From assembly GCF_046105845.1 (NCBI RefSeq), contig NZ_CP151004.1: a stretch of 64,000 nucleotides of DNA. One strand, given 5' to 3'. This stretch comes from Escherichia coli. GTDB lineage: Bacteria > Pseudomonadota > Gammaproteobacteria > Enterobacterales > Enterobacteriaceae. The position numbers and the translations under genes are program-made. A model generated the notes under the pieces. It saw nothing but the letters and a program-made list of their open reading frames with translations. It had not been told where the DNA came from and did no database searches. How positions within the stretch are numbered: the first letter of the stretch is position 1; every line of letters starts with the position of its first letter. Of this stretch, positions 1-64,000 are shown piece by piece.

Positions 1-86
1 GCTTCTGCCAGTCGCGAAAGACTCCAGCCGCGCTGCTGACGTAGTTGTTTAAGTGTGGTGGATAAAAAGCGAGTGAGATTTTCCAT
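1..86 (-). CDS. ydcN: HTH-type transcriptional regulator YdcN, N-terminal 28 codons only (gene runs off window start)
   Basis: Minus-strand reading from ATG at 86 gives MENLTRFLSTTLKQLRQQRGWSLSRLAE, matching the YdcN N-terminus from memory; truncated by window edge. Confidence 0.7.
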   Translation of the reverse strand, partial: MENLTRFLSTTLKQLRQQRGWSLSRLAE

Positions 87-177
87 GTGACTCCTCCGGC
101 AAAGCGGAAGTTTATCACTTGTGCGTTATAACGGACAAATGCTACGGTGCCTGTACGCTATAACGCACGAGGTGACC

Positions 178-1350
178 ATGCGTCTGTTTTCTATTCCTCC
201 ACCCACGCTACTGGCGGGGTTTCTGGCGGTATTAATTGGCTACGCCAGTTCAGCGGCAATAATCTGGCAAGCAGCGATTGTCGCCGGAGCCACCACTGCA
301 CAAATCTCTGGCTGGATGACGGCGCTGGGGCTGGCAATGGGCGTCAGTACGCTGGCTCTGACATTATGGTATCGCGTACCTGTTCTCACCGCATGGTCAA
401 CGCCTGGCGCGGCTTTGTTGGTCACCGGATTACAGGGACTAACACTTAACGAAGCCATCGGCGTTTTTATTGTCACCAACGCGTTAATAGTCCTCTGCGG
501 CATAACGGGACTCTTTGCTCGTCTGATGCGCATTATTCCGCACTCGCTTGCGGCGGCAATGCTTGCCGGGATTTTATTACGCTTTGGTTTACAGGCGTTT
601 GCCAGTCTGGATGGTCAATTTACGTTGTGTGGCAGTATGTTGCTGGTATGGCTGGCAACCAGGGCCGTTGCGCCGCGCTATGCGGTAATTGCCGCGATGA
701 TTATTGGGATCGTGATCGTTATCGCGCAAGGTGACGTTGTCACAACTGATGTTGTCTTTAAACCCGTTCTCCCCACTTATATTACCCCTGATTTTTCGTT
801 TGCTCACAGCCTGAGCGTTGCACTCCCCCTTTTTCTGGTGACGATGGCATCGCAAAACGCACCGGGTATCGCAGCAATGAAAGCAGCTGGATATTCGGCT
901 CCTGTTTCGCCATTAATTGTATTTACTGGATTGCTGGCACTGGTTTTTTCCCCTTTCGGCGTTTATTCCGTCGGCATTGCGGCAATCACCGCGGCTATTT
1001 GCCAAAGCCCGGAAGCGCATCCGGATAAAGATCAACGTTGGCTGGCAGCTGCCGTTGCCGGCATTTTCTATTTGCTCGCAGGTTTGTTTGGTAGTGCCAT
1101 TACCGGGATGATGGCTGCCCTGCCCGTAAGTTGGATCCAGATGCTGGCAGGTCTGGCGCTGTTAAGTACCATTGGCGGCAGTTTGTATCAGGCGCTGCAT
1201 AATGAGCGTGAGCGAGACGCGGCGGTGGTGGCATTTCTGGTAACGGCAAGTGGATTGACGCTGGTCGGGATTGGTTCTGCGTTCTGGGGATTAATTGCCG
1301 GAGGCGTTTGTTACGTGGTGTTGAATTTAATCGCTCACAGAAACCGATAA
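178..1350 (+). CDS. ydcO: BenE-family inner membrane transporter YdcO
   Basis: ORF 121..1350; internal ATG at 178 (MRLFSIPPPTLLAGF...) matches remembered YdcO start; highly hydrophobic multi-TM protein. Confidence 0.88.
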   Translation: MRLFSIPPPTLLAGFLAVLIGYASSAAIIWQAAIVAGATTAQISGWMTALGLAMGVSTLALTLWYRVPVLTAWSTPGAALLVTGLQGLTLNEAIGVFIVTNALIVLCGITGLFARLMRIIPHSLAAAMLAGILLRFGLQAFASLDGQFTLCGSMLLVWLATRAVAPRYAVIAAMIIGIVIVIAQGDVVTTDVVFKPVLPTYITPDFSFAHSLSVALPLFLVTMASQNAPGIAAMKAAGYSAPVSPLIVFTGLLALVFSPFGVYSVGIAAITAAICQSPEAHPDKDQRWLAAAVAGIFYLLAGLFGSAITGMMAALPVSWIQMLAGLALLSTIGGSLYQALHNERERDAAVVAFLVTASGLTLVGIGSAFWGLIAGGVCYVVLNLIAHRNR

Positions 1351-1351
1351 T

Positions 1352-1376
1352 AAAAAGCGCCATCTTACGATGGCGC
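1352..1376 (-). terminator. Hairpin (gcgccatc-ttac-gatggcgc) with T-run on minus strand; likely ydcL terminator
   Basis: 8-bp perfect stem directly after ydcL stop, A-run 1352-1356 on plus strand = T-run on minus. Confidence 0.55.
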
Positions 1377-1384
1377 GGCTGGAA

Positions 1385-2053
1385 TTACTTTTTGTTAACG
1401 TCAAACATAGTGGCATCGGTCGCCATGTCATCAATAACTTGTTTAATATTTTCGAAAGCCATTGGCGTACTTTCGTTATTCAGGTCTTTACCTTCGCCCT
1501 GACGAACGACTTTGATAACCGGTTTATTAGTCGCTGCATCAATCAGCTCACCTTCAAAATACAGGCGAGTATCCATGGTACGGTGGCCCGTCGCCATTTG
1601 CGTCCCCGCGACCACTAATGCGACAGGAACCACTTCATAGAATTGCAGCCCTTCTTTGCTGGTATCAACACCGGTAATGGCCCCACGGAAAATCAGACTA
1701 CGCGGCCCAGCGGTGGTAACCAGTGGTTTACGCTGCGCTATCGCTTCTTTCATTTCGGTGTTGGTATAGTTCAAAATTTTATCCAGAACTTTCTGCCCTA
1801 CCTGGGTAGAAGGTTTTGGCACCGGATAATAAGTGATTGGGTTCCAGACGATGCTGTCATATTTGCTTTGATCAAAACTCGGGTCTACCCAACGTAAAAC
1901 AGGTTTACCTGTTGCTGAGGTTGTTTCTTTTAAATCAGAGTAATTGTTTAAAAAACCAGAATATTTATCTGGCTGGGTGATTTTAGAGGCACAACCAGAC
2001 AGAGCCAACAAGCCGCATAAAGCTGCAACTTTCGCAAATGATGTGGTACGCAT
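1385..2053 (-). CDS. ydcL: Lipoprotein YdcL (signal peptide with lipobox LSGC)
   Basis: 222-aa ORF, N-terminus MRTTSFAKVAALCGLLALSGCAS typical lipoprotein signal; matches K-12 position between ydcO and tehB. Confidence 0.88.
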   Translation of the reverse strand: MRTTSFAKVAALCGLLALSGCASKITQPDKYSGFLNNYSDLKETTSATGKPVLRWVDPSFDQSKYDSIVWNPITYYPVPKPSTQVGQKVLDKILNYTNTEMKEAIAQRKPLVTTAGPRSLIFRGAITGVDTSKEGLQFYEVVPVALVVAGTQMATGHRTMDTRLYFEGELIDAATNKPVIKVVRQGEGKDLNNESTPMAFENIKQVIDDMATDATMFDVNKK

Positions 2054-2355
2054 GAATAGTTTCCTGAGATGATTATATTACTTTCTAAGTTATAGCAAAA
2101 AGCGCCGCTTCGTGTTGTGGCAAAAAAAGTGTTGGTGAAAATAAATTTTTTAGCCCCTTTTCAGACGACATAGTCAATGCCGAAAAAGGGGCTAAGTCAA
2201 TCATCAGTAGTTAAATTTCAGTAAGTTAAGCGGCTAAAAAACTTCGACTACTGTGATTAATTTCACATCCCTTCGATAAAAAATATGCTTACCGAAAAGA
2301 AGAACAGTAAACCATCTCAGCGTGGGGAATTTTCACGCGCTTTGTTCTTACCGGA

Positions 2356-2949
2356 TCATTTTTTACGTGCCAGCATCGTGGCGAAACGCAGTTTAATACG
2401 ATTACCGTTGGCGTCGGTGCGGTGCAGCTCGCCGACGTCTTCATTGTATTTCACCCTCTCCCAGCCTTCGTAATATCGACGTAATTCTCCCTCTTTGAAG
2501 GCAAACGGGAAGCCGACGGTACATGGATAATCAGCGGTATCCATCGCCGCCACAATCAGGTTGTAACCGCCAGGTTTCGTGCAACGTTGCATATTGGCAA
2601 TCAGCCCTGGGATGGTTTTAGCCTCAAGGAACATCAGCACCACAGTCGAAATAATAAAATCGTACTGTCCATCAAATGTGAGGTTATTCAGATCAACGAC
2701 CCGGGTGTGTAAATTATCCAGATTTTCAATGGACTTAATGCGCTCGACGTTGGCGATACTCATGGCATTTTTATCCCATGCGTCAACATCATAACCATTG
2801 GCTGCCAGGTAAAGACTGTTACGACCATTGCCACAGCCCAGATCCAGCGTTTTACCCGGTTTAACCACTTTCACCGCTTCCAGCACTTCAGAGTGTGTGC
2901 GGGTTAATTCATATTTATCAGTAAAATAGTTTTCATCACGAATGATCAT
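2356..2949 (-). CDS. tehB: Tellurite resistance SAM-dependent methyltransferase TehB
   Basis: 197-aa ORF with methyltransferase motif [15 protein letters not shown]; 4-bp ATGA overlap with upstream tehA. Confidence 0.93.
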
Positions 2950-3938
2950 TCTTTGTCCTCTGCTTTCATTAAAACGGCGCGCTCGGTTCTGACTAACAAT
3001 TTTCCCTGCATCAGAAGCGCAAAAGTACGGATGAGCAGTATTGCAATAATAAAATTGGTAAAGATAAACAGCGGCACCGCCAGCGTATGGAAAAATCCAT
3101 TATCGCTGCCACTCCCCAGATGCAAACCGGTGGTTGCCAGTGCAGATACGCCGAACGAGAAACTCCAGAATGAAGCATTAAATGGCTGGGAGAGATACCA
3201 TGGCATCAGACGTAGCATAAACAGCAGTTGCAGCAGTCCATAACCGAAAAGCATTTTCGCCAGCGTGTCACCCTCGCCGCCGTTGACGCTCAGCCAGGCA
3301 CTACAGGCCACCAGCGCAGGAGCGAGCTGAATGCCGAGTGATGTCCGCAGCGCCGTGGGTAATTCTCCCGAACTGCGCAGACGCTGCAAGATCACCGGTT
3401 CAAGGCTTAGCCATGAGAAAACGCCTGCGCCTAAAAACACCAGACCGGCGTCGGTGTAGCCCAACGCACCACAGGCCATTGCGCTGATAAAGTTGTTGGC
3501 AACTGTCGGCAGATACAGTCCAGGCGTGGTAGCTTCTTCAGGATGAGATCCGCGCCATAATCCCGCAGTTTGCCAGGCGGCATAAGCCAACTGTACAACG
3601 ACACCAAAACTGAACAGGCATACCGCCAGTGGGCGAAACCACGGAACAAAACCAATCGCCACCAGCATCGTCGTTGCCGGAAACAAACTCACAAAACTGC
3701 TCAGCACTGGATGGCGAACTTCCGCCAGCACGCTATGCGGAAAGCGTATGAGTCGGGTAATAAATGCGCTAGTCAATAATCCCCAGATGATCATCGCCAG
3801 AATCACCAGCCCATCCCCTAACCAGTGGCTGACCTGCCAAACCTGGCTGGCATAGCGCCAGGCAAATCCCATCCCTATCGTCCCCAACACAATACCAAAG
3901 TAGCCTGCCGGCAAATTGAGCACTTTATCGCTCTGCAT
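2946..3938 (-). CDS. tehA: Tellurite resistance / dicarboxylate-transporter-family membrane protein TehA
   Basis: ORF track gives 366 aa; remembered TehA start [15 protein letters not shown] corresponds to ATG at 3938 (330 aa). Confidence 0.9.
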
Positions 3939-4061
3939 CTTCTTACTCATTTTGTTTAATTTATAAAGTATATTTGAAATGCATTTTATGGAATTTTCTC
4001 GAGCATAGCCAGAGCCGCAGAATTTGCTACGGTTATAGTAAGTCACCTGTGGGAAAACGCT

Positions 4062-5042
4062 ATGCGCAAATATCGTCTAAGTGAAGAACAGCGAGCCTTT
4101 AGTTATCAGGAAGATGGCACTAAAAAAAGTGTGTTATTACGGCAAATTATCGCCATTAGCGATTTTAACGATGTGATAGCAGGAACCGCTGGCGGCTGGA
4201 TCGATCGCGAAACGGTGTTAGCACAGGAAGGAAATTGCTGGATTTACGACCAGAATGCTATTGCGTTCGGCGGAACGGTGATATCCGGGAATACGCGTAT
4301 CACCGGCACCAGCGTGCTGTGGGGAGAGGTTTACGCAACGGATAATGTCTGGATCGATAATAGTGAAATCAGCCAGGGTGCATATATAAGTGACAGTGTC
4401 ACCATTAGTGACTCATTAGTTTGCGGTCAATGTAGAATATTTGGTCACGCCTTAATTGATCAACATTCTATGATCGTCGCCGCACAAGGCTTAACGCCCG
4501 ACCATCAACTCCTGCTACAAATTTATGATCGCGCGAGGGTTAGCGCCTCGCGTATTGTCCACCAGGCACAAATTTATGGCGATGCCGTCGTCCGGTATGC
4601 TTTTATTGAACATCGCGCCGAAGTTTTTGATTTTGCCAGTATTGAAGGTAATGAAGAGAACAACGTCTGGCTATGCGATTGCGCTAAAGTTTACGGTCAC
4701 GCGCAGGTGAAAGCTGGCATAGAAGAAGATGCCATTCCGACGATTCATTACAGTTCACAGGTGGCGGAATATGCCATTGTGGAAGGTAATTGTGTGTTAA
4801 AACATCATGTCTTGATTGGCGGAAATGCCGTGGTATGTGGCGGACCGATTCTGCTCGACGAGCACGTTGTCATACAAGGTGAGAGCCGTATTACAGGTGC
4901 GGTGATAATTGAAAACCATGTGGAGTTAACCGACCACGCCGTCGTTGAAGCCTTTGATGGCGACACGGTTCATGTCCGTGGCCCAAAAGTCATTAACGGC
5001 GAGGAGCGCATTACGCGAACGCCGCTGGCAGGGTTATTGTGA
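4062..5042 (+). CDS. ydcK: Uncharacterized hexapeptide-repeat protein YdcK
   Basis: 326-aa ORF, repetitive left-handed beta-helix-like sequence; K-12 synteny. Confidence 0.85.
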
Positions 5043-5573
5043 ATCGATAATACGCGCGTATAAGTTCACATCATCATAGGCATCATTCAGGAACTCAGCC
5101 TGTTTCAGACAACCTTCAAGGATAAAACCATTGCGCAAAGCGACTTGGTTGCTTTGCGCATTGTCCACCCGACATTTGATCACGAAGCGTCTAAGTTCAC
5201 CAGACTGAGCGTAATGATGAATCAATGCCTTCAGCGCCTGAGAAATGATCCCCTGCCCCTGATGAGATTCGTCCAGCCAGTAGCCGATTTCAGCGGTTTT
5301 ATTCAGTGGTTCAATACGATTAAACGAGATAACGCCGATAAGTTCATCTTCTTTGAAAATCATGAACATTTTGGCATAGCCGCGTTGATGCAACATCACA
5401 TTACCCTGCACCGTTTTTCGCGTGTCCTCTTCACTCTGAACAAACTGCGGCCAGTTTAGCGACTGCTGTAACCAGGTTTTATTTTTACAGATTAACTGAT
5501 AAAGAGGTATGACATGACTTTCTGCAACAGCATGTAATTCAAGTGATTCACTTACTTTTATCGTTTCAGTCAT
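5034..5573 (-). CDS. rimL: Ribosomal-protein-L7/L12 serine N-acetyltransferase RimL
   Basis: GNAT-family ORF; start trimmed to [10 protein letters not shown] (179 aa); 3' end overlaps ydcK 3' end by 9 bp. Confidence 0.88.
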
Positions 5574-5635
5574 CTTATCTCCAGTCAATCCATGCAGTTG
5601 TTAAAAAAGCCGCCTGGTTGGCGGCTTAGGAAAGT

Positions 5636-5860
5636 TTACACCTCTTTGACGCTCTCCTGCTGCAGGATTTTGAGCATCTCATCTTTTAACTGTAACTTTT
5701 GTTTTTTCATGCGGACCACTTCCGCATTGTACCCTCGACCGTCGGAACCTTCCTTTCTGGCAATTTCATGATCAAGTTTATTGTGTTTATCGAACAAGGA
5801 CATAAAGCGAGGATTTTCGTTTTTCAGACGGGATATTAAATCTCGGTATTCTGGAAACAT
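5636..5860 (-). CDS. ydcH: DUF465-like small protein YdcH
   Basis: 74-aa product from MFPEYRDLISRLK...; K-12 synteny. Confidence 0.8.
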   Translation of the reverse strand: MFPEYRDLISRLKNENPRFMSLFDKHNKLDHEIARKEGSDGRGYNAEVVRMKKQKLQLKDEMLKILQQESVKEV

Positions 5861-5999
5861 ACGCACTCCCTGTTAGTGGCTGACAAGGTGTATCTGAAAT
5901 ACACACTATCAGATTACTCATTTAACTTAGGGAAAAATGCGAGCGGGATCGTGTTTAACCAGACGGCACCTCCCGAAGAAGGTGCCGAAGAAAAAACGA

Positions 6000-7655
6000 T
6001 TAACTCATCACGCGGTCGTCAACATACTGACGTTTATCCGGCGCTGGCGGGAAATACTGATACAGCCATGTTTCACTGATAGCGTCGCCCTGACAACGCA
6101 GATACATCCGCATATCGACCGGATCAGTGGAGTCCGAAGTCGGATACCAGTCAAACTGAATACGATAACCATCAATGGGTTCAATATAGAGAATTTCGAT
6201 TTGCTTCGCTTCCCCACTGGAAAGCGTAATCACCGGCTCAATGCCTTTTGGTGCGGCAGCTTTCAGATCACCACCAACGAAATCGACGGCAAAACGACGC
6301 GCCCATTTTTCGGGATAGTGTTCACCTGGCGCCCAACCTTCCGGGAAACCGCCCATGCCGGTACGCGTCGCCATAACGCGCGCTAATGGGCAATGAACAG
6401 GCGGTTGCCCACTCCAGTACAGACGATACTGGAATGCAAACTCATCACCCGCTTTTACAGCTTTTTCTGGCTGCCAGAAGCAGACAATGTTATCCAGCGT
6501 TTCGCCCGTTGTTGGGATTTCCATCAGGCCGATGGTGCCCTTACCCCACTTGTTACGCGGTTCCACCCACAGACTTGGGCGTTTGTTATACCAGCCCATA
6601 ATGTCCTGATAATGAGAGAAATCACGATCCAGTTGCAATAAACCAAACCCTTTCGGGTTGTTGTCGGTGTAAGCATTGAACTGCAATTTTTGCGGATTGT
6701 TCAGCGGACGGCAAATCCACTCGCCGTTGCCCCGCCACATGGACAGACGATCAGAGTCATGGATTTGCGGATGAATGGTGTCGCACATCCGACGTTCATT
6801 AGTACCGCAGCTGAACATGCTGGTCATCGGCGCAATGCCCAGCTGTTTAATGTCTTTGCGCGCATACAGGTGATTTTCCACATCCATAATCACCTGACTT
6901 TTCTCACAATGGATAGTGAACTTATAGGCACCAGTAATGCTGGCGCTATCGAGCAACGCATAAACGGTAAAGGTGGTTGCCCCCGGTTTTACCGTATCAA
7001 ACCAGAAGGCGGTAAAGTCGGGGAATTCTTCTTTACTGTCGGTGTAAGTGTCGATCGCCAGGCCGCGAGCCGATAGACCGTATTGATATGTATCATCAAC
7101 CGCGCGGAAATAACTCGCGCCGAGGAATGATACGACATCACGGCGCGCCAGTTCGGGGGCTTTAAACACGCGAAAACCGGCAAAACCGAGATCACTTTGC
7201 CCTTCTAATTGTTTGGTATCAACACCCGCATCGTTGTATTTGAACAACTCCGGGCGAAAGTGAATTTCACGCGCCAGATGTGTTGCGGGATCAACAGAAA
7301 ACATACGAACGCGGCGACGGAATCCCATTCCCATATGGAAGAACTGAGCGTCCAGTTGACGGTTCTCAACGTTATGCCAGAGCGATTTTTCGGCGTCGTA
7401 TTGAATACTGTTATAAGCCTGCGGCGTCATTGTCGCCAGAGTGTCAGGTAACGGACGCGGCGCACCACGCCACGCGGTTTGCGCTAAGTCGTGCGCCATT
7501 GACTGTAGAATGGAGAAGTCAAAACGCTGGGTTTGCCCGTCGGCAATATCAGAATCTGCCGCGAATGCCGCCTGAGAAAAAAGAGAAGCAATGCCGCTGG
7601 TACCGCACACGGCGGCCATAGCCATTGAACCTTTAATAAATCGTCTACGATCCAT
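6000..7655 (-). CDS. opgD: Glucans biosynthesis protein D (OpgD/MdoD), Tat-exported
   Basis: 551-aa ORF; N-terminal twin-arginine motif DRRRFIKG; matches OpgD. Confidence 0.93.
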
Positions 7656-7879
7656 ACCTGAAAGTGAGTCCTTCTGGTGTTGTGAATGGTCCCGCGCTGG
7701 TCGTTTTCAGCGGCAAGAAAGTGCTTATTTATGACCGCTCACTCTAGACAATATTTATTAATAATCCAATTGTTGAACTGAGAGAATATGCATAAATCGG
7801 CAATTTTTTTATGTCGATGGGATGAGCCTGATTCGTTTGTAAAATCAGGCAAATTTTTGCAAAGGCGGATGGTCAGAAT

Positions 7880-9223
7880 TTAAAGCAAACCACAGCGACG
7901 TTTACTGCGTTCTTCCGCTTCCTGATAAAGCTGGAACTCATCCATAACCGGGCAGCCCAACGCCTGCTCAAATGCTTCGCGACTGGCATTACCGTGACTG
8001 CGTGCCTGCGTTTCATTACCCAGATTTGACTGGAAGATCCCCGCCGCGCTAACAGGCAAGAAATCTTCATAGGTAATGGGTTGCGCCACTACCCAACCAC
8101 GTTCAATTAAGGGCTGTGGATCGTCTCCGGGATGAATCGCCTGACGATGCGCCTCACCCGAAGGCGTCAGACGGTACCGGAACCATGCCAGCCCTTGCTG
8201 ACGCATTAAAAACTCACTATCAGGAAAAGCGCGGAAGGTTTCCTGTAAATGCATTTGGTGAGTGAGATTATCCTGCCCGGTTCCAGCGTTCCGCAGTAGA
8301 TCATCATACAGTTGTCGTCCTTTCGGCGTTAATGCCACGCCACGCTGCTCTATTTCACCAAAGCGCGCGGTATGCGTGCCCTGTTTCTGCCCTGCAAACA
8401 ACACCGTCTCTTCCAGTGCTTTAAAGCTGGTCTGGCGTAGTAAAATCGGTACCTCGCGGCGCGGCGGCCCTTCGATCAGAATTTTGGGTTCAATCCCGCA
8501 TTCAGGCATCATCGACTGCACCCGGTCAATATCCAGCGTACGTGGCGTCAGGTGGTTGATATGGCATCCAGGAAAACAGACCACATCAGCAATCAACCGA
8601 TGTTCGTTGTGCAAGGCGCGATAGGTTTCTTCATCTACCGTTGCTGACTGGTGCCAACGAAACGTTTCCAGGGCTTCCTGCACAAACTCCTGTGCCTGTG
8701 TTTCGTTAAAACCGCCCCGCTGCTCATATTCCTCTAACAGTTGTCGACAACGTGGGGTGAAGATATCGCGCTGACGCAGAATCTCCGCCGCTTTCTGGCG
8801 CAAAATTTCGTTCTCGATAAGCTCAAGGCGGAGTAATGAAGTAAAAACGCGGAAGGGATTACGCGCCAGAGAAGCATCATCAATGGGCCGAAATGCTGTC
8901 GAATGTACCGGCACCCCCGCCTGCGAGAGATCGTAATAGCTCACCGGGTACATCCCCATAATGGCAAACATCCGCCGAAGAGTAGCAAGCTCTTGTGCAG
9001 TCCCAACACGAATCGCCCCATGACGTTCAACATTCAGTCGCGCCAGCTCGTCTGCATTTACCATTTTTTCGTGCAGTTGAGGATTGTTTTCCAGCACAGC
9101 CAGATTCACATCAGCTACCAGTTCCAGCAGCGTGCCGTACTGCGGAACTTCTTGCTGGTACATGGCTGACATTGCCTGCGAAAACTGTTCCCGAATCTCA
9201 TCCGCCGTGATGCTGTTCGCCAT
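7880..9223 (-). CDS. ydcJ: DUF1338-family protein YdcJ
   Basis: 447-aa ORF, K-12 synteny and length match. Confidence 0.88.
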   Translation of the reverse strand: MANSITADEIREQFSQAMSAMYQQEVPQYGTLLELVADVNLAVLENNPQLHEKMVNADELARLNVERHGAIRVGTAQELATLRRMFAIMGMYPVSYYDLSQAGVPVHSTAFRPIDDASLARNPFRVFTSLLRLELIENEILRQKAAEILRQRDIFTPRCRQLLEEYEQRGGFNETQAQEFVQEALETFRWHQSATVDEETYRALHNEHRLIADVVCFPGCHINHLTPRTLDIDRVQSMMPECGIEPKILIEGPPRREVPILLRQTSFKALEETVLFAGQKQGTHTARFGEIEQRGVALTPKGRQLYDDLLRNAGTGQDNLTHQMHLQETFRAFPDSEFLMRQQGLAWFRYRLTPSGEAHRQAIHPGDDPQPLIERGWVVAQPITYEDFLPVSAAGIFQSNLGNETQARSHGNASREAFEQALGCPVMDEFQLYQEAEERSKRRCGLL

Positions 9224-9439
9224 AGTATCTGCCTCCAGTGGTCAGTAATCTGGAGTGTAGGTAACCGCATTCACTCCGGCGGGAAGAATTTACAAACTGT
9301 GATCTCGCCGCGAAAACATCAATATTATCCATTTTGCTGTAACATAATTGCTTTAATTGTTAATAATATTTTGCAATCAAGTTATCATAATCAAACAACT
9401 TCACTTGTCAGCGACACCGCTTCGTTTTTAACATCGCTT

Positions 9440-10363
9440 ATGGAAAAAAATAGTCTGTTTAGTCAGCGCATCCGTTTGCGCCACCTTCATACATTCGTAG
9501 CTGTCGCACAACAAGGAACTTTGGGGCGCGCGGCTGAAACCCTTAATTTGAGTCAACCTGCGCTCTCTAAGACATTGAATGAACTGGAGCAACTGACGGG
9601 CGCTCGCTTGTTTGAGCGTGGTCGTCAGGGGGCGCAACTTACCTTACCCGGCGAACAATTTTTAACGCATGCAGTCAGAGTTCTTGACGCCATCAACACT
9701 GCCGGACAGTCGCTTCATCGTAAAGAAGGTCTTAATAATGATGTCGTCAGGGTTGGTGCACTACCTACTGCGGCACTGGGGATATTACCTTCGGTTATAG
9801 GTCAGTTTCATCAGCAACAAAAAGAGACGACCTTGCAAGTTGCAACAATGAGTAACCCTATGATTCTGGCAGGTTTAAAAACCGGGGAAATCGATATCGG
9901 CATTGGTCGGATGTCAGATCCTGAACTGATGACCGGGCTTAATTACGAACTGCTGTTTCTTGAATCGCTGAAGCTGGTTGTCCGCCCTAATCACCCGCTA
10001 CTTCAGGAGAACGTAACGCTAAGCCGGGTGCTGGAATGGCCGGTTGTTGTATCACCAGAAGGCACTGCGCCACGCCAGCATTCAGATGCATTAGTGCAGA
10101 GCCAGGGCTGTAAAATTCCTTCGGGCTGTATCGAAACACTGTCTGCTTCTCTATCTCGTCAACTTACGGTTGAATACGACTACGTGTGGTTTGTCCCTTC
10201 TGGCGCTGTAAAAGACGACCTGCGTCATGCCACGCTGGTGGCCCTACCTGTTCCGGGTCATGGTGCAGGCGAACCGATTGGAATACTGACCCGCGTAGAT
10301 GCGACGTTCTCTTCTGGTTGCCAGTTGATGATTAACGCTATTCGAAAATCAATGCCGTTCTGA
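9440..10363 (+). CDS. ydcI: LysR-family transcriptional regulator YdcI
   Basis: ORF track start over-extended; ATG at 9440 (MEKNSLFSQRIRLRHLHTFVAVAQQGTLGRAAE, LysR HTH) gives 307 aa. Confidence 0.9.
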   Translation: MEKNSLFSQRIRLRHLHTFVAVAQQGTLGRAAETLNLSQPALSKTLNELEQLTGARLFERGRQGAQLTLPGEQFLTHAVRVLDAINTAGQSLHRKEGLNNDVVRVGALPTAALGILPSVIGQFHQQQKETTLQVATMSNPMILAGLKTGEIDIGIGRMSDPELMTGLNYELLFLESLKLVVRPNHPLLQENVTLSRVLEWPVVVSPEGTAPRQHSDALVQSQGCKIPSGCIETLSASLSRQLTVEYDYVWFVPSGAVKDDLRHATLVALPVPGHGAGEPIGILTRVDATFSSGCQLMINAIRKSMPF

Positions 10364-10368
10364 AAGGT

Positions 10369-10392
10369 GAAGGGATCTGTCGATCCCTCCTT
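10369..10392. terminator. Hairpin between convergent ydcI and trg (agggatc-tgtc-gatccct)
   Basis: 7-bp stem in 37-bp convergent intergenic region; weak T-runs. Confidence 0.4.
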
Positions 10393-10400
10393 AAACATTT

Positions 10401-12041
10401 TCACACTGTAGCGAAACTAACTGGTTCACCAGCTCCGCGAGGTACTGCCGACACGGAATGTTTGTTCAGACGAAATACGTCCACCGCCTCAGCTAATCGT
10501 GCCGCCTGTTCTTCAAGGGACACCGCCGCCGCTGAGGCCTCTTCTACCAGAGAAGCATTCTGTTGCGTCACCTTATCCATTTCAGAAATCGCCTGGCTAA
10601 CCTGCGTTATGCCCCTACTTTGCTCATCCGAGGCGGCGGCAATTTCCTGCATGATATGTGTGACACTCGCGACGGCATCAACAATAGTGCTCATGGTTTT
10701 CCCGGCCGTGGCCACCTCATCCGATCCCAGGTCAATTAACCTGACTGATTCACTGATCAAGCCTTCAATCTCTTTCGCCGCCTGAGCGCTGCGGCTTGCG
10801 AGTGTCCGTACTTCGCTGGCGACAACGGCAAATCCACGCCCTTGCTCACCCGCTCGCGCGGCTTCAACGGCAGCATTCAGTGCCAGAATATTCGTCTGGA
10901 AAGCAATACTGTTGATGACGGCGGTGATCTCAGAAATTTTCTTCGAACTCGTGGAGATAGCGCCCATCGTTTTTACTACACCGGAAACCGTCTGCCCGCC
11001 ATTGCAGGCTTTAATAGAAGCCTCTTGCGCCAGTTTGCTGGCATGATGCGCGTTATCTGCATTCTGTTTCACCGTCGCAGTAAGTTGCTCCATGCTGGCG
11101 GCAGTTTGTTCGATAGCCGCCGCTTGTTCTTCGGTGCGAGATGACAGGTCCGCATTGCCAGCTGAAATTTCGCTGGTGCCACGATAAATCTCTTCCGCAC
11201 CCTGTCGAACAGTCCCTACTGTCATCCCCAGTGAATGCTGCATTTGCTGTAAATGACGACTTAAGCGACCGATTTCATTACGACCTGCCGGATCATCATT
11301 CATCGTCAGATCGCCACTGGCGATTTTTTCAATCCGTTGTGCGGCATGTTGCAGTGGACGAATGACAATCCGACGTAGCACCATAAATGTTATCAGTGTC
11401 ATGACCAGGGCAAGCACAAACGCGCCAATCATGAACATCCCACCCAGGCGGGTGCGCTGATGGGCCAGTTCCGCCAGTTGGTTGGCTCTGGTGCTACGTA
11501 TCTTAACGGCTTTGCTCAAAATATCGGTATAAGCATTATCCAGCGGTCGGATCTGCTCACTTTCATGATTGATAATCGCTTCAAACATGCCATTTTTGGC
11601 ATATTTCAACATCGGTTGCATACCCGTGATATAAGCCTGGAAGCGTTGATTTAATTCAGTGTCGAGGGCTTCATCAGCAGGTGTTTTCACCGACCGATTC
11701 TGATAAGCACGATACCCTTGCTGCGACTGTTTAATCTCCGATTCGGCTTGCGCAATATTTCGCTTCATTGCTTCCATTTCCGCAATACGACTCGCTGCCC
11801 CGGCCTGAATCATATTGACCCGGGCTGAACGCAAAAAATCTGAACTGTTCGCTAACCCGGTCCGAATCTCAATTTCCGCAGTAACATCCCGCTGATCGCG
11901 ATCGGCCTGCCAGAGGAAATAGCCAGCCAGAGCTGAACTTAATGCGAATAGAACTAAGATACCGCCAAGAATGCAGGCAAATAACGGAACCAGCCTGATG
12001 TGATGCAAAAAACCTAATCGCTGTGAGGGAGTTGTATTCAT
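10401..12041 (-). CDS. trg: Methyl-accepting chemotaxis protein III (ribose/galactose sensor) Trg
   Basis: 546-aa ORF with MCP signalling domain and methylation region ([21 protein letters not shown]); K-12 synteny. Confidence 0.93.
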
Positions 12042-12080
12042 TACCGTTGTCTCTCTTCCAGGTTTACTCCTGATAGAAAG

Positions 12081-12107
12081 TCATCGGCACTTGACGGTAA
12101 TTTCTTA
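12081..12107 (-). promoter_or_regulatory. Putative sigma-28 (FliA) promoter for trg: TAAG-N15-GCCGATGA on minus strand
   Basis: Reverse complement of 12081-12107 reads taag aaattaccgtcaagt gccgatga, close to FliA consensus TAAA-N15-GCCGATAA, about 40-65 nt upstream of trg ATG. Confidence 0.5.
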
Positions 12108-12334
12108 CGACCAAAAACCTCTTTGCGTCACATTTTTACAACAATTATGGCAGAGAAGATTAATGCCATTGGAATGAAGAGAGTAACGAATGATTAAACT
12201 GGCTAAACCGAATGACGAAAAATTCTGGAAAACAGCACGCAATTTCGTCAGGTGATTATTTTCGTCCCTAAGGAAACCACATAGGATGCTCACGGGTGCC
12301 TGAGACTTTCTGTTTTCAGGCTAACCGGGAATCA

Positions 12335-12381
12335 GAAAGACGAAGGCCCCGACCGATATTTCTATCAACCGAGGCCAACGA

Positions 12382-12395
<14 letters not shown>
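12335..12395 (-). ncRNA. sokB: Approximate position of SokB antisense RNA (antitoxin of hokB), inferred by locus architecture only
   Basis: hok/sok loci encode Sok antisense to the mok translation-initiation region; boundaries not determinable by eye. Confidence 0.3.
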
Positions 12396-12589
<194 letters not shown>

Positions 12590-12653
12590 GGGCAAGCGCG
12601 GGGATTTTCCCCGCGCATCTGACTAGCGGATTCATTTTCTCATGGCACCCCTT

Positions 12654-12833
12654 TTACACTTCAGTAGTGCATGTTTTTTTCGATGCACTAATAGAACCAT
12701 CATTACAGACAAATTTGCCGCCTGCCGTACAGTGTGAGATCCCCCCTTTAGAACCAGAACAGGGTTTGCGCCCGGCATCGGCATAAAAGGAAACAAGCGC
12801 TCCCATAACCAAGATAAGTGCCAGTTTTTTCAT
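12654..12833 (-). CDS. ydcA: Small secreted/lipoprotein-like protein YdcA
   Basis: 59-aa product [59 protein letters not shown] with SD (ggaggt) upstream; missed by ORF track. Confidence 0.8.
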
Positions 12834-13003
12834 ATAACCTCCATGGTTTATCGAATCTTATGTTCGATTTGAACGTTATACGCTGGTTTATTTTGATACC
12901 GTTGATGAGATCAAAGATCGGGTGAATTGATTAAAGATAAGCCAGATGGACGTATGGACCAGGATTATGGTTTTATTTGTCATACAAATAAATATAATAG
13001 GCG

Positions 13004-13068
13004 CTTCCGATGTAGGCCCGTATTCTTCGCCTGTACCACGGGTCGGTTTTAGTACAGGCGTTTTCTTT
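13004..13068 (+). ncRNA. rydC: RydC small regulatory RNA (Hfq-dependent)
   Basis: cttccgatgtaggcccgtattcttcgcctgtaccacgggtcggttttagtacaggcgttttctt matches remembered RydC sequence nearly base-for-base; located between ydcA and cybB as in K-12. Confidence 0.85.
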
Positions 13069-13077
13069 AAATATCCT

Positions 13078-13608
13078 TCAGGAACGTTTACGCGGCATCA
13101 TGCGTAGAAGTGTGTTGTCCTTCCAGAAATAATGGTGTGCCAGTGCAGCCGCAGCGTGCAACCCGATGACAAAGTATCCCATATTCGCCAGCGTTTCATG
13201 CCACGACTTTAAGCTATCAACCCGTTCGAAATTGGCCTCTGATGCATAAGGCATCGTCATACCAAACGCAAACCACGGGTTACCCCGGTTATACATCATC
13301 ACCAAACCAATCACTGGCAGCGCAATAAACAGGAGATAGATCACCAAATGTCCCAAATGCGCCAGTCCCGTCATCATCGGTTTTGGCTTAGGTATAATCG
13401 GCGGGGTTGGGTATTTCAGCCTTAACAAAAGACGAACCACCATCAGCACGAGAATTGTGATGCCACAGGAAACATGAATCATGTTGATGAGCGGCCGATC
13501 GCTACGTGGGAAGAAACCACGAAACTCCATTGCGCAATACGCTGCGATAACCAGCAAAAAGACCAGCCAGTGAATGCTGATTTGTAACCTTGAGTATTTA
13601 TTTTCCAT
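13078..13608 (-). CDS. cybB: Cytochrome b561 CybB
   Basis: Start trimmed to MENKYSRLQISIHWLVFLL (176 aa); His-rich heme-binding TM protein. Confidence 0.9.
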   Translation of the reverse strand: MENKYSRLQISIHWLVFLLVIAAYCAMEFRGFFPRSDRPLINMIHVSCGITILVLMVVRLLLRLKYPTPPIIPKPKPMMTGLAHLGHLVIYLLFIALPVIGLVMMYNRGNPWFAFGMTMPYASEANFERVDSLKSWHETLANMGYFVIGLHAAAALAHHYFWKDNTLLRMMPRKRS

Positions 13609-13796
13609 AACATTTCCTGCTTTAAAACAATTTGCCGTTAACATAACGAGCTTTTCTTAAAATTTCATTAAATATTGTTCACCCGTTTTCAGTACGTTAC
13701 GTTTCACGGCAAGAATGTAGATTGCCCATCCCGCCATCCTGGTCTAAGCCTGGAAAGGATCAATTTTCATCCGAACGTTCCTGACAGGAGAAGACC

Positions 13797-14798
13797 ATGA
13801 GTAAAGTTGGTATTAACGGTTTTGGTCGTATCGGTCGACTGGTGTTGCGTCGATTACTTGAAGTCAAAAGCAACATAGACATTGTTGCTATTAATGATCT
13901 CACTTCCCCAAAAATTCTCGCCTACCTGTTGAAACATGATTCAAACTACGGACCGTTCCCCTGGAGCGTTGATTTTACGGAAGATTCACTTATCGTTGAT
14001 GGAAAAAGTATCGCGGTTTACGCCGAAAAAGAGGCTAAAAATATTCCATGGAAAGCGAAAGGCGCAGAAATCATTGTCGAATGTACTGGCTTTTATACCT
14101 CCGCCGAGAAATCGCAGGCGCACCTTGATGCTGGTGCGAAGAAGGTGTTGATTTCCGCCCCTGCCGGTGAAATGAAAACCATCGTTTATAACGTCAATGA
14201 CGACACACTGGATGGCAACGACACCATTGTTTCCGTGGCGTCATGCACCACTAATTGTCTTGCACCGATGGCCAAAGCCTTGCACGACAGTTTCGGAATA
14301 GAAGTCGGCACGATGACGACCATTCATGCCTATACCGGCACTCAGTCACTGGTGGATGGTCCGCGAGGTAAAGATCTACGCGCTTCACGTGCAGCGGCAG
14401 AAAATATCATTCCCCACACTACAGGTGCGGCAAAAGCCATTGGTCTGGTGATCCCGGAACTGAGCGGCAAACTGAAAGGTCATGCGCAACGCGTGCCGGT
14501 GAAAACAGGTTCGGTGACTGAGCTGGTATCGATTCTCGGAAAAAAAGTGACTGCCGAAGAGGTGAATAACGCACTTAAACAAGCAACCACCAATAACGAG
14601 TCATTTGGTTATACCGATGAAGAAATAGTCTCTTCCGATATCATTGGCAGCCATTTCGGTTCGGTGTTTGATGCCACGCAAACGGAAATTACCGCCGTGG
14701 GCGATTTACAACTGGTGAAAACGGTCGCCTGGTACGATAACGAATATGGCTTCGTCACGCAGCTTATTCGCACCCTCGAAAAGTTCGCTAAACTCTGA
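13797..14798 (+). CDS. gapC: Glyceraldehyde-3-phosphate dehydrogenase GapC, full-length (333 aa)
   Basis: Intact ORF with GAPDH motifs ([21 protein letters not shown]); at K-12 gapC position. Confidence 0.9.
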
Positions 14799-14806
14799 CG
14801 CGCAAA

Positions 14807-14835
14807 GGCGGAGGGGAAAACCTCCGCCTCTTTTA
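14807..14835 (+). terminator. Rho-independent terminator after gapC (ggcggagg-ggaaaa-cctccgcc + TCTTTT)
   Basis: 8-bp GC-rich stem followed by T-run, between convergent gapC and aldA. Confidence 0.7.
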
Positions 14836-14839
14836 CTCA

Positions 14840-16279
14840 TTACGACTGTAAATAAACCACCTGGGTCTGCAGGTATTCATGCAAGCCATGTTTGCCATCT
14901 GCGCCGCCAATACCCGATTTACGCCATCCGGCGTGGAATCCTTGCATAGCTTCGAAGTTTTCACGGTTGATGTAAGTTTCACCAAACTTCAGCCCTTTAA
15001 TGGCTTTCATCGCGACGTTCAGATTTTGGGTATAGAGTGATGAGGTCAGGCCGTAATCACTGTCATTAGCCATTGAGATAGCCTCTTCCAGCGTGTCAAA
15101 TGCGACCACTGGCAGCACCGGGCCAAAGGTTTCCTCGTGCATAATCGACATTTCCTGGCGAACATCCAGCAGCAATGTCGGCGGATAATAATATCCTTTC
15201 CCCTCTACCGCTTTGCCACCCAACGCCACTCTCGCCCCTTCTTCTACTGCGCGCGCCACTTTTTGCTCGACCCTTTCCAGCGCCGCGGCGTTAATCAACG
15301 GCCCCATCGCAATGTCGTTGCGTTCAGCGGGGTTACCAAATTGAACCGCCTGCATCGCTTCACCCAGCCGATTGACGAACTGATCATAAATGCCTTTCTG
15401 TACATAAACACGTTCTGCACAGTTACACACTTGCCCACTATTAATGACGCGTGAATCAACGATGGCTTTGACTGCCAGTTCAAGATCGGCATCGTCCATT
15501 ACGATAGCCGGTGCTTTACCCCCCAATTCCAGGCACACTTTGGTGATGTTTTTCGCCGCAGTCGTCATAATCTTTTCACCTGCAGAGACGCTGCCTGTCA
15601 TACTGACCATTGCGACCTTTGGGTTACCCGCCAGTTCTTGCCCAACGGTTTCACCACGCCCCAGAACAAGGTTAAACACGCCGCGCGGAAGGCCTATTTC
15701 ATCGACGATTTTGGCGAATGCAATCGCATTGTTTGGCGTAAATTCACTGGGTTTAATGACGATGGTATTACCGGTCAAAAGAGCGGGAGCCATTTTGCGG
15801 GCAATGAGGAAGAACGGGAAGTTCCACGGCAGAATGCCGGTAGTCACGCCAAGCGCACGTTTAAACAGAAGAATATTTTCTCCTGGACGATCGCTTTGAA
15901 TAATCTCGCCTTCATAACGCCGTGCCCACTCCGCCATGTAATCGATATAGTCCGCAGTAAAAGCCACTTCGACTTCAGCCAACTGCTGGATCTTGCCCCC
16001 TTCTTCAACAATCAGCGCACTGATTTCACTGGCGCGTTCGCGGATCCCGGCGGAGATTTTGCGCAACCAACTGGCGCGTTCAATAGCAGGCAACGCTTCC
16101 CATTCTGGTTGTGCACGTTCTGCTGCATCGATTGCTTTACGGGCATCCTCGGCCTGACCATCGGGAATGCGGGAAATGACCGCCTCTGTAGCAGGGTTTA
16201 CCACATCAATCCATGCGTCTCCACGCCAGGTAACAAACTGTCCATCAATATACATAGGATGTTGAACGGGTACTGACAT
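14840..16279 (-). CDS. aldA: Lactaldehyde/glycolaldehyde dehydrogenase AldA (NAD-dependent aldehyde dehydrogenase)
   Basis: 479-aa ORF, aldehyde dehydrogenase signatures (catalytic Cys region VCNCAERVYVQ, ELGGKAP); K-12 synteny. Confidence 0.93.
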   Translation of the reverse strand: MSVPVQHPMYIDGQFVTWRGDAWIDVVNPATEAVISRIPDGQAEDARKAIDAAERAQPEWEALPAIERASWLRKISAGIRERASEISALIVEEGGKIQQLAEVEVAFTADYIDYMAEWARRYEGEIIQSDRPGENILLFKRALGVTTGILPWNFPFFLIARKMAPALLTGNTIVIKPSEFTPNNAIAFAKIVDEIGLPRGVFNLVLGRGETVGQELAGNPKVAMVSMTGSVSAGEKIMTTAAKNITKVCLELGGKAPAIVMDDADLELAVKAIVDSRVINSGQVCNCAERVYVQKGIYDQFVNRLGEAMQAVQFGNPAERNDIAMGPLINAAALERVEQKVARAVEEGARVALGGKAVEGKGYYYPPTLLLDVRQEMSIMHEETFGPVLPVVAFDTLEEAISMANDSDYGLTSSLYTQNLNVAMKAIKGLKFGETYINRENFEAMQGFHAGWRKSGIGGADGKHGLHEYLQTQVVYLQS

Positions 16280-16475
16280 GGGCGACTCCTGTGATTTATA
16301 TGTTTGTTTTCGGTGAATACATTGTTAATTAACATCAATCATCAAAGAGACGGCATCGTGAAAGGACAATTCTGTGAAGGGCTTCATAAAAACAAGTGTA
16401 AAAGGAATAAAAGGCAGAAATAAACGTCAGGAGTCATGCCCGTTTGCAAACAAGTGGTTCACAAACGGGCAATTT

Positions 16476-17276
16476 TTAACGTAACGAGCGACTTTCCATC
16501 GCCTCGATGAGCACCGCATCGTGTTTCAGCGTTTGCCATGCATGGATGACTTCTGCCGGAAAATCAACGTGAACGATAAAATCTCGCCCGCGGGGACCGT
16601 AGCCATCGCTATCATCGCGTAAACGCGGCAGCTCGCCAGTGAGTAGTGAGAGATAACGCTCAACCGGCCATAATCCTTGCAACGGATTAACAAAGATTAC
16701 ACTGTCTGCGTTGTTTCCTAGCTGAGGAACGAATCCGGGATAACTTAACCAGCGTGGTGCATCGGGATTGTCCCCAGTCATACGGCGGAACGTCGCCATC
16801 GTGCGCCGCTGCATGGTGGGGTCCTGAACAACGATAGCCGTATGAACTCGTTCTACGGCCTGATTCAATAGCGCGATGCTAAAGCGTGCGTTTTCACCGC
16901 AGTTTGTTGACTGGTCTTCAATCCAGATTTTTTCATGCGGAATGTGCCAGAACTGATGAGCGATATCCGCCAGGATGGTCGCTTCTGCTCTGCCAGTGGT
17001 GCGGATAGTGTTGTAGTGCGGATGCTGTGCGATGGCACTATACAAAAAAGTTGTCGAGTGACCGATACCACCACTAATCAGTAGAGGAATTTGCTGATCG
17101 CGGGCAATCTTGCATGCCGCATCGATAGTTGGCATAACCGCATTGCCTGCAAGGATCACGCAATCGGCCTGATACGGCATCTCACCGGAGAAATCATCCT
17201 GCGCCAGCCACTGACCGATAACATTTATGGCATCTATGGTTGCCGGCGAAAGCGTCGGAAACGGGGTAATGTTCAT
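16476..17276 (-). CDS. ydcF: DUF218-family protein YdcF
   Basis: 266-aa ORF, strong SD (aggagg) upstream; K-12 synteny. Confidence 0.85.
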
Positions 17277-17490
17277 GGTTCCTCCTTATCGTTCCCTTAA
17301 GAATACTGCGTGAGATAATAGTGAGAAGCGGAGCACTCTGAAAGGAGGAAGTCGTATTTCCTTAACCGCCACTCCGCAAGCCTGACATATCTTTTAAGGA
17401 AATGCTGTAGATAAACATTATTCATCTTGCAGCTGAGAATTGTATTTTTCTGAATTCCTGAATTTTTGCCCTTACCGTTTTAGAATTAAT

Positions 17491-17519
17491 AAAAAACCCG
17501 GCGCTAAATGCTTACCGGG
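17491..17519 (-). terminator. Probable hrpA terminator (short stem cccgg...ccggg followed by T6 on minus strand)
   Basis: Hairpin about 30 nt downstream of hrpA stop with A6 on plus strand. Confidence 0.5.
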
Positions 17520-17547
17520 TTTTAGATTTATCAGGCAAATAGCAGTG

Positions 17548-20500
17548 TTAACCGCTAATCTGCTCCATCGCCTGCAAAATACGCTTATCTGAAATCGGAT
17601 AAGGCGTACCAAGTTGTTGAGCGAAGTAACTAACGCGCAACTCTTCTATCATCCAACGGATCTCTTTAACGTCTTCATCCTCACGACGTGCGGGCGGTAG
17701 TTTGTTGAACCATTGCTGCCACGCCTGCTGGACGTTTTCGACTTTCAGCATCTGAGCACGGTCGCGATGCGGATCAACCGCCAGTTTTTCCAGTCGTTTT
17801 TCAATCGCCTGCAAATAACGCAGCGTGTCGCCCAGCCGTTTAAAACCGTTGCCAGTGACAAAACCGCGATACACCAGCCCGCCCATCTGCGCTTTAATGT
17901 CAGAAAGCCCCAGCGCCATGGTCATATCCACCCGCCCTTTCAGGCGTTTGTTGATATTGAACACTGCCGTAAGGATTTGCTCGACCTGCTTTGCAATATC
18001 CACCACCGTGTCGTTCAGTTCAGCGCGAACTTTTTCATGCAGCGCAGCAAAGCCTTCTTCCGTCCAGACCGGGCCACCATTGGCGTCGATCAGTTGATCC
18101 ACACCGCAGGAGATACAGTCGTCGATCAGCTCCAGCACTTTGCCATACGGGTTAAAGTACAGCCCAAGTTTGGCTTTGTTTGGCAACTTCTCATGCAAGT
18201 ATTTGATTGGTGAAGGAATATTCAGCAGCAGTAAACGACGAAGACCGTTCCACATCGCTTGCTTTTGTTCCAGCGGGTTATCAAACAGTTTGATCGCCAC
18301 GCTGTCGCGCTCATCCACCAACGCTGGCCACGCCTTCACTTTGTAGTTGCCACGCTTCTGTTCGTAGCTTTCCGGCAGCTGACCAAAACTCCAGATATGT
18401 AAGCCGCTCTGCTCGATACCGTCATCCGCCACCGCAGACAGCGTTTCCTGCACTTTGCCTTTCAGAGCATCTTTCAGATCCTGTAATGAGCGCCCTTCTT
18501 TTAACTTCTTGTTTTTGTCATCCACCACACGGAAGGTGATTTTCAGGTGATCGGGCACCTGATCCCAGTGCCAGTCTTCGCGGTCAACGGTGACGCCAGT
18601 CATCCGCCGTAGCTCTCGTTCAAGACTGTCGAGCAACGGCAATTCCAGCGGTGTGACGCGGCCTAGAAACGCTTCGGCGTAGGTTGGCGCGGGCACAAAA
18701 TTACGGCGTACTGGTTTCGGCAACGATTTAATCAGAGCAATCACCAGTTCGCGGCGCAGACCGGGGATCTGCCACTCAAACCCGCTCTCCTCAACCTGGT
18801 TAAGTAACGGCAGCGGGATATGCACAGTCACACCGTCAGCATCTGCCCCCGGCTCAAACTGATAGCTCAAACGCAGTTTGAGATTGCCCTGATGCCAGAA
18901 GTTCGGGTAATCCAGCTTGCTGATCTTTTCCGCCCCTTCTTTGATCAACATGCTCTTTTCAAAGTTGAGCAAATCAGGCGTTTCGCGGCTGACTTTTTTC
19001 CACCAGCTGTCGAAGTGACGTGCGGAGATCACATCGTGGCTGATGCGCTGGTCGTAAAACTCAAACAGCGTTTCGTCATCCACCAGAATATCGCGGCGAC
19101 GTGTTTTGTGTTCCAGTTCTTCCACTTCGGCCCGTAGTTTCAGGTTTTCACGGAAGAATGCGTGACGCGTCTGCCAGTCACCTTCCACCAGCGCGTGGCG
19201 AATAAAGAGTTCACGACATAACGCCGGATCGATCTGGCTGTAGTTGACCTTGCGCGCGGCAACAATCGGCAAGCCATAAACAGTGACTTTTTCCGTTGCC
19301 ATCACCGCGCCCTGCGCCCGTTCCCAGTGTGGTTCGCTGTAGGTGCGTTTAATTAAATGCTGAGCAACTGGCTCCACCCATTCTGGATCGATGCGTGCCG
19401 CAATGCGCCCCCACAGGCGGCTGGTTTCTACCAGTTCCGCCACCATTACCCATTTCGGCGGCTTTTTGAATAAACCAGAACCGGGAAAGATGGAAAAACG
19501 CGCGTTACGTGCGCCGGTATATTCTTGTTTATCGGCATCTTTCATGCCGATATGGGAAAGCAAACCGGTCAGTAAGGCGATGTGAATTTCGCGATACTCC
19601 GCCGGTTCGCTGTTAACCGGAATGCCAAGTTCTTTCACCACCTGGCGCAACTGGGTGTAGATATCCTGCCATTCGCGCACGCGCAGATAGTTGAGATAAT
19701 CGGTACGACACAGGCGACGGAAGGCGTTAGAAGAAAGCGCCTTTTGCTGCTCGCCAAGATAATTCCACAGATTTACAAACGCGAGGAAGTCGGATTCTTT
19801 GTCGTGGAAGCGACGATGTTTTTCGTCCGATGCCTGCTGTTTGTCCATTGGTCGCTCACGCGGATCCTGAATGGAGAGCGCGGACGTGATAATCATCGCC
19901 TCACGCACGCAGCCATGTTTTTGCGCTTCCAGCACCATACGCGCCAGACGAGGATCGACAGGCAATTGCGAAAGCTGGCGACCGAGCGGCGTTAGTTTAT
20001 AGGCGCTGGCCTGTTCATCAGTGGTGATCGCACCCAGCTCTTCAAGCAGACGCACGCCATCCTGGATATTGCGTTTATCCGGTGCTTCGACAAACGGGAA
20101 CGCCGCGATATCACCCAGCCCCAGCGCGGTCATCTGCAAAATAACCGAGGCCAGGTTGGTACGCAGAATCTCCGGATCGGTAAACTCCGGGCGCGAGAGG
20201 AAATCGTCTTCGGAATAGAGACGAATACAGATCCCTTCAGACACACGACCACAGCGGCCTTTACGCTGATTGGCAGACGCCTGCGAAATCGGCTCAATCG
20301 GCAAACGCTGCACTTTGGTGCGATAGCTGTAGCGGCTGATACGTGCTGTACCGGGGTCGATAACGTATTTAATCCCCGGTACGGTCAGCGAGGTTTCCGC
20401 GACGTTGGTCGCCAGCACAATACGCCGTCCGCTGTGCGACTGGAACACGCGGTTCTGTTCGCTGTTCGAAAGCCGCGCATAAAGCGGCAAGATTTCGGTA

Positions 20501-21450
20501 TGCCGCAGATTTAGCTTGTTCAGCGCATCGGCGGTATCGCGAATTTCCCGCTCACCGCTCATAAAGATCAGAATGTCGCCTGGGCTTTCCTGACTCAGTT
20601 CGTCTACGGCGTCAAAAATCGCCTGCAGCTGATCGCGCTCGGTGTCATCGGCTTCTTCAACAATCGGTCGATAGCGCACTTCCACCGGATAGGTCCGACC
20701 GGAGACTTCGATAATCGGCGCATTATTAAAGTGGCGCGAAAAGCGTTCCGGGTCGATAGTCGCGGAAGTGATAATGATTTTTAGGTCAGGACGCCGCGGT
20801 AGCAACTCTTTCAAATAGCCGAGCAGAAAATCGATATTCAGGCTGCGTTCGTGCGCTTCGTCAATAATGATAGTGTCGTACTGCATCAGCAGGCGGTCTT
20901 GCTGGATCTCCGCCAGCAGGATACCGTCGGTCATCAGCTTGACCATCGTGTTATCACTAACGTGATCACTGAAACGCACTTTGTAACCGATGCAACCGCC
21001 CGGCTCCGTTTTCAGCTCTTCCGCAATACGGTTCGCCACCGTTCGCGCAGCCAGACGACGCGGCTGGGTATGGCCGATCAGCCCTTTAATCCCGCGCCCC
21101 AGCTCCATACAGATTTTCGGTAGCTGAGTCGTTTTACCGGAACCCGTTTCCCCGGCGACGATCACTACCTGGTGATCACGAATTGCTTCGAAAATGTCCT
21201 GCTTTTTCTGACTAACCGGCAAATTGTCCGGATAAGTGATTTCCGGTCGTGCCGCTTCACGCAGCAGGACTTTCCCTGCCGCATGGTCAATCTCTTTCGC
21301 CATCTCCTGGAAAATGGCCTGTTGTGCATCAGGATTTTTAACCTTCTTCACGCCGTGCAGACGGCGAGAAAAACGCAGTCTGTCGCGCAGCATCAGCGAA
21401 TCCAGCCGCTGCTGCAAGGCCGTAAAGGTCAATTTTTGTTGTTCTGTCAT
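17548..21450 (-). CDS. hrpA: ATP-dependent RNA helicase HrpA (DEAH-box)
   Basis: 1300-aa ORF with Walker A GETGSGKTTQLP and DEAH box; length identical to K-12 HrpA. Confidence 0.95.
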   Translation of the reverse strand: MTEQQKLTFTALQQRLDSLMLRDRLRFSRRLHGVKKVKNPDAQQAIFQEMAKEIDHAAGKVLLREAARPEITYPDNLPVSQKKQDIFEAIRDHQVVIVAGETGSGKTTQLPKICMELGRGIKGLIGHTQPRRLAARTVANRIAEELKTEPGGCIGYKVRFSDHVSDNTMVKLMTDGILLAEIQQDRLLMQYDTIIIDEAHERSLNIDFLLGYLKELLPRRPDLKIIITSATIDPERFSRHFNNAPIIEVSGRTYPVEVRYRPIVEEADDTERDQLQAIFDAVDELSQESPGDILIFMSGEREIRDTADALNKLNLRHTEILPLYARLSNSEQNRVFQSHSGRRIVLATNVAETSLTVPGIKYVIDPGTARISRYSYRTKVQRLPIEPISQASANQRKGRCGRVSEGICIRLYSEDDFLSRPEFTDPEILRTNLASVILQMTALGLGDIAAFPFVEAPDKRNIQDGVRLLEELGAITTDEQASAYKLTPLGRQLSQLPVDPRLARMVLEAQKHGCVREAMIITSALSIQDPRERPMDKQQASDEKHRRFHDKESDFLAFVNLWNYLGEQQKALSSNAFRRLCRTDYLNYLRVREWQDIYTQLRQVVKELGIPVNSEPAEYREIHIALLTGLLSHIGMKDADKQEYTGARNARFSIFPGSGLFKKPPKWVMVAELVETSRLWGRIAARIDPEWVEPVAQHLIKRTYSEPHWERAQGAVMATEKVTVYGLPIVAARKVNYSQIDPALCRELFIRHALVEGDWQTRHAFFRENLKLRAEVEELEHKTRRRDILVDDETLFEFYDQRISHDVISARHFDSWWKKVSRETPDLLNFEKSMLIKEGAEKISKLDYPNFWHQGNLKLRLSYQFEPGADADGVTVHIPLPLLNQVEESGFEWQIPGLRRELVIALIKSLPKPVRRNFVPAPTYAEAFLGRVTPLELPLLDSLERELRRMTGVTVDREDWHWDQVPDHLKITFRVVDDKNKKLKEGRSLQDLKDALKGKVQETLSAVADDGIEQSGLHIWSFGQLPESYEQKRGNYKVKAWPALVDERDSVAIKLFDNPLEQKQAMWNGLRRLLLLNIPSPIKYLHEKLPNKAKLGLYFNPYGKVLELIDDCISCGVDQLIDANGGPVWTEEGFAALHEKVRAELNDTVVDIAKQVEQILTAVFNINKRLKGRVDMTMALGLSDIKAQMGGLVYRGFVTGNGFKRLGDTLRYLQAIEKRLEKLAVDPHRDRAQMLKVENVQQAWQQWFNKLPPARREDEDVKEIRWMIEELRVSYFAQQLGTPYPISDKRILQAMEQISG

Positions 21451-21641
21451 AACGTTAGTGGGCAGTAGGCTGCCTGATTAATTTTCTTTTAAATGATAGA
21501 TATAGAGTACCACATCGCGGCTTTCTATGCGTTGTTCAATAAATTCGAACATAGGCTTCGATTTATTGCGCTATCTCTGTGGCAGGATTGTGAATAAAGT
21601 GTCAACAAGCAACGGGGCATCGCCCATTCAAACATCTATAA

Positions 21642-22256
<615 letters not shown>

Positions 22257-22270
22257 CCGGACACGGTCTT

Positions 22271-22300
22271 GATGTGGACTGTAGATATTCAGTCCACATC
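22271..22300. terminator. Bidirectional hairpin between convergent azoR and ydbC (gatgtggactg-N8-cagtccacatc)
   Basis: 11-bp perfect inverted repeat in the 113-bp intergenic region. Confidence 0.6.
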
Positions 22301-22369
22301 TTAATCCGCTTACCTGTTTTCTATCGCTTTGTGCTCTTCCTTAAGCACAATCTGCGAGCGCCTGACTCG

Positions 22370-23230
22370 TTATTCTCGCGAAATACCATCCAACGTAGAC
22401 AACACTTCCTCAGAAAGATGCAATTTTTCAGCAGCCATATTCTCCCGTAAATGCGCAACAGAAGACGTCCCTGGGATCAGCAAAATATTCGGTGAACGTT
22501 GTAACAGCCACGCCAGCGCCACCTGCATTGGTGTTGCACCCAGGCTCGCAGCAACATCGGAAAGCGTGGAAGATTGCAGCGGCGTAAAGCCCCCGAGCGG
22601 AAAGAACGGCACGTAGGCAATGCCATCGCGGGCCAAATCATCAATCATTGCGTCATCAGCACGATGAGCAATGTTGTATTCGTTCTGCACACAGACGATT
22701 TCGGTAATCTTACGCGCCTCTGCAACCTGCGTCGGTGTGACGTTGCTCAGGCCAATATGTTTTACCAGGCCTTGTTGTTGCATCTCTGCCAGCACGGTCA
22801 GGCTGGCTTCAATCGATCCTTCCGCCGGGCCATGACCATCCCCCATCATGACGCGCAGGTTAACCACATCCAGTACGTCCAGACCGAGATTACGTAGATT
22901 ATCGTGCACCGCTTTTTGCAGCTCTGCCGGAGAAAATGCGGGCAACCAGGAAGCGTCCTCTCCACGCCGCGCACCAATTTTAGTGACAATTGTCAGGTCG
23001 TCAGAGTAAGGATGTAGCGCTTCGCGGATAATCTGATTGGTGACGTGCGGACCATAAAAGTCGCTGGTATCAATATGATTGACGCCCAATGCCAGCGCCT
23101 CGCGCAGCACGGTTATAGCAACGTGGCGATCTCTTGGGGGGCCAAAAACCCCAGGGCCTGCCAGTTGCATCGCGCCATAACCAAGACGGTTAACGGATTT
23201 TGTACCGAGAGTAAATGTGTTGCTGCTCAT
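22370..23230 (-). CDS. ydbC: Aldo-keto reductase family oxidoreductase YdbC
   Basis: 286-aa ORF with AKR fold signatures; matches remembered YdbC. Confidence 0.88.
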   Translation of the reverse strand: MSSNTFTLGTKSVNRLGYGAMQLAGPGVFGPPRDRHVAITVLREALALGVNHIDTSDFYGPHVTNQIIREALHPYSDDLTIVTKIGARRGEDASWLPAFSPAELQKAVHDNLRNLGLDVLDVVNLRVMMGDGHGPAEGSIEASLTVLAEMQQQGLVKHIGLSNVTPTQVAEARKITEIVCVQNEYNIAHRADDAMIDDLARDGIAYVPFFPLGGFTPLQSSTLSDVAASLGATPMQVALAWLLQRSPNILLIPGTSSVAHLRENMAAEKLHLSEEVLSTLDGISRE

Positions 23231-23385
23231 CGCACCCTGCCCTGTAGTAAAACGGATTAAGAAAAATCAGTATAGAAACGAAAAGAGATAAATAATGCGA
23301 AGGCGTAAACAAGATTACTGGATGAGTTGCTCTATTGTCCTTGAAGACACCAAACCAAAACGCCTAAAGCATCGCATCCGGCAAT

Positions 23386-23416
23386 AAAAAACCGCAACCT
23401 GTATCAGCGTTGCGGT
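23386..23416 (-). terminator. Rho-independent terminator downstream of paaY (accgcaac...gttgcggt + T-run on minus strand)
   Basis: 8-bp stem with A5 on plus strand; adjacent partial REP-like motif gcatcgcatccggcaa. Confidence 0.6.
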
Positions 23417-23460
23417 TTGTGTATCACATGCTAAAAATTAGAACGTCCAGCATCAGGACG

Positions 23461-24051
23461 TTACTGTTTCGGTCGCAGATTCTCATCAAATACCAGGCGT
23501 TTCCTGCCAGGTTCAACTTCCCGCAATGGCTCGACTTGATGTAACGTCTGCTTACAGCGTGTCACCAGCACCTGGTACTCATGCGTACCCTGCTTTTTCC
23601 ATGCCAACTCCTGCTCACTGAGTTCACGAATCGCTTTCGCCGGGCTGCCGACAATCAGGTAATTAGCTGGCATTTCTGCTTTGGCTTTCACAAATGCGGA
23701 TGCGCCAACAATGCTGTTCTCGCCAATCACCGCACCGTCTATCACTACCGCGTTCATTCCCACTAATGCATTGCGGCGGATAATGCAGCCGTGAAGGATA
23801 GCGCTATGACCAATATGTCCATCTTCTTCCACGACAGTATCCTGCTCGGGAAAACCGTGCATAACGCAATTATCCTGAATGTTCGCGCCATTTTTCACCA
23901 CGATACGATCAAAATCGCCACGCAGGCTGGCATTTGGCCCAACGTAAACGCCCTTGCCGAGAATAACATCGCCGATCAATACCGCTGTCGGATGAACAAA
24001 ACTCTCTTGTGGTACAACCGGAGTCAGACCGTCTATCTGATAAATTGGCAT
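23461..24051 (-). CDS. paaY: PaaY-like hexapeptide-repeat acyltransferase/thioesterase, intact but lacking the rest of the paa cluster
   Basis: 196-aa [37 protein letters not shown]... with left-handed beta-helix repeats; matches PaaY. Confidence 0.85.
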
Positions 24052-24158
24052 AACGCCTCCTGTTCAATATTCAAGCCGCCAAAACGTTGAAAATACAGGC
24101 TTCCCGGCGCAGGCAATTCACCGACCGAGGTTTCACCTTTTTCACTAACGAACGCTAA
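24033..24158 (-). pseudogene. paaX: 3'-terminal remnant of paaX (about 40 C-terminal codons), 5' part deleted
   Basis: Minus-strand frame ends 19 nt inside paaY as expected for paaX; N-terminal part of the 97-aa ORF is antisense to the feaR remnant, so only about 24033-24158 is likely paaX-derived; junction position approximate. Confidence 0.45.
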
Positions 24159-24392
24159 AGCAGCAGGCGCTACGCGCTGATAAAGTTTGCCGATAAAGGT
24201 TTGGTAGTCGCGCAATATATCCGTAACCGTCGTCTCGATTTTTGTGCAGATGCGATTCGCCATGCCGCAGATGATGAAAAACTGGCAGGCATTGGCTTTC
24301 ATTGGGGATTTTCCGACCAGAGTCATTTTTCAACGGTATTTAAGCAACGCTTTGGGATGACGCCAGGCGAGTATCGACGTAAATTCCGCTAA
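24159..24392 (+). pseudogene. feaR: 3'-terminal remnant of feaR (AraC-family C-terminal HTH region), 5' part deleted
   Basis: Plus frame ...YALIKFADKGLVVAQYIRNRRLDFCADAIRHAADDEKLAGIGFHWGFSDQSHFSTVFKQRFGMTPGEYRRKFR* is a typical AraC/XylS second HTH; in-frame stop at 24156-24158; convergent with ydbL as feaR is in K-12. Confidence 0.5.
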
Positions 24393-24428
24393 CTAATTCG
24401 CGTTGCATGTACAGCAACGCGAATTAGT
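24391..24428. terminator. Perfect 16-bp inverted repeat (aactaattcgcgttgc-atgtac-gcaacgcgaattagtt) between feaR remnant and ydbL
   Basis: Seen directly; lies at the convergent 3' ends; no strong T-run, so could be a bidirectional terminator or a protein-binding palindrome. Confidence 0.5.
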
Positions 24429-24563
24429 TAAAACAGATATTTGACTATGCATTTTTCAGGGCGAAAGGCAATTTGACAGGAATTTTTGAATATTCACCTT
24501 GTTTCCGGAAAATAGAATAATCGCCTTCTCCTGTAGCGTTATCCCGATATTGCGGTTTTGCTA

Positions 24564-24890
24564 TTAAAATTTTCGCACCCATTTACCGTTTATCCCTTGT
24601 ACATATTCCCCCGGTTTAGCCCGAGCTACGAGCTTTTGCCCGGCGAGTTTCGCGATATCATCTACCGAGACATTATTTTGCTTTGCCAGTTGTTGGTAAC
24701 TCGCTTTACGTTCGGCATTAATGTCGTTTACTAATTTCTCTGTTTCAGCATCTGTTTTCAGCGCAACCAGATAACCATAAAATGTTTCCCCTACCCGCCC
24801 CTGAGTTCTGGCTTCATCCAGAGTCAATGCCATTACATTGCTGCTTACCAGCCCAACAAGAAACGCACAAAGAAGTAATGTTTTCTTCAT
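24564..24890 (-). CDS. ydbL: DUF1318-family periplasmic protein YdbL
   Basis: Start trimmed to MKKTLLLCAFLVGLVSSNVMA (signal peptide), 108 aa. Confidence 0.85.
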   Translation of the reverse strand: MKKTLLLCAFLVGLVSSNVMALTLDEARTQGRVGETFYGYLVALKTDAETEKLVNDINAERKASYQQLAKQNNVSVDDIAKLAGQKLVARAKPGEYVQGINGKWVRKF

Positions 24891-24897
24891 CATCGCC

Positions 24898-25083
24898 TCA
24901 AAAAAGATCGCTACGAGTCTCAAGCAGCTCTTCGACATCTTTGTCTGCCTTGATGATGATCTCATGCTCAATTTTAACGTTCATATTGATAGTGATTGGT
25001 TCCTTAGGTGCAGCGACTTCAATGCGAGGCGTACAGCCAACCAGCATAAAAGATGACGTCAACGCAGCCAGTAAAATTTTCAT
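24898..25083 (-). CDS. ynbE: Small lipoprotein YnbE
   Basis: 61-aa ORF with lipobox (LVGCT); overlaps ydbH stop (coupled). Confidence 0.85.
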   Translation of the reverse strand: MKILLAALTSSFMLVGCTPRIEVAAPKEPITINMNVKIEHEIIIKADKDVEELLETRSDLF

Positions 25084-27719
25084 TGTTTTTCCTCACACTC
25101 TTTTCCTTGCGGACAGTCATTTCCCGGCAGACGTGCGTTCTGCTCCAACCATGCCTGGAGATTATCGCCAAAGCGTAAACTGCGCCACAGCGTAAAAATA
25201 TTCTCTTCGTGATGGTAATTAAGGTTTACCGTACCGCTTTTACCATCAACGCGACTGGTACCTGTAATGTTGGCCTGCATGGTTAATAAACCGAGATTAT
25301 CTAAGTTAATTTTTGTCGATGAACGGCTAATTTCCATATAGCGCAACCAGTTAATTGCTGAACCCGCAGTCATATTGTCTTTTACCACCGCATCAGCAGT
25401 GTCTTTATCCAGCCGCAAGGTCATTGGCCCGCTATTTGCCAGCCAACCATCTTTCACTATCCATTTTTCGTTGTTTAGCCATAACGGCAATGCACCACTA
25501 AATGCCCCGGACATGGCGAATTGTTTCGGATTGACGGCGCTAACCAGTTCGCTGGATGAGAGATTATTCAGCCGCAACAGCGCCGGGTCATGTTGCGGCA
25601 TACGTAATTGTTTCATCAGCACGTTACCGCCTAACACATCGACGCTAACATCAGTCAACAGCAATGGTTCTTCTTCAGTCCACGGATAACGCCCTTGCAA
25701 ATCAGCCGTAATATTTTTCGCTGTCACCAGATTAATCACTTCGGCAATTCGCAACGTAACGGGGCCGCGAGTCCCCAGATGCCAGGCTCCATCGGCAAAA
25801 CGGAAAGGCAGGACAAAATCGACACCGTTAACCTGATTATCTGGCATCCAGGCACTACCGCCTTTCAACACACCGTGCCCTCCCGCGCGGAATCCTTGTT
25901 CAGGCGCAGCAGAAAATGCAACCTGGGCATACAGTTCGCCATCGCGTAAGTTCATCTTCCAGTCGGGTGGCACCAGCGGCTGGAATACAGTTAGTGATTG
26001 TTTAGGCCACCAGGCGTTACCGCGCAGACGAATACCGTCCCAGCGACCATTTACCCGAACCGGGCCAATCTCACCAGCATGTAAATCGCCTTTAAAGAGG
26101 AAATACGTCGGATCGCGTCCATCGACGCTAAATTTTAAGGTTGATGGCGGTAACACACTGCCGCCAGTGAACAGCGTTTGCCCGGCGTCCAGTGACAGCG
26201 CGCCGCTAAAGGAGGGATGCTGTGCGTCACGTACCCAGACGACGGGCTTATCGAGAATTAGTCGCGGCTTTTCTACCGTCATCGTACCGTATTGTAACTG
26301 GTCGAAACCGGTGGAGAGATCGGTCAGCGTAATCGTGCTGTCATGCCACTCACCCTTTCCTGCGACATCCCAGGTGGCATTCATCGGTGTAAAACTGCCT
26401 TTTCCCCAGTAGCGCCACTGCCAGCGGCCAGCGTCAGGGAGAAAATCATTCGCCAGTCCATCCATATGCAGCACGAAATCGCCCAGTTCATTTTCATGCG
26501 CCTGCAAAATGGCCTGCAAACGTCCGTCAACACCACGTTGGGTGACTTTTACACCCGCTAAAGGCCAGCGGATTTCATCGATGTCCAGCGAATCGATGAC
26601 TCTTCCCTTCGAACGTAATAACGCGCCTGGCTCAAAGGCCAGCGTTGGGTCAGTCAGACTTCCGCTTAGCTGCGCAGGTAAACGGGCATATAAAATGAGG
26701 TCCGCCTGTTTCGCTTCACCGGTCAGTTGCATAGGCAGCTGGCTGTTATCCATGCTTAATTTTCCAGGGCCAAAATTAAGCACCGCGTTGCCCTTACCCG
26801 CTTGCCCCTGGGTCAGCACACTCAGTCGTCCGCTGACCAGAGCGTTCTCGAGCCCTGCCTGCCAGTTGTCGACTTTGACACCCAGTCGGCCACTCAAAGG
26901 AAAACCTGCATACGGCCAGCTCCAGCGACCATCGCTTACGGTCAATTGTTGACGAGTAATTTGCCACGGCAGATCGAGCAACGGATCACCGTTATCCTGT
27001 GCCAGCACAATCAATTGCCCGCTATTTTCCTGCCAGTCCAGCTCGGCATCCACCAGTGAAGGCTCCTGCGGCAAGTTTAACGTCGCAGTAGCATGACCAC
27101 TTACAGGAAGTCCATCCGGCACGAGCGGCATAGTAAATTCCCCCACCAGTTTAACCGGCGGCTGATTTTCAAACGCGACGACATCCAGTTCGCTGACTGT
27201 AAGTTGTTGCCCTTTCAGCTGGCCTTGAAATTTAACTTTTTCGCCCTGATAACGCAGTTGCTGGATATCAGAGGTTAACGCGAGAGAGAGTTTTCCCTGC
27301 CACTCCTGCCAGGGAGAAAAAATCAGTTTATCGATATTGATCCAGGTGTTAGGCAACATGGCCTGCCACTGCGCGAGGGTTTTTGGAGCGGCAGGCGATT
27401 GCTCCGTCTGCGGCAATTTCGCCAGACAAGCAGAATCAAGTTCTACCGTGCCGACGTTCAATAACCAGCGGCTGGGATGTGAAAGGCTGGCGTTGGTGAT
27501 ATGCGCAAGCTGACAATCTCCCACCAGATAACGGAGATCGGGGATGATTAAACCTTTACGCGTAATACGTGGGCTTTCATCTAATGCAATACGTGTCCCG
27601 AGCGGTAGCCAGATGCCCGCCAGCGTGGGAACCCACAAGCCGAGCGTCATCAGCAGCGTCAACGGCACAAGAATAATCAGTAATAACAGCGCGAGAACGG
27701 CTTTATTTTTACCCAGCAT
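25080..27719 (-). CDS. ydbH: Large AsmA-like/DUF748 envelope protein YdbH
   Basis: 879-aa ORF with N-terminal TM anchor; length identical to K-12 YdbH; ydbH-ynbE-ydbL operon. Confidence 0.9.
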   Translation of the reverse strand: MLGKNKAVLALLLLIILVPLTLLMTLGLWVPTLAGIWLPLGTRIALDESPRITRKGLIIPDLRYLVGDCQLAHITNASLSHPSRWLLNVGTVELDSACLAKLPQTEQSPAAPKTLAQWQAMLPNTWINIDKLIFSPWQEWQGKLSLALTSDIQQLRYQGEKVKFQGQLKGQQLTVSELDVVAFENQPPVKLVGEFTMPLVPDGLPVSGHATATLNLPQEPSLVDAELDWQENSGQLIVLAQDNGDPLLDLPWQITRQQLTVSDGRWSWPYAGFPLSGRLGVKVDNWQAGLENALVSGRLSVLTQGQAGKGNAVLNFGPGKLSMDNSQLPMQLTGEAKQADLILYARLPAQLSGSLTDPTLAFEPGALLRSKGRVIDSLDIDEIRWPLAGVKVTQRGVDGRLQAILQAHENELGDFVLHMDGLANDFLPDAGRWQWRYWGKGSFTPMNATWDVAGKGEWHDSTITLTDLSTGFDQLQYGTMTVEKPRLILDKPVVWVRDAQHPSFSGALSLDAGQTLFTGGSVLPPSTLKFSVDGRDPTYFLFKGDLHAGEIGPVRVNGRWDGIRLRGNAWWPKQSLTVFQPLVPPDWKMNLRDGELYAQVAFSAAPEQGFRAGGHGVLKGGSAWMPDNQVNGVDFVLPFRFADGAWHLGTRGPVTLRIAEVINLVTAKNITADLQGRYPWTEEEPLLLTDVSVDVLGGNVLMKQLRMPQHDPALLRLNNLSSSELVSAVNPKQFAMSGAFSGALPLWLNNEKWIVKDGWLANSGPMTLRLDKDTADAVVKDNMTAGSAINWLRYMEISRSSTKINLDNLGLLTMQANITGTSRVDGKSGTVNLNYHHEENIFTLWRSLRFGDNLQAWLEQNARLPGNDCPQGKECEEKQ

Positions 27720-27926
27720 GGGTAGTTAATATCCTGATTTAGCGAAAAATTAAGCATTCAATACGGGTATTGTGGCATGTTTAACCGTTCAGTTGAAGGT
27801 TGCGCCTACACTAAGCATAGTTGTTGATGAATTTTTCAATATCGCCATAGCTTTCAATTATATTTGAAATTTTGTAAAATATTTTTAGTAGCTTAAATGT
27901 GATTCAACATCACTGGAGAAAGTCTT

Positions 27927-28916
27927 ATGAAACTCGCCGTTTATAGCACAAAACAGTACGACAAGAAGTACCTGCAACAGGTGAACGAGTCCTTTGGCTT
28001 TGAGCTGGAATTTTTTGACTTTCTGCTGACGGAAAAAACCGCTAAAACTGCCAATGGCTGCGAAGCGGTATGTATTTTCGTAAACGATGACGGCAGCCGC
28101 CCGGTGCTGGAAGAGCTGAAAAAGCACGGCGTTAAATATATCGCCCTGCGCTGTGCCGGTTTCAATAACGTCGACCTTGACGCGGCAAAAGAACTGGGGC
28201 TGAAAGTAGTCCGTGTTCCAGCCTATGATCCAGAAGCCGTTGCTGAACACGCCATCGGTATGATGATGACGCTGAACCGCCGTATTCATCGCGCGTATCA
28301 GCGTACTCGTGACGCCAACTTCTCTCTGGAAGGTCTGACCGGCTTTACTATGTATGGCAAAACGGCAGGCGTTATCGGTACCGGTAAAATCGGTGTGGCG
28401 ATGCTGCGCATTCTGAAAGGTTTTGGTATGCGTCTGCTGGCGTTCGATCCGTATCCAAGTGCGGCGGCACTGGAACTCGGTGTGGAGTATGTCGATCTGC
28501 CAACCCTGTTCTCTGAATCAGACGTTATCTCTCTGCACTGCCCGCTGACACCGGAAAACTACCATCTGTTGAACGAAGCCGCCTTCGATCAGATGAAAAA
28601 TGGCGTGATGATCGTCAATACCAGTCGCGGTGCATTGATTGATTCTCAGGCGGCAATTGAAGCGCTGAAAAATCAGAAAATTGGTTCGTTGGGTATGGAC
28701 GTGTATGAGAACGAACGCGATCTGTTCTTTGAAGACAAATCCAACGACGTGATCCAGGATGACGTGTTCCGTCGTCTGTCTGCCTGCCACAACGTGCTGT
28801 TTACCGGGCACCAGGCATTCCTGACAGCAGAAGCACTGACCAGTATTTCTCAGACTACGCTGCAAAACTTAAGCAATCTGGAAAAAGGCGAAACCTGCCC
28901 GAACGAACTGGTTTAA
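27927..28916 (+). CDS. ldhA: Fermentative D-lactate dehydrogenase LdhA (NAD-dependent 2-hydroxyacid dehydrogenase)
   Basis: 329-aa ORF MKLAVYSTKQYDKKYLQQVNE..., NAD-binding GxGxxG (GVIGTGKIG). Confidence 0.95.
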   Translation: MKLAVYSTKQYDKKYLQQVNESFGFELEFFDFLLTEKTAKTANGCEAVCIFVNDDGSRPVLEELKKHGVKYIALRCAGFNNVDLDAAKELGLKVVRVPAYDPEAVAEHAIGMMMTLNRRIHRAYQRTRDANFSLEGLTGFTMYGKTAGVIGTGKIGVAMLRILKGFGMRLLAFDPYPSAAALELGVEYVDLPTLFSESDVISLHCPLTPENYHLLNEAAFDQMKNGVMIVNTSRGALIDSQAAIEALKNQKIGSLGMDVYENERDLFFEDKSNDVIQDDVFRRLSACHNVLFTGHQAFLTAEALTSISQTTLQNLSNLEKGETCPNELV

Positions 28917-28923
28917 TCTTGCC

Positions 28924-28948
28924 GCTCCCCTGCATTCCAGGGGAGCTT
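28924..28948 (+). terminator. Hairpin after ldhA (gctcccctg-cattc-caggggagc)
   Basis: 9-bp stem immediately after stop; T-run weak. Confidence 0.5.
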
Positions 28949-29026
28949 ATTCAGATAATCCCCAAAGACCTTTCATCCTCTATTCTTAAAATAGTCCTGA
29001 GTCAGAAACTGTAATTGAGAACCACA

Positions 29027-29449
29027 ATGAAGAAAGTAGCCGCGCTCGTTGCGCTAAGCCTGCTGATGGCGGGATGTGTAAGTAATGACAAAATTGCTGT
29101 AACCCCAGAGCAGCTACAGCATCATCGCTTTGTGCTGGAAAGCGTAAACGGTAAGCCCGTGACCAGCGATAAAAATCCGCCAGAAATCAGCTTTGGTGAA
29201 AAGATGATGATTTCCGGCAGCATGTGTAACCGCTTTAGCGGTGAAGGCAAACTGTCTAATGGTGAACTGACAGCCAAAGGGCTGGCAATGACCCGTATGA
29301 TGTGCGCTAACCCGCAGCTTAATGAACTCGATAACACCATTAGCGAAATGCTGAAAGAAGGTGCACAAGTGGATCTGACCGCGAACCAGTTAACGCTGGC
29401 GACCGCGAAACAGACATTAACTTATAAGCTAGCGGATTTAATGAATTAA
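29027..29449 (+). CDS. hslJ: Heat-shock lipoprotein HslJ (META domain)
   Basis: Start trimmed to MKKVAALVALSLLMAGCVSN (lipobox), 140 aa. Confidence 0.9.
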   Translation: MKKVAALVALSLLMAGCVSNDKIAVTPEQLQHHRFVLESVNGKPVTSDKNPPEISFGEKMMISGSMCNRFSGEGKLSNGELTAKGLAMTRMMCANPQLNELDNTISEMLKEGAQVDLTANQLTLATAKQTLTYKLADLMN

Positions 29450-29712
29450 TAGCTGCCACAGCTCCCGGCGGCAAGTGACTGTTCGCTACAGCGTTTGCCG
29501 TTGGGTAATGCACACATCCCAATCGCCGTACCATCCAGTTGACGGGCAACAGAAAGCGAACCGCCGATCATTGCACAATTTGCTTCTCCACTACTGGACA
29601 TCGACGCTTTTAAACCTGGCGCTACGTGCGCCGCAGTCGCCTGCTGAACAGGTTCACTACTACACGCCGACAACAATAAAGCGGCACACCCTACCCAAAA
29701 CGCTGCTCGCAT
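29446..29712 (-). CDS. ydbJ: DUF333-family small secreted protein YdbJ
   Basis: 88-aa ORF with signal peptide/lipobox (LLSACSS); K-12 synteny. Confidence 0.8.
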   Translation of the reverse strand: MRAAFWVGCAALLLSACSSEPVQQATAAHVAPGLKASMSSSGEANCAMIGGSLSVARQLDGTAIGMCALPNGKRCSEQSLAAGSCGSY

Positions 29713-29985
29713 CTTTTCTTCCTCTGATCTTCAAGCCAAACGACACCGCCATAAATAATAGGCAGCACAGAGGGCGACGTCGAGAGCTGTCCTGCGCGTT
29801 GCCCCGCATTTTTACTTTTTTATGGCTATTTTTTTGCCCTCTGTTTGATCAAAACATTCATTACGCTGATGTGGGGGACACAAAAGCGAAAATGCAGAAG
29901 AAAGCCATTTGCTAAAATTGAAAGATAACTACTGGGCGCGCAGCAATTTCGTGCGCCCCTCATTTGCGCAATGTAAGGGTGTCAT

Positions 29986-32900
29986 ATGATTACTATTGAC
30001 GGTAATGGCGCGGTTGCTTCGGTGGCGTTTCGCACCAGTGAAGTTATCGCCATCTACCCTATTACCCCCAGTTCCACGATGGCAGAACAGGCTGATGCAT
30101 GGGCAGGAAACGGCTTAAAGAACGTTTGGGGAGACACACCACGCGTGGTTGAAATGCAGTCGGAAGCGGGTGCTATCGCTACCGTGCATGGCGCTTTGCA
30201 GACGGGTGCCCTTTCAACATCGTTTACGTCATCGCAGGGTTTGCTGCTGATGATCCCGACGCTGTACAAACTGGCAGGCGAACTGACGCCATTTGTCCTG
30301 CATGTAGCGGCACGTACCGTTGCCACACATGCACTCTCTATTTTTGGCGATCATTCCGACGTTATGGCGGTGCGCCAGACGGGTTGCGCGATGTTGTGTG
30401 CAGCAAACGTCCAGGAAGCGCAAGACTTTGCTCTTATTTCGCACATCGCGACGCTGAAGAGTCGCGTGCCATTTATTCATTTCTTTGATGGTTTCCGCAC
30501 GTCCCACGAGATCAATAAAATTGTCCCGCTGGCCGATGACACTATTCTTGAACTGATGCCGCAGGCCGAAATTGATGCTCATCGCGCCCGGGCACTCAAC
30601 CCGGAACATCCGGTGATCCGCGGTACGTCCGCCAATCCTGATACTTATTTCCAGTCTCGCGAAGCCACCAACCCATGGTACAACGCGGTCTATGACCATG
30701 TTGAGCAGGCGATGAATGATTTCGCTGCCGCGACAGGTCGTCAGTATCAGCCGTTTGAGTATTACGGGCATTCGCAAGCGGAACGGGTGATTATCCTGAT
30801 GGGCTCTGCCATTGGTACCTGTGAAGAAGTGGTTGATGAACTGCTAACCCGTGGCGAAAAAGTCGGCGTGCTGAAAGTTCGCCTGTACCGTCCCTTCTCC
30901 GCCAAACACTTGCTACAAGCTCTGCCGGGATCCGTACGCAGCGTGGCGGTACTGGACAGAACCAAAGAACCAGGTGCCCAGGCAGAACCGCTCTATCTGG
31001 ATGTGATGACCGCACTGGCAGAAGCCTTTAATAATGGCGAGCGCGAAACCCTGCCCCGTGTCATTGGTGGGCGCTATGGTCTTTCATCCAAAGAATTTGG
31101 CCCGGACTGTGTACTGGCGGTATTTGCCGAGCTCAACGCGGCTAAACCGAAAGCGCGCTTTACGGTTGGTATTTACGATGATGTGACCAATCTGTCACTG
31201 CCGTTGCCGGAAAACACCCTGCCAAACTCGGCGAAACTGGAAGCCTTGTTTTATGGCCTTGGCAGTGATGGCAGCGTTTCCGCGACCAAAAACAATATCA
31301 AGATTATCGGTAATTCCACGCCGTGGTACGCACAGGGCTATTTTGTTTACGACTCCAAAAAGGCGGGCGGCCTGACGGTTTCTCACCTTCGCGTGAGCGA
31401 GCAGCCGATTCGTTCCGCTTATCTCATTTCCCAGGCTGATTTTGTTGGCTGCCACCAGTTGCAGTTTATCGATAAATATCAGATGGTTGAACGTTTAAAA
31501 CCTGGCGGCATTTTCCTGCTCAACACGCCGTACAGCGTAGATGAAGTGTGGTCGCGCTTGCCGCAGGAAGTTCAGGCCGTGTTAAACCAGAAAAAAGCGC
31601 GCTTCTATGTGATTAACGCGGCGAAAATCGCCCGCGAATGTGGCCTGGCGGCCCGTATTAATACCGTCATGCAGATGGCTTTTTTCCATCTGACGCAAAT
31701 TCTGCCTGGCGATAGCGCCCTCGCAGAATTGCAGGGTGCGATTGCCAAAAGTTACAGTAGCAAAGGTCAGGATCTGGTGGAGCGCAACTGGCAGGCTCTG
31801 GCGCTGGCGCGTGAATCCGTAGAAGAAGTTCTGTTGCAGCCGGTTAATCCGCACAGCGCCAATCGACCGCCTGTGGTTTCCGATGCCGCTCCTGATTTCG
31901 TGAAAACCGTTACCGCGGCGATGCTCGCCGGGCTTGGTGATGCCCTCCCCGTTTCGGCGCTGCCGCCAGACGGCACCTGGCCGATGGGCACCACGCGCTG
32001 GGAAAAACGCAATATCGCCGAAGAGATCCCCATCTGGAAAGAGGAACTCTGTACCCAATGTAACCACTGCGTCGCCGCTTGCCCACACTCAGCTATTCGC
32101 GCAAAAGTGGTGCCGCCTGAAGCGATGGAAAACTCCCCTGCCAGCCTGCATTCGCTGGATGTGAAATCGCGTGATATGCGCGGGCAGAAATATGTCTTGC
32201 AGGTGGCTCCGGAAGATTGCACCGGTTGTAACCTGTGCGTCGAAGTTTGCCCGGCGAAAGACCGTCAGAATCCAGAGATTAAAGCCATCAATATGATGTC
32301 GCGGCTGGAACATGTCGAAGAAGAGAAAATCAATTACGATTTCTTCCTCAACCTGCCAGAAATCGACCGTAGCAAACTGGAACGTATTGATATTCGTACA
32401 TCGCAGCTGATTACACCGCTGTTTGAATATTCCGGTGCTTGCTCCGGTTGTGGCGAGACGCCGTATATTAAATTGCTGACTCAGCTCTATGGCGACCGGA
32501 TGTTGATCGCTAACGCCACCGGCTGTTCTTCAATTTATGGCGGTAACCTGCCCTCTACACCGTATACCACCGATACCAACGGTCGCGGGCCGGCATGGGC
32601 GAACTCTCTATTTGAAGATAATGCCGAATTTGGCCTTGGTTTCCGCCTGACGGTCGATCAACACCGTGTCCGCGTGCTGCGTCTGCTGGATCAATTTGCC
32701 GATAAAATCCCGGCGGAATTACTGACTGCGTTGAAATCAGACGCCACGCCAGAGGTTCGTCGAGAACAGGTCGCAGCTTTACGCCAGCAACTCAACGATG
32801 TTGCCGAAGCACATGAACTGCTACGTGACGCAGATGCACTGGTGGAAAAATCGATCTGGCTGATTGGTGGCGATGGCTGGGCTTACGATATCGGCTTTGG

Positions 32901-33510
32901 CGGTCTGGATCATGTATTGAGTTTGACCGAAAACGTCAACATTCTGGTGCTGGATACGCAATGCTATTCCAATACCGGTGGTCAGGCGTCAAAAGCCACG
33001 CCGCTTGGCGCGGTGACTAAGTTTGGCGAGCACGGCAAACGTAAAGCGCGTAAAGATCTTGGCGTCAGTATGATGATGTACGGTCATATTTATGTGGCGC
33101 AGATATCTCTCGGCGCGCAGCTCAACCAGACAGTAAAAGCGATTCAGGAAGCGGAAGCGTATCCGGGACCATCGCTGATCATCGCTTATAGCCCGTGTGA
33201 AGAGCATGGTTACGATCTGGCACTCAGTCACGACCAGATGCGCCAACTCACTGCCACCGGCTTCTGGCCGCTATATCGCTTCGATCCTCGTCGTGCCGAT
33301 GAAGGCAAACTGCCGCTGGCGCTGGATTCACGCCCGCCGTCAGAAGCACTGGAAGAAACGTTACTTCACGAGCAGCGTTTCCGTCGTCTGAATTCGCAGC
33401 AGCCAGAAGTGGCAGAACAGTTATGGAAAGATGCTGCAGCTGATTTGCAAAAACGCTATGACTTCCTGGCACAAATGGCCGGAAAAGCGGAAAAAAGCAA
33501 CACAGATTAA
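29986..33510 (+). CDS. ydbK: Pyruvate:flavodoxin/ferredoxin oxidoreductase (PFOR) YdbK
   Basis: 1174-aa ORF with two 4Fe-4S ferredoxin motifs (CTQCNHCVAACP, CTGCNLCVEVCP) and TPP-binding domain. Confidence 0.95.
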   Translation: MITIDGNGAVASVAFRTSEVIAIYPITPSSTMAEQADAWAGNGLKNVWGDTPRVVEMQSEAGAIATVHGALQTGALSTSFTSSQGLLLMIPTLYKLAGELTPFVLHVAARTVATHALSIFGDHSDVMAVRQTGCAMLCAANVQEAQDFALISHIATLKSRVPFIHFFDGFRTSHEINKIVPLADDTILELMPQAEIDAHRARALNPEHPVIRGTSANPDTYFQSREATNPWYNAVYDHVEQAMNDFAAATGRQYQPFEYYGHSQAERVIILMGSAIGTCEEVVDELLTRGEKVGVLKVRLYRPFSAKHLLQALPGSVRSVAVLDRTKEPGAQAEPLYLDVMTALAEAFNNGERETLPRVIGGRYGLSSKEFGPDCVLAVFAELNAAKPKARFTVGIYDDVTNLSLPLPENTLPNSAKLEALFYGLGSDGSVSATKNNIKIIGNSTPWYAQGYFVYDSKKAGGLTVSHLRVSEQPIRSAYLISQADFVGCHQLQFIDKYQMVERLKPGGIFLLNTPYSVDEVWSRLPQEVQAVLNQKKARFYVINAAKIARECGLAARINTVMQMAFFHLTQILPGDSALAELQGAIAKSYSSKGQDLVERNWQALALARESVEEVLLQPVNPHSANRPPVVSDAAPDFVKTVTAAMLAGLGDALPVSALPPDGTWPMGTTRWEKRNIAEEIPIWKEELCTQCNHCVAACPHSAIRAKVVPPEAMENSPASLHSLDVKSRDMRGQKYVLQVAPEDCTGCNLCVEVCPAKDRQNPEIKAINMMSRLEHVEEEKINYDFFLNLPEIDRSKLERIDIRTSQLITPLFEYSGACSGCGETPYIKLLTQLYGDRMLIANATGCSSIYGGNLPSTPYTTDTNGRGPAWANSLFEDNAEFGLGFRLTVDQHRVRVLRLLDQFADKIPAELLTALKSDATPEVRREQVAALRQQLNDVAEAHELLRDADALVEKSIWLIGGDGWAYDIGFGGLDHVLSLTENVNILVLDTQCYSNTGGQASKATPLGAVTKFGEHGKRKARKDLGVSMMMYGHIYVAQISLGAQLNQTVKAIQEAEAYPGPSLIIAYSPCEEHGYDLALSHDQMRQLTATGFWPLYRFDPRRADEGKLPLALDSRPPSEALEETLLHEQRFRRLNSQQPEVAEQLWKDAAADLQKRYDFLAQMAGKAEKSNTD

Positions 33511-33538
33511 ATGCACTGGATAAGGATTATCCAATTCT

Positions 33539-33648
33539 AAAAAAAAGCCCGGACGACTGTTCGGGCTTGTCTTTTTATATGTTGGAAAATCAGTGCCAAT
33601 GCAATGGCCCAACAGAAAATAAAATCTGTGACAATAAAGGCATATAAC
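33539..33648 (-). ncRNA. micC: MicC small RNA (Hfq-dependent repressor of ompC/ompD)
   Basis: Reverse complement GTTATATGCCTTTATTGTCACAGATTTTATTTTCTGTTGGGCCATTGCATTGGCACTGATTTTCCAACATATAAAAAGACAAGCCCGAACAGTCGTCCGGGCTTTTTTTT matches remembered MicC including terminator; divergent from ompN as in K-12. Confidence 0.9.
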
Positions 33649-33875
33649 CCGCGCAGAATAACGTATAGCAAATTAAAAGTATAATTTTTATTTTGTATGT
33701 ATTATCTTCGATACATTCACCAGACTTATTATCATTTCAGAGGAATTATTTGATTAAGGTTTTACTTAAGGCGTAACAAATGATATTTATCGGCTAACTG
33801 TACTTCTCCTTTAGGATGTTTTCACTCCCCGAAATGGGGATAAAAGGCAAATAAAATAACTAAAGGATTTATTCA

Positions 33876-34994
33876 ATGAAAAGCAAAGTACTGGCACTTT
33901 TAATTCCCGCCCTGCTCGCCGCAGGTGCTGCACATGCAGCCGAAGTTTATAATAAAGACGGCAACAAATTAGATCTGTATGGCAAAGTTGATGGCCTACA
34001 TTATTTTTCTGATAATACCAATAGTGATGGTGATCAAACTTATGTGCGTTTTGGTTTTAAGGGTGAAACGCAAATCACGGATCAACTGGTTGGGTATGGC
34101 CAGTGGGAATATAACGTGCAGGCTAATGGCTCTGAAGGTGATAAAGGTGATTCCTGGACTCGTCTTGCTTTTGCCGGTCTGAAATTTGGTGACCTGGGTT
34201 CATTCGACTATGGTCGTAATTATGGCGTAATGTACGACATCGAAGGCTGGACCGATATGCTACCGGAATTCGGTGGTGACTCTTATACCAAAGCCGATAA
34301 CTATATGACCGGTCGAGCCAATGGCGTAGCAACCTATCGTAATACTGATTTCTTCGGTCTAGTTGATGGTCTGAATTTTGCGTTACAGTACCAGGGCGCG
34401 AATGAAAACCAGGTCACCCATGAGCAAGAAGGTACCGCAAACGGTGGTGATCGAAACATTAAGAACGCCAATGGAGACGGTTTTGGCATCTCCACTACCT
34501 ACGACTTAGGTATGGGCATGAGTTTTGGTGCCGCCTATACCAGCTCCGATCGCACTAACCAGCAGGCTGAATTCTCTACCGCAAAAGGCGATAAGGCTGA
34601 CGCCTGGACTGCCGGGGCAAAATACGATGCTAACAATATCTACCTGGCGACCATGTATTCTGAAACGCGTAACATGACACCTTACGGTGATTCAACAAAT
34701 ACGATTGCCAACAAAACCCAGAACTTTGAAGTTACTGCGCAGTATCAGTTCGATTTTGGGCTGCGTCCGGCAGTCTCTTTCCTGATGTCTAAAGGCAAGG
34801 ATTTGGTCGGTACCGACGGTGATAAAGATCTGGTTAAATACGCCGATGTTGGCGCGACTTACTATTTCAACAAAAATATGTCCACCTACGTTGACTATAA
34901 AATCAACCTGTTGGATGAAGATGACAGCTTCTACGCTGCCAACGGCATCTCTACCGATGATATTGTCGCTTTAGGTCTGGTTTATCAGTTCTAA
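33876..34994 (+). CDS. ompN: Outer membrane porin OmpN (general-diffusion porin, OmpC/F family)
   Basis: 372-aa ORF with signal peptide and C-terminal LGLVYQF porin motif; at K-12 ompN position. Confidence 0.85.
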
Positions 34995-35002
34995 ATCCTC
35001 CT

Positions 35003-35027
35003 GCCCGCTGTTATGGCGGGCTTTTTC
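35003..35027 (+). terminator. Rho-independent terminator after ompN (cccgc-tgttatg-gcggg + T5)
   Basis: GC stem followed by CTTTTTC. Confidence 0.7.
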
Positions 35028-35053
35028 TGCTTATTCTTCCTCCTTTGATCTAA

Positions 35054-35569
<516 letters not shown>

Positions 35570-35576
35570 CACTAAC

Positions 35577-35601
35577 GCCCGCACATTGCTGCGGGCTTTT
35601 T
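35577..35601 (+). terminator. Rho-independent terminator after uspF (gcccgca-cattgc-tgcgggc + T5)
   Basis: Stem-loop followed by TTTTT. Confidence 0.7.
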
Positions 35602-35744
35602 GATTCATTTCGCAAATGTGCTGACATTTTCCCCTCTAATCCGTACCATACACGCCACAGTTTTTATATCAGATTTCTTATGCTGGGCGTTCCGGCATGA
35701 CGCATACTCTTCTGATGCCATATAACGAATTGAGTCGCTTTTAA

Positions 35745-36680
35745 ATGTCGCAAAATCAAGAAATTAGTAAGAAAGAACAATACAACCTGAACAAATTACA
35801 AAAACGTCTGCGTCGTAACGTGGGCGAAGCCATTGCTGACTTCAATATGATTGAAGAAGGCGATCGCATCATGGTTTGCCTCTCCGGGGGTAAAGACAGC
35901 TATACCATGCTGGAAATTCTGCGCAATTTGCAGCAAAGCGCGCCAATCAATTTTTCGCTGGTGGCTGTTAACCTCGATCAAAAGCAACCGGGCTTCCCGG
36001 AACACGTTCTGCCCGAGTATCTTGAAAAGCTGGGCGTTGAGTACAAGATTGTTGAAGAGAACACTTACGGTATCGTGAAAGAGAAGATTCCGGAGGGCAA
36101 AACCACTTGCTCACTGTGTTCTCGTCTTCGTCGCGGAATTCTTTACCGTACCGCAACGGAACTGGGAGCGACGAAGATCGCGCTGGGTCACCATCGTGAC
36201 GATATCCTGCAAACGTTGTTCTTAAATATGTTCTACGGTGGCAAGATGAAAGGTATGCCTCCGAAATTGATGAGCGATGATGGCAAACATATCGTGATTC
36301 GTCCGCTGGCCTACTGCCGCGAGAAAGATATTCAGCGCTTTGCCGATGCAAAAGCGTTCCCGATTATTCCGTGCAACCTGTGCGGTTCACAGCCTAACCT
36401 GCAACGTCAGGTGATTGCTGACATGTTGCGTGACTGGGATAAACGTTATCCGGGGCGTATCGAGACGATGTTCAGCGCGATGCAGAATGTGGTGCCGTCG
36501 CATCTGTGCGATACCAACCTGTTCGATTTCAAAGGCATTACCCACGGTTCTGAAGTGGTTAACGGGGGTGATCTGGCGTTTGATCGCGAAGAGATCCCTC
36601 TACAACCGGCGGGTTGGCAGCCTGAAGAAGATGAAAATCAGTTGGATGAGTTACGACTGAATGTGGTTGAAGTGAAATAA
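35745..36680 (+). CDS. ttcA: tRNA 2-thiocytidine(32) synthetase TtcA, full length
   Basis: 311-aa ORF with PP-loop SGGKDS and CxxC motifs (CSLC, CNLCGSQ). Confidence 0.95.
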
Positions 36681-36682
36681 CC

Positions 36683-36771
36683 CGGATAGCGCCCGATGCG
36701 CAAGCGTATCGGGCTACTCTTATGGAGGCCGGATAAGACGCGGCCAGCGTCGCATCCGGCAATCCCGAAGA
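36683..36771. repeat. REP/BIME element (pair of REP palindromes) between ttcA and dbpA
   Basis: gccggataagacgcggccagcgtcgcatccggcaat and flanking cccggatagcgcccgatgcgcaagcgtatcgggc are classic enterobacterial REP sequences. Confidence 0.7.
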
Positions 36772-36808
36772 AGATGTTGACTCTTGCACCCTGCGATTCA
36801 ACATTTCA

Positions 36809-38182
36809 TTATTTTAATAACCGCACCCGGCACGTTTTTCCTTTAATCTTCCCGCCCTGTAACTGTTTCCATGCTTTATGAGCAACAGCCTGACGCACCG
36901 CGACATAGACATGCGCCGGATGCACGGCGATTTTGCCAATATCTGCGCCATCAAGCCCGATATCTCCTGTCAGCGCACCTAATACATCACCCGGGCGCAT
37001 TTTGGCTTTTTTCCCGCCATCGATACATAACGTTGCCATTTCGGCTTCCAGCGGCACAATGGAACTATTAACTGGCGGCGTTTGCCAGTTAAGTTTTATC
37101 TGCAACATGTCAGAAATGATATTGGCCCGCTGTGCTTCTTCCGGGGCACAGAAACTGATCGCCAGACCGCTATTTCCTGCACGCGCTGTACGACCGATGC
37201 GATGTACATGAACTTCAGGATCCCACGCCAGCTCAAAGTTCACCACCAGCTCAAGCGATTTAATATCCAGACCTCGCGCAGCAACATCAGTCGCAACCAG
37301 TACACGGGCGCTACCGCTAGCAAAACGTACCAGGGTCTGATCGCGATCACGTTGCTCCAGATCGCCGTGTAACGACAATGCACTTTGCCCTACTTCATTC
37401 AGCGCGTCGCAGACAGCCTGGCAATCTTTTTTGGTATTGCAAAACACCACACAAGAGGATGGCTGATGCAAGCTTAATAACCGTTGCAACAGAGGAATTT
37501 TGCCTTTACTGGATGTCTCATAAAATTGTTGTTCAATGGGTGGCAGAGCATCTGTTGAGTCAATTTCAATCGCTAAAGGATCGCGTTGCACTCGTCCGCT
37601 GATTGCGGCGATGGCTTCCGGCCAGGTTGCCGAAAACAGAAGCGTCTGGCGAGATGCTGGCGCAAAACGGATGACATCATCAATGGCGTCGCTAAATCCC
37701 ATATCCAGCATGCGGTCGGCCTCATCCATCACCAGCGTATTCAACGCATCCAGTGATACCGTGCCTTTTTGCAGATGATCCAACAAACGGCCCGGCGTTG
37801 CCACGATAATATGCGGCGCATGTTGCAACGAATCACGCTGCATACCGAACGGTTGACCACCGCACAACGTCAAAATTTTGGTATTTGGCAGAAAACGCGC
37901 CAGCCGACGCAATTCACCTGCCACCTGATCCGCCAGTTCACGCGTAGGACACAGCACTAAAGCCTGGGTTTGAAATAGCGACGCATCAATTTGCTGTAAC
38001 AAGCCGAGGCCAAAAGCCGCCGTTTTGCCGCTGCCGGTTTTCGCCTGCACGCGAACATCTTTTCCGGCAAGGATCGCCGGAAGCGCGGCGGCCTGCACCG
38101 GCGTCATGGTTAAATAACCCAACTCATTAAGGTTCGTGAGTTGGGCGGGAGGCAAAACATTCAGGGTAGAAAAAGCGGTCAC
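36809..38182 (-). CDS. dbpA: ATP-dependent 23S rRNA-specific DEAD-box RNA helicase DbpA
   Basis: 457-aa ORF with Walker A (AKTGSGKT) and DEAD motif (VMDEADRM); GTG start. Confidence 0.95.
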   Translation of the reverse strand: MTAFSTLNVLPPAQLTNLNELGYLTMTPVQAAALPAILAGKDVRVQAKTGSGKTAAFGLGLLQQIDASLFQTQALVLCPTRELADQVAGELRRLARFLPNTKILTLCGGQPFGMQRDSLQHAPHIIVATPGRLLDHLQKGTVSLDALNTLVMDEADRMLDMGFSDAIDDVIRFAPASRQTLLFSATWPEAIAAISGRVQRDPLAIEIDSTDALPPIEQQFYETSSKGKIPLLQRLLSLHQPSSCVVFCNTKKDCQAVCDALNEVGQSALSLHGDLEQRDRDQTLVRFASGSARVLVATDVAARGLDIKSLELVVNFELAWDPEVHVHRIGRTARAGNSGLAISFCAPEEAQRANIISDMLQIKLNWQTPPVNSSIVPLEAEMATLCIDGGKKAKMRPGDVLGALTGDIGLDGADIGKIAVHPAHVYVAVRQAVAHKAWKQLQGGKIKGKTCRVRLLK

Positions 38183-38211
38183 AATCTATTCTCGTGGTCA
38201 TCGACGCAAAG

Positions 38212-38385
38212 TCAGCAGGCGCGTATCCTCGCAGATCTACGCTCACGATGCGACAATTTAATCGGTTCTTCGTCGGGTGGTGGGTCAGGCATGGGTTGCG
38301 GGCGAGGGATTGGATCGGGCACAGGAACAGGATCGCCAGGAATCGGTTCAGGGACAGGAATTTGCAAATAAATAAGTGTCGTCAT
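38212..38385 (-). CDS. Candidate 57-codon proline-rich small ORF immediately upstream of dbpA (hypothetical)
   Basis: ATG at 38385 preceded by GGAGGG 5 nt upstream; product MTTLIYLQIPVPEPIPGDPVPVPDPIPRPQPMPDPPPDEEPIKLSHRERRSARIRAC; not in ORF track (<60 aa); the plus strand of the same DNA gives Gly-rich ORFs, so coding status is unproven. Confidence 0.4.
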   Translation of the reverse strand: MTTLIYLQIPVPEPIPGDPVPVPDPIPRPQPMPDPPPDEEPIKLSHRERRSARIRAC

Positions 38386-38442
38386 ATTTCCCTCCGGTCA
38401 TTGGGTGGACACTTAAAGGGTAGACGCTGATAAATAACAGGC

Positions 38443-38564
38443 AAAAAAAAGCCGACTCATCAAAGTCGGCGTCGTACGAATCAATTGTGCTATGCAGTAA
38501 TTCAAAAAAGGAAGTAAGACAATATGGAGCGCAACGCCCATCGCTTGACGTTGCATTCACCTGC
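38443..38564 (-). ncRNA. fnrS: FnrS small RNA (FNR-activated, Hfq-dependent)
   Basis: Reverse complement begins GCAGGTGAATGCAACGTCAAGCGATGGGCGTTGCGCTCCATATTGTCTTACTTCC and ends in GC hairpin + T8, matching remembered FnrS; between zntB and dbpA. Confidence 0.9.
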
Positions 38565-38599
38565 AAGAGAGATATTGCCCTGAATGGGTAGAGAGTTTA

Positions 38600-38613
38600 T
38601 TGACTTCGCTCAA
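38600..38613 (-). promoter_or_regulatory. FNR binding site (TTGAG-CGAA-GTCAA on minus strand) centred about -42 of fnrS
   Basis: Near-consensus FNR box TTGAT-N4-ATCAA at class II activator position relative to inferred FnrS 5' end. Confidence 0.65.
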
Positions 38614-38659
38614 ACTTTGCGGCGTTTTTGTATACAGAAAGCCGGGAAAATTTCTTTTG

Positions 38660-39664
<1,005 letters not shown>

Positions 39665-39897
39665 TTATTTTGTAGTCTAGCCTTCTGGCCCTGTTACGCA
39701 ACATCTCATCACCCCATTACCCTGAAATGATTAATAAAATTCTGTCTAAATTGAATACAAAAAGCAAAATGCTTTTCCGTATACAAACCGTGTGAAGTGT
39801 TAAATAGCGTCTATCATTATCAGAATTATCTGATCATATGACGTGGCTTTTTTGCGATCGGATAGCAACAAAAATTGATAAAAATAACGGGATCTCA

Positions 39898-41130
39898 ATG
39901 ATTACGCACAACTTCAATACCCTGGACTTACTCACCAGTCCTGTCTGGATCGTTTCGCCCTTTGAGGAACAGTTAATTTATGCCAACAGCGCGGCGCGAC
40001 TGTTGATGCAAGACCTCACGTTTAGTCAGCTACGAACCGGTCCCTATTCCGTCTCCTCACAAAAAGAACTGCCGAAATACCTCTCCGATCTGCAAAACCA
40101 ACACGATATTATCGAAATCCTCACCGTTCAGCGCAATGAAGAGGAAACAGCATTGAGCTGTCGGCTTGTTTTGCGAAAGCTGACAGAAGCAGAACCGGTG
40201 ATTATTTTCGAAGGTATCGAAGCACCGGCAACGCTGGGTTTAAAAGCCAGTCGCTCGGCAAATTATCAGCGCAAAAAACAAGGTTTTTATGCGCGCTTTT
40301 TTCTGACTAACTCTGCACCAATGTTGTTGATTGACCCCTCACGAGATGGCCAAATCGTCGATGCTAACCTCGCCGCGCTCAATTTCTATGGCTATAACCA
40401 TGAAACGATGTGCCAGAAACATACCTGGGAAATTAATATGCTCGGGCGTCGCGTCATGCCTATCATGCATGAAATTTCGCATTTACCCGGTGGTCATAAA
40501 CCTTTGAATTTTGTTCATAAACTGGCGGATGGTTCGACTCGTCATGTGCAGACCTATGCTGGGCCGATTGAAATTTATGGCGACAAGCTCATGTTATGTA
40601 TTGTGCATGATATTACTGAGCAAAAACGGCTGGAGGAGCAGCTGGAACATGCTGCCCACCATGACGCGATGACCGGATTACTGAATCGGCGACAGTTTTA
40701 TCACATTACCGAGCCAGGCCAAATGCAGCACCTCGCCATCGCCCAGGATTACAGCTTGTTGCTCATCGACACCGATCGTTTTAAACACATTAACGATCTC
40801 TATGGGCATTCTAAAGGTGATGAGGTGTTATGCGCCCTCGCCCGCACTCTCGAAAGTTGCGCTCGCAAAGGCGATTTGGTATTTCGTTGGGGAGGCGAAG
40901 AGTTTGTCTTATTGCTACCAAGAACCCCACTGGATACCGCGCTTTCGCTGGCTGAAACTATCCGCGTAAGCGTGGCAAAAGTGAGTATTTCGGGCTTACC
41001 ACGCTTTACCGTCAGCATTGGTGTGGCGCATCACGAAGGAAATGAAAGCATCGATGAACTGTTTAAACGCGTTGATGATGCTTTGTATCGGGCGAAAAAT
41101 GATGGACGCAACCGCGTGCTGGCGGCATAA
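39898..41130 (+). CDS. dgcM: Diguanylate cyclase DgcM (YdaM), PAS-PAS-GGDEF
   Basis: Start trimmed to MITHNFNTLDL (410 aa); GGEEF active site (RWGGEEFVLLL). Confidence 0.9.
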   Translation: MITHNFNTLDLLTSPVWIVSPFEEQLIYANSAARLLMQDLTFSQLRTGPYSVSSQKELPKYLSDLQNQHDIIEILTVQRNEEETALSCRLVLRKLTEAEPVIIFEGIEAPATLGLKASRSANYQRKKQGFYARFFLTNSAPMLLIDPSRDGQIVDANLAALNFYGYNHETMCQKHTWEINMLGRRVMPIMHEISHLPGGHKPLNFVHKLADGSTRHVQTYAGPIEIYGDKLMLCIVHDITEQKRLEEQLEHAAHHDAMTGLLNRRQFYHITEPGQMQHLAIAQDYSLLLIDTDRFKHINDLYGHSKGDEVLCALARTLESCARKGDLVFRWGGEEFVLLLPRTPLDTALSLAETIRVSVAKVSISGLPRFTVSIGVAHHEGNESIDELFKRVDDALYRAKNDGRNRVLAA

Positions 41131-41150
41131 GCCGCGGATGCGTCTCGAGA

Positions 41151-41714
41151 TCAACGGCTGCGCTTAGCGTGGCGCTCCCAGTTTTCTTGCTTCGCCTGCG
41201 CCGTTTTACGTAGTGCGACGTAACACGCCCCGCTGCCGCCATGATACGGTAGCGCGGTGCAATATGCCTGAACATCATCAAATTCGGTCAGCCAGCGCGC
41301 CACATAGCTGCGGACAATATTGGCATGCGATTTATCATCCCGCCCTTTACCATGAATAATCAGCACGTTACGCAAACCATCCGCCATGGCTTGTTGAATG
41401 AAACTGAACATCATTTTGCGGCACTCTTCCACCGGCTGGCGCAAAAGATTCAGGCTCGCCTGTTGCGGATATTTACCACTGCGCAGCTTATCCAGCACCC
41501 CATGTTGCAACCCTTCCCGCCGAAACTCCAGCGGCTGACTTAGCGGGATGATGTCGAGAAATCCGGTGGTGAGGAAATTATCAAGTTGCAGCGTGTCAAT
41601 ACGCTGCGGCGCACGTTGGTTACGCGTTGGATGCCAGTGGACATCTGTAGCACGTTTCAGCGGCTGGACATCTTCCATGGCGTCAAGAAACAGCGATTTG
41701 TCGTCAAGGTTCAT
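41151..41714 (-). CDS. smrA: Smr-domain endonuclease SmrA (YdaL)
   Basis: 187-aa ORF with Smr domain (LIIHGKG); K-12 synteny. Confidence 0.88.
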   Translation of the reverse strand: MNLDDKSLFLDAMEDVQPLKRATDVHWHPTRNQRAPQRIDTLQLDNFLTTGFLDIIPLSQPLEFRREGLQHGVLDKLRSGKYPQQASLNLLRQPVEECRKMMFSFIQQAMADGLRNVLIIHGKGRDDKSHANIVRSYVARWLTEFDDVQAYCTALPYHGGSGACYVALRKTAQAKQENWERHAKRSR

Positions 41715-41908
41715 GTAACCTCCTATGCACCTTCACACGTCGTGATTCAGACGGGTTAATTGTTCATACTTACTGCATCGTTCCCTTCACAGATTGAAAC
41801 AATACTCTACTTCATACCTGTGAGTATCTGCGCAGGCGGGGCATTTTATACTAGCCTGTTAGCAGTATCGAACAGTTTAGCCCGAGTTTAATTCAGCACA
41901 GGCTCCGA

Positions 41909-43423
41909 TCAGGATGATTTATTCATAGCAGGAACCAACAAAAATGCGATAAATAACAGACCACTGATTAGCAGAAAGGTATCCGAAAATGCCATAGTTT
42001 GCGCCTCCCTCAGCATCAATTGACTCAATAATTTGGTTGAAGCCAGTATTTCCGATGTCTGGTCACTTCCACTGCGATTAAAAAACAAAGCACTTCTGGA
42101 AATGAAGTCATTCACCGTATGGGGAACAGAAACCATTTTTTCACTCATTCTCGAAAAATGAAAATTAGTTCGATTATTGAGAATAGAGCCACACAGGGCA
42201 ATACCAATCGCGCCCCCAAGATTACGTGTTAAATTAAATACACCAGAGGCTAACTTCAGCCGTTCTTTTGGAATTCCCCCCAGCGTTAATGTTACGATGG
42301 GGGCCATCGCAAACTGCTGCGAAATCCCTCTAATTGCCTGTGGAAACAGTAACTCCTGCCATCCCCATTCGTGGGTTATAGGGGTAAAAAGATACATTGA
42401 AAACACAAATCCACCCAGCCCCGCCATCAACAGCCATCGCAGATTTATTTTTTTACTTAACCAGAAGTAAAAGGGAACAGAAAATAACTGGAAAATACCT
42501 GTTGTGCAAACGGCAAAACCTATCTCTTCGGCATTTAATCCGCGAACCTGTCCCAAAAACACAGGTATTAAATATACAGTAGAGAATATCCCAACCCCTC
42601 CAGAAAAAGAAAAAAAACATCCCAGCGTGAAATTTTTATCCTTAAAAGCATGAAGATCCATTATCGGATTGGATATTGTAAGTGTACGCGCAGCAAATAA
42701 AATAAAACTCACCAATGCCAGAACTGATGTCAGCAAAATAGTATTATCATCCAGCCATCCCCAGCGCGCTCCTTCTTCAAGGGTATATTCCAGACATCCC
42801 AGTGTCATGGCCAACAGGATAATACTCGGATAATCAGCAACTTTCAGTAAAGAGAGATCAGGTTTATCAAAATTAACCAGAAAAGGAATACTCAAAACTA
42901 AATATATGCCAGGTAATATATTGATATAAAATAGCCATCGCCAGTCGAGGTTATCAGTGATCCAGCCCCCCAGAGTTGGCCCTAGCGTCGGTGACAGTGA
43001 GGCCAGCGCACTGACTACCGCAGCAGCCAACCCCAACTCTTTACCCTGGTAATAAATAAACGCCGTCGTGAAAACTAAAGGGATCATGGATGCGCCAGCC
43101 GCTCCCTGTAAAGCACGAAACAAAATCATGATCTGAATATTCCATGCAAGTCCACACGCGATACTCATTAAAGTAAATATTCCCGCGGATAGAGTAAAAA
43201 GCCAACGAGTGGAAAATACCCGTGACAGCCACCCAGAGAGCGGAATAACAATAATCTCAGCAATTAAATAGCTGGTCTGAAGCCAGGCCATTTCGTCTTT
43301 ACCTGCGGACAGACCACCACCTATTTCATTTAGGGATGACGATACAATTTGAATATCAAGCTGAGCAATAAATAATCCCATACACATACTGGCGAAAGCA
43401 ATATGTTTACGCATAGACATCAT
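41909..43423 (-). CDS. MFS drug/H+ antiporter, DHA2 (14-TMS, EmrB/QacA-like) family
   Basis: 504-aa highly hydrophobic ORF with MFS signatures; 4-bp overlap with upstream MFP gene; AT-rich relative to flanks; no counterpart at this position in K-12 (memory). Confidence 0.85.
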   Translation of the reverse strand: MMSMRKHIAFASMCMGLFIAQLDIQIVSSSLNEIGGGLSAGKDEMAWLQTSYLIAEIIVIPLSGWLSRVFSTRWLFTLSAGIFTLMSIACGLAWNIQIMILFRALQGAAGASMIPLVFTTAFIYYQGKELGLAAAVVSALASLSPTLGPTLGGWITDNLDWRWLFYINILPGIYLVLSIPFLVNFDKPDLSLLKVADYPSIILLAMTLGCLEYTLEEGARWGWLDDNTILLTSVLALVSFILFAARTLTISNPIMDLHAFKDKNFTLGCFFSFSGGVGIFSTVYLIPVFLGQVRGLNAEEIGFAVCTTGIFQLFSVPFYFWLSKKINLRWLLMAGLGGFVFSMYLFTPITHEWGWQELLFPQAIRGISQQFAMAPIVTLTLGGIPKERLKLASGVFNLTRNLGGAIGIALCGSILNNRTNFHFSRMSEKMVSVPHTVNDFISRSALFFNRSGSDQTSEILASTKLLSQLMLREAQTMAFSDTFLLISGLLFIAFLLVPAMNKSS

Positions 43424-44451
43424 CTCTCATCAACACTGACGGTGACGGACAGTCCCGGGCGAAGAAGTTGCTTTAATTCCTTTGCGTCGTCAAATGCAAT
43501 CCGTACCGGGACACGCTGAACAATTTTGGTGAAATTGCCAGTGGCATTTTCTATCGGAATCAAGCTGAAACTGGCTCCTGTCGCTGGGGAAAGGCTTTCA
43601 ATGTGACCGTGAAACACTTCCCCTTTGAGAATATCAGCACGGATCTCAGCCTTCATTCCTGGCTTCATTCCCGCTATTTGGTTTTCTTTATAATTTGCAT
43701 CAACCCACAACTCACTGACTGGTACTAGTGAAACTAACGATGTGCCGCCTTCCACCCAACTGCCTGTATGGGCGCTGCGGTTTGCGACAATGCCATCAAT
43801 CGGCGCACGAACAAGGGTATATTCCAGATCCAGTAGTGCCTGAGTCAAAGCGGCCTGAACTTCTTCGATACTCGCACGTGCGTTTTCTTCCTGAGCAGAT
43901 AAAACTGCCAGCCGTTGCTTCTCCACCATGAAATCGTTCGCGGCTTTGCGCTCCTTTGCTGCGACCTGCTGGTAGTCAAACCTGGCGTTATCAATAATTT
44001 GTTGCGATATTGCCGCTGATTGTGCGAGTTTTTCATAACGTTCAGTATCTCGCAGGCGCTTTTGCTCCTCATGTTTTACTGCCTGCCATGTTTCACTGGC
44101 ACTTTGAATTATCGACTGCTGCATCGCAATAGTGGCTTGAATGCTTTCGAGATTGGCTTTGCTACTTTTTATTTTTGCCTCAAGCCTGGCGACATTTGCA
44201 CGATAATCCCGATCATCGAGACGCAGGATAATATCGCCTTTTTTTACGCTCTGATTATCGCGCACCTCTATAGCAGAAATATAACCAGAAACTTTACTTG
44301 CCACCGTGGTGATATTACCACCAATGTAAGCATCATCCGTCGTCTGTATAAATCTTCCTTTACTTACCCACCAGATAAAAAAGACAACGCCAGTCAAAAG
44401 AATACCGATCGCTACCACCCCAATAAGCTGTTTTTTAGAAATTATCATCAC
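43420..44451 (-). CDS. HlyD/EmrA-family membrane fusion protein (periplasmic adaptor)
   Basis: 343-aa ORF with N-terminal TM anchor, long coiled-coil segment and beta-barrel/lipoyl regions typical of EmrA-like MFPs. Confidence 0.85.
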   Translation of the reverse strand: MMIISKKQLIGVVAIGILLTGVVFFIWWVSKGRFIQTTDDAYIGGNITTVASKVSGYISAIEVRDNQSVKKGDIILRLDDRDYRANVARLEAKIKSSKANLESIQATIAMQQSIIQSASETWQAVKHEEQKRLRDTERYEKLAQSAAISQQIIDNARFDYQQVAAKERKAANDFMVEKQRLAVLSAQEENARASIEEVQAALTQALLDLEYTLVRAPIDGIVANRSAHTGSWVEGGTSLVSLVPVSELWVDANYKENQIAGMKPGMKAEIRADILKGEVFHGHIESLSPATGASFSLIPIENATGNFTKIVQRVPVRIAFDDAKELKQLLRPGLSVTVSVDER

Positions 44452-44544
44452 TCTTTACACCGTATATATCCGGAAACTTGCATTCGTCATATTTAAAATT
44501 TAACATGGCTTATTTGATGGTTTCTGACAAAATACCTACTGTAA

Positions 44545-45360
44545 ATGACAATCACACTGCAACCCAAAGCATCACCAGGGCATCACATTATCGGACTGGA
44601 TTCGGAACATCTGAATGGAGGCACAGTTCCCTGGCATAAACATCTCTATGCCCAGTTGCTTTACCCGGCTGAAGGAGTCGTTCGTGTATGGGCTGGAGAA
44701 AGCGTCTGGTTAGTGCATGCCAGCAGCGCGCTTTGGCTGCCCCCACAAATGCCGCATAAGTTTGTTGCGACAGGCAACGTACTTTTAAAAACCGTACTGG
44801 TTTCAGAAGCGGAAAGTGAAACGCTGGGAAAAGTTTGCTTCATGACGGGTATTTCACCCCTGTTAAGAGAATTACTAATTGCAATTAACCAACTTCCACC
44901 GTCGCAAAGTACCACAGATAAACAACAGTTACGTTTTTCAGCCCTCGAGACACTGATACTTCAGGAAATAAAAATGGGGGTGAAAATGTCACTTGAACTC
45001 CCTTGGCCAAATGATGAGCGGCTACAGCAGCTTTGTGAGAATTTGCTAAACAACCAAGGGTATCTGCCAACACTGGATAATCTAGCGGATAAAATTAACG
45101 TCAGTAGCCGTACACTCATGCGCTTATTTGTTAAAGAGACGGGATTAACATTTCGCCACTGGGTTCAGCAAATGCACGTTATTTCTGCAGTGACGCTTCT
45201 TGATGATGGATATTCGTTGACCAAAATTGCCCATCGTCTGGGCTATGCCTCAGCTGAATCGTTCGGCAATATGTTTAAGCGTCGAACGGGCTACTCGCCC
45301 GGTAAATTTACTCGTCGATTAACGATGCATGATTATGCAATCACAAGACAAATGATTTAA
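44545..45360 (+). CDS. AraC/XylS-family transcriptional regulator with N-terminal cupin-like sensor domain
   Basis: 271-aa ORF; C-terminal HTH pair (…SRTLMRLFVKETGLTFRHWVQQMHV… LGYASAESFGNMFKRRTGYSPGKF); divergent from the MFP-MFS operon with 93-bp intergenic. Confidence 0.8.
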   Translation: MTITLQPKASPGHHIIGLDSEHLNGGTVPWHKHLYAQLLYPAEGVVRVWAGESVWLVHASSALWLPPQMPHKFVATGNVLLKTVLVSEAESETLGKVCFMTGISPLLRELLIAINQLPPSQSTTDKQQLRFSALETLILQEIKMGVKMSLELPWPNDERLQQLCENLLNNQGYLPTLDNLADKINVSSRTLMRLFVKETGLTFRHWVQQMHVISAVTLLDDGYSLTKIAHRLGYASAESFGNMFKRRTGYSPGKFTRRLTMHDYAITRQMI

Positions 45361-45430
45361 CTTATATTTTCGTGAAATCTGTCACTGAAGAAAATTGGCA
45401 ACGGATGGGTAAAACCGTTATAACACTGTC

Positions 45431-45524
45431 ACCGGTCACCAGGACCCCAGGCCGGATTTAAGACGAGGATGCACTGCTGTGTGTACTGTAGAGTCTGGCG
45501 GATGTCGACAGACTCTATTTTTTT
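45431..45524 (+). ncRNA. mcaS: McaS (IsrA) small RNA
   Basis: ...ggccggatttaagacgaggatgcactgctgtgtgtactgtagagtctggcggatgtcgacagactctattttttt matches remembered McaS 3' two-thirds and terminator; convergent with abgR as in K-12. Confidence 0.8.
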
Positions 45525-45532
45525 ATGCAGTT

Positions 45533-46441
45533 TTAACTTTGCAGATAGCCGCATTCTCGCCGAAATTGCGTGATTAATGACGCGGTCAGTGGTGTCTGGC
45601 GACTATCACGCCGCTGAATCAAATAATAGGTCGCTTTCGGTAAAATTTCGCTAACCGGCAACATCACCAGCCCCTGTCCGTGCAAGGGATCGCAGCCCAT
45701 TTCTTCAGGTAGTATGCTGAGAAAATCGCTTTTTGCCACCAGACTGATACAGGCTGAGAACGTCTCGCAGACTACGCCGACCTGTGGCGTTTGCGCCTGA
45801 TCGTCAAGCAATTCACTCAAGTGTTTGTAGTAGCTGCCGTGTGGCGTCGGCATTGTCCAGCTGTAGTCCAGTAACTGTTTGATCGAACGGGCACCAATGG
45901 CGGGATGTCCCGGGCGGCAAAAGATCGCGAATTGCTTTTCCAGTAATTTCTCAAAAGTAAATTCGTGGTCGTAGGGTCCCTGATAATAGGTATTGATGGT
46001 GAAATCCAGTTCCCCCTGGCGCAATTCATTAATCATCGATACCAGTTGCCCTTCCATAATGCGTACTTTTACCTGCGGATGCTGCTGATGAAAACGAGAT
46101 ATGACAGCTGGCATCAGACTGCGGGAAATACTGGCCCCCATGCCGATATTAATTTGCCCTGCCAGTTGCCCTTGTCGTTGGCGAATATCCTCTTGCGCTG
46201 CGCGCAGCTCTTCAAGAATAAGACTGGCGTGCTGATAAAAACTTTCACCGGCATCAGTTAACGTCACGCCTTTACTACGGCGAAAAAAGAGTTGTGCCGC
46301 CAACCCTTCTTCCAGCTCCTGAATAGATTTACTCAGTGCCGGTTGCGACATATTCAACATTCGGCTCGCTCCGCGAATGCTGCCCTGACGAGCCACTTCA
46401 ACAAAAGCCCGAATTTGATGAATTTTTACCTGAAAAGCCAT
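45533..46441 (-). CDS. abgR: LysR-family regulator AbgR
   Basis: 302-aa ORF, LysR HTH (IRGASRMLNMSQPALSKSIQELEEGL); divergent from abgAB-T. Confidence 0.9.
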   Translation of the reverse strand: MAFQVKIHQIRAFVEVARQGSIRGASRMLNMSQPALSKSIQELEEGLAAQLFFRRSKGVTLTDAGESFYQHASLILEELRAAQEDIRQRQGQLAGQINIGMGASISRSLMPAVISRFHQQHPQVKVRIMEGQLVSMINELRQGELDFTINTYYQGPYDHEFTFEKLLEKQFAIFCRPGHPAIGARSIKQLLDYSWTMPTPHGSYYKHLSELLDDQAQTPQVGVVCETFSACISLVAKSDFLSILPEEMGCDPLHGQGLVMLPVSEILPKATYYLIQRRDSRQTPLTASLITQFRRECGYLQS

Positions 46442-46616
46442 GACGCCACCGATAACCGTTATTTATCAGACCAAAGAAACTGGCATCTACTTTAATGCAG
46501 ATGATTGTGTCAGGGTAATTTATGAACGGTTAAAACTGTGAAAAATCAGTTAGTGATAAGTAAAAACTATCGCTACGTGAACCGGGTCACACTTTTTACT
46601 GATGACGGGAAAGGTT

Positions 46617-47927
46617 ATGGAGTCTTTGAATCAATTTATTAATTCGCTTGCCCCAAAATTATCGCACTGGCGACGTGATTTTCACCACTATGCAGAGTCT
46701 GGCTGGGTGGAATTCCGCACTGCCACCCTTGTTGCGGAAGAATTGCACCAGCTCGGTTATTCACTGGCGCTGGGCCGCGAAGTAGTTAATGAAAGTAGCC
46801 GGATGGGATTACCTGATGAATTCACTCTACAACGCGAATTCGAGCGCGCTCGTCAACAGGGTGCGCTAGAACAATGGATTGCGGCTTTTGAAGGCGGTTT
46901 CACTGGCATCGTCGCTACCCTGGATACCGGTCGCCCCGGTCCGGTGATGGCTTTCCGTGTTGATATGGACGCGCTGGATCTCAGTGAAGAACGGGATGTC
47001 AGCCATCGCCCCTATCGCGACGGTTTTGCGTCATGTAACGCCGGAATGATGCATGCCTGTGGTCATGATGGACATACCGCCATTGGGCTTGGGCTGGCGC
47101 ATACCCTTAAACAGTTCGAGTCCGGACTACATGGCGTCATCAAACTGATTTTTCAACCTGCAGAGGAAGGTACGCGTGGCGCGCGGGCGATGGTCGATGC
47201 AGGAGTAGTGGATGATGTTGATTATTTTACTGCCGTGCACATTGGCACTGGTGTACCTGCGGGCACAGTAGTGTGCGGCAGTGATAATTTTATGGCAACC
47301 ACCAAATTTGACGCGCACTTCACCGGGACCGCCGCTCACGCAGGCGCAAAACCAGAAGACGGTCACAATGCCTTGTTGGCGGCAGCACAAGCAACTCTTG
47401 CACTGCATGCAATCGCCCCGCACAGCGAAGGCGCTTCCAGAGTAAACGTGGGCGTTATGCAGGCAGGAAGCGGTCGTAATGTTGTTCCCGCCTCAGCGTT
47501 GCTGAAAGTGGAAACACGCGGGGCCAGCGACGTCATTAATCAATATGTTTTTGACCGTGCACAACAAGCGATTCAGGGCGCAGCAACCATGTATGGTGTC
47601 GGCGTTGAAACTCGTCTGATGGGTGCAGCTACCGCCAGTTCTCCTTCGCCGCAATGGGTCGCATGGTTGCAAAGTCAGGCAGCTCAGGTCGCGGGGGTCA
47701 ATCAGGCCATTGAACGTGTTGAAGCGCCTGCGGGTTCCGAAGATGCCACATTAATGATGGCCCGCGTGCAGCAACATCAAGGGCAAGCCTCCTATATGGT
47801 GTTTGGCACACAGCTGGCGGCAGGTCATCACAACGAAAAATTCGATTTTGACGAGCAGGTTCTCGCTATTGCCGTCGAAACGCTGGCGCGCACCGCGCTC
47901 AATTTTCCCTGGACGCGAGGTATCTGA
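46617..47927 (+). CDS. abgA: p-Aminobenzoyl-glutamate hydrolase subunit A (M20 peptidase family)
   Basis: Start trimmed to MESLNQFINSLAPKL (436 aa); M20 metal-binding motifs (HACGHDGH). Confidence 0.9.
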   Translation: MESLNQFINSLAPKLSHWRRDFHHYAESGWVEFRTATLVAEELHQLGYSLALGREVVNESSRMGLPDEFTLQREFERARQQGALEQWIAAFEGGFTGIVATLDTGRPGPVMAFRVDMDALDLSEERDVSHRPYRDGFASCNAGMMHACGHDGHTAIGLGLAHTLKQFESGLHGVIKLIFQPAEEGTRGARAMVDAGVVDDVDYFTAVHIGTGVPAGTVVCGSDNFMATTKFDAHFTGTAAHAGAKPEDGHNALLAAAQATLALHAIAPHSEGASRVNVGVMQAGSGRNVVPASALLKVETRGASDVINQYVFDRAQQAIQGAATMYGVGVETRLMGAATASSPSPQWVAWLQSQAAQVAGVNQAIERVEAPAGSEDATLMMARVQQHQGQASYMVFGTQLAAGHHNEKFDFDEQVLAIAVETLARTALNFPWTRGI

Positions 47928-49372
47928 TGCAGGAAATCTATCGTTTTATCGACGATGCGATTGAAGCCGATCGCCAACGTTATACCGATATTGCCGATCA
48001 AATCTGGGATCATCCAGAAACACGTTTTGAAGAGTTCTGGTCAGCGGAGCATCTGGCTTCGGCGCTGGAGTCTGCAGGCTTCACCGTTACCCGCAACGTA
48101 GGCAATATCCCAAATGCCTTTATTGCTTCGTTTGGTCAAGGCAAACCGGTTATCGCCCTGCTGGGGGAATATGACGCCCTGGCAGGTTTAAGTCAGCAAG
48201 CAGGTTGCGCGCAACCTACATCCGCGACGCCCGGTGAAAATGGTCACGGTTGCGGACACAATTTGCTGGGAACCGCCGCCTTTGCCGCAGCAATAGCCGT
48301 CAAGAAATGGCTGGAACAATATGGGCAAGGCGGCACGGTGCGCTTTTATGGTTGTCCTGGCGAAGAAGGCGGCTCGGGTAAAACGTTCATGGTTCGCGAG
48401 GGGGTATTTGATGATGTGGATGCGGCACTCACCTGGCACCCGGAAGCCTTTGCCGGTATGTTCAATACCCGCACGCTGGCAAACATTCAGGCATCATGGC
48501 GCTTTAAAGGGATCGCAGCACATGCCGCGAACTCCCCTCATTTGGGACGCAGCGCCCTTGATGCCGTAACGTTGATGACCACTGGCACCAACTTCCTCAA
48601 CGAACATATTATTGAAAAAGCGCGCGTACACTATGCCATCATAGATAGCGGCGGGATCTCGCCCAACGTGGTCCAGGCGCAGGCAGAAGTGCTTTATCTT
48701 ATCCGCGCCCCCGAAATGACCGATGTGCAGCATATTTATGATCGGGTCGCCAAAATCGCCGAAGGTGCGGCATTGATGACCGAAACCACGGTTGAATGCC
48801 GCTTCGACAAAGCCTGTTCCAGTTATCTCCCGAATCGCACCTTAGAAAATGCCATGTACCAGGCCCTATCCCATTTTGGTACTCCGGAATGGAACTGCGA
48901 AGAACTGGCTTTTGCGAAACAAATTCAGGCTACGCTCACCCTCAACGATCGTCAAAACAGTCTGAATAATATCGCTGCAACCGGTGGCGAAAACGGCAAG
49001 GCTTTTGCACTACGTCATCGTGAAACGGTACTGGCGAATGAAGTCGCTCCATATGCCGCCACCGATAACGTGCTTGCGGCATCAACTGATGTCGGCGACG
49101 TCAGTTGGAAACTGCCTGTTGCCCAGTGTTTCAGCCCCTGTTTTGCCGTCGGTACCCCGCTACATACATGGCAACTGGTTAGCCAGGGGCGAACATCTAT
49201 TGCTCATAAAGGAATGCTGCTGGCGGCGAAAACTATAGCAGCAACCACACTTAATCTCTTCATTGATTCAGGGCTATTGCAAGAATGCCAACAAGAGCAT
49301 CAGCAAGTTACGGACACGCAACCGTATCACTGCCCTATCCCGAAAAACGTGACACCGTCACCTTTAAAATAA
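47927..49372 (+). CDS. abgB: p-Aminobenzoyl-glutamate hydrolase subunit B (M20 peptidase family)
   Basis: 481-aa ORF; start overlaps abgA stop; HGCGHNLLGTA motif. Confidence 0.9.
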   Translation: MQEIYRFIDDAIEADRQRYTDIADQIWDHPETRFEEFWSAEHLASALESAGFTVTRNVGNIPNAFIASFGQGKPVIALLGEYDALAGLSQQAGCAQPTSATPGENGHGCGHNLLGTAAFAAAIAVKKWLEQYGQGGTVRFYGCPGEEGGSGKTFMVREGVFDDVDAALTWHPEAFAGMFNTRTLANIQASWRFKGIAAHAANSPHLGRSALDAVTLMTTGTNFLNEHIIEKARVHYAIIDSGGISPNVVQAQAEVLYLIRAPEMTDVQHIYDRVAKIAEGAALMTETTVECRFDKACSSYLPNRTLENAMYQALSHFGTPEWNCEELAFAKQIQATLTLNDRQNSLNNIAATGGENGKAFALRHRETVLANEVAPYAATDNVLAASTDVGDVSWKLPVAQCFSPCFAVGTPLHTWQLVSQGRTSIAHKGMLLAAKTIAATTLNLFIDSGLLQECQQEHQQVTDTQPYHCPIPKNVTPSPLK

Positions 49373-49408
49373 CAACAACAACGCAAACACAACAAACGAG
49401 GAATGCCC

Positions 49409-50935
49409 ATGAGTATGTCATCCATACCGTCGTCCTCCCAATCCGGGAAGCTCTATGGCTGGGTCGAAAGAATTGGTAACAAGGTTCCCCATCCTTTTTT
49501 GCTCTTTATCTATTTGATTATCGTACTCATGGTGACGACAGCAATTTTGTCGGCCTTTGGCGTCAGTGCGAAAAACCCGACCGATGGTACGCCGGTGGTC
49601 GTGAAAAACCTGCTCAGTGTGGAAGGATTACACTGGTTTTTACCCAATGTTATTAAAAACTTTAGCGGTTTTGCTCCACTTGGAGCGATCCTGGCGCTGG
49701 TTTTAGGTGCCGGTCTGGCGGAGCGCGTCGGCTTACTGCCAGCGTTGATGGTTAAAATGGCATCGCATGTGAATACGCGCTACGCCAGTTATATGGTGCT
49801 GTTTATTGCTTTTTTCAGCCACATTTCTTCCGATGCGGCGTTAGTGATCATGCCACCGATGGGTGCGCTGATTTTTCTGGCGGTGGGCAGGCATCCAGTT
49901 GCAGGTTTACTGGCCGCCATTGCAGGCGTAGGTTGCGGCTTTACGGCTAATTTACTGATTGTCACAACCGACGTGTTGCTGTCGGGGATCAGCACGGAGG
50001 CTGCGGCTGCGTTCAATCCGCAAATGCACGTCAGTGTAATTGATAACTGGTATTTTATGGCCAGCTCCGTAGTCGTACTGACGATTGTTGGCGGCCTGAT
50101 AACCGACAAAATCATCGAGCCACGGTTAGGTCAATGGCAGGGAAACAGCGATGAGAAACTGCAGACATTGACCGAAAGTCAGCGTTTTGGTTTACGCATA
50201 GCAGGTGTCGTATCGCTACTTTTTATTGCTGCGATTGCGCTGATGGTGATCCCGGAAAACGGGATATTGCGCGATCCGATTAATCACACCGTGATGCCAT
50301 CACCCTTTATTAAAGGTATCGTGCCACTGATCATTCTTTTTTTCTTTGTGGTCTCGCTGGCTTATGGCATCGCTACCCGCACAATTCGACATCAGGCGGA
50401 TTTACCGCATTTAATGATTGAACCGATGAAAGAGATGGCGGGATTTATCGTGATGGTTTTTCCCCTCGCCCAGTTTGTCGCCATGTTTAACTGGAGCAAC
50501 ATGGGGAAATTCATCGCCGTGGGGCTGACCGATATACTGGAAAGTTCAGGGCTTAGCGGCATCCCGGCGTTTGTCGGTCTGGCGTTGCTTTCCTCTTTCT
50601 TATGCATGTTTATCGCCAGCGGTTCCGCAATCTGGTCGATTCTGGCCCCCATTTTCGTACCGATGTTTATGCTACTTGGCTTTCACCCGGCATTTGCGCA
50701 AATCCTCTTTCGTATTGCCGACTCATCCGTATTGCCTTTAGCGCCGGTATCTCCTTTTGTTCCACTGTTTCTTGGATTCCTGCAACGTTACAAACCAGAC
50801 GCGAAACTGGGTACTTACTATTCGTTAGTTTTGCCCTATCCACTTATCTTTTTGGTGGTATGGCTGCTGATGTTGCTGGCGTGGTATCTTGTCGGTCTGC
50901 CGATAGGTCCGGGGATTTACCCACGTTTGTCTTAA
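49409..50935 (+). CDS. abgT: p-Aminobenzoyl-glutamate transporter AbgT
   Basis: ATG at 49409 has better SD spacing (gagga, 7 nt); 508-aa polytopic membrane protein. Confidence 0.9.
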
Positions 50936-50945
50936 GAGAGAACGG

Positions 50946-51461
50946 ATGCTGAGATTACTTGAAGAAAAAATTGTCACGCCACTGGGTCCACTGTGGGTGA
51001 TTTGCGATGAGCAATTTCGCCTGCGGGCGGTTGAATGGGAAGAGTACAGCGAACGCATGGTGCAGCTGCTGGACATCCATTATCGCAAAGAAGGCTATGA
51101 GCGCATTTCTGCCACCAACCCAGGTGGTTTAAGCGACAAGCTTCGTGAATATTTTGCCGGTAATCTTAGCATTATTGATACGCTTCCCACTGCCACGGGG
51201 GGGACGCCATTTCAGCGCGAAGTCTGGAAAACACTACGTACTATCCCCTGCGGGCAGGTAATGCATTACGGTCAACTGGCCGAACAATTGGGTCGCCCTG
51301 GCGCGGCGCGTGCCGTTGGTGCGGCTAACGGATCGAATCCCATCAGCATTGTTGTACCTTGCCATCGGGTTATTGGCCGAAACGGCACCATGACCGGATA
51401 TGCAGGTGGAGTTCAGCGAAAAGAGTGGTTATTGCGCCACGAAGGTTATCTTTTGCTGTAA
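50946..51461 (+). CDS. ogt: O6-methylguanine-DNA-protein-cysteine methyltransferase Ogt
   Basis: 171-aa ORF with active-site PCHRV motif ([10 protein letters not shown]). Confidence 0.95.
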
Positions 51462-51622
51462 ACATTAAACAATTTGTGCCAGCTTGTTCACACTTTTATG
51501 TAAAGTTACCCTTAACAACTTAAGGGTTTTCAAATAGATAGACATATATTTACATCTAATATCGGAATTCTCTGCTGTTAAGGTTTGCTTAGACTTACTT
51601 GCTCCCTAAAAAGATGTTAAAA

Positions 51623-51636
51623 TTGACAAATATCAA
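51623..51636 (+). promoter_or_regulatory. FNR box (TTGAC-AAAT-ATCAA) in fnr promoter/leader, consistent with negative autoregulation
   Basis: Near-perfect FNR consensus 20 nt upstream of fnr ATG. Confidence 0.55.
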
Positions 51637-51655
51637 TTACGGCTTGAGCAGACCT

Positions 51656-52408
51656 ATGATCCCGGAAAAGCGAATTATACGGCGCATTCAGTCTGGCGGT
51701 TGTGCTATCCATTGCCAGGATTGCAGCATCAGCCAGCTTTGCATCCCGTTCACACTCAACGAACATGAGCTTGATCAGCTTGATAATATCATTGAGCGGA
51801 AGAAGCCTATTCAGAAAGGCCAGACGCTGTTTAAGGCTGGTGATGAACTTAAATCGCTTTATGCCATCCGCTCCGGTACGATTAAAAGTTATACCATCAC
51901 TGAGCAAGGCGACGAGCAAATTACTGGTTTCCATTTAGCAGGCGATCTGGTGGGATTTGATGCCATCGGCAGCGGTCATCACCCGAGCTTCGCGCAGGCG
52001 CTGGAAACCTCGATGGTATGTGAAATCCCGTTCGAAACGCTGGACGATTTGTCTGGTAAAATGCCGAATCTGCGTCAGCAGATGATGCGTCTGATGAGCG
52101 GTGAAATCAAAGGCGATCAGGACATGATCCTGCTGTTGTCGAAGAAAAATGCCGAGGAACGTCTGGCTGCATTCATCTACAACCTGTCCCGTCGTTTTGC
52201 CCAACGCGGCTTCTCCCCTCGTGAATTCCGCCTGACGATGACTCGTGGCGATATCGGTAACTATCTGGGCCTGACGGTAGAAACCATCAGCCGTCTGCTG
52301 GGTCGCTTCCAGAAAAGCGGTATGCTGGCAGTCAAAGGTAAATACATCACCATCGAAAATAACGATGCGCTGGCCCAGCTTGCTGGTCATACGCGTAACG
52401 TTGCCTGA
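51656..52408 (+). CDS. fnr: Global anaerobic regulator FNR (CRP/FNR family, 4Fe-4S)
   Basis: 250-aa product [32 protein letters not shown]... with N-terminal Cys cluster; ORF track start over-extended. Confidence 0.95.
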
Positions 52409-52559
52409 TTTTTCCGCATAACTCACTATCCTTCTGTCATATCATTAAATTTTTCTGATTTATTGATCTGGCAGAAGGTTCAACACTGTTTCATTCACCA
52501 GATATGGGTTAATCTTTTAATTACAAACTGCGTTGACAGTTGTTGTAAGGAGACCCTGT

Positions 52560-53510
52560 ATGGCTATGTATCAGAACATGCTCGTTGTTATCGATCCTAA
52601 CCAGGACGACCAACCAGCATTGCGGCGAGCTGTTTATTTACATCAACGGATTGGTGGCAAAATTAAAGCCTTTTTGCCGATCTATGACTTCTCATACGAA
52701 ATGACCACCCTGCTCTCTCCGGACGAACGTACCGCTATGCGTCAGGGCGTCATCAGCCAGCGTACAGCCTGGATCCACGAGCAGGCAAAATATTATCTCA
52801 ATGCTGGCGTTCCCATTGAAATTAAAGTGGTCTGGCATAACCGTCCTTTCGAAGCCATCATTCAGGAAGTGATCAGCGGCGGGCACGATTTGGTGCTAAA
52901 AATGGCGCACCAACATGACCGTCTGGAAGCGGTGATTTTTACGCCAACGGACTGGCATCTGTTACGCAAATGCCCAAGCCCGGTGTGGATGGTGAAAGAC
53001 CAGCCGTGGCCGGAAGGGGGTAAGGCGCTGGTGGCGGTGAATCTCGCCAGTGAAGAGCCGTATCATAATGCGCTCAATGAAAAACTGGTCAAAGAGACGA
53101 TCGAACTGGCGGAACAAGTCAACCATACCGAAGTTCATCTGGTTGGCGCTTATCCGGTAACGCCAATTAATATCGCGATTGAACTGCCGGAATTTGATCC
53201 GAGCGTTTATAACGATGCCATTCGTGGGCAACATTTGCTGGCAATGAAAGCCCTGCGGCAGAAATTCGGCATTAATGAAAACATGACGCACGTAGAAAAA
53301 GGTCTGCCAGAAGAGGTGATTCCTGATTTGGCGGAGCATTTACAGGCGGGGATTGTGGTTCTGGGCACGGTCGGACGCACCGGTATTTCAGCGGCATTCC
53401 TCGGCAACACGGCGGAACAGGTGATTGATCATCTTCGCTGCGACCTGCTGGTCATTAAACCTGACCAGTATCAGACACCCGTTGAACTGGATGACGAAGA
53501 AGACGATTAA
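52560..53510 (+). CDS. uspE: Tandem-domain universal stress protein UspE
   Basis: Start trimmed to [17 protein letters not shown] (316 aa). Confidence 0.9.
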
Positions 53511-53531
53511 CGACTCTTCAATAACTGACAA

Positions 53532-53557
53532 GGCCCGAGTTATCGGGCCTATTTTTT
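53532..53557 (+). terminator. Rho-independent terminator after uspE (ggcccga-gtta-tcgggcc + T6)
   Basis: 7-bp stem followed by TATTTTTT; also abuts ynaJ 3' end. Confidence 0.7.
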
Positions 53558-53559
53558 AC

Positions 53560-53817
53560 TTACTGCTCTTCGCCGCCAAGAAAATAAATTCCCAACGGGA
53601 TTGCCAGCAACACAGTAAAGACCAGGCTATAAACAAAAATCATCGATGACTGAATCACATACATTGATGTCGTCCACTCAGACAGCGGAATATTGTACTG
53701 TTCTATAACGCCGCCGATGGTCGCGCGAGTCACAACCGACGCCGCAATAATGAAAACCGCCAACAAACCAAAGAGAAATTTCTTCCCTTTCGCTGACTTC
53801 AGTTTCGCCATAATCAT
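53560..53817 (-). CDS. ynaJ: Small inner-membrane protein YnaJ (DUF2534)
   Basis: 85-aa ORF with two predicted TM helices; K-12 synteny. Confidence 0.82.
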   Translation of the reverse strand: MIMAKLKSAKGKKFLFGLLAVFIIAASVVTRATIGGVIEQYNIPLSEWTTSMYVIQSSMIFVYSLVFTVLLAIPLGIYFLGGEEQ

Positions 53818-54060
53818 GATGTAATCCTTGTGCAGACAAATTTCTTGTTACCTAAACGTAACAATACCATGACATTTTACCGTTGTCTGCTCTGAAAACC
53901 TCACCTCTTAGCTGGATTTACAATCAACGCATTGATTAGTTAGCTAATGTTGCTACTTCCTTCCCTGACTATTGATGATCTGAATGAATTGTCGCGGTAA
54001 AATAGCCCCGCCAGGGGTTTCCGGCATGACGACAATTATCTGGAGGAGCCTGATAAAACA

Positions 54061-55092
54061 ATGATCGCTGAACTGTTTACAAATAATGCGCTTAATCTGG
54101 TCATTATTTTCGGTAGCTGCGCAGCATTGATTCTGATGAGCTTTTGGTTTCGCCGCGGAAATCGTAAAAGAAAAGGGTTTTTATTCCATGCGGTGCAATT
54201 TTTAATCTACACCATAATTATCAGTGCTGTTGGTAGCATCATTAATTATGTTATAGAAAACTATAAACTCAAATTTATCACCCCAGGCGTTATCGATTTT
54301 ATCTGTACGTCCCTGATTGCGGTTATTCTGACGATTAAACTATTTCTGCTGATAAATCAGTTTGAAAAACAGCAGATTAAAAAAGGTCGCGATATCACCA
54401 GTGCGCGGATTATGTCGCGTATCATCAAAATCACCATTATTGTTGTGCTTGTTCTGCTTTATGGCGAACATTTCGGCATGAGCCTTTCTGGCTTGTTGAC
54501 CTTTGGTGGTATTGGTGGTCTGGCTGTCGGTATGGCCGGTAAAGATATTTTGAGTAACTTCTTTTCCGGGATTATGCTCTATTTCGACCGTCCTTTTAGT
54601 ATTGGCGACTGGATCCGTTCACCGGACAGAAATATCGAAGGTACAGTAGCGGAAATTGGCTGGCGAATTACCAAAATTACGACTTTTGATAATCGTCCGT
54701 TGTACGTACCGAACTCGCTGTTTTCGTCAATCAGCGTAGAAAACCCAGGACGAATGACCAACCGGCGCATTACCACGACCATTGGTTTACGTTATGAGGA
54801 TGCGGCAAAAGTGGGCGTTATTGTCGAAGCCGTACGTGAGATGCTGAAAAATCACCCGGCCATCGACCAGCGACAAACCTTACTGGTTTATTTCAACCAG
54901 TTTGCTGACTCTTCATTGAATATTATGGTTTATTGCTTTACCAAAACCACGGTATGGGCTGAATGGCTTGCTGCACAGCAAGACGTTTATTTGAAGATTA
55001 TCGATATTGTACAGTCACACGGCGCGGACTTTGCCTTCCCCAGCCAGACGCTGTATATGGATAACATTACACCGCCGGACCAGGGTCGCTAA
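54061..55092 (+). CDS. ynaI: Low-conductance mechanosensitive channel YnaI (MscS family)
   Basis: 343-aa ORF, MscS-type TM region and beta-domain; K-12 synteny. Confidence 0.9.
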
Positions 55093-55103
55093 ATCAGACA
55101 TCA

Positions 55104-55133
55104 CTGGCGTTATCCACAAGGGTAACGCCAGTT
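55104..55133. terminator. Hairpin between convergent ynaI and mppA (ctggcgtta-N10-taacgccag)
   Basis: 9-bp perfect inverted repeat in the 50-bp convergent intergenic region. Confidence 0.45.
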
Positions 55134-55142
55134 CCCATCACA

Positions 55143-56756
55143 TCAATGCTTCACAATATACATAGTCCGACTGTACGCCACATCTTCCGGGTTATTAATG
55201 GGATAACCTTTCAGCCACGGCTTGATTAATCGTCCATTGGTATATTGATAAATTGGTGCAATCGGTGCTTGCTCCATGAGGATTTTTTCTGCCGCGTTGT
55301 AATCGGCATTACGCGCTTTAACGGTATTTTCCGTCGATGCCTGGGCCAGAACTTTGTCATATGCCGGATTGTTAAAGCGTGAAATATTCCCGGAATGCGT
55401 TGACGTTAATAATGTCAGGAAAGTGGAGGGTTCATTATAATCCCCTACCCACGAGGCGCGGATAACATCAAAATTGCCGGTATTACGGCTATCGATATAG
55501 GTTTTCCATTCCTGGTTTTGCAATTTAACATCTACGCCCAGGTTCTTTTTCCACATCGATGCTACAGCAATCGCAATTTTTTGATGGTTTTCTGAAGTGT
55601 TATACAAAAGCGTCAGCTTCAGCGGTTTTTGCGGACCATAACCAGCGGCGCTCAACAAAGTTTTTGCCTGCGCATTCAGTTCTTCCTGACTCATTTGTTC
55701 AAACGGCGAAGGCTCCGGCGTAAAACCGGCAGTAACATCTGGTGTAAAATGCCACGCTGGCTTTTCCCCCGTCCCCAACACTTTTTCGGTCATCAGGCGG
55801 CGATCTATCGTCATACTTAATGCCAGGCGAACACGCTGATCGGCCGTCGGCCCTTTTTGCGTGTTAAACGCATAATAATAGGTCCCGAGCTGCGGCGGCG
55901 TATAAACCTGCCCCGGAATATCCTTCAACAGCTTCTGATACATATTTTTCGGGAAGGATTCGGTGATATCAATATCCCCCGCGAGGTAACGCTTAGTGGC
56001 TGCGGATTCCTGATTAATTGGCAGGAAGGTCACTTTTTGCAGTACCGTTTTGGCGTTATCCCAATAATGGGTATTCGGTACCACGACCAGTTTTTCATTG
56101 ACTACGCGCTCTTTAAGAACATAAGCGCCATTGCCGATCAGTTTTCCGGGTTTCGTCCACTCTTTACTGCTTTCTACGTTGGCTTTTTGCACCGGGAAGA
56201 AGGCAAAGTTAGCGGTTAAATTCACAAACCACGGCAACGGTTTATCAAGCTGAATTTTCAAAGTATGGGCATCAACTGCGGTGACGCCAAGCTGGTCAGG
56301 CGTAGCTTTACCATCAATAATCGCCTGTGCGTTGTTGATTCCCGCCAGCGCGGCAAACCATGCAAATGGCGATAGCGTTTTCGGGTCCACCAGACGCTGC
56401 CAGCTGTAGACAAAATCTTGCGCCGTTACCGGTGTGCCATCCGCCCATTTTGCGTTATCGCGCAGGGTAAAAGTCCAGATACGGTTGTCATTACTTTTCC
56501 ACTGAGTCGCAACGCCGGGGACAATCTCCCCTTTCTCGTTCTGATTCACCAGTCCTTCAAACAGATCGCGAATGACCTGTATCTCCGGCAGGCCCACGGC
56601 TTTAGCGGGATCCAGCGACGCTGGCTCATCTTTAATGTGGCGCACCAGCTCCTGCTTCTCTGCCAGTACTGTGCCGCTCGGAACTTCTGCAGCATACGAA
56701 AGAGAAATGCTGCTGACCAACAGCGCACAACACGTGACTGAAACAGAGTGCTTCAT
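55143..56756 (-). CDS. mppA: Periplasmic murein tripeptide-binding protein MppA (OppA paralog, SBP family 5)
   Basis: Start trimmed to MKHSVSVTCCALLVSSISLSYA (signal peptide); 537 aa. Confidence 0.9.
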   Translation of the reverse strand: MKHSVSVTCCALLVSSISLSYAAEVPSGTVLAEKQELVRHIKDEPASLDPAKAVGLPEIQVIRDLFEGLVNQNEKGEIVPGVATQWKSNDNRIWTFTLRDNAKWADGTPVTAQDFVYSWQRLVDPKTLSPFAWFAALAGINNAQAIIDGKATPDQLGVTAVDAHTLKIQLDKPLPWFVNLTANFAFFPVQKANVESSKEWTKPGKLIGNGAYVLKERVVNEKLVVVPNTHYWDNAKTVLQKVTFLPINQESAATKRYLAGDIDITESFPKNMYQKLLKDIPGQVYTPPQLGTYYYAFNTQKGPTADQRVRLALSMTIDRRLMTEKVLGTGEKPAWHFTPDVTAGFTPEPSPFEQMSQEELNAQAKTLLSAAGYGPQKPLKLTLLYNTSENHQKIAIAVASMWKKNLGVDVKLQNQEWKTYIDSRNTGNFDVIRASWVGDYNEPSTFLTLLTSTHSGNISRFNNPAYDKVLAQASTENTVKARNADYNAAEKILMEQAPIAPIYQYTNGRLIKPWLKGYPINNPEDVAYSRTMYIVKH

Positions 56757-57092
56757 AAGTTTCCCTCTAACCGACATTAAAATTGATGCGTAATTATTTG
56801 TTTCGCCTTAAAGGAATGCAAACAACTTCCATCAAAAAAGTGACAAAGGAAGCATCAAATGTTTTAAGTATCAATATATCAAATCAGATTTAGTGTAAAT
56901 AATAGTCTCCAAAATGCGGTAAAGCACATAGAACTCCGAACACTACGTTCGGGCTTCGCACGTTCAAACCCGTTTTCGGTATCATAATCAGCATCTGTCG
57001 CCATTGTACGAAGAATAAAAAATGACCAAAACGTTGAAAGGAACTGAGAATACGTTAAGAGAAGAATTAAATTAATGTATCAGCAAGTAGTG

Positions 57093-57992
57093 CTAAACAG
57101 CACCTTTATACTTCAGCCTATCTATAAATAATGAGAATGCCGAGCCTGCATGTCGACGGTGTGGATAGTACAGGTGATAACCGGGTAAATCTGGTGTGAA
57201 TTTATCCAAAACACGTATCAGTTTTTTTTCTTTAATAGCCCGCTCAACCTGATCATAAGGTAGATACGCCAATCCATGCCCATCAATTGCAGCATCAATG
57301 ATCAGGTCTATCGTATTCAGTAAAAGCTGACCTTCCATGCGAACACGAACTTCACGTCCACCGCGTATTAATCTCCAGCGATTTGCTGTACCCGATGTGG
57401 GAAGATACAAATTAATTGCCTGATGATCTATTAATTGTGACACTGACGTTGGAGCACTTCGACGAGAAAAATAATCCGGTGAGCCAACAATAGCCATTGG
57501 TATATCTGGCCCGATTCGAATGGCGATCATATCTTTATCCATCTCCCCACCCAGACGGACGCCTGCATCAAAACGTTCAGAAACGACATCGGTCAAACCA
57601 TAATCAATGGTAAGCTGGATATCAATTTCAGGATGCGATTTCAGGAATGTGCGCATAGCTGGTAACAATATCGTTTTTGCTGCATGTTCTACAGTAGTAA
57701 TACGTATTGTCCCGGATGGGCGGTTCTGCAGATCGCTCAGGGATGTCAGGGCAGAATCTATGTCATGCAACATAGGGCCAAGAACAGACAAAAGATGCTC
57801 GCCCGCTTCAGTGGGAACAACGCTGCGCGTGGTTCGCGTCAGAAGCCGCAATCCTAATCGTTCTTCTATACGGCGCACTATCTGGCTTAAAGCTGACTGC
57901 GCCATGCTCAGGCGGGCTGCTGCGCGAGTGAAGCTACGCTCCTCTGCAACGACGACAAACGCCATCAGATCAGCGATTTCTTCACGCTTCAT
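57093..57992 (-). CDS. pgrR: LysR-family regulator YcjZ/PgrR
   Basis: 299-aa ORF with LysR HTH (FTRAAARLSMAQSALSQIVRRIEERLG). Confidence 0.85.
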   Translation of the reverse strand: MKREEIADLMAFVVVAEERSFTRAAARLSMAQSALSQIVRRIEERLGLRLLTRTTRSVVPTEAGEHLLSVLGPMLHDIDSALTSLSDLQNRPSGTIRITTVEHAAKTILLPAMRTFLKSHPEIDIQLTIDYGLTDVVSERFDAGVRLGGEMDKDMIAIRIGPDIPMAIVGSPDYFSRRSAPTSVSQLIDHQAINLYLPTSGTANRWRLIRGGREVRVRMEGQLLLNTIDLIIDAAIDGHGLAYLPYDQVERAIKEKKLIRVLDKFTPDLPGYHLYYPHRRHAGSAFSLFIDRLKYKGAV

Positions 57993-58129
57993 TCAGTATC
58001 TCCATACAATCTATTAATCATTTAAATGATAGGTCTAATCATGATTTTGGGTCTAATCAACTTAATGATCAATATCTATAGTGATATCACCAACCGTCAA
58101 AACGAACCGACAACTCCATGAGGAACGGA

Positions 58130-59050
58130 ATGATGAATAATAAAGTCAGCTTCACTAACAGCAATAATCCAACCATCTCTTTGTCTGCAGTGATCTATTT
58201 CCCTCCAAAATTTGATGAAACCCGTCAGTATCCGGCAATTGTGGTATCTCACCCAGGTGGGGGCGTTAAAGAGCAAACGGCCGGAACCTATGCCGAAAAA
58301 CTGGCGGAAAAGGGATTTGTCACTATTGCTTATGACGCATCTTATCAAGGTGAAAGCGGCGGCGAGCCGCGTCAGTTAGAAAACCCATACATTCGTACTG
58401 AAGACGTCAGTGCCGTGATTGATTACCTGACAACGCTTTCTTATGTCGACAATACCCGAATTGGTGCGATGGGAATTTGTGCCGGTGCAGGATATACAGC
58501 CAATGCTGCAATTCAGGATCGCCGCATCAAGGCCATCGGTACCGTTAGTGCGGTCAATATTGGTTCGATGTTCCGTAATGGTTGGGAAAACAATGTGAAA
58601 TCTATTGATGCCCTACCATACGTTGACGCAGGTTCAAACGCCCGAACCAGCGATATTAGCAGCGGAGAATACGCCACTATGCCACTGGCACCAATGAAGG
58701 AGTCCGATGCGCCGAACGAAGAACTGCGTCAGGCCTGGGAGTATTACCACACCCCTCGCGCGCAGTATCCAACAGCACCGGGTTACGCTACTTTGCGCAG
58801 CCTTAACCAGATTATTACCTATGATGCTTACCATATGGCGGAAGTGTACCTGACTCAGCCGATACAGATTGTGGCGGGCAGCCAGGCAGGGAGCAAATGG
58901 ATGAGTGACGACCTGTACGATCGAGCATCAAGCCAGGATAAACGCTATCACATTGTTGAAGGCGCAAACCATATGGATCTTTATGACGGCAAAGTCTATG
59001 TGGCTGAAGCAATTTCAGTATTAGCTCCGTTCTTTGAGGAAACTCTGTAA
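58130..59050 (+). CDS. ycjY: Alpha/beta hydrolase (dienelactone hydrolase-like) YcjY
   Basis: About 306-aa product; catalytic Ser motif GICAGAGY; start approximate. Confidence 0.82.
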   Translation: MMNNKVSFTNSNNPTISLSAVIYFPPKFDETRQYPAIVVSHPGGGVKEQTAGTYAEKLAEKGFVTIAYDASYQGESGGEPRQLENPYIRTEDVSAVIDYLTTLSYVDNTRIGAMGICAGAGYTANAAIQDRRIKAIGTVSAVNIGSMFRNGWENNVKSIDALPYVDAGSNARTSDISSGEYATMPLAPMKESDAPNEELRQAWEYYHTPRAQYPTAPGYATLRSLNQIITYDAYHMAEVYLTQPIQIVAGSQAGSKWMSDDLYDRASSQDKRYHIVEGANHMDLYDGKVYVAEAISVLAPFFEETL

Positions 59051-59120
59051 TGAAACATATTCAAATCCGCAATAGTGATATGGCCTGGCATATTACTGCC
59101 AATAATCTGGGAAAAGTTTC

Positions 59121-59759
59121 ATGAAAAATGTACTGATTCTTGGTGCTGGCGGTCAGATAGCCCGCCATGTGATTAATCAACTGGCAGATAAACAAACCAT
59201 TAAACAAACTTTATTTGCCCGTCAGCCAGCAAAAATCCACAAACCCTATCCAACTAATAGCAAGATTATTATGGGGGATGTACTGAATCATGCAACACTG
59301 AAGCAGGCCATACAGGGACAGGATGTTGTGTATGCCAACCTTACGGGGGAAGATTTAGATATTCAGGCAAATTCAGTGATCGCTGCGATGAAAGCCTGTG
59401 ATGTTAAACGTCTGATCTTTGTTCTTTCCCTCGGTATTTATGATGAAGTTCCAGGAAAATTTGGCGAATGGAATAATGCAGTTATTGGTGAACCCCTAAA
59501 ACCATTCCGCAGGGCTGCGGATGCAATTGAGGCTTCTGGACTGGAATATACAATTCTTCGCCCTGCCTGGCTGACCGATGAAGATATTATTGATTATGAG
59601 CTTACCTCACGCAATGAACCATTCAAAGGTACGATCGTATCACGTAAGAGTGTCGCAGCATTAATTACAGATATCATCGATAAACCTGAGAAACACATTG
59701 GTGAGAATATAGGCATCAATCAACCCGGGACTGATGGTGATAAGCCATTCTTCATGTAA
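59121..59759 (+). CDS. ymjC: NAD(P)-binding Rossmann-fold protein (NmrA/atypical SDR-like), intact 212 aa; corresponds to the ymjC/ymjD locus
   Basis: N-terminal GAGGQIARH dinucleotide-binding motif; single uninterrupted ORF between ycjY and mpaA. Confidence 0.7.
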   Translation: MKNVLILGAGGQIARHVINQLADKQTIKQTLFARQPAKIHKPYPTNSKIIMGDVLNHATLKQAIQGQDVVYANLTGEDLDIQANSVIAAMKACDVKRLIFVLSLGIYDEVPGKFGEWNNAVIGEPLKPFRRAADAIEASGLEYTILRPAWLTDEDIIDYELTSRNEPFKGTIVSRKSVAALITDIIDKPEKHIGENIGINQPGTDGDKPFFM

Positions 59760-60049
59760 ATCAATTATATAGCTACCATCGTACTGTACTATGTGCAGTA
59801 CGATTTATTAAACTTATTAAGGTGAACTGATCAATCAGATGCGATTAACATGTGTAGAACCAGTAAGAATAAAATACGCCATGTATATAACATTACGACA
59901 ATTCTAATATCTGCACATCAATGAAAATGCAAACAACTTCCGGCAAAAAGGTGATACAAGATCGATGACATAGCGTTGAAGAAAAGGATTTGATAATCCG
60001 CAAAATTTGCACAACACTGCCTGTAATACTTCCTGAACCAGAGACGATC

Positions 60050-60778
60050 ATGACCGTAACTCGCCCACGCGCCGAACGCGGCGCATTTCCGCCCGGAACA
60101 GAACATTACGGACGTTCATTATTGGGCGCGCCGTTAATCTGGTTTCCGGCCCCTGCAGCCAGTCACGAAAGTGGTTTGATTCTGGCTGGCACTCACGGTG
60201 ATGAAAACTCTTCGATCGTCACGCTCTCCTGTGCTCTGCGGACGTTGACACCTTCTTTGCGCCGTCATCATGTGGTGCTGTGTGTGAATCCTGACGGCTG
60301 CCAGTTGGGGTTAAGGGCCAATGCTAATGGTGTGGATTTAAACAGAAACTTTCCGGCGGCGAACTGGAAGGAAGGTGAAACCGTTTATCGCTGGAACAGC
60401 GCCGCTGAAGAACGTGATGTCGTATTGCTGACAGGTGACAAACCTGGCTCCGAACCTGAAACCCAGGCGCTGTGCCAGCTTATACACCGCATTCAACCTG
60501 CCTGGGTGGTCTCATTCCACGATCCGCTGGCCTGTATTGAAGATCCCAGACACAGCGAATTAGGCGAATGGCTGGCCCAGGCGTTTGAATTGCCTCTGGT
60601 AACCAGCGTCGGTTATGAAACACCTGGCTCTTTCGGTAGTTGGTGTGCGGATCTCAACCTACATTGCATCACCGCAGAGTTTCCCCCCATCTCCTCCGAC
60701 GAAGCCAGCGAAAAATATCTCTTTGCGATGGCAAACTTGCTGCGCTGGCATCCTAAAGATGCAATTCGCCCGTCGTGA
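60050..60778 (+). CDS. mpaA: Murein peptide amidase A (gamma-D-Glu-Dap amidase, M14 carboxypeptidase family)
   Basis: Start trimmed to MTVTRPRAERGAF (242 aa); zinc-ligand motif HGDEN. Confidence 0.85.
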   Translation: MTVTRPRAERGAFPPGTEHYGRSLLGAPLIWFPAPAASHESGLILAGTHGDENSSIVTLSCALRTLTPSLRRHHVVLCVNPDGCQLGLRANANGVDLNRNFPAANWKEGETVYRWNSAAEERDVVLLTGDKPGSEPETQALCQLIHRIQPAWVVSFHDPLACIEDPRHSELGEWLAQAFELPLVTSVGYETPGSFGSWCADLNLHCITAEFPPISSDEASEKYLFAMANLLRWHPKDAIRPS

Positions 60779-61718
60779 ACTGAAGCGCCGGTTCCACATC
60801 TACCGCCAGCCAGGTCGGTCCGTCAAGATCGGCGAAACTGACCTGCGGCACCAGCGGTAAAGCGGCGCTAATGGCACGAGAGGTACACAACATGCAGCCC
60901 AGCATCAGACTAAAACCTTGTGCACGTGCTTCAGTCGCCAGCGCCAGCGCTTCCGTCAGGCCACCCGTTTTATCGAGCTTAATGTTAACCATCTCATAGC
61001 GCCCTTTCAGCGCCTTCAGATTGCTACGAGTATGACAACTTTCATCTGCACAAATCGGTAACGGATGAATAAAATTCTCCAGTGCCGCATCGTCCTGCGC
61101 AGGGAGCGGTTGTTCAAGCATCGCAACGCCTAAATCCGCCAATAGCTGGCAACGCGCCGCCAACCCTTCTGCACGCCAGGATTCATTTGCGTCAACGATC
61201 AGCGTCGCATCGGGCACAGCTGTGCGAATTGCCACCATCCGCTCACTGATAAGATGGTTATCCAGCTTCACTTTCAGTAATTTCGCGCCTGCCTGCCAGA
61301 GTGTTGATGCACCATTGGCCATCTGATCAGGCGTACCGATGACTACCGTCTGGGCAGTGGTAACTATCTCGGGAAGCGTTACGCCAATCAAATCAGCCAG
61401 CGATTGCTGCTGTTTTCGCGCCGCCAGATCCCACAATGCACAATCCAGCGCATTACGTGCTGCGCCGGCAGGGAGAATTTTTTGCAACTCCTCCCGTGTC
61501 AGCCCTTTCTCTATTTGCGGCACGACGCTCATAATTTGCGCCATTACCGAGGCATCACTTTCTCCATAGCGCGGATACGGCGTGCATTCACCGGTGCCTT
61601 TAATACCCTCTTCTTCCAGTTCAACCACCACCACGCGCGCTTCACTGCGACTTCCCCGAGCAATCACAAACGGGGTATGTAAGGGCCAGGCTTCCTCAAA
61701 TACCTTAACGGTTCTCAT
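60753..61718 (-). CDS. ycjG: L-Ala-D/L-Glu epimerase YcjG (enolase superfamily)
   Basis: Start trimmed to MRTVKVFEEAWPLHTPF (321 aa); 3' end overlaps mpaA 3' end. Confidence 0.85.
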   Translation of the reverse strand: MRTVKVFEEAWPLHTPFVIARGSRSEARVVVVELEEEGIKGTGECTPYPRYGESDASVMAQIMSVVPQIEKGLTREELQKILPAGAARNALDCALWDLAARKQQQSLADLIGVTLPEIVTTAQTVVIGTPDQMANGASTLWQAGAKLLKVKLDNHLISERMVAIRTAVPDATLIVDANESWRAEGLAARCQLLADLGVAMLEQPLPAQDDAALENFIHPLPICADESCHTRSNLKALKGRYEMVNIKLDKTGGLTEALALATEARAQGFSLMLGCMLCTSRAISAALPLVPQVSFADLDGPTWLAVDVEPALQFTTGELHL

Positions 61719-61836
61719 CTTTACTCCTTGTTGTCGCAGTGGTCTGCGGATTAAGCGCAAATAGCGTTTGCTGTGTTATTGACAGTTAGCATAAACTAGG
61801 TGTGACGTTAACTATATGTAAACAGGAAAGATAATC

Positions 61837-62343
61837 ATGTCACAAACCGTTCATTTCCAGGGCAACCCGGTTACAGTCGCCAATTCCATCCCGCAGGCGG
61901 GTAGCAAAGCGCAGACTTTTACTCTCGTGGCAAAAGATCTGTCTGACGTCACCCTCGGTCAGTTTGCGGGTAAACGCAAAGTGCTGAACATTTTCCCGAG
62001 TATTGATACCGGTGTTTGCGCCGCATCAGTACGTAAGTTTAACCAACTGGCAACCGAGATCGACAACACCGTTGTGCTGTGTATCTCTGCCGATCTGCCG
62101 TTCGCCCAGTCTCGTTTCTGCGGCGCAGAAGGTCTGAACAACGTTATCACCCTCTCCACTTTCCGTAACGCTGAATTCCTGCAAGCCTACGGTGTGGCAA
62201 TTGCTGATGGCCCACTGAAAGGTCTGGCAGCGCGTGCCGTTGTGGTTATTGATGAAAATGACAATGTGATTTTCAGCCAGCTGGTGGATGAAATCACCAC
62301 CGAGCCGGATTACGAAGCAGCTCTGGCTGTACTGAAAGCATAA
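61837..62343 (+). CDS. tpx: Thiol peroxidase Tpx (atypical 2-Cys peroxiredoxin)
   Basis: 168-aa ORF with peroxidatic Cys motif (SIDTGVCA). Confidence 0.95.
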
Positions 62344-62348
62344 GTTAA

Positions 62349-62380
62349 TATGCCTGATGGTGTTGCACCATCAGGCATAT
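62349..62380. terminator. Bidirectional hairpin between convergent tpx and tyrR (atgcctgatggtg-N4-caccatcaggcat)
   Basis: 13-bp perfect inverted repeat. Confidence 0.65.
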
Positions 62381-62386
62381 TCGCGC

Positions 62387-63928
62387 TTACTCTTCGTTCT
62401 TCTTCTGACTCAGACCGTATTCCCGCAACTTATTGGCAATCGCGGTATGCGAAACGCCCAGGCGTTTTGCCAGTTTGCGCGTGCTGGGATAATTGCGATA
62501 AAGCTGGGTTAATACCGAGCGTTCAAAACGGCTGGTGATTTCGTCCAGCGAACCTTCCATCGCATCTTCGCCCACGGCTACCGTTGCGGCGTCATAATCC
62601 GGTAACAAAATATCCTGTGGACGCAGCTCATAACCGTCCAGTTGTGTTAGTGCGCGATAAATAGCGTTCTTTAACTGCCGCACATTTCCCGGCCACGCAT
62701 AACGCGTAAGTACAGTATTCAGGTCAGCGGCCAGTTTCGGACGCGGCACGCCCTGCTCGTCGGCAAAGCGGGCGACGAACAGCTCGGTTAACGGCATGAT
62801 GTCCTGCGGACAGTCACGTAGCGGCGGCAGATTGAGCGTCAACACGTTCAGACGATAATAGAGATCTTCACGGAACACGCCTTTTTGCACCAGTTCGACC
62901 AGATTCTTCTGCGTCGCGCAAATCACCCGCACATCGACATGCACCTCATGGTCTTCGCCAACCCGACGGAAAGTGCCATCATTAAGGAAACGCAGTAATT
63001 TCGCCTGCATCCGTGGTGACATCTCACCTATTTCATCCAGCAGTACCGAACCACCGTTCGCCTGCTCAAAGAATCCTTTCTTCCCTTCCGGAGCATGACC
63101 AAACAGCTCACTCTCGACCGCATCTTCCGGTATAGACGCACAGTTCAGCGCCAGGTAAGGTTTGCTCGCTCTGGGGCTTGCCTGATGGCAGGCGTAGGCA
63201 AAGAGATCTTTACCTGTACCTGTGTCACCCGTAATCAGCAGCGGCGCGCTTAGCATCGCCAGTTTCTGCGCCTGTTCGACAACATGCTTCATTTTCGGGC
63301 TGACGGCGACAATTTGACTAAAGGCGCTGACGTCCTGGGCGGCGACATTTTGCAACTGGCGGCCCATACGAATCGTTGATCGCAACATCACCACCGCACC
63401 GGTCAGGACGTGTTGATCATTTTCATCCTGAAGATAAACAGGCGTAATCTCCATCAGGAAATTCTGCCCATTAATAACGACATGCTCGTTATGGGAATCC
63501 TGCGGTTCGCTTTCCAGCCAGCGTAAAAAATTAAAGCCGTTAATCAATTGCGCGGCGGTATGGTTGCGCAGACGATCCAATTTTTGCCCAAAAAGCTGAC
63601 AGCTCGCCGGGTTCGCCATATCCACTTTGCTTTTCATATCGACAGAGAGCACAGGTTCAGGCAACGCTTCCAGTAACGCGCTCAACGCCAGATGCTCACG
63701 TTCAGAAGGCATCCACGGGACAGTACGGACATCGGTAACACCTGCAATACGGCGTATTTCGGCCATCAGACTGCTGAAACTCTCAAACTCCAGTTCAGCA
63801 AAATTGAGGTAGATTCGCCCAATGGGGTCAATCTCAATACCGCGTAAATCAATGCCTCTTAGCACGAGTAGATCGAGTAATTCGCGGGTCAGACCGAGTC
63901 GGTCTTCACAAAAGACTTCCAGACGCAT
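62387..63928 (-). CDS. tyrR: Aromatic amino acid regulator TyrR (sigma-54-type AAA+ domain with C-terminal HTH)
   Basis: Start trimmed to MRLEVFCEDRLGLTRELLDLL (513 aa); Walker A GDTGTGKD. Confidence 0.92.
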   Translation of the reverse strand: MRLEVFCEDRLGLTRELLDLLVLRGIDLRGIEIDPIGRIYLNFAELEFESFSSLMAEIRRIAGVTDVRTVPWMPSEREHLALSALLEALPEPVLSVDMKSKVDMANPASCQLFGQKLDRLRNHTAAQLINGFNFLRWLESEPQDSHNEHVVINGQNFLMEITPVYLQDENDQHVLTGAVVMLRSTIRMGRQLQNVAAQDVSAFSQIVAVSPKMKHVVEQAQKLAMLSAPLLITGDTGTGKDLFAYACHQASPRASKPYLALNCASIPEDAVESELFGHAPEGKKGFFEQANGGSVLLDEIGEMSPRMQAKLLRFLNDGTFRRVGEDHEVHVDVRVICATQKNLVELVQKGVFREDLYYRLNVLTLNLPPLRDCPQDIMPLTELFVARFADEQGVPRPKLAADLNTVLTRYAWPGNVRQLKNAIYRALTQLDGYELRPQDILLPDYDAATVAVGEDAMEGSLDEITSRFERSVLTQLYRNYPSTRKLAKRLGVSHTAIANKLREYGLSQKKNEE

Positions 63929-64000
63929 GGGAACCTTCACCTGAAAAAAGAACAATTAATATGATGATATGACACTATTTGGATAGCAGGAAGGTTTCTG

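Follow-up and report, generated by a model that had tools for sequence, protein, structure and literature searches.

A conserved stem-loop without a U-tract between tehB and ydcL of Escherichia coli

What does a perfect inverted repeat do in the gap between tehB and ydcL of Escherichia coli? An earlier note on this DNA had read it either as a tehAB terminator with an unusually large loop or as a protein-binding palindrome. We followed up the repeat in a stretch of 64,000 nucleotides (the window, whose positions are used throughout), the first 4 kb of which is the ydcO/ydcL/tehB/tehA region of E. coli. Like tehA, both genes flanking the repeat lie on the minus strand: tehB (2356-2949) is the upstream gene, whose transcript carries the hairpin, and ydcL (1385-2053), downstream, encodes a DUF3313 lipoprotein. 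The same annotation is found in K-12 MG1655 and strain 7/2, and it bears out the intergenic placement given in the earlier note. The 302-nt spacer between the two genes contains no annotated feature in either of these strains. It was found in 5412 of 5426 complete E. coli genomes at 90-100% identity, and as RNA it is unusually structured as a whole (z -5.5). Text searches of the literature gave nothing specific on tehB-ydcL, on an sRNA or on CRP control there. Our overall conclusion is that the tehB-ydcL hairpin is real, conserved and unannotated, but an ordinary U-less stem-loop of a 3' UTR.

At the other end of ydcL, the short convergent ydcO-ydcL spacer (1351-1384) holds a canonical terminator at 1357-1376 on the minus strand. 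This spacer is also a hotspot for insertion sequences, with IS609 (insQ) in K-12 and IS200C in strain 7/2 (L001 3662-5409 and L002 1696-2154), neither of which is present there in our window.

The inverted repeat and its fold

The perfect arms TTAGCCCCTTTT (2150-2161) and AAAAGGGGCTAA (2184-2195) are complementary at 12 of 12 positions and stand 22 nt apart, so that the coordinates and spacing proposed earlier (2151-2194, arms of 11-12 bp, a gap of about 21 nt) were correct to within one base. Across the 64-kb window, a search for perfect arms of 12 nt or more separated by loops of 3-40 nt returned three such repeats (2150-2195, 24390-24430 and 62347-62381); first-order Markov simulations averaged 0.13 and gave 2 at most. 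The repeat at 24390-24430 has 17-nt arms and a 7-nt loop; that at 62347-62381 has 16-nt arms and a 3-nt loop.

When folded with ViennaRNA as minus-strand (tehB-sense) RNA, the whole stem-loop (2150-2195; NC_000913.3 1502315-1502360, + strand, in K-12) has an outer stem of 13 bp and, past a 3-nt bulge, an inner stem of 6 bp capped by a 5-nt loop. Arm search and fold together place the outer 5' arm UUAGCCCCUUUUU at 2183-2195 and the outer 3' arm GAAAAGGGGCUAA at 2150-2162, both on the minus strand, and the fold assigns the interior (2166-2182, minus strand) to the inner stem CGGCAU/AUGUCG and the loop UGACU. The stem is two-tiered, 46 nt long and closed by A-U pairs. The large loop that had been supposed does not survive this prediction, in which the interior CGGCAU (2182-2177) pairs with AUGUCG (2171-2166) and only the 5-nt apical loop is left. 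Calculating the folding energy, as had been proposed, gave a strong and non-random hairpin of -25.3 kcal/mol (z -4.9), with none of 200 shuffles equally stable. The plus-strand RNA folds more weakly (-19.3 kcal/mol, z -2.9), and the hairpin is retained within the minimum free energy fold of the entire 302-nt spacer. It starts 160 nt past the tehB stop codon on the same strand, after a highly structured stretch of 3' UTR (2196-2355, minus strand) that includes an insert peculiar to Escherichia. The distance from its 3' end to the ydcL ATG is 97 nt, and the ydcL -10 element follows the hairpin after about 55 nt.

A stable sense-strand stem-loop downstream of a gene, with a predicted apical loop inside the 3-8 nt range once the inner stem forms, is what an intrinsic terminator requires up to the base of its stem. 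Beyond the stem, no U-tract (about five or more U in 8 nt, beginning 0-2 nt past the stem) is present: the first 8 nt of the post-stem tract AAAAUUUAUUUUC (2149-2137, minus strand) contain 3 U, in agreement with the earlier description of an A-then-T-rich tract lacking a clean T-run. The tail score in the style of d'Aubenton-Carafa is 0.29, compared with 2-5 for canonical sites in other genera. Neither a terminator scan nor our re-implementation of its rule (at least 5 pairs, at least 3 of them G-C, a loop of 3-8 nt, and at least 5 T in 8 nt starting 0-2 nt past the stem) called the E. coli hairpin. The post-stem tract instead aligns with the AATT(T)GTGC found upstream of ydcL in other genera, and the T-rich run downstream aligns with their conserved ydcL-upstream AATTTGTGC and not with a terminator tail. 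A terminator on the plus strand was also considered and rejected, given that no U-tract follows the hairpin in that direction and that the fold there is the weaker one. The supplementary data of two Term-seq papers list neither tehB nor ydcL.

The tehB-ydcL hairpin is not a canonical intrinsic terminator. Of the earlier terminator reading, one part stands, namely a structure on the tehAB-transcript side, more stable in the sense orientation and in the slot that terminators occupy in other genera; the part that failed is the U-tract, and the scan was silent. Since it lacks the U run that a true terminator needs, the hairpin is probably an ordinary 3'-end stabiliser or a weak stop signal.

The slot upstream of ydcL in Escherichia and other genera

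We compared 80 ydcL loci, one per species. tehB lies upstream of ydcL in Escherichia, Citrobacter, Salmonella, Kluyvera, Trabulsiella and others, while other genes take its place in Enterobacter, Leclercia and most Klebsiella/Raoultella; in E. asburiae, for example, the upstream gene is a 532-aa ORF. At nearly all of the loci compared, about 85-110 nt separate the ydcL ATG from the end of a hairpin, which stands just ahead of a conserved ydcL upstream region of the form AATT(T)GTGC ... TTTTTGYCACAAC ... TTTGCTATAAC. An automated table of best hairpins was noisy because stems ran into U-tracts, and it was replaced by the rule-based scan. By this rule, 30 of 55 species outside Escherichia, Citrobacter and Salmonella carry a hairpin-plus-U terminator in the interval 60-200 nt before the ydcL ATG; its end is usually 100-108 nt from the ATG, regardless of the upstream gene. 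The rule was matched in only one of 26 sequences from Escherichia, Citrobacter and Salmonella, and that match is a minor sub-hairpin; 25 of the 26 nevertheless have a strong hairpin in the slot (-12 to -32 kcal/mol). The hairpin of C. sedlakii is a different one; it overlaps the tehB stop codon and has a U-rich run after it, but fails the terminator rule. With its end 97 nt from the ATG, the E. coli hairpin therefore occupies the terminator slot.

This shared position, together with a strong stem on the sense strand after the last gene of the operon, is what speaks for a working, non-canonical intrinsic terminator, in which the stable hairpin, a weak rA:dT hybrid over the A run and the nearby UUUAUUUU would release RNA polymerase without any factor. 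We regard this as possible, if on the improbable side, given the poor tail just past the stem (3 U in 8 nt), the A-U pairs that close it, the silence of the scan and the alignment of the T-rich run with conserved ydcL upstream sequence.

RNAalifold predicted a stem from 18 sequences of Citrobacter and Salmonella, with double changes in eight of nine pairs, and in a 15-pair version both sides had changed in ten pairs. Hairpin cells were paired in 83.6% of cases, compared with 31-49% when partners were slid, and the covariation score was reached by none of 500 shuffles. The Citrobacter/Salmonella hairpin thus shows clear covariation and is under structural selection. Across all 26 sequences, the sense fold was more stable than the antisense fold in 20, by a mean difference of -3.7 kcal/mol (Wilcoxon p = 3e-4, uncorrected for phylogeny), and G-U cells outnumbered A-C cells by 26 to 14. 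The strand bias and the G-U excess both argue for an RNA structure on the tehB-sense transcript rather than a DNA site. The protein-binding palindrome suggested earlier is disfavoured on the same grounds: arms in the sister genera differ in sequence with their pairing kept by compensatory changes, which together with the G-U excess points to RNA structure and not to a sequence-specific DNA site, and we consider such a palindrome unlikely.

A covariance model of the Citrobacter/Salmonella hairpin found no match at 2150-2195 or at any Escherichia locus (E<=10). It scored 48 bits against a Citrobacter sequence from its own training alignment, as expected by construction. Because the model misses the Escherichia hairpin, we treat the two hairpins as positional equivalents and not as demonstrated homologues. 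In Citrobacter and Salmonella (L008-L027), where the hairpin lies 25-60 nt past the tehB stop codon, a U run (U4-U8) always sits in the loop or just past the 5' arm, and an A-rich run always follows the 3' arm. For the 5' arm of the C. freundii group there is another potential partner, a CUGAAC that overlaps the tehB stop codon, and a stem formed with it would have the U run directly after it; on a speculative view, this alternative pairing would act as a translation-sensitive alternative terminator.

Within E. coli, the hairpin was found at 95% identity or more in 5406 of 5426 complete genomes. A 75-nt hairpin query hit a median of one place per genome and at most two across these 5406 genomes; the hairpin is single-copy, and therefore not a member of the REP family. 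A repeated or mobile element of any kind (REP, BIME, MITE) was rejected, as both the hairpin and a neighbouring 153-nt block are single-copy. In a comparison of five Escherichia lineages, 69% of arm positions were invariant, compared with 39-57% in the remaining 3' UTR. Across seven Escherichia sequences, 91.6% of hairpin cells are paired, and the GCCCC/UUUU core of the outer stem and the UGAC/GUC interior pairs are invariant in all seven. The inner stem varies, with a 4-bp UGAC/GUCA stem in other species in place of CGGCAU/AUGUCG. Covariation in these seven sequences was not significant (one double change, which shuffles equal), so that for E. coli we infer, rather than demonstrate, selection on the pairing.

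Two other readings of this region were tried and rejected. A 39-aa ORF running through the hairpin (2204-2085) has ACG in place of its ATG in one Escherichia locus (L005) and ATA in another (L007), and its frame is changed in L003 by a one-base length change in the 3' arm. An RNA switch, in which 2228-2244 would pair with 2143-2159 (the 3' arm plus the A run), has a non-complementary partner in L004 and L005; that partner also lies inside the insert that is missing from L003. Separately, rare E. coli strains carry tandem duplications inside the hairpin (window 2163-2190), of 21 nt in strain 200164 (L083) and 36 nt in isolate AHB3 (L084). In L085, an O157-like strain, the 5' arm carries a T>G substitution and the A run is longer by one A.

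Such duplications, the non-significant covariation within Escherichia and the 95-100% identity of the whole spacer among E. coli are what might be expected of a decayed terminator without function, whose ancestral U-tract was lost and whose palindrome lingers in E. coli because little time has elapsed. We think this fairly unlikely, in that a U-less hairpin has been maintained in three genera, with abundant compensatory change in Citrobacter and Salmonella, and in that among Escherichia species the arms are better conserved than the 3' UTR around them.

The Escherichia-only insert and the ydcL promoter region

The tehB-ydcL spacer is about 300 nt long in Escherichia, compared with 138-175 nt in most other genera in which tehB is adjacent. 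The additional 125-140 nt (about 2225-2350) sit between the tehB stop codon and the hairpin, are single-copy and are predicted to form two or three further stem-loops. This insert is missing from Citrobacter, Salmonella and most other tehB-adjacent genera, and also from Escherichia sp. MOD1-EC7003 (L003), which keeps the hairpin despite missing the insert.

Inside the insert lies a perfect CRP-type palindrome, TGTGATTAATTTCACA (2252-2267, with no strand assigned; K-12 NC_000913.3 1502244-1502259). It is the sole match in the 64 kb, where 0.08 would be expected, and it is present in every insert-bearing Escherichia locus and in no other locus compared. Its columns are 88% invariant, compared with 39-57% in the flanks; the half-sites are invariant, and only the spacer between them varies. 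This conservation spans E. coli, E. albertii and three further Escherichia lineages. Conservation of the half-sites could just as well reflect a small RNA hairpin. No conserved promoter with class I or class II spacing relative to the site was seen on either strand. The minus-strand -10 candidates at such distances are weak and not conserved, and a plus-strand candidate, TTCACA-16-TATGCT, puts the centre of the site near -36.5, which misses class II spacing by about five bases.

The latter promoter-like sequence (2262-2289, plus strand, antisense to tehB) has its -35 overlapping a CRP-type half-site, and its -10 is not conserved in E. albertii. About 30 nt beyond it, at 2320-2348 on the plus strand, is a terminator-like hairpin, GCGTGGGGAATTTTCACGC followed by GCTTTGTTCT. 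From their arrangement, the two together could yield an antisense RNA of about 50 nt.

Closer to ydcL, the upstream and promoter region (2084-2145, minus strand) is conserved across genera and 89% invariant. It includes a tandem 17-nt direct repeat, TTTATTTTCACCAACAC (2145-2129) and TTTTTTTGCCACAACAC (2128-2112), and a -10 element of the sigmaS/sigma70 type, GCTATAACT (2096-2088, minus strand), that is conserved across genera. The tandem repeats may be an activator site or an UP-like element. This upstream region coincides with a peak that SELEX with the RpoS holoenzyme reportedly placed in the tehB>ydcL spacer (PMC5493296). As ydcL has been reported to be down in a rob mutant (PMC7537768), we compared the conserved ydcL-upstream motifs by eye with the marbox consensus, and saw no convincing match in E. 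coli. A promoter built from the ATTGACT heptamers or from the interior TATGTC/TATATT was also rejected, as their spacings of 19-23 nt do not fit.

The ribose proteins RbsB and RbsK are known CRP targets. Proteomics of a ptsG-deleted strain found the YdcL protein raised together with RbsB and RbsK (PMC9356451), which points, as a hint only, to control by cAMP-CRP. This result, the perfect and conserved CRP-type site 64 nt upstream of the hairpin, the unusual structure of the whole spacer and the missing U-tract, which would permit read-through, could all be accommodated if the hairpin belonged to a transcript continuing into ydcL, arising either by tehAB-ydcL read-through or from a putative CRP-dependent start in the insert, on which it would serve in processing or stability, as an intercistronic or 5'-UTR element, or would form the end of a short RNA. 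We consider this unlikely. The promoter search described above gave no Escherichia-conserved -10/-35 pair at class I or class II spacing on either strand, Escherichia sp. MOD1-EC7003 keeps the hairpin without the insert or the CRP site, and in Citrobacter and Salmonella the hairpin lies only 25-40 nt past the tehB stop codon, where a promoter would not fit. Nor does the element match an Rfam family (Rfam 15 gave noise-level matches only, of 10-20 bits against gathering scores of 36-70). A bolder version, in which the U-less hairpin would be a regulatory RNA element that sets tehAB read-through into ydcL, acting in Escherichia jointly with the CRP-site insert (for instance, as the 5'-proximal stem-loop of a cAMP-CRP-dependent ydcL transcript or short RNA), is a long shot. 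Whatever its role, the more intriguing question left by this locus is the conserved CRP-type site of the Escherichia-only insert.

Finally, a DNA palindrome for a dimeric regulator (of ydcL, for example) or a cruciform-forming site, to which the perfect 12-bp arms some 70-110 bp upstream of the predicted ydcL start and the two copies of ATTGACT (2201-2195 and 2178-2172, invariant in Escherichia) might lend themselves, is very improbable, with an arm separation of 22 bp that is atypical for a regulator site, a predicted inner stem irrelevant to duplex DNA, arm sequences that change outside Escherichia while their pairing stays, and the G-U excess and sense-strand bias that indicate RNA.

Proposed role and known systems

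The reading that we favour, and to which we give about an even chance of being right, is that tehAB transcripts have their 3' end marked and shielded by the hairpin, which also damps read-through into the ydcL promoter without being an efficient factor-independent terminator. On this proposal, the repeat would encode an RNA stem-loop in the 3' UTR of the tehAB mRNA (minus strand of the window). The stem-loop would define and protect the tehAB 3' end as a barrier against 3'->5' exonucleases, after Rho-dependent or inefficient termination further downstream, and would lower but not abolish read-through into the ydcL promoter. We infer the end-protecting and insulating mechanism, and any part for Rho in it, from the placement and form of the hairpin.

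Support for this type of arrangement comes from the E. coli transcript 3' ends mapped by Dar and Sorek (2018; PMC6061677), in which Rho-dependent ends lie just past stable stem-loops without U-rich tails or upstream A-tracts, with a mild enrichment of C over G downstream. These stem-loops block PNPase and RNase II, and the rut sites were placed just downstream of them (PMC6061677). The tehB-ydcL hairpin is likewise stable, has no U-rich tail and is not preceded by an A-tract, its upstream sequence being CUGAUGAUUGAC. Such a stem-loop at the end of an operon matches the class of Dar and Sorek, and for this reason we favour the protective reading. The 60 nt downstream of the E. coli hairpin contain 14 C and 7 G, a bias that does not discriminate, because it is equal or stronger in the genera with canonical terminators (15.3 C and 8.2 G); its probable source is the ydcL promoter region and not a rut site. 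The short distance to ydcL weighs against a protective reading that involves Rho, since the 97 nt between the hairpin and the start codon leave little untranslated RNA on which Rho could act.

If the protective reading is correct, this would be one more E. coli gene boundary that is marked by a stable U-less hairpin and not by a textbook terminator, a class that sequence-based terminator finders miss. The slot upstream of ydcL holds canonical terminators in many genera, and in the group of Escherichia, Citrobacter and Salmonella it holds a U-less hairpin that compensatory changes have preserved. The locus thus offers a convenient natural test case for whether such hairpins stabilise mRNA, assist Rho or insulate a downstream promoter.

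Compared with known systems, the hairpin shares with canonical intrinsic terminators a stable, G+C-containing sense-strand stem-loop after the last gene of an operon, and its slot is that of the hairpin-plus-U terminators of Enterobacter, Leclercia, Trabulsiella, Yokenella, Klebsiella and others. It differs from them in having no U-tract by the stem (AAAAUUUA...) and in its two-tiered, 46-nt stem with A-U closing pairs. With the stem-loops of Dar and Sorek (PMC6061677) it has in common its terminator-like energy, U-poor tail, lack of an upstream A-tract and excess of C over G downstream, although this last bias is not specific to the U-less lineages. A third comparison is with REP325 of yjdMN, which lies between tandem genes and has been described as both a partial Rho-dependent terminator and a stabiliser of the upstream mRNA (preprint 10.64898/2026.03.23.713779). 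Although the tehB-ydcL element is single-copy and not part of a repeated REP family, it too is an extragenic palindrome without a U-tract between co-directional genes, and the role that we propose for it is similarly dual, in that it would protect the transcript upstream and attenuate transcription into the gene downstream.

Follow-up and report, generated by a model that had tools for sequence, protein, structure and literature searches.

Convergent 3'-end overlaps of ydcK/rimL and mpaA/ycjG in Escherichia coli: geometry, conservation, and termination of transcription

Two convergent gene pairs, ydcK/rimL and mpaA/ycjG, run into each other at their 3' ends in a 64-kb stretch of Escherichia coli DNA (here called the window). 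This raises the question of whether such overlaps are genuine, how they arose and persisted, and what happens to transcription that reaches a stop codon lying inside the neighboring gene.

Overlap geometry and the four reading frames

The ydcK coding sequence (4062-5042, + strand) specifies a 326-aa YdcK family left-handed beta-helix protein and ends in a TGA at 5040-5042. Facing it, rimL (5034-5573, - strand) encodes the 179-aa ribosomal protein L7/L12-serine acetyltransferase, with a TAA stop at 5034-5036; both genes are annotated in RefSeq. From the open reading frame (ORF) listing and the sequence, the two share 9 bp on both strands (5034-5042), and within this segment their codons are in register (TTA TTG TGA on the + strand and TCA CAA TAA on the - strand). 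In the second pair, mpaA (60050-60778, + strand; 242-aa murein tripeptide amidase; stop TGA at 60776-60778) and ycjG (60753-61718, - strand; 321-aa L-Ala-D/L-Glu epimerase; stop TAG at 60753-60755) share 26 bp on both strands (60753-60778), with frames offset by 2. Both pairs are therefore convergent overlapping genes, located on opposite strands with each stop codon inside the partner gene. The sequence-only reading of the window had put these overlaps at 9 bp and about 26 bp; the first figure is borne out by the ORF listing, the sequence and RefSeq, and the second is exactly 26 bp.

If one stop per pair had been miscalled, the genes would not truly overlap and the arrangement would be an annotation artifact. 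The protein evidence leaves this reading with next to no probability. NCBIfam equivalog models cover YdcK (NF040481, match 1-326/326), RimL (NF007539, 1-179/179) and YcjG (NF011708, 1-321/321) over their full lengths, and the MpaA model (NF007897) is matched at 1-236 of its 237 positions, so that MpaA residues beyond 236 exceed the model; the matches for all four proteins are well over the cutoff. A solved structure is available for each of the four proteins or a close relative. The YcjG structure (PDB 1JPD) has coverage up to residue 321, and the chain of crystallized E. coli MpaA (PDB 5HXD) comprises residues 1-237 only. Because of these full-length family matches and structures, the four reading frames are secure; the stops follow from the frames, and re-annotation therefore cannot abolish either overlap. 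Consistent with this, identical 9-bp and 26-bp overlaps are present in the RefSeq annotation of strains A10, N3, MEW and K-12 MG1655. Protein lengths also are conserved in other genera, and we found nothing in favor of a miscalled stop; the artifact reading was rejected.

More than 5,400 complete E. coli genomes contain matches of 95 to 99% identity to stretches of 1.7 to 1.9 kb, one per junction, the best match being about 98.9%. None of the complete E. coli genomes compared reached 99% identity at either end of the window (best, about 98.5 to 99.0%). The lineage of the source strain appears to be poorly represented among the complete genomes compared.

Several features of gene content were noted along the window. 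An intact ORF for an SDR-family oxidoreductase lies at 59133-59759, between ycjY and mpaA; in K-12 this position is taken up by two short annotated ORFs alone, ymjC and ymjD, which apparently are remnants of such a gene. azoR is followed directly by pdxI (22257-22369); the window lacks the ynbA-ynbB-ynbC-ynbD-ydbD block of about 7 kb that sits between these two genes in strain MEW and the other genomes that match best. At 23461-24563, paaY is the only paa (phenylacetate) gene mapped upstream of ydbL. The gap between ttcA and dbpA is just 128 bp (36681-36808), which leaves no room for a prophage there.

Frequency, conservation and drift of the overlaps

To place the two overlaps in context, the annotation of a close genome was transferred onto the window, which yielded 14 convergent gene pairs. 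The gaps between their members are 34, -9, 37, -23, 41, 113, -4, 128, 20, 172, 49, 50, -26 and 43 bp; that is, 4 of the 14 pairs overlap. The sequence-only reading had listed two overlapping pairs; both are real, and it had left out the other two. One of these is hslJ (29027-29449, + strand) and ydbJ (29446-29712, - strand), which share the 4 bp TTAA at 29446-29449 with their two stop codons interlocked. The other is hokB (12440-12589, + strand) and yncP (12567-12635, - strand), which share 23 bp at 12567-12589; yncP is an annotated ORF of 22 aa. A match to the Rfam sok model was seen near hokB, at 12294-12445 on the + strand.

Arrangements of this kind are well known. In E. coli K-12, 663 adjacent pairs overlap, 75 of them convergently (Huvet and Stumpf 2014, PMC4161906). 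The pairs in the window are among these 75 and show no material difference from the prokaryotic convergent overlaps surveyed there: they are real opposite-strand genes with nested stops and a short overlap, for which that survey gives stop-codon movement as the origin and an evolutionary stability greater than that of ordinary neighbors. As a null expectation for length, we read antisense from the 3' end into 51 genes of the window, in all three frames, until the first stop. The median distance to a stop was 47 nt, and 9 nt and 26 nt fell at the 15th and 31st percentiles. Neither overlap length is beyond chance expectation for genes that abut without a spacer. Both overlaps are ordinary and already known, being annotated in E. 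coli references.

Conservation was assessed by scanning species-representative genomes once with a fused YdcK-YcjG query. This returned 6 ydcK loci, all from Escherichia species, and 74 ycjG loci spanning the Enterobacteriaceae and Erwiniaceae. Among the protein matches listed, the ydcK/rimL comparison covered Escherichia, Citrobacter and Salmonella. All six Escherichia species have a 9-bp overlap, and their rimL stop is TAA or TAG. The same length is seen in two Citrobacter genomes, in which the RimL tail is different and two residues longer, and the overlap is 4 bp (TTAA) in Salmonella. Within one Salmonella enterica assembly (contig L085, 3478-4034), rimL is split into two ORFs of 70 and 95 aa and apparently is a pseudogene; another Salmonella contig with an identical YdcK protein has an intact rimL.

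The mpaA/ycjG overlap was found in 71 of the 74 species across both families, with lengths from 4 to 49 bp. A 10-bp overlap is the commoner state (38 species, in Enterobacter, Klebsiella, Kosakonia, Raoultella, Kluyvera and others) and probably the older one. The 26-bp overlap occurs in 22 species (Escherichia, most Citrobacter, one Pantoea and one Erwinia). Rarer lengths are 19 bp (three species), 4 bp (three), 32 bp (two), and 33, 47 and 49 bp (one each), and in only three loci are the genes separated by a spacer, of 88, 312 or 331 bp. The presence of both overlaps in relatives means that neither is a strain-specific mutation or a sequencing error.

The YcjG C terminus (...FTTGxLHL) is conserved, whereas the MpaA tail varies between genera, reading ...LLRWQPQR in the group with the 10-bp overlap and ...LLRWHPKDAIRPS in E. 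coli. When the DNA was anchored on the ycjG stop, the sequence directly 5' of that stop was tggcatcCTA in E. coli and tggcagccTCA in E. cloacae. This 1-nt difference, just upstream of the overlap, carries the mpaA frame past the older TGA and on to a stop 16 nt beyond it, giving the 26-bp overlap. The MpaA tail appears to be dispensable or variable, given that the family model ends at position 237, that the 5HXD chain covers residues 1-237, and that the tails differ by genus. A separate change was seen in Citrobacter spp. (L019, L021 and L026, around 3480-3556), where CCTAAAG has become CCTTGAG. This removes the ycjG stop and makes an earlier mpaA stop; both gene ends shift by 21 nt, leaving 26 bp of overlap as before.

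As a control, the neighboring convergent pair tpx/tyrR was measured in the same loci (66 species). Its members are separated by a spacer of 29 to 104 bp in 50 species, at least 398 bp has been inserted in 16, and they overlap in none. The abutment of mpaA and ycjG is therefore broken less often than the spacing of tpx and tyrR (71/74 versus 50/66 kept; Fisher P = 0.0009). Such rarity of breaks is expected under lock-in, in which an insertion between overlapping genes would destroy one of them; selection for coupling is a less probable reason. The contrast between the two pairs may reflect expression level.

Transcription termination beyond the stop codons

The sequence-only reading had argued that the overlaps leave no room for terminators. 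It is correct that there is no intergenic DNA at either junction. A consensus scan detected no intrinsic terminator, with a U-tract following its stem, within several hundred nucleotides downstream of any of the four stops. Promoter and terminator consensus scans around both junctions gave nothing near the overlaps, with site counts no higher than in shuffled sequences, and folds spanning the junctions were no better than shuffles (z = +0.57, -0.64 and +0.31). An Rfam scan of the whole window placed no RNA family near either overlap; the only hits were five known small RNAs elsewhere. At gathering score, these included RydC (13004-13067), MicC (33531-33651), FnrS (38447-38564) and McaS (45431-45526), the last of which occupies most of the 172-bp "gap" between an AraC-family gene and abgR.

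Two structured stretches lie inside the partner genes. The first is an inverted repeat in rimL (5129-5163, both strands), about 90 nt past the ydcK stop, with a 13-bp stem of about -22 kcal/mol and z scores against shuffles of -3.25 (+ strand) and -2.47 (- strand). GGUUUUAUCC comes after it on the rimL sense strand, the only strand with a U-tract, which is weak and lies inside rimL's own ORF; the ydcK strand has no U-tract. The second is in ycjG, at about 60808-60848 (z = -2.8 for 60740-60880 on the + strand). These stretches could in principle be embedded intrinsic terminators, or bidirectional terminators of the collision type, that set precise 3' ends. Collision-driven bidirectional terminators between convergent genes were reportedly described by Ju et al. 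in 2019. Collision-driven termination at hairpins between convergent genes has been described in E. coli (Wang et al., bioRxiv 10.1101/2022.10.23.513370), and ExcludonFinder predicts overlapping terminators for 146 of 165 convergent excludons (PMC12288877). Together with the z scores, this is what speaks for such a reading.

Nevertheless, we consider it very unlikely that these hairpins act in this way. The rimL hairpin is found in E. coli strains and is lost in E. albertii, other Escherichia species, Salmonella and Citrobacter, and the ycjG stretch is not kept outside Escherichia; no compensatory changes were seen. As conserved terminators, both were rejected on these grounds, and the rimL hairpin probably has no role in termination. 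The ydcK strand lacks a U-tract at this hairpin, and the consensus scans find no terminator there. In the curated Term-seq tables, no 3' end is named in rimL, ydcK or ycjG, and judged by coordinates none maps close to either junction (PMC7815308). The collision-driven class shares the convergent arrangement with our pairs, but it is defined by a hairpin-forming intergenic 3'-end overlap and is Rho independent (bioRxiv 10.1101/2022.10.23.513370). At ydcK/rimL and mpaA/ycjG the genes are not separated by a spacer, a conserved hairpin is lacking, the structured stretches sit 30 to 90 nt away from where the 3' ends meet, inside the partner ORFs, and the termination that has been documented requires Rho (PMC7815308). 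The model collision-driven bidirectional terminator, ynaJ-uspE (bioRxiv 10.1101/2022.10.23.513370; PMC13082048), happens to be in the window; it has a 49-bp spacer (53511-53559) between uspE (52560-53510, + strand) and ynaJ (53560-53817, - strand).

Absence of intergenic DNA does not imply absence of termination, and here the earlier argument does not hold: Rho termination regions are located inside the partner coding sequences. All of the transcript evidence comes from K-12, which is about 98 to 99% identical to this strain. Adams et al. (2021, PMC7815308, supplementary file 2) report a region at K-12 position 1499587 (+), antisense to ydcK (Rho score, 4.3; P = 1.5e-8), and another at 1390286 (+), antisense to mpaA (score, 3.9; P = 7e-5). 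These regions were defined by read-through on bicyclomycin in 800-nt windows, and their positions are consequently coarse. Using distances from K-12 gene coordinates and then mapping the points to the window, we placed the rimL-strand region at about 4900-4950 (mapped point, 4924; - strand), 110 nt past the rimL stop, and the ycjG-strand region at about 60340-60390 (mapped point, 60362; - strand), 391 nt past the ycjG stop. Both match the Rho-terminated antisense read-through of that study, in that the bicyclomycin-sensitive regions lie past the stops and inside the partners. They differ in being documented for one direction per pair only; for transcription from ydcK into rimL or from mpaA into ycjG, neither a Rho region nor a 3' end is reported (PMC7815308). 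Many neighboring convergent pairs have Rho regions too, for example, antisense to uspE, ynaI and ydcO (PMC7815308).

The base composition of the RNA was examined as well. Past three of the stops, those of ydcK, rimL and mpaA, the C/G ratio is 1.2 to 2.3, an excess of C over G that suits Rho-dependent termination. Beyond the ycjG stop, about 300 nt of G-rich RNA is followed by a stretch with C/G of 1.5 to 2.2, and 1.5 is exceeded only from about +320 nt. The late appearance of C-rich RNA fits the later Rho site on this strand, at about 391 nt. For the ydcK and mpaA strands, Rho-terminated antisense tails would be expected by analogy.

A further 3' end was noted at the other end of mpaA. A Term-seq 3' end at K-12 position 1390559 (-) (PMC7815308) lies 39 nt inside the mpaA ORF, corresponding to window position 60089 (+ strand), and adjoins the GC-rich hairpin GCGCCGAACGCGGCGC. 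It points to early termination or RNA processing just within mpaA.

Antisense 3' ends, interference and neutral drift

Because there is no intergenic DNA, an mRNA that reaches its own stop must share a complementary stretch of at least 9 or 26 nt with the mRNA of the partner. Of the two consequences that had been proposed from sequence, antisense 3' UTRs are confirmed in K-12 for the rimL and ycjG strands, by an excludon list (PMC12288877) and by the Rho regions (PMC7815308). The MG1655 ExcludonFinder map contains 165 convergent excludons, and all four overlapping pairs of the window are named in it (rimL-ydcK, ycjG-mpaA, ydbJ-hslJ and yncP-hokB), each in at least 50% of 58 RNA-seq data sets (PMC12288877). 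They have in common with that class the overlapping 3' transcript ends of opposite-strand neighbors.

The second proposed consequence, transcriptional interference, was inferred rather than observed, and it fits mpaA/ycjG poorly. It would follow if the pairs were functional convergent excludons, with selection keeping the complementary 3' ends because transcribing one gene represses the other, either by collision of polymerases or by RNase III cutting an RNA duplex, thereby tuning rimL against ydcK and mpaA against ycjG. Several observations are in keeping with this. Both pairs are on the MG1655 list, mpaA-ycjG-tpx is listed as a "noncontiguous operon," and excludon pairs as a class show more synteny and lower single-cell coexpression (PMC12288877). 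The mpaA/ycjG overlap also is kept in nearly all species of two families, while the close spacing of tpx/tyrR is kept less. However, an excludon call is near automatic for overlapping coding sequences once both genes are expressed, and it tells little about function. In addition, p19 capture of double-stranded RNA could not validate convergent excludons (PMC12288877).

The relationship between mpaA and ycjG also argues against mutual exclusion. mpaA is the last gene of ycjY-ymjDC-mpaA, and both it and ycjG are listed in the PgrR (peptidoglycan-recycling) regulon. Their products act on successive intermediates of murein-peptide recycling, and silencing one by expressing the other would be counterproductive. 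Excludons are defined by an antagonistic effect on expression, and by this comparison the two genes, in the same regulon and the same pathway, would seem not to be opposed. Finally, the length (4 to 49 bp), frame and sequence of the overlap drift freely, which argues against a sequence-specific device. On balance, functional excludons are an unlikely explanation. We regard as somewhat more unlikely still a cooperative version for mpaA/ycjG, in which the overlap is kept by selection and antisense pairing of the 3' ends balances or gates the two successive murein-tripeptide recycling enzymes. Were it true, the pair would be a conserved convergent coupling device, although one of only moderate interest.

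The explanation that we favor, and consider quite probable, is neutral drift of stop codons followed by lock-in, with Rho-terminated antisense tails of little consequence. The paired genes abut without a spacer, and the origin of the overlap would be neutral: point changes in stop codons, or short indels at the extreme 3' ends, may push a stop a few codons into the partner. For mpaA, the 1-nt indel just 5' of the ycjG stop accounts for the 26-bp overlap and also for the short MpaA tail, which is poorly conserved; the sequence common to the two genes would be dictated by the C terminus of YcjG, which is conserved. Once formed, the overlap would persist, since an insertion would damage one gene or the other. 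RNA polymerase would run past each stop into the partner gene, making antisense RNA that is untranslated, and Rho would end this RNA within about 100 to 400 nt, leaving antisense 3' UTRs. The overlaps would then be neutral and of little regulatory consequence at the low expression that we assume for these genes.

Overlaps of this sort are textbook-type features of compact bacterial genomes and matter little, and their transcriptional consequences, overlapping 3' ends and Rho termination within the partner gene, already are catalogued for K-12. What is added here is modest. The abutment of mpaA and ycjG is old and very rarely lost, although the overlap changes in length; the 26-bp state of E. 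coli goes back to a single 1-nt frameshift; and the nearby tpx/tyrR pair provides a contrast, in which a spacer of 29 to 104 bp is kept in most species and no overlap forms.

Follow-up and report, generated by a model that had tools for sequence, protein, structure and literature searches.

The gapC gene lies at positions 13797 to 14798 on the plus strand of the window, i.e. the whole 64,000 nucleotide stretch of Escherichia coli DNA that was analysed. In the ORF list as well as in the raw sequence it is a single unbroken reading frame, from the ATG at 13797 to the TGA at 14796-14798, with 333 codons before the stop and with neither an internal stop nor a frameshift, as a first-pass annotation of this DNA had claimed. 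From its domains, its score against the TIGR01534 model and its best match in the PDB, the product is predicted to be a type I NAD-dependent phosphorylating glyceraldehyde-3-phosphate dehydrogenase (GAPDH). A Shine-Dalgarno sequence (AGGAG, 13786-13790, plus strand) can be read six nucleotides 5' of the start codon, and in the Rfam scan no match overlaps the gene.

Two neighbours, both identified from the ORF list and from the annotation of K-12 and 19KM1831, define the synteny. Upstream and divergent is cybB (cytochrome b561, 13078-13608, minus strand), separated from gapC by an intergenic region (13609-13796) that is the presumed promoter region of gapC in this strain. Downstream and convergent is aldA (aldehyde dehydrogenase, 14840-16279, minus strand), with ydcF beyond it (16476-17276, minus strand) in the ORF list; the same gene order is found in annotated E. 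coli. The order cybB-gapC-aldA is colinear with the annotated regions of K-12 and 19KM1831, which places the gene in the orthologous position. The 41 nucleotide gap between gapC and aldA is occupied by a hairpin resembling an intrinsic terminator, found by the terminator scan on the plus strand at 14806-14834. Its stem (14806-14829) begins eight nucleotides past the gapC stop, has 9 bp with 7 G-C pairs and a 6-nt loop, and is followed directly by CTTTT. The energy of the fold is -19.7 kcal/mol, with a z of -3.6 relative to dinucleotide shuffles, and the stem is kept in K-12, where the loop and the flank are altered. The terminator had been described as clean; the hairpin bears this out, but with a short U-tract of four residues the word is slightly generous.

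The surroundings of cybB contain some further features. The longest ORF for cybB has 188 amino acids and starts at 13644 (13078-13644, minus strand), whereas the RefSeq product has 176 amino acids with a start equivalent to 13608, i.e. the mechanical ORF is over-extended N-terminally by 12 codons. Just past the 3' end of cybB, Rfam matches the RydC sRNA at 13004-13067 on the plus strand (90.5 bits, gathering score 48). Another Rfam match, "sok antitoxin" with 109.7 bits, adjoins a 49 amino acid ORF that corresponds to the type I toxin hokB annotated in K-12 and 19KM1831. The sok match and the hokB ORF make up a hok/sok-type toxin-antitoxin locus at 12294-12445 and 12440-12589, both on the plus strand. 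In K-12 HMS174 a copy of IS150 lies upstream of hokB; it is absent from the window (about 11000-12300) and from 19KM1831, where trg is found instead.

In E. coli K-12 the same locus between cybB and aldA holds a pseudogene, gapC_1/gapC_2 (b1417/b1416), in place of the intact gene of the window. That the K-12 copy is annotated as a pseudogene had been stated in the first-pass annotation and is borne out by RefSeq, where it is described as "frameshifted; internal stop", and by the literature, which lists gapC_1 (b1417) as "interrupted" (PMC4512719). Aligning the window to K-12 substr. HMS174, the comparison that had been proposed for locating the lesion, gives 29 substitutions and one indel, with 97.0% identical DNA. 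Two of these changes are disabling. At codon 39 (13911-13913) the window has AAA (Lys), while K-12 has TAA (stop) owing to a substitution at 13911. The second is a deletion of 1 bp in the run of seven A over Gly248-Lys249-Lys250 (14540-14546); K-12 has six, the frame shifts and a stop follows at codon 251. K-12 gapC also carries R18G, where the window has Arg18.

Next to this stands the frequency of the intact gene in the species. Of 5426 complete E. coli genomes, 5417 have a match to gapC, and in 5409 the copy is full-length, with a nucleotide identity of 96-100%. Plasmid-labelled records account for 5 of 5426 gapC matches, and nine genomes lack a match. Using allele-specific 42-mers, the allele with the K-12 stop (TAA39) is present in 1155 of the 5426 genomes (21%) and the AAA39 allele in at least 3717, and about 545 genomes are left unclassified by these searches. 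Among the unclassified is the O157-type allele, which has AAA39 but escapes the 28-mer seed owing to two SNPs on its flanks. The exact 89-mer of K-12 with six A occurs in at least 1032 genomes, a lower bound as any SNP within the 89-mer drops a record from the exact-match band. The state with seven A is found in thousands of independent genomes.

The annotation was sampled in 40 records, evenly spaced among the gapC matches in complete genomes. Nine of the 40 have a gapC span of 1001 bp, eight of these at K-12-level identity to the query. All three of the 1001-bp records for which the annotation was read are pseudogenes (K-12 and EC4, "frameshifted; internal stop", and FCI29, "frameshifted"). 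For 17 of the sampled copies of 1002 bp the annotation was read; 16 are annotated as intact and one has a stop at E254. The frequency counts and the annotation sample together put the share of complete E. coli genomes with an intact gapC at roughly 70-75%, i.e. it is the majority state. Here it is K-12 that deviates, and the allele in the window is an ordinary intact form. The novelty that the first-pass annotation implied for an intact gapC therefore finds no support, also because such genes were described already in 1998 (cited in PMC2949598). A protein identical to that of the window is present in RefSeq as WP_000048646.1 ("gap"), in the annotation of at least two complete genomes, 19KM1831 among them. 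Most intact alleles carry Val29, while the window allele has Ile29.

The K-12 lesions are not the only ones. In the seawater isolate PCP06101 the gene is interrupted by a stop at E254, which is not of the K-12 type. In FCI29 the run of seven A is reduced to six on a B2-type allele, independently of K-12, a change that may be a homopolymer error of sequencing or assembly. In SCPM-O-B-7615, one of the 40 sampled records, a deletion associated with IS1 removes the 3' part of gapC as well as that of aldA. Counting the K-12-type clade, the E254 stop, the second loss of one A and the IS1 deletion, at least four independent inactivations are found in a small sample. The repeated loss in other lineages indicates that some niches, at least, do not require the gene. 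The K-12 lesions are shared with wild and clinical genomes (sources of TAA39 genomes include humans, a migratory bird, a frog, chicken and biosolids), so laboratory domestication does not account for them; they are a natural polymorphism, found across diverse hosts in roughly one in five complete genomes, rather than a consequence of laboratory passage.

To describe the selection acting on the gene, the window gapC was compared with nine other alleles. The pairs differ by 22-35 synonymous and 1-6 nonsynonymous changes, with a dN/dS of 0.01-0.05 at a dS of 0.10-0.16. The allele of FXCREC043 differs from the window by 26 nucleotides and by no amino acid. Such patterns in the alleles clearly point to maintenance by purifying selection, which argues for expression and usefulness of the gene in most lineages. 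The dS of 0.10-0.16, which is unusually high, led us to consider an import specific to gapC; this was rejected, as the divergence from K-12 is about 2.4% and uniform across 5.5 kb.

At the level of DNA, gapC of 19KM1831 is 100% identical to the window. The identity spans about 13788-15287, i.e. gapC and the 3' end of aldA, and in the flanks of this segment 1-6% of the positions per 250 bp are different from 19KM1831. Over positions 10000-20000 of the window, the best match among complete E. coli genomes is 19KM1831 with 98.8%, and none reaches 99%. From these identities the region around gapC looks like a local recombination mosaic relative to 19KM1831.

Evidence on expression comes mainly from K-12. 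A ChIP-seq peak of sigma-S RNA polymerase has been reported there in the intergenic region of gapC_1 and cybB (PMC4447067), and a study of RpoS and cAMP-CRP during carbon-limited growth tabulates gapC_1 among the differentially expressed genes, at 5.6-fold (PMC4512719). Between the window and K-12 the intergenic region has 11 differences in 188 positions, and the promoter is likely to be conserved between K-12 and the window strain. A scan of 13550-14950 for sigma-70 consensus promoters found none; a sigma-S promoter is not expected to fit that consensus well. According to PMC2949598, a later article from the group of Espinosa-Urgel, the 1998 paper of Espinosa-Urgel and Kolter in Molecular Microbiology reported gapC to be intact in environmental or natural isolates and expressed preferentially in fresh water. 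Together, the promoter data from K-12 and the literature suggest that gapC would be expressed in the window strain. Literature searches for the physiology of GapC in strains with the intact gene returned mostly papers on plant GAPC. In C43(DE3), a widely used host of the BL21 lineage, an IS1A lies between cybB and the intact gapC and could change the promoter activity.

The gene could also be intact and still cryptic, i.e. not expressed to any meaningful extent, with too little time passed for it to decay. GapA is the established housekeeping GAPDH of E. coli. The lack of a sigma-70 consensus promoter upstream would fit a silent gene, and so would the several independent inactivations elsewhere (the K39 stop with the frameshift, the E254 stop, the loss of one A on the B2-type allele and the IS1 truncation). 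However, the dN/dS of 0.01-0.05 at a dS of 0.10-0.16 is irreconcilable with a gene that has long been silent, and the same is seen in the FXCREC043 allele, where all 26 differences are synonymous and none is nonsynonymous. The sigma-S polymerase peak upstream of the gene in K-12, the differential transcript levels and the freshwater expression reported in the literature also speak against silence. We consider a cryptic gapC very unlikely.

The assignment of the product to its family is based on several models. The NAD-binding domain Gp_dh_N (PF00044) covers residues 3-102 with E = 8.6e-36 and the catalytic domain Gp_dh_C (PF02800) residues 155-313 with E = 6.5e-58, both over the full length of the model. 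The curated equivalog for type I GAPDH, TIGR01534, gives 446.7 bits, above its cut-off of 367.2, and the match runs from residue 3 to 325 and over positions 1-330 of the 330 in the model. All other curated models tried stay below their cut-offs, i.e. the GapA-type model NF011954 / PRK15425 (301.9 vs 662 bits), the Epd models TIGR01532 and NF010058 (276.5 vs 530.55 and 279.8 vs 539) and the model of the ArsJ-associated GAPDH, NF033735 (307.3 vs 450 bits). For the latter no arsJ is adjacent either, the neighbours being cybB and aldA.

The first-pass annotation had stated that the GxGxxG motif and the region of the catalytic cysteine are kept. Both can be located, the former as G8-F-G10-R-I-G13, which is the same in GapA, and the latter as Cys150 in VASCTTN, within the motif S-C-T-T-N-C, which aligns with the catalytic cysteine of GapA. 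His177 in TTIHAYT is retained too and aligns with the catalytic histidine of GapA. Asp34 in AINDL, an acidic residue favouring NAD over NADP, is shared with GapA, and the residues of the phosphate sites (Ps/Pi), Thr180, Thr209-Gly210 and Arg232, all align. A loss of catalytic residues upon proper alignment had been named as a ground for refutation; aligned with GapA, all the catalytic and cofactor residues that were checked are retained. GapC thus has the fold and the catalytic motifs of the housekeeping enzyme (SCTTNCLAP, His177, Thr180, Arg232 and NGFGRIGR all align), but the two proteins differ in other respects: GapC is only 47% identical to K-12 GapA, its gene is at another locus, and its regulation is probably different (sigma-S dependent). 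Epd (GapB), an erythrose-4-phosphate dehydrogenase, is another paralog with the GAPDH fold in the same genome, and GapC fails both of its curated models. According to these comparisons the gapC product is predicted to be a type I NAD-dependent phosphorylating GAPDH, a paralog distinct from both GapA and Epd.

In the PDB the best match to GapC is the 7C5F series, described as EcGAPDH1, with 332 of 333 residues identical. The sole difference is at position 29, Ile in the window and Val in the PDB. The gapC of C43(DE3), from the BL21 lineage, translates exactly into the core sequence of 7C5F, and it follows that the published EcGAPDH1 is the gapC product. The PDB construct has in addition an N-terminal tag of 19 residues, and the name gapC is absent from the paper (PMC8615399). 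EcGAPDH1 shares Cys150, His177 and the loop 208-215 with the GapC of the window. The Val29 protein was shown by Zhang et al. (2021) to oxidise glyceraldehyde-3-phosphate (G3P) with NAD in the presence of phosphate, with a Km for G3P of 0.73 mM, and mutants of C150 and H177 lost the activity (PMC8615399). The assays were performed at 50 deg C and pH 10, i.e. under non-physiological conditions (PMC8615399). The same paper describes crystal structures that contain NAD, G3P, the thioacyl intermediate and 1,3-bisphosphoglycerate (1,3-BPG) (PMC8615399). A change between Ile and Val is conservative, and at position 29, in a beta-strand of the Rossmann domain, it is probably neutral for the activity.

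Another activity or cofactor would be a different outcome of the same fold, i.e. an Epd-like erythrose-4-phosphate dehydrogenase, a GAPDH partner of ArsJ, or an NADP-dependent or non-phosphorylating enzyme. Epd (GapB) is an E. coli GAPDH paralog with an altered substrate and provides a precedent within the species, and GapC does have sub-threshold matches to both the Epd and the ArsJ-associated models. But only TIGR01534 passes its cut-off, with Epd at 276-280 vs 530-539 bits and the ArsJ-associated model at 307 vs 450, the neighbours are cybB and aldA and not arsJ, and Asp34 is typical of NAD-preferring enzymes. Moreover, the Val29 variant uses NAD+ and phosphate in oxidising G3P, and it has been crystallised with NAD, G3P and 1,3-BPG bound. 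Such a change of activity appears very improbable to us. Finally, the intactness could be an artefact of sequencing or assembly at the run of seven A with a true gene like that of K-12, as errors in homopolymer length occur often in long-read assemblies and the frameshift site is exactly such an A6/A7 run, but this is hardly credible given that the K-12 nonsense codon, a substitution and not a homopolymer error, is also absent, that seven A are found in thousands of independent genomes, and that the 29 other differences from K-12 show that the allele is not of the K-12 type.

We therefore regard it as very likely that the window carries an ordinary intact gapC allele, encoding a functional second GAPDH that would supplement GapA, with a transcription that is probably sigma-S-dependent. 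The first-pass annotation had proposed that the strain may express a second functional GAPDH, and the coding capacity for one is upheld by the TIGR01534 score, the retained residues, the 332 of 333 residues shared with an assayed enzyme and the dN/dS of 0.01-0.05. GapC would be a homotetrameric NAD-dependent enzyme converting glyceraldehyde-3-phosphate, NAD+ and phosphate into 1,3-bisphosphoglycerate and NADH, with Cys150 forming the thioacyl intermediate and His177 acting as the base. The gene, which has a ribosome-binding site and a hairpin terminator of its own, would form a monocistronic unit; transcription probably starts at a sigma-S-dependent promoter between cybB and gapC. The gene would be turned on in stationary phase, under nutrient limitation or in aquatic conditions, and GapC would then supplement GapA. 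The intact ORF, the family, the residues, the synteny, the population frequency and the purifying selection are direct observations of this analysis. The catalytic activity is that of the Val29 variant in the literature, which is also the source for the expression in fresh water, and the expression and regulation in this strain are what we infer from these.

The very strong purifying selection in most E. coli and the repeated independent knock-outs elsewhere could be brought together if gapC is conditionally useful and under balancing, niche-dependent selection. We propose this only tentatively, as it is somewhat less probable than its opposite. If it is true, the K-12 lesions would be a natural polymorphism between lineages rather than a result of domestication, and the run of seven A could serve as a slippage-prone on/off site.

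Much of what is described here is already documented. The intact gapC outside K-12, the potential second GAPDH and K-12 as the exception are found in the literature since 1998, in RefSeq and in the crystal structures; what is said here of the 1998 paper and of the 2020 Acta Cryst F paper (PMC7470045) is second-hand, taken from PMC2949598, PMC1796617 and PMC8615399. What is mildly new is that the lesions of K-12 gapC are common to about one fifth of complete genomes, both wild and clinical, and that other lineages have inactivated the gene independently. The significance is small beyond a correct annotation, and the gene shows once more that K-12 is not typical of the species at the gapC locus. 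Most E. coli, including production strains of the BL21 lineage, encode two phosphorylating GAPDHs, and this bears on metabolic models, on designs for the knock-down of gapA and on proteomics databases based on K-12.

Follow-up and report, generated by a model that had tools for sequence, protein, structure and literature searches.

The azoR-pdxI spacer of an Escherichia coli strain as the probable scar of a ydbD-ynbABCD deletion shared with ST38

In Escherichia coli K-12 MG1655, the convergent genes azoR and pdxI (ydbC) stand at the two ends of a locus (b1406-b1412) whose record reads azoR, ynbD, ynbC, ynbB, ynbA, ydbD and pdxI, with 7173 bp from the stop codon of azoR to that of pdxI. The heteromer BglJ-RcsB relieves H-NS repression at other loci, leuO and bgl among them. 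Here, it activates the ynbA promoter (PMC3950696). In the literature on ynbA, ynbB, ynbD and ydbD, no paper was found that describes a polymorphism of the azoR-pdxI interval. The DNA studied in this article, a stretch of 64,000 nucleotides from E. coli referred to below as the window, has the two outer genes side by side. The original prediction set this arrangement against a K-12 map that agrees with the MG1655 record; it then offered two histories, an ancestral unoccupied site that the K-12 lineage later filled, or a clean deletion. Which of the two is told by the 113 bp that now separate azoR from pdxI?

Both flanking genes are intact. azoR, which encodes an FMN-dependent NADH-azoreductase, is an intact open reading frame (ORF) of 201 codons at 21651-22256 on the plus strand in the ORF list. 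Its product is about 100% identical to K-12 AzoR by tblastn, and its NCBIfam azoreductase matches all score under the curated cut-offs. On the minus strand, at 22370-23230, pdxI encodes a pyridoxine 4-dehydrogenase of 286 residues (NCBIfam PRK10376, 559 bits); its coding sequence is intact, and a C-terminal alignment gives the same ending, LDGISRE, as in K-12. The convergence of the two genes and the 113 bp between them are thus confirmed. Further out lie hrpA (17548-21450, minus strand) and paaY (23461-24051, minus strand).

The spacer, which runs from stop codon to stop codon at 22257-22369, was resolved by alignment to K-12, VCSW5, EC69 and O157:H7, and it is made up of two parts. The 53 bp next to azoR (22257-22309) are the native azoR/ynbD intergenic region. 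The remaining 60 bp (22310-22369, minus strand) are a 3′-terminal stump of ynbD, 19 codons plus the stop codon, recognized both by in-frame translation and by DNA alignment. The interval had been said to hold no remnants of the missing genes, a statement that has to be withdrawn, since 60 of its 113 bp, down to the stop codon, come from the 3′ end of ynbD. The counterpart of the stump is the last 72 nt of K-12 ynbD, minus 12 bp (four codons) lost between 22321 and 22322. Read in frame up to its stop, it gives RVRRSQIVLKEEHKAIENR, which matches the YnbD C-termini of K-12, EC69, O157 and Citrobacter; the EC69 allele ends in RARRSRIVLKEEHKAMLKLWENR and that of Citrobacter in RARRAQVVLTDKHLEMLQQWQQKVTV. 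The closest allele found is the ynbD of EC69 and O157, with 42 of 45 aligned bases identical and 3 different. The divergence of about 11% between the stump and K-12 was considered as decay following the deletion, and this was rejected: given the match to EC69/O157 ynbD, it is mostly allelic. Because the stump is an in-frame 3′ end of ynbD, it points to a deletion and not to an ancestral empty site. Taken as a whole, the spacer very probably marks the place where about 7.05 kb were lost in a single deletion, and the allele with this scar is shared with ST38 strains.

In K-12 coordinates (locus L001), the missing DNA extends over 2956-10003, that is 7048 bp, and its equivalent in strain VCSW5 measures 7039 bp; the 12 bp within the stump come in addition. 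It comprises most of ynbD, the whole of ynbC, ynbB, ynbA and ydbD, and the intergenic region between ydbD and pdxI. On the left, the deletion starts within ynbD, 72 nt from its 3′ end, and on the right it stops exactly at the pdxI stop codon, while both azoR and pdxI coding sequences are still intact beside the scar. At the junction, TCG/TTA (22367-22372), the pdxI stop (TTA on the plus strand) directly abuts what is left of ynbD. In the parental sequences of both K-12 and VCSW5, the left end, within ynbD, reads CTGGCTCG/AATATAGC, and the right end, before the pdxI stop, reads GTATATTCG/TTATTCTCG, the slash marking the breakpoint. Both parental ends thus carry the trinucleotide TCG. This 3-bp microhomology fits a microhomology-mediated deletion but proves nothing, since at least 3 bp are shared by 5.4% of random endpoint pairs. 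Neither IS element nor integrase is annotated within the block in K-12 or VCSW5, and no long direct repeats were found at its ends. The deletion would have originated through illegitimate recombination or replication slippage at TCG, without any mobile element. Beside this direct repeat, the two endpoints (K-12 L001 2948-2963 and 9995-10003; window junction between 22369 and 22370) coincide exactly with an inverted repeat of 8 bp, CGAATATA / TATATTCG. Such a repeat occurs in 0.25% of random endpoint pairs, a figure to be read knowing that the repeat was noticed post hoc, and it might have helped to join the ends. It is left out of the mechanism for this reason, and because an AT-rich 8-bp stem spanning 7 kb is physically weak. 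As both flanking genes are intact, the loss of the YnbABCD enzymes, predicted to be of phospholipid type, and of YdbD would presumably have been tolerated without harm.

The hairpins suggest what the deletion may have done to the 3′ ends of the two convergent genes. In K-12, pdxI has an intrinsic terminator, a 10-bp stem followed by a T-run (L001 9994-9969), located inside the deleted DNA, so the deletion took away pdxI's own terminator. The word "clean" does not suit an event that left 60 bp of ynbD, went with an extra 12-bp loss and removed a terminator, even if the proposal of a deletion stands. What persists is the native hairpin of the azoR/ynbD intergenic region, GATGTGGACTG-TAGATATT-CAGTCCACATC, which folds at 22271-22300 into a perfect 11-bp stem with 6 G-C pairs and an 8-nt loop, and is identical in sequence to that of K-12 (L001 2845-2874). 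On both strands, the folding of the spacer as a whole is far stronger than that of its shuffled versions (z = -5.0 and -5.4). The 11-bp stem had been described as a single, bidirectional hairpin. The stem is there as described, but it is not alone: minimum-free-energy and centroid structures place a second, smaller hairpin within the ynbD stump (22324-22357), with a 7-bp inner stem at 22329-22350 and a 4-bp outer stem. The same stem arms, TTGTGCT and AGCACAA, are seen by eye in the K-12 ynbD coding sequence, where they were compared as sequence and not folded. As for bidirectionality in the sense of a terminator, it finds no support: the stem is flanked by CTTAATCC on the plus strand and by AAGACCGT on the minus strand, with no T-run on either side, and a promoter and terminator scan reported nothing within the spacer. 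Nor does the spacer belong to any known RNA family in an Rfam scan of 21400-23500 (E ≤ 1), whose one hit was a chance match to a miRNA hairpin (19.6 bits against a cut-off of 87 bits). Transcripts of pdxI would now cross the 60-nt ynbD stump and may end at, or be stabilised by, the old azoR/ynbD hairpin. This putative element, devoid of a U-tract, would then provide a 3′ end for both convergent genes.

The nearest complete relative of the window is VCSW5, collinear with it at 98.2-98.5% identity over 64 kb. Two aligned blocks flank the 7.05-kb gap, and the only structural differences between the two are this block and one IS200: VCSW5 carries a copy of IS200C at a site corresponding to window positions ~1349-1354, between ydcO and ydcL, and the window has none there. 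Two further assemblies are close, L097 (GCA_044249515.1) and L094 (CM129746.1), respectively 99.99% and 98.9% identical to the window. Both have the order ydbH-ynbE-ydbL-paaY-pdxI-azoR-hrpA with a 113-bp spacer, exactly as in the window, and both possess its junction and its 12-bp internal gap. The similarity to VCSW5 is a mosaic: over 17848-19948, which is 2.1 kb of hrpA, there are 0-1 mismatches per 300 bp, and over 19948-22650, towards azoR and pdxI, there are 6-19. This pattern suggests recombination tracts around the locus.

On the other side of pdxI, a second, larger deletion scar occupies 24033-24392, where paaX′, a C-terminal fragment of 50 codons (24033-24185, minus strand), is fused to another C-terminal fragment (24186-24392, plus strand). 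The latter, annotated in VCSW5 as an incomplete helix-turn-helix protein, is putatively feaR′, an identity that we take from the K-12 gene order. The window is without most of the paa-tynA-fea cluster; compared with the K-12 gene order, presumably some 17 kb (feaB, tynA, paaZ, paaA-K and parts of feaR and paaX) are missing between ydbL and paaY. VCSW5 carries the paaX′-feaR′ scar too, as probably do other genomes collinear with the window (e.g., ST648). The gap between pdxI and paaY is only 230 bp (23231-23460), and the large autotransporter gene ydbA/bigA is absent from it. In K-12 that gene is disrupted by IS2/IS30, and in CFSAN061763, a strain with the same azoR-pdxI scar, it is a long ORF of more than 6 kb cut by the end of the locus.

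How common are these arrangements? Among 5426 complete E. coli genomes, at least part of the ydbD-ynbABCD block is found in 4623 (85%), and at least 80% of its length in 3758, with K-12, BL21, HS, O104:H4, O157:H7 and ST648 among the carriers. Genomes with a partial block mostly have ynbABCD without ydbD, as in ATCC 25922, an APEC O2:K1:H5 strain and EC69 (L086 13712-14009), three strains that we take to be of phylogroup B2. The exact junction of the window is present in 145 genomes, and a different compact spacer, called class B below, in 643; together these make 788, in agreement with the 787 genomes counted as having azoR next to pdxI. The scar with its 12-bp gap is found in CFSAN061763 and in 144 other complete genomes, which include 28Eco12, 266917_2 and NMBU_W05E18. 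The first two of these are ST38, and the third is ST38/phylogroup D (PMC6963479, PMC7311804). Over 241 bp around the junction, the window is 98.3% identical to the ST38-type allele, with 4 bases different. The scar allele is common to ST38 strains and a few other lineages, and the 145 genomes would share it with the window either by descent or through recombination. As the same scar is present in that many public complete genomes, the ST38 clone included, the loss of ydbD and ynbABCD in this strain is ordinary strain variation, a deletion polymorphism that had already been sequenced.

Class B (e.g., MINF_1D and Ecol_244) resembles the window in that azoR and pdxI converge as direct neighbours, without ynb genes or ydbD between them. 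Many of its 643 genomes may be ST131. Its spacer, contrary to the 113 bp of the window with their ynbD stump, measures 39-40 bp and is without any ynbD remnant (loci L003 3858-3897, L004 3078-3116 and L005 10607-10654). It has a hairpin with a T-run behind it (GCCTCCCACGAAAGTGGGAGGTTTTTTT), unlike the hairpin of the window and of the CCTCCC...GGGAGG type that Citrobacter, Salmonella arizonae and Phytobacter carry next to azoR. The class B pdxI encodes 288 residues; over its final ~100 bp it diverges by about 33% from pdxI of the K-12 type, and the protein has an outgroup-like C-terminus (IAQKAG). To judge from these sequences, class B is a separate allele lineage from the deletion of the window, and it could represent an allele that is old or introgressed. 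No other state resembles an unoccupied site, and the state of the window is a different one.

Outside E. coli, evidence was gathered by an AzoR search of genome contigs; the matches listed contain one Salmonella and no E. fergusonii, E. marmotae, E. ruysiae or Shigella, and within Escherichia the outgroup evidence consists of E. albertii (266 bp) and of one species representative mislabelled "E. coli" (L005). Among these matches, azoR has ynbABCD downstream of it in many Citrobacter, in Klebsiella spallanzanii, Phytobacter, Superficieibacter and strain LSJC7, with 57-78% amino-acid identity and without ydbD. The latter gene was not found within 10 kb downstream of azoR at any non-Escherichia locus examined among the matches listed. 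In E. albertii NBRC 107761 (L006 6739-7001), a diverged copy of the hairpin comes after azoR, and then a C-terminal YnbD fragment, of which about 30 residues are detectable, joined to the 3′ end of ydbD, all within 266 bp at a contig end. Since E. albertii keeps parts of both, ynbD and ydbD predate the split between E. coli and E. albertii. The origin of ydbD thus seems to be older than E. coli, and E. albertii appears to have lost ynbABC, together with most of ynbD, in an independent event. In composition, ynbD and ynbC are core-like (50-52% GC), ynbB and ynbA have 44-48% GC, and ydbD, with 40-44%, is the only gene of foreign look; no mobility gene is annotated in the block in K-12.

It is against these data that the other explanations must be weighed. 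That azoR-pdxI adjacency is the original state, with ydbD-ynbABCD inserted later in the K-12 lineage, is in keeping with the same adjacency without ynb genes in Enterobacter sp. kpr-6 and Kluyvera intermedia among the matches listed, with the remnant-free 40-bp spacer of 643 E. coli genomes, and with a ydbD that is AT-rich and missing downstream of azoR outside Escherichia. Contrary to this reading, the spacer of the window contains an in-frame ynbD stump, the block is present in 85% of complete genomes from diverse strains, ynbABCD adjoins azoR in other genera, E. albertii has kept the ends of ynbD and ydbD, and the GC content of ynbD and ynbC is that of the core. A genomic island would be restricted in its distribution and would have left an empty site free of its own sequence; instead, 4623 of 5426 genomes carry part of this block (3758 at least 80%), ynbABCD neighbours azoR in several genera, and the site in the window holds the 3′ end of ynbD. 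A K-12-lineage insertion is therefore highly improbable, and the ancestral unoccupied site of the original prediction is refuted by the stump, the distribution, the outgroup synteny and E. albertii: the block is ancestral and not a K-12 acquisition. Equally to be considered is an assembly in which the 7-kb block was dropped or collapsed. Since the same architecture is present in L097 and L094, the scar is not such an artefact; besides these two assemblies, the junction recurs, identical at every base, in 145 complete genomes that come from many laboratories, and the block is flanked by no repeats able to collapse an assembly, which makes this explanation next to impossible.

How the strain came by the allele is a separate matter. 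It may tentatively be proposed that the lineage of the window received the deleted allele through homologous recombination with an ST38-like donor of phylogroup D, or that the transfer went the other way, a history that we consider possible but rather doubtful. In its favour, the identical junction and 12-bp gap stand in different right-hand contexts, with ydbA/bigA present in CFSAN061763 and absent from the window. Mismatches between hrpA and pdxI also form a mosaic: VCSW5 is nearly identical over 17848-19948, and closer to the junction it differs by 2-6%. The exact PdxI protein of the window is also found in other genomes (L091 and others) where the block is complete and the paa operon intact. 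On the other hand, 4 of 241 bases around the junction differ from the ST38-type allele, so any transfer was not recent, and vertical inheritance followed by recombination in the flanks accounts equally well for the data. Import concerns the history of the allele only and is compatible with the deletion mechanism, so the reading of the spacer as a deletion scar holds with or without it.

What does the scar then tell us about the operon? It is conceivable, if unlikely, that the azoR-pdxI interval is a hotspot of recurrent loss, where the normally silent ynbABCD and ydbD disappeared on several independent occasions: in the ST38/window scar, in the compact haplotype of 643 genomes, in the B2-type state without ydbD, in E. 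albertii and in E. coli Z1323HEC0477. If this were true, it would mean selection against the operon, or at least its full dispensability, in some successful clones, and the inverted repeat of 8 bp found where the deletion ends would be a hint of structure-assisted slippage. The five genes of ydbD-ynbABCD are non-essential, ancestral and dispensable in E. coli, and the strain of the window is a defined natural ynbABCD/ydbD knockout with intact neighbours. This could be of modest use for the study of uncharacterised phospholipid-type enzymes, or of 3′-end formation in convergent genes deprived of a terminator. Otherwise, the scar matters little beyond bookkeeping, apart from correcting the idea of the block as a K-12 acquisition.

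The locus of the window can be compared with several known ones. EC69 and ATCC 25922 vary in the same azoR-pdxI interval, but only ydbD is missing there. E. albertii NBRC 107761 and Z1323HEC0477 both have, as in the window, a ynbD 3′ stump beside the azoR hairpin, but with other endpoints; in Z1323HEC0477 (L090 3001-3623), a separate deletion has kept 291 bp of ynbD and truncated pdxI, with loss of the PdxI C-terminus. The ST38 genomes and CFSAN061763 share with the window the junction, the 60-bp ynbD stump with its 12-bp gap and the hairpin, although CFSAN061763 retains the large ydbA/bigA autotransporter gene beside pdxI where the window has paaY. Finally, K-12 MG1655 has the same flanking genes in the same orientations, the same azoR-proximal 53-bp intergenic region and the same 11-bp-stem hairpin; it differs by its 7173 bp between the two stop codons and its canonical pdxI terminator, whereas in the window the stop codons are 113 bp apart and this terminator is missing.

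Follow-up and report, generated by a model that had tools for sequence, protein, structure and literature searches.

The pdxI-paaY spacer of an Escherichia coli chromosome is probably the scar of an old ydbA deletion

The 230-bp spacer that separates pdxI (formerly ydbC) from paaY in the Escherichia coli chromosome analyzed here is, judging from sequence comparisons, very probably the scar of a single old deletion of ydbA that did not involve an IS and that is now polymorphic and recombined in E. coli. The window, i.e., the whole 64,000-nucleotide stretch that was analyzed, corresponds to about 1.506 to 1.387 Mb of E. coli K-12 MG1655, in reverse orientation, and ends in ydcO and in mpaA-ycjG-tpx-tyrR. 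Over positions 1-25000, the closest of 5426 complete genomes (the soil/drain isolates VCSW5 and VCSW7) are 98.5% identical to it; as no better match was found, the window appears to come from a sparsely sampled lineage.

A first-pass annotation of this DNA had reported that about 230 bp separate ydbC from paaY where K-12 carries a ydbA disrupted by IS2 and IS30, and that ydbA and its IS copies are missing. These observations were confirmed. The open reading frame listing and Pfam matches place the spacer at 23231-23460, exactly 230 bp; the K-12 interval between pdxI and paaY holds ynbG and a ydbA that is split by IS2D and IS30C; and BLAST against K-12 showed that K-12 1465063-1474004 (8,942 bp) is without a counterpart in the window. 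Both flanking genes are collinear with their K-12 equivalents, pdxI encoding pyridoxine 4-dehydrogenase, an aldo-keto reductase. The features of the spacer and its flanks are as follows.

22370-23230, minus strand: pdxI (formerly ydbC), intact open reading frame, Pfam Aldo_ket_red (1.3e-49), K-12 b1406
23231-23437, minus strand: 207-bp ortholog of the K-12 ydbA-pdxI spacer, from a BLAST block and alignment
23355-23384, minus strand: decayed single REP, from a REP-core scan and outgroup alignment
23389-23418, minus strand: predicted intrinsic terminator hairpin inherited from ydbA, from folding; 10-bp stem followed by a U-run
23438-23455, minus strand: ydbA 3'-end remnant of 18 nt, TGATGCTGGAC plus GTTCTAA, with the ydbA stop codon at 23438-23440
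23442-23462, minus strand: scar hairpin AACGTCC / GGACGTT (7 bp), from a terminator scan, followed by CTAATTTTTA
23461-24051, minus strand: paaY, intact open reading frame of 196 aa, Pfam Hexapep, K-12 b1400

On the minus strand, the paaY stop codon TAA (23463-23461) is followed by a shared C (23460), GTCC (23459-23456), TGATGCTGGAC (23455-23445), GTTCTAA (23444-23438), and the 207-bp spacer ortholog (23437-23231), which should contain the pdxI promoter region and is covered by a BLAST block (22367-23446 against K-12 1475084-1474005) with 95.7% identity. Full-length ydbA genes end in ...GGCG TGATGCTGAAC TTCAAGAAAAC GTTCTAA, encoding GVMLNFKKTF*, and MAFFT aligned the scar with this 3' end across a single 11-nt gap located between two AAC repeats. 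The window thus carries GTCC-TGATGCTG(G/A)AC-GTTCTAA followed by the ydbA terminator, in a scar sequence identical to that of strains 042 and 4973; the complete-genome collection contains 100% matches to a 72-nt query centred on it. Strain O145 RM9467, which has no ydbA, keeps the exact unmutated ydbA 11-mer TGATGCTGAAC in its scar; the chance of finding the exact 11-mer in the last ~100 nt is estimated at ~1e-4, and the presence of the intact 11-mer in this strain places the ydbA origin of the scar beyond doubt. With regard to GTCC (23456-23459), its origin is uncertain, both filler and a diverged GGCG being possible; the ydbA remnant, stop codon included, comprises 18 nt or perhaps 22.

This remnant identifies the spacer as a deletion scar rather than as a site that was never occupied or that was cleaned of IS copies. 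The first-pass annotation had named autotransporter-derived sequence or IS ends in this interval as grounds for refutation; the former is technically present, which does not restore ydbA, and IS ends were not found. The remnant is the sole trace of ydbA in the window: a tblastn search with the 2163-aa YdbA of strain AF40 yielded no meaningful match (E at least 0.4), and no open reading frame with BigA_N, BigA_beta, or a C-terminal barrel was found in the window. The term "autotransporter" is itself an annotators' label, as Pfam matches to AF40 YdbA were limited to BigA_N and BigA_beta, with no classical beta-domain. Between 21400 and 25200, Rfam gave no match to a known RNA family at E≤1.

We infer that an illegitimate deletion of ~6.8 kb in an ancestor with intact ydbA would have removed, in one event, ynbG, the ydbA promoter region, and nearly all of ydbA, a giant surface protein gene of the BigA/YdbA family; the 11-nt gap between the AAC repeats would reflect either secondary slippage or a part of one complex event. 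Such a deletion would have left 18-22 nt of ydbA with its stop codon, the ydbA terminator, the decayed REP, and the pdxI promoter region, and no mobile element would have been involved. The resulting allele segregates in E. coli as a presence/absence polymorphism, having moved among backgrounds by recombination and gained point mutations. Long flanking repeats are absent from the breakpoints. Against this explanation stand the GTCC at the left junction, for which it does not account, and its need for either two steps or one complex event.

The K-12 alignment and pangenome survey proposed in the first-pass annotation were both carried out, and the survey showed the junction to be widespread. 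A 530-bp probe across the junction was contiguous in 2028 of the 5426 complete E. coli genomes (about 37%), and a 72-nt probe centred on the scar matched over its full length in 2038 of 5426. In genomes that carry ydbA, matches to the latter probe are confined to positions from 23460 upward, so that the left breakpoint falls a single nucleotide past the stop codon of paaY; on the right, the break is ~30 nt short of the ydbA end. All nine other ydbA-less genomes inspected have these breakpoints and the 11-nt gap, as judged by alignment in 042, 4973, 2015C-3905, MINF_2E, E110019, 268.2, O145 RM9467, and A25, and in E2348/69 on the basis of identical gene spacing and an identical extended PaaY C-terminus. 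The single origin proposed here thus draws on ten genomes at base level out of ~2030 carriers. Point mutations distinguish five scar sequences among these ten genomes (hence at least five overall), and the flanks of junction carriers are 94-98% identical to the window, both of which fit an old allele. The pdxI-side spacer of the window is closest (98.9%) to that of AF40, a genome with ydbA, indicating that the scar has been recombined onto different backgrounds.

Some ydbA sequence occurs in 3147 of the 5426 genomes and is very diverse; the AF40 allele was matched over at least 80% of its length in 181 of 5426, with passenger regions 75-90% identical. Strain CX08 carries a distinct partial deletion in which 196 bp is all that is left of the paaY-ydbA spacer, and in further strains IS1, IS3, or IS200-family elements have inserted within ydbA or close to it. 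That this region varies has been reported before: a phylogroup A survey found full-length ydbA in about 42% of genomes, described the fea-paa-ydbA stretch as a "region of genomic heterogeneity", and reported variable carriage of feaRB-tynA-paa between core ydbH-ynbE-ydbL and ynbC-ynbD-azoR (PMC4951805, Sci Rep 2016;6:30115). The ydbA/paa region is therefore a case of ordinary strain-to-strain presence/absence polymorphism. That survey gives no base-level junctions, and the ynbC and ynbD genes that it treats as core are deleted in the window.

The direction of change at this site was assessed with outgroups. A scan with PdxI listed mostly distant aldo-keto reductases of Alphaproteobacteria and Burkholderiales; among the matches listed, which did not include the E. 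coli representative, the informative outgroup loci were all from the set L006-L009, and three were used for polarity. Pseudocitrobacter faecalis has the order paaK-paaX-paaY-ydbA-pdxI-azoR-hrpA, and ydbA-pdxI-azoR is the order in SCPM-O-B-8794, a divergent Escherichia that bears the label E. coli and shares ~90% identity with K-12 over azoR-hrpA; both genomes conserve the YdbA C-terminus GVMLNFKKTF* codon for codon. In E. albertii NBRC 107761, ydbL lies ~170 bp from pdxI (L006, 5299-5471), ydbD follows pdxI, and the whole feaR-feaB-tynA-paa-ydbA block is missing. Together with the relic in the spacer, ydbA and its conserved C-terminus in the outgroups indicate that the occupied site is ancestral and the empty site derived, with support from one other genus and one divergent Escherichia; horizontal transfer of paa-ydbA-pdxI en bloc is possible.

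These data bear directly on the alternative that the empty site is ancestral and that some lineages acquired ydbA between paaY and pdxI by horizontal transfer. The high variability of ydbA, with only 181 genomes matching at least 80% of the length of the AF40 allele and with divergent passenger regions, would suit such a history, as would the lack of ydbA beside pdxI in E. albertii; however, E. albertii is missing the entire feaR-ydbA block rather than ydbA alone, P. faecalis and the divergent Escherichia have ydbA at the same position with the same C-terminus, and the empty site retains the final codons of ydbA, its stop codon, and its terminator, so that an insert would have had to end within the last 9-30 nt of its own open reading frame and to take its final codons and stop codon from the target site. 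Insertion is disfavoured, and we regard it as highly improbable. A repeated origin of the same junction at a deletion hotspot, rather than a single one, is also very unlikely, if less so than insertion. The region is clearly prone to deletion, given three independent scars in 2 kb of the window, the different partial deletion in CX08, and the different azoR-pdxI junction in A25 and E2348/69, but the complex scar (a break 1 nt after the stop codon, GTCC, and the 11-nt gap) is structurally identical in all ten genomes, and no long repeat able to drive recurrence is present.

The least likely of the alternatives is that an allele like that of K-12 lost ydbA through its IS copies, either by an IS-promoted adjacent deletion or by recombination between IS copies. 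K-12 ydbA does hold IS2D and IS30C, and the insertions of IS1, IS3, and IS200-family elements in other strains show that such copies are at hand in or near ydbA. Nevertheless, blastn and tblastn searches for IS2, IS30, IS609, IS5, IS1, IS200C, ISEc13, Rac, and their transposases or integrase found none in 23231-23460, nor did blastn and tblastn find IS terminal repeats, transposase remnants, or target-site duplications at the ydbA junction; neither IS ends nor sequence resembling an IS turned up in the spacer or elsewhere in the window to support this route. Except for 4 nt, the whole spacer is explained by paaY-side or ydbA/pdxI-side sequence, while adjacent deletions by IS usually leave an IS at the junction, and the allele, in contrast to the insertions specific to K-12, is widespread and has diversified. 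The absence of ydbA in this strain, in keeping with one old non-IS deletion, represents an inherited, widespread deletion allele and is not a sign of an IS-free or "clean" genome.

The ydbA scar is one of three deletion junctions in this part of the window, none of which involves an IS. The gene order is hrpA (17548-21450, minus strand), azoR, pdxI, paaY, a paaX 3' remnant, a feaR 3' remnant, ydbL, ynbE, and ydbH, and the features that mark the other two junctions are as follows.

21651-22256, plus strand: azoR, open reading frame collinear with K-12 azoR and directly adjoining pdxI
22310-22369, minus strand: ydbD-ynbABCD deletion scar, a 57-nt ynbD 3' remnant plus CGA microhomology at 22367-22369
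24033-24184, minus strand: paaX 3' remnant of 152 nt, from a BLAST block that ends at K-12 1464338
24182-24392, plus strand: feaR 3' remnant (~211 nt) with the C-terminal AraC-type HTH, from BLAST blocks; open reading frame 24201-24392

In K-12, ydbD-ynbABCD sits between azoR and pdxI. Overlapping BLAST blocks and comparison with K-12 and AF40 showed that the window has lost K-12 1475085-1482129 (7,045 bp), the pdxI stop region being fused via CGA to ynbD; this ynbD-remnant junction is found in 145 of 5426 complete genomes, AF40 included. On the other side, 720 bp away, the junction at 24182-24184 marks the loss of K-12 1446589-1464337 (17,749 bp), which removed the 5' part of feaR, feaB, tynA, paaZ, paaA-K, and the 5' part of paaX; it occurs in 259 of 5426 genomes, with 100% identity in VCSW7, and strains 042, 4973, and A25 have a partial PaaX pseudogene annotated at this junction. 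Three independent scars within 2 kb thus bracket pdxI-paaY, a remnant of 1.9 kb, and, compared with K-12, three non-IS deletions have cost the locus about 33.7 kb. All three junctions together were found in none of the 5426 complete E. coli genomes. Seven genomes (A25, E2348/69, and relatives) cover at least 80% of azoR-to-ydbL, with a different, outgroup-like azoR-pdxI junction. In A25 (L092, 1731-1830) and E2348/69 (L093), azoR and pdxI are joined without a ynbD remnant, pdxI ends in ...AKGG*, and a simple terminator comes next; this junction matches those of the outgroups (L007, 5430-5530; L008, 10770-10925). The sequences suggest that ydbD-ynbABCD was an insertion carried by most E. coli.

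Comparison with three known loci places the window among these haplotypes. E. coli 042 (NC_017626.1) shares the 230-bp spacer scar, the paaX-feaR remnant junction, and an orphan paaY, but its pdxI and azoR are still separated by ydbD-ynbABCD, in which ynbB carries an IS1, and its spacer haplotype around the REP is different. AF40 / CFSAN061763 has the closest pdxI-side spacer and the same azoR-pdxI junction with the ynbD remnant; unlike the window, it carries an intact 2163-aa YdbA (Pfam BigA_N, BigA_beta) and the whole paa cluster. K-12 MG1655 (b1400-b1406) resembles the window in the flanking genes, the ydbA-pdxI spacer, the terminator, and the decayed REP, whereas it keeps the ydbA pseudogene, ynbG, the paaY terminator, the fea-tyn-paa cluster, and ydbD-ynbABCD.

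Deletion of the fea-tyn-paa block makes paaY an orphan, and it should be annotated here as an orphan remnant of a deleted pathway; given the gene loss, breakdown of phenylacetate or phenylethylamine via this locus should not be possible in the strain. Synonymous and nonsynonymous codon differences from K-12 paaY stand at ~1:1 in three genomes without paa, compared to ~5:1 in four with paa, and in A25 and E2348/69 the paaY stop codon is lost (TAA to TCA), extending the open reading frame into the ydbA scar. These differences suggest relaxed constraint on the orphan paaY, in a small sample of genomes that are not phylogenetically independent.

The first-pass annotation had also noted a terminator hairpin and a partial REP-like motif in the spacer, and both are real. 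The hairpin (stems 23389-23398 and 23409-23418; -16.7 kcal/mol) is followed by UUUUUUAUU on the minus strand; as a GC-rich hairpin with a U-tract, it is a predicted rho-independent terminator, and it is kept in all aligned E. coli alleles, with or without ydbA. K-12 paaY has a terminator of its own (AAAGCAGAG...CTCTGCTTT, -16.0 kcal/mol by folding). Because the deletion took this terminator and the hairpin at 23389-23418 is the first strong one downstream of paaY in the window, read-through transcripts of paaY should end at the ydbA terminator.

REP elements are imperfect palindromes of ~35 nt, with a 5' arm GCCGGATGCG... and a 3' arm ...CTTATCCGGCCTAC. The motif at 23355-23384, which reads TTGCCGGATGCGATGCTTTAGGCGTTTTGG on the minus strand (23384 to 23355), matches the 5' half of a REP; its 5' arm is present and its 3' arm is degenerate, reading GGTTTGGTGTC where a REP has ATCCGGCCTAC. 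Its ortholog downstream of ydbA in P. faecalis and the divergent "E. coli" representative (L007, 4400-4520; L008, 9810-9900) is an intact inverted REP pair (BIME), and by this alignment the motif is best called a REP relic. At the BIME position of the outgroups, E. coli has the hairpin terminator and the decayed single REP. Elsewhere in the window, the REP-core scan found REP-type repeats to be present but few.

The scar itself contains a further hairpin (23462-23442 on the minus strand), which takes in the final two bases of the paaY stop codon and is followed by CUAAUUUUUA. In the allele of the window, 042, and 4973 it folds at -10.5 kcal/mol versus -3.6 to -6.3 in other scar alleles; an A-to-G change at 23447 gives the otherwise weak junction hairpin a perfect 7-bp stem right next to the stop codon of paaY. 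A reading of the three differences between the scar and ydbA as compensatory hairpin-building, by quasipalindrome correction or selection, was rejected as a general claim since the hairpins of other alleles are weak or different and the perfect stem occurs only in the window/042 type. We do not regard the scar hairpin as a conserved functional element. A more speculative proposal, that the locus is a hotspot where the genome shrinks step by step as recombination builds ever-smaller haplotypes and that the perfected scar hairpin was selected as a new 3'-end element of the orphan paaY transcript, seems very unlikely to us.

The importance of these findings extends little beyond annotation hygiene. 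The scar (paaY stop codon, C, GTCC, TGATGCTGRAC, GTTCTAA) offers a convenient marker for allele typing and for following recombination in the region.

The first-pass annotation had gone on to state that the window contains no mobile DNA at all, naming the absence of IS609 next to ydcO and of Rac at ttcA. Comparison with K-12 bore out both absences and showed IS609, Rac, and IS5F to be missing at clean empty sites. For IS and prophage sequence the broader statement also stands, within the elements searched and K-12 synteny: apart from the ttcA attachment core and a single weak match of 49 nt, the same search over the whole window found nothing, and the aligned K-12 blocks are of matching length, leaving no room for hidden insertions. 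Viewing the window as K-12 minus mobile DNA misses the larger nearby differences, the 17.7-kb and 7.0-kb deletions, and the earlier interpretation is supported in part. The weak match (41832-41879; 82% identity to the tnpB gene, insQ, of IS609; E=5e-5 in a small search) lies at the edge of a block without a K-12 counterpart. Its assignment as a tnpB relic was not substantiated, as there are stop codons in frame, the tblastn E was 0.4, and the RefSeq annotation of identical DNA lists no transposase pseudogene there; the match may be a tiny IS605-family relic or due to chance.

The block in question (41725-45324, 3.6 kb), which K-12 lacks, has the smrA side and the abgR/mcaS side as its borders. 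Its genes are for a DHA2-family MFS efflux pump, an HlyD-family adaptor, and an AraC-type regulator, and 1316 of 5426 genomes (e.g., strain 536) carry it with about 99% identity. A second segment not shared with K-12 is the gene for a 212-aa NAD(P)-binding protein, an intact open reading frame at 59121-59759 where K-12 has ymjC/ymjD fragments. At 13797-14798, an intact open reading frame of 333 aa is found where K-12 has the gapC pseudogene.

Follow-up and report, generated by a model that had tools for sequence, protein, structure and literature searches.

In all probability, the short stretch between paaY and ydbL in the window (i.e., the whole 64-kb stretch of E. coli DNA analyzed here) records one old deletion of single origin, which has left paaY behind as a decaying, promoter-less orphan. 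In K-12 coordinates, 17,752 bp are gone, and with them feaB, tynA, paaZ, paaABCDEFGHIJK, the promoter Px and both regulators, one ancient illegitimate-recombination event having probably brought the 3' parts of paaX and feaR together. The deletion appears to have arisen once and is now carried across several phylogroups and by about 5% of the complete genomes, homologous recombination in the flanks having probably shuffled the neighbouring paaY alleles, and the carriers would have lost the route leading from 2-phenylethylamine via phenylacetaldehyde and phenylacetate to the TCA cycle, presumably together with growth on it.

The scar per se consists of two remnants occupying positions 24033-24392. 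On the minus strand, 24033-24184 is what remains of paaX, namely 152 nt from its 3' end with 49 codons plus 2 nt and the stop codon; it overlaps the start of paaY by 19 nt in an arrangement kept as in K-12 (ORF list). On the plus strand, 24185-24392 holds the last 208 nt of feaR, i.e., 68 codons encoding the C-terminal AraC-type helix-turn-helix and the stop codon. The stop codons of paaX and feaR end at 24033 and 24392, respectively, and 24052-24392 measures 341 bp. By blastn, window 23460-24184 matches paaY and the 3' 152 nt of paaX of K-12 MG1655 at 98.3% identity, and 24182-24700 matches, at 97.3%, the stretch running from the 3' ~210 nt of feaR through the intergenic hairpin into ydbL, both matches being ungapped with an E-value of 0, which places the paaX remnant at 21339-21490 and the feaR remnant at 3379-3589 of the K-12 locus (L001). 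Translated, the remnants correspond to residues 266-316 of K-12 PaaX (96%) and 234-301 of K-12 FeaR (100%; both by tblastn), and they match positions 243-278 of 279 in NCBIfam model TIGR02277 and 236-303 of 303 in NF007243 (FeaR), respectively. An earlier note made from the letters alone had described head-to-head 3' remnants of feaR and paaX here, which blastn, base-by-base alignment, tblastn and the NCBIfam models all bear out; the alignment to K-12 that it had proposed as a check puts both fragments at the 3' ends of these genes (blastn, tblastn), and its coordinates proved exact down to the paaX end lying inside paaY (base-by-base alignment).

PaaX is a GntR-type repressor of the paa operons, and FeaR is an AraC-family activator of tynA and feaB. 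The deleted part of paaX comprises its 5' 799 nt together with the promoter Px, and that of feaR its 5' 698 nt. Instead of a full-length PaaX with its N-terminal winged-helix DNA-binding domain, only 49 of 316 codons are left (24 bits against a cut-off of 264), and paaY is left without its partner PaaX, as the earlier note said; instead of a full-length FeaR with its N-terminal sensing domain and first helix-turn-helix, 68 of 301 codons are left (125 bits against a cut-off of 199). The feaR remnant adjoins the ydbL-feaR hairpin, with the synteny with ydbL being as in K-12.

The breakpoint was placed by a three-way base alignment between 24184 and 24185, the junction reading ...GCGCTGATAAA up to it and GTTTGCCGAT... 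after it. The K-12 parental sequences are GATAAATGTTGAT in paaX and CCGAATGTTTGCC in feaR, with AATGTT occurring in both, and the junction lacks a T of this parental AATGTT, which makes it an imperfect microhomology. No IS element, direct repeat or target-site duplication was found within 24033-24392, unlike in the IS1-bounded deletion (type C) described below. We read the junction, from its bases, as a product of illegitimate recombination at imperfect microhomology, bearing the features by which a short-homology deletion would be recognized. The missing DNA corresponds to NC_000913.3 1,446,586-1,464,337, i.e., 17,752 bp, and takes in 698 nt of feaR, feaB, tynA, paaZ, paaA-K and 799 nt of paaX; the single event and the gene content proposed at the outset were correct, whereas the size of about 16 kb, estimated by K-12 gene order, was too small.

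An identical junction is present in 259 of the 5,426 complete RefSeq E. coli genomes (~5%), an ST648 genome being among the carriers. Eight carriers were retrieved (042, E2348/69, A25, 181.1, FDAARGOS_497, PD23, GPEC1352 and HYM1), and their scars align with the window without gaps over 1,001 bp, the 41-nt junction sequence being identical in all nine genomes when the window is counted. Of these, 042 belongs to phylogroup D, E2348/69 to B2 and ST648 to F. The exact junction 30-mer had 0 matches in a scan of one genome per GTDB species. PGAP marks both remnants as pseudogenes (partial PaaX and helix-turn-helix) in 042, E2348/69 and other carriers. A 97-aa chimeric ORF also spans the fusion (24033-24326, minus strand), starting antisense to feaR, running in frame into the PaaX C-terminus and stopping after 19 nt of overlap with paaY; all 9 scar carriers examined have it open, the few differences among the carriers in this stretch are mostly amino-acid-changing, neither a promoter-like site nor an annotation was found for it, and it is probably a by-product of the fusion.

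What the deletion did to transcription of the surviving gene is best seen from the paaXY operon, whose promoter Px is situated ahead of paaX (PMC9493321). Px therefore went with the rest of the deleted sequence, and the earlier statement that paaY has lost its operon promoter holds. The paa-cluster context and the Px-driven expression are both gone from paaY, the cluster and Px being deleted, and no promoter-like (sigma-70-like) site was found on the minus strand of 24052-24430, i.e., from the hairpin to paaY. This hairpin (24390-24430), a perfect one of 17 bp situated between the feaR and ydbL stop codons, has a folding energy of -30.9 kcal/mol (z = -7.9), lacks a U-tract on both strands and does not pass an intrinsic-terminator scan; ydbL and feaR, which once converged on it, shared it as a terminator-like element of uncertain efficiency. 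Beyond it lies ydbL (24564-24890, minus strand), the last gene of ydbH-ynbE-ydbL (ynbE and ydbH at 25080-27719, minus strand) by synteny with K-12 and 042 and the ORF list. It is upstream of paaY on the same strand and would be the only obvious source of a transcript able to reach paaY, so any residual paaY expression would need read-through from ydbH-ynbE-ydbL across the hairpin devoid of a U-tract.

The gene paaY itself (23461-24051, minus strand, ATG at 24049-24051) is an ORF of 196 aa, and it was correctly called intact: the full 196 aa are present, the product is 96.9% identical to K-12 PaaY over 196 aa, and it scores 370.4 bits against the TIGR02287 equivalog (cut-off 319.6, residues 3-195 of 196) while staying below the CaiE model's own cut-off. 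By sequence, the product is a hexapeptide-repeat, gamma-carbonic-anhydrase-like predicted thioesterase. Thioesterase activity on 2-hydroxycyclohepta-1,4,6-triene-1-formyl-CoA would be expected of a PaaY. The gene still has a ribosome-binding site (AGGAGG), 5 nt ahead of its ATG. Four changes in the window PaaY are seen in no paa+ allele, of which E15Q, G48D and D54N occur in the window only and M104I also in 042, FDAARGOS_497 and PD23; the residue aligned with G48 in 8gpm, the closest solved homologue, is Gly. In E2348/69 (L010 6425-7045) and A25 (L011 4865-5485), the ATG of paaY has become AAG and the stop codon has been lost, and radical substitutions (A23E, I90N, D105V and G135S in both, V52E in E2348/69 only) have accumulated. 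PGAP calls a 615-nt paaY in these two genomes, starting two codons downstream at an isoleucine codon, which probably depicts a decaying gene annotated as intact.

As to why paaY is there at all, the data favour a relaxed constraint on a short gene that seems to have chanced to be outside the breakpoint. Private changes, meaning those found in scar-carrier alleles (nine carriers sampled) and absent from all six paa+ alleles, amount to 22 nonsynonymous and 16 synonymous ones in the carriers versus 10 and 35, respectively, segregating among the paa+ alleles (Fisher p = 0.0014), the comparison resting on just six paa+ alleles. Rare variants are generally enriched for nonsynonymous changes, and once the E2348/69 lineage is left out, the carrier ratio of 10 to 12 (p = 0.086) is suggestive only. 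Pairwise dN/dS (omega) lies at 0.03-0.13 when paa+ paaY alleles are compared with one another and reaches as much as 0.5 for the window. All nine scar carriers sampled have a paaY devoid of internal stops and frameshifts, and the HYM1 allele has 0 nonsynonymous and 6 synonymous private changes, which, together with the open ORFs, fits either continued purifying selection or a recent import from a paa+ strain. Because paaY is truncated in the 564 genomes with a type B deletion (described below) and absent in types C and D, it is dispensable. The gene probably survives for being just outside the breakpoint and not for being needed, with a short paaY probably being refreshed on occasion by recombination with paa+ strains while slowly decaying.

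The contrary explanation, hinted at by the earlier note as a paa-independent role, would have the orphan paaY under selection for a phenylacetate-independent function (as a general acyl-CoA thioesterase or a gamma-carbonic-anhydrase-like protein) and expressed by read-through; if true, it would account for an ORF that has stayed open in seven of the nine carriers, window counted. Speaking for it are the open ORF and strong AGGAGG site in the window and in 6/8 other carriers despite the deletion not being recent, the score above the PaaY equivalog cut-off, the HYM1 allele with its purely synonymous private changes, and the position of ydbL upstream on the same strand behind a hairpin without a U-tract, as well as the wider CoA-derivative substrate range reported for EcoPaaY (PMC9493321). 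Against it stand the nonsynonymous excess in the carriers (22:16 vs. 10:35, p = 0.0014), the paaY alleles of E2348/69 and A25 that have neither start nor stop codon any longer, the truncation in 564 type B genomes and the absence in types C and D, the G48D change of the window allele at a residue that is Gly in 8gpm, and the upstream region in which no promoter-like site was found. On balance, such selection is improbable, and we hold out little hope for its more specific form as well, in which paaY is maintained in phylogroups D and F through ydbH-ynbE-ydbL read-through for a housekeeping role (e.g., acyl-CoA proofreading).

The flanks of the junction differ among the carriers by up to 5%, and since an identical junction is found in 259 genomes all the same, the deletion is either old or has been spread by recombination; the "very recent loss" raised earlier as a possible reason for the intact paaY is not supported by these figures (259/5,426 genomes, flanks up to 5% diverged). 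The paaY alleles of the scar carriers do not form a clade, with that of the window being 11 nt from K-12 and 26 nt from 181.1, whereas 181.1 and the window have the same sequence throughout the 341-nt remnant region. This sharp mosaic boundary (26 differences in paaY and none in the remnants) implies recombination around a single-origin junction, and the simplest reading of the sequences compared would be that the junction originated once and that flanking alleles were then swapped by homologous recombination. That the same junction formed independently in several lineages at a hot spot is very unlikely: the locus is indeed deletion-prone, with at least four different deletion types, and the paaY alleles of the carriers have diverged as much as those of the species overall, as recurrence would have it, but the junction is base-for-base the same in 9/9 sampled genomes, including the lost T in AATGTT, an imperfect 6-bp microhomology would not guide repeated identical events, and the boundary in 181.1 points to recombination.

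A tblastn search of the 64-kb window with the K-12 Fea, TynA and Paa proteins returned the remnants, paaY and an aldA paralogue only. With a composite query in which 300-nt pieces of tynA, paaA and paaK were added to the scar, read on the best 60 scar-carrying complete chromosomes, a second site with tynA, paaA or paaK was seen in 0 of these 60, each having one matching place; the paaY-paaX and feaR pieces likewise have a single place in junction carriers, and genomes with the paaX and feaR ends apart number ~3,186 (derived from place counts) compared with 3,147 that have paaABC. As 60/60 scar chromosomes are without tynA, paaA and paaK elsewhere, loss rather than relocation is indicated, and it is extremely unlikely that the cluster moved to another chromosomal site or a plasmid and left two 3' fragments behind, for all that the source genome is viewed here through 64 kb only and a few plasmid paa matches (3 places) exist in the collection, given the lack of a second place on these chromosomes, the one place held by the paaY-paaX and feaR pieces, and the agreement between ~3,186 and 3,147 genomes.

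The wider neighbourhood of the scar comprises hrpA (17548-21450, minus strand), azoR (21651-22256, plus strand) and pdxI/ydbC (22370-23230, minus strand), and its identities vary along the sequence. The scar region agrees with 042 and ST648-type genomes at ~99%, and the longer stretch 22367-30000 agrees with 042 at 98.7%; 30000-54000 (the nifJ-fnr side) is 99.1% identical to the dog strain 19KM1831, whose locus is of type D, and hrpA-azoR is only ~96-96.5% identical to K-12 and the other loci compared (hrpA ~96% to K-12). No close complete relative was found with 10-kb and 24-kb queries, the best matches being 19KM1831 at 99.1% on one flank and others of only ~96-97% over hrpA. Judged by these identities, window 17000-54000 is of mosaic ancestry.

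A second deletion scar is situated at 22257-22369, where the 3'-terminal ~72 nt of ynbD run straight into the pdxI stop codon, TCG being the microhomology, and ~7.05 kb is missing relative to K-12 (ydbD, ynbA, ynbB, ynbC and most of ynbD). This ynbD/pdxI junction is found in 145 of 5,426 complete genomes; the ydbD-ynbD genes persist in 042, and azoR and pdxI are joined differently in E2348/69 and A25. At 23231-23460, between paaY and pdxI, the ydbA autotransporter (in K-12 an 8.6-kb pseudogene with IS2 and IS30) is missing, ~150 bp of the ydbA end and the pdxI upstream region being left at 89.9% identity to K-12. Because several paa+ strains also have pdxI directly beside paaY, the absence of ydbA is unrelated to the paa deletion. 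In SCAID URN1-2021 (L006 608-7690), a 7-kb ORF at the ydbA position is labelled "EntS/YbdA MFS transporter" in RefSeq, which looks like a mis-annotation, perhaps owing to a mix-up of the names ydbA and ybdA.

In practical terms, the scar predicts that 2-phenylethylamine, phenylacetaldehyde and phenylacetate would not be used as carbon or nitrogen sources, a predicted loss common to the source strain, 042, E2348/69 and ST648-type strains. The junction, with GCGCTGATAAA directly followed by GTTTGCCGAT, makes a handy PCR or k-mer marker of the deletion allele, although beyond strain typing the scar is of little importance, being an ordinary and known kind of event. It does illustrate that a catabolic island of E. 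coli has been lost repeatedly via different mechanisms, with paaABC being kept in just 3,147 genomes (58% of the 5,426 complete ones), and that a short gene outside a breakpoint can remain open for long without clear functional evidence.

At least three further deletion types hit the fea-tynA-paa locus, which makes at least four with the paaX/feaR scar. In type B (564 genomes; e.g., L005 6002-6580 and L004 7633-8211), a 329-nt paaY 3' fragment is fused to a 252-nt feaR 3' fragment; it is commoner than the paaX/feaR scar and independent of it. Aligned with the window paaY, the type B fragment of paaY reaches only 89.8% identity and shows gaps, and since 252 nt of feaR but just 329 nt of paaY are kept, type B cannot derive from the paaX/feaR scar. 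Type C ends at an IS1 element and is IS1-mediated, and in type D, represented by 19KM1831 and a urinary isolate, ydbL lies beside the ydbA autotransporter without remnants, paaY being absent from both. A breakpoint in feaR shared across these architectures, as might be read from query matches covering 98-201 or 101-201 only, was considered and rejected, because those genomes keep 252 or 312 nt of feaR and the apparent common end is merely the end of the feaR portion of the query.

No publication was found on the exact junction or on an orphan paaY, only general accounts of the variability of the locus, which has been described as a heterogeneous region hit by several deletions independently, mastitis strains having tynA-paaZABCDE deletions and a paaA-paaK fusion (PMC4951805). 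Types B, C and D and the mastitis deletions lie, like the paaX/feaR scar, in one variable locus that the core genes ydbH-ynbE-ydbL and azoR-hrpA flank, and entail the loss of aromatic amine or phenylacetate catabolism, whereas their breakpoints differ from those of the scar, the mastitis ones being internal to the cluster. Similarly, tynA is absent from most UPEC, EPEC and O157 isolates (PMC4640556), and UPEC CFT073 is missing a 33-kb region around tynA (Elovaara et al. 2015, PMC4640556); this gap, likened to the scar by its published description, is larger than the scar deletion and also represents the loss of tynA and paa genes from a pathogenic lineage in the same chromosomal neighbourhood.

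The closest counterparts are the scars already present in sequenced strains, although their surroundings have diverged: 042 retains the ydbD-ynbD genes that the window lacks, and E2348/69, unlike the window, has a decayed paaY and an ISEc13 insertion. In 042 (EC042_RS08085/EC042_RS27765), E2348/69 (E2348C_RS08250/E2348C_RS26835) and the ST648-type genomes, paaY, pdxI and ydbL are adjacent as in the window, PGAP gives the paaX remnant 153 nt and the helix-turn-helix gene 207 nt, and breakpoints, junction and remnant lengths are the same. The scar is a lineage marker, a widespread deletion allele that genome annotation already covers, at a locus whose variability is known.
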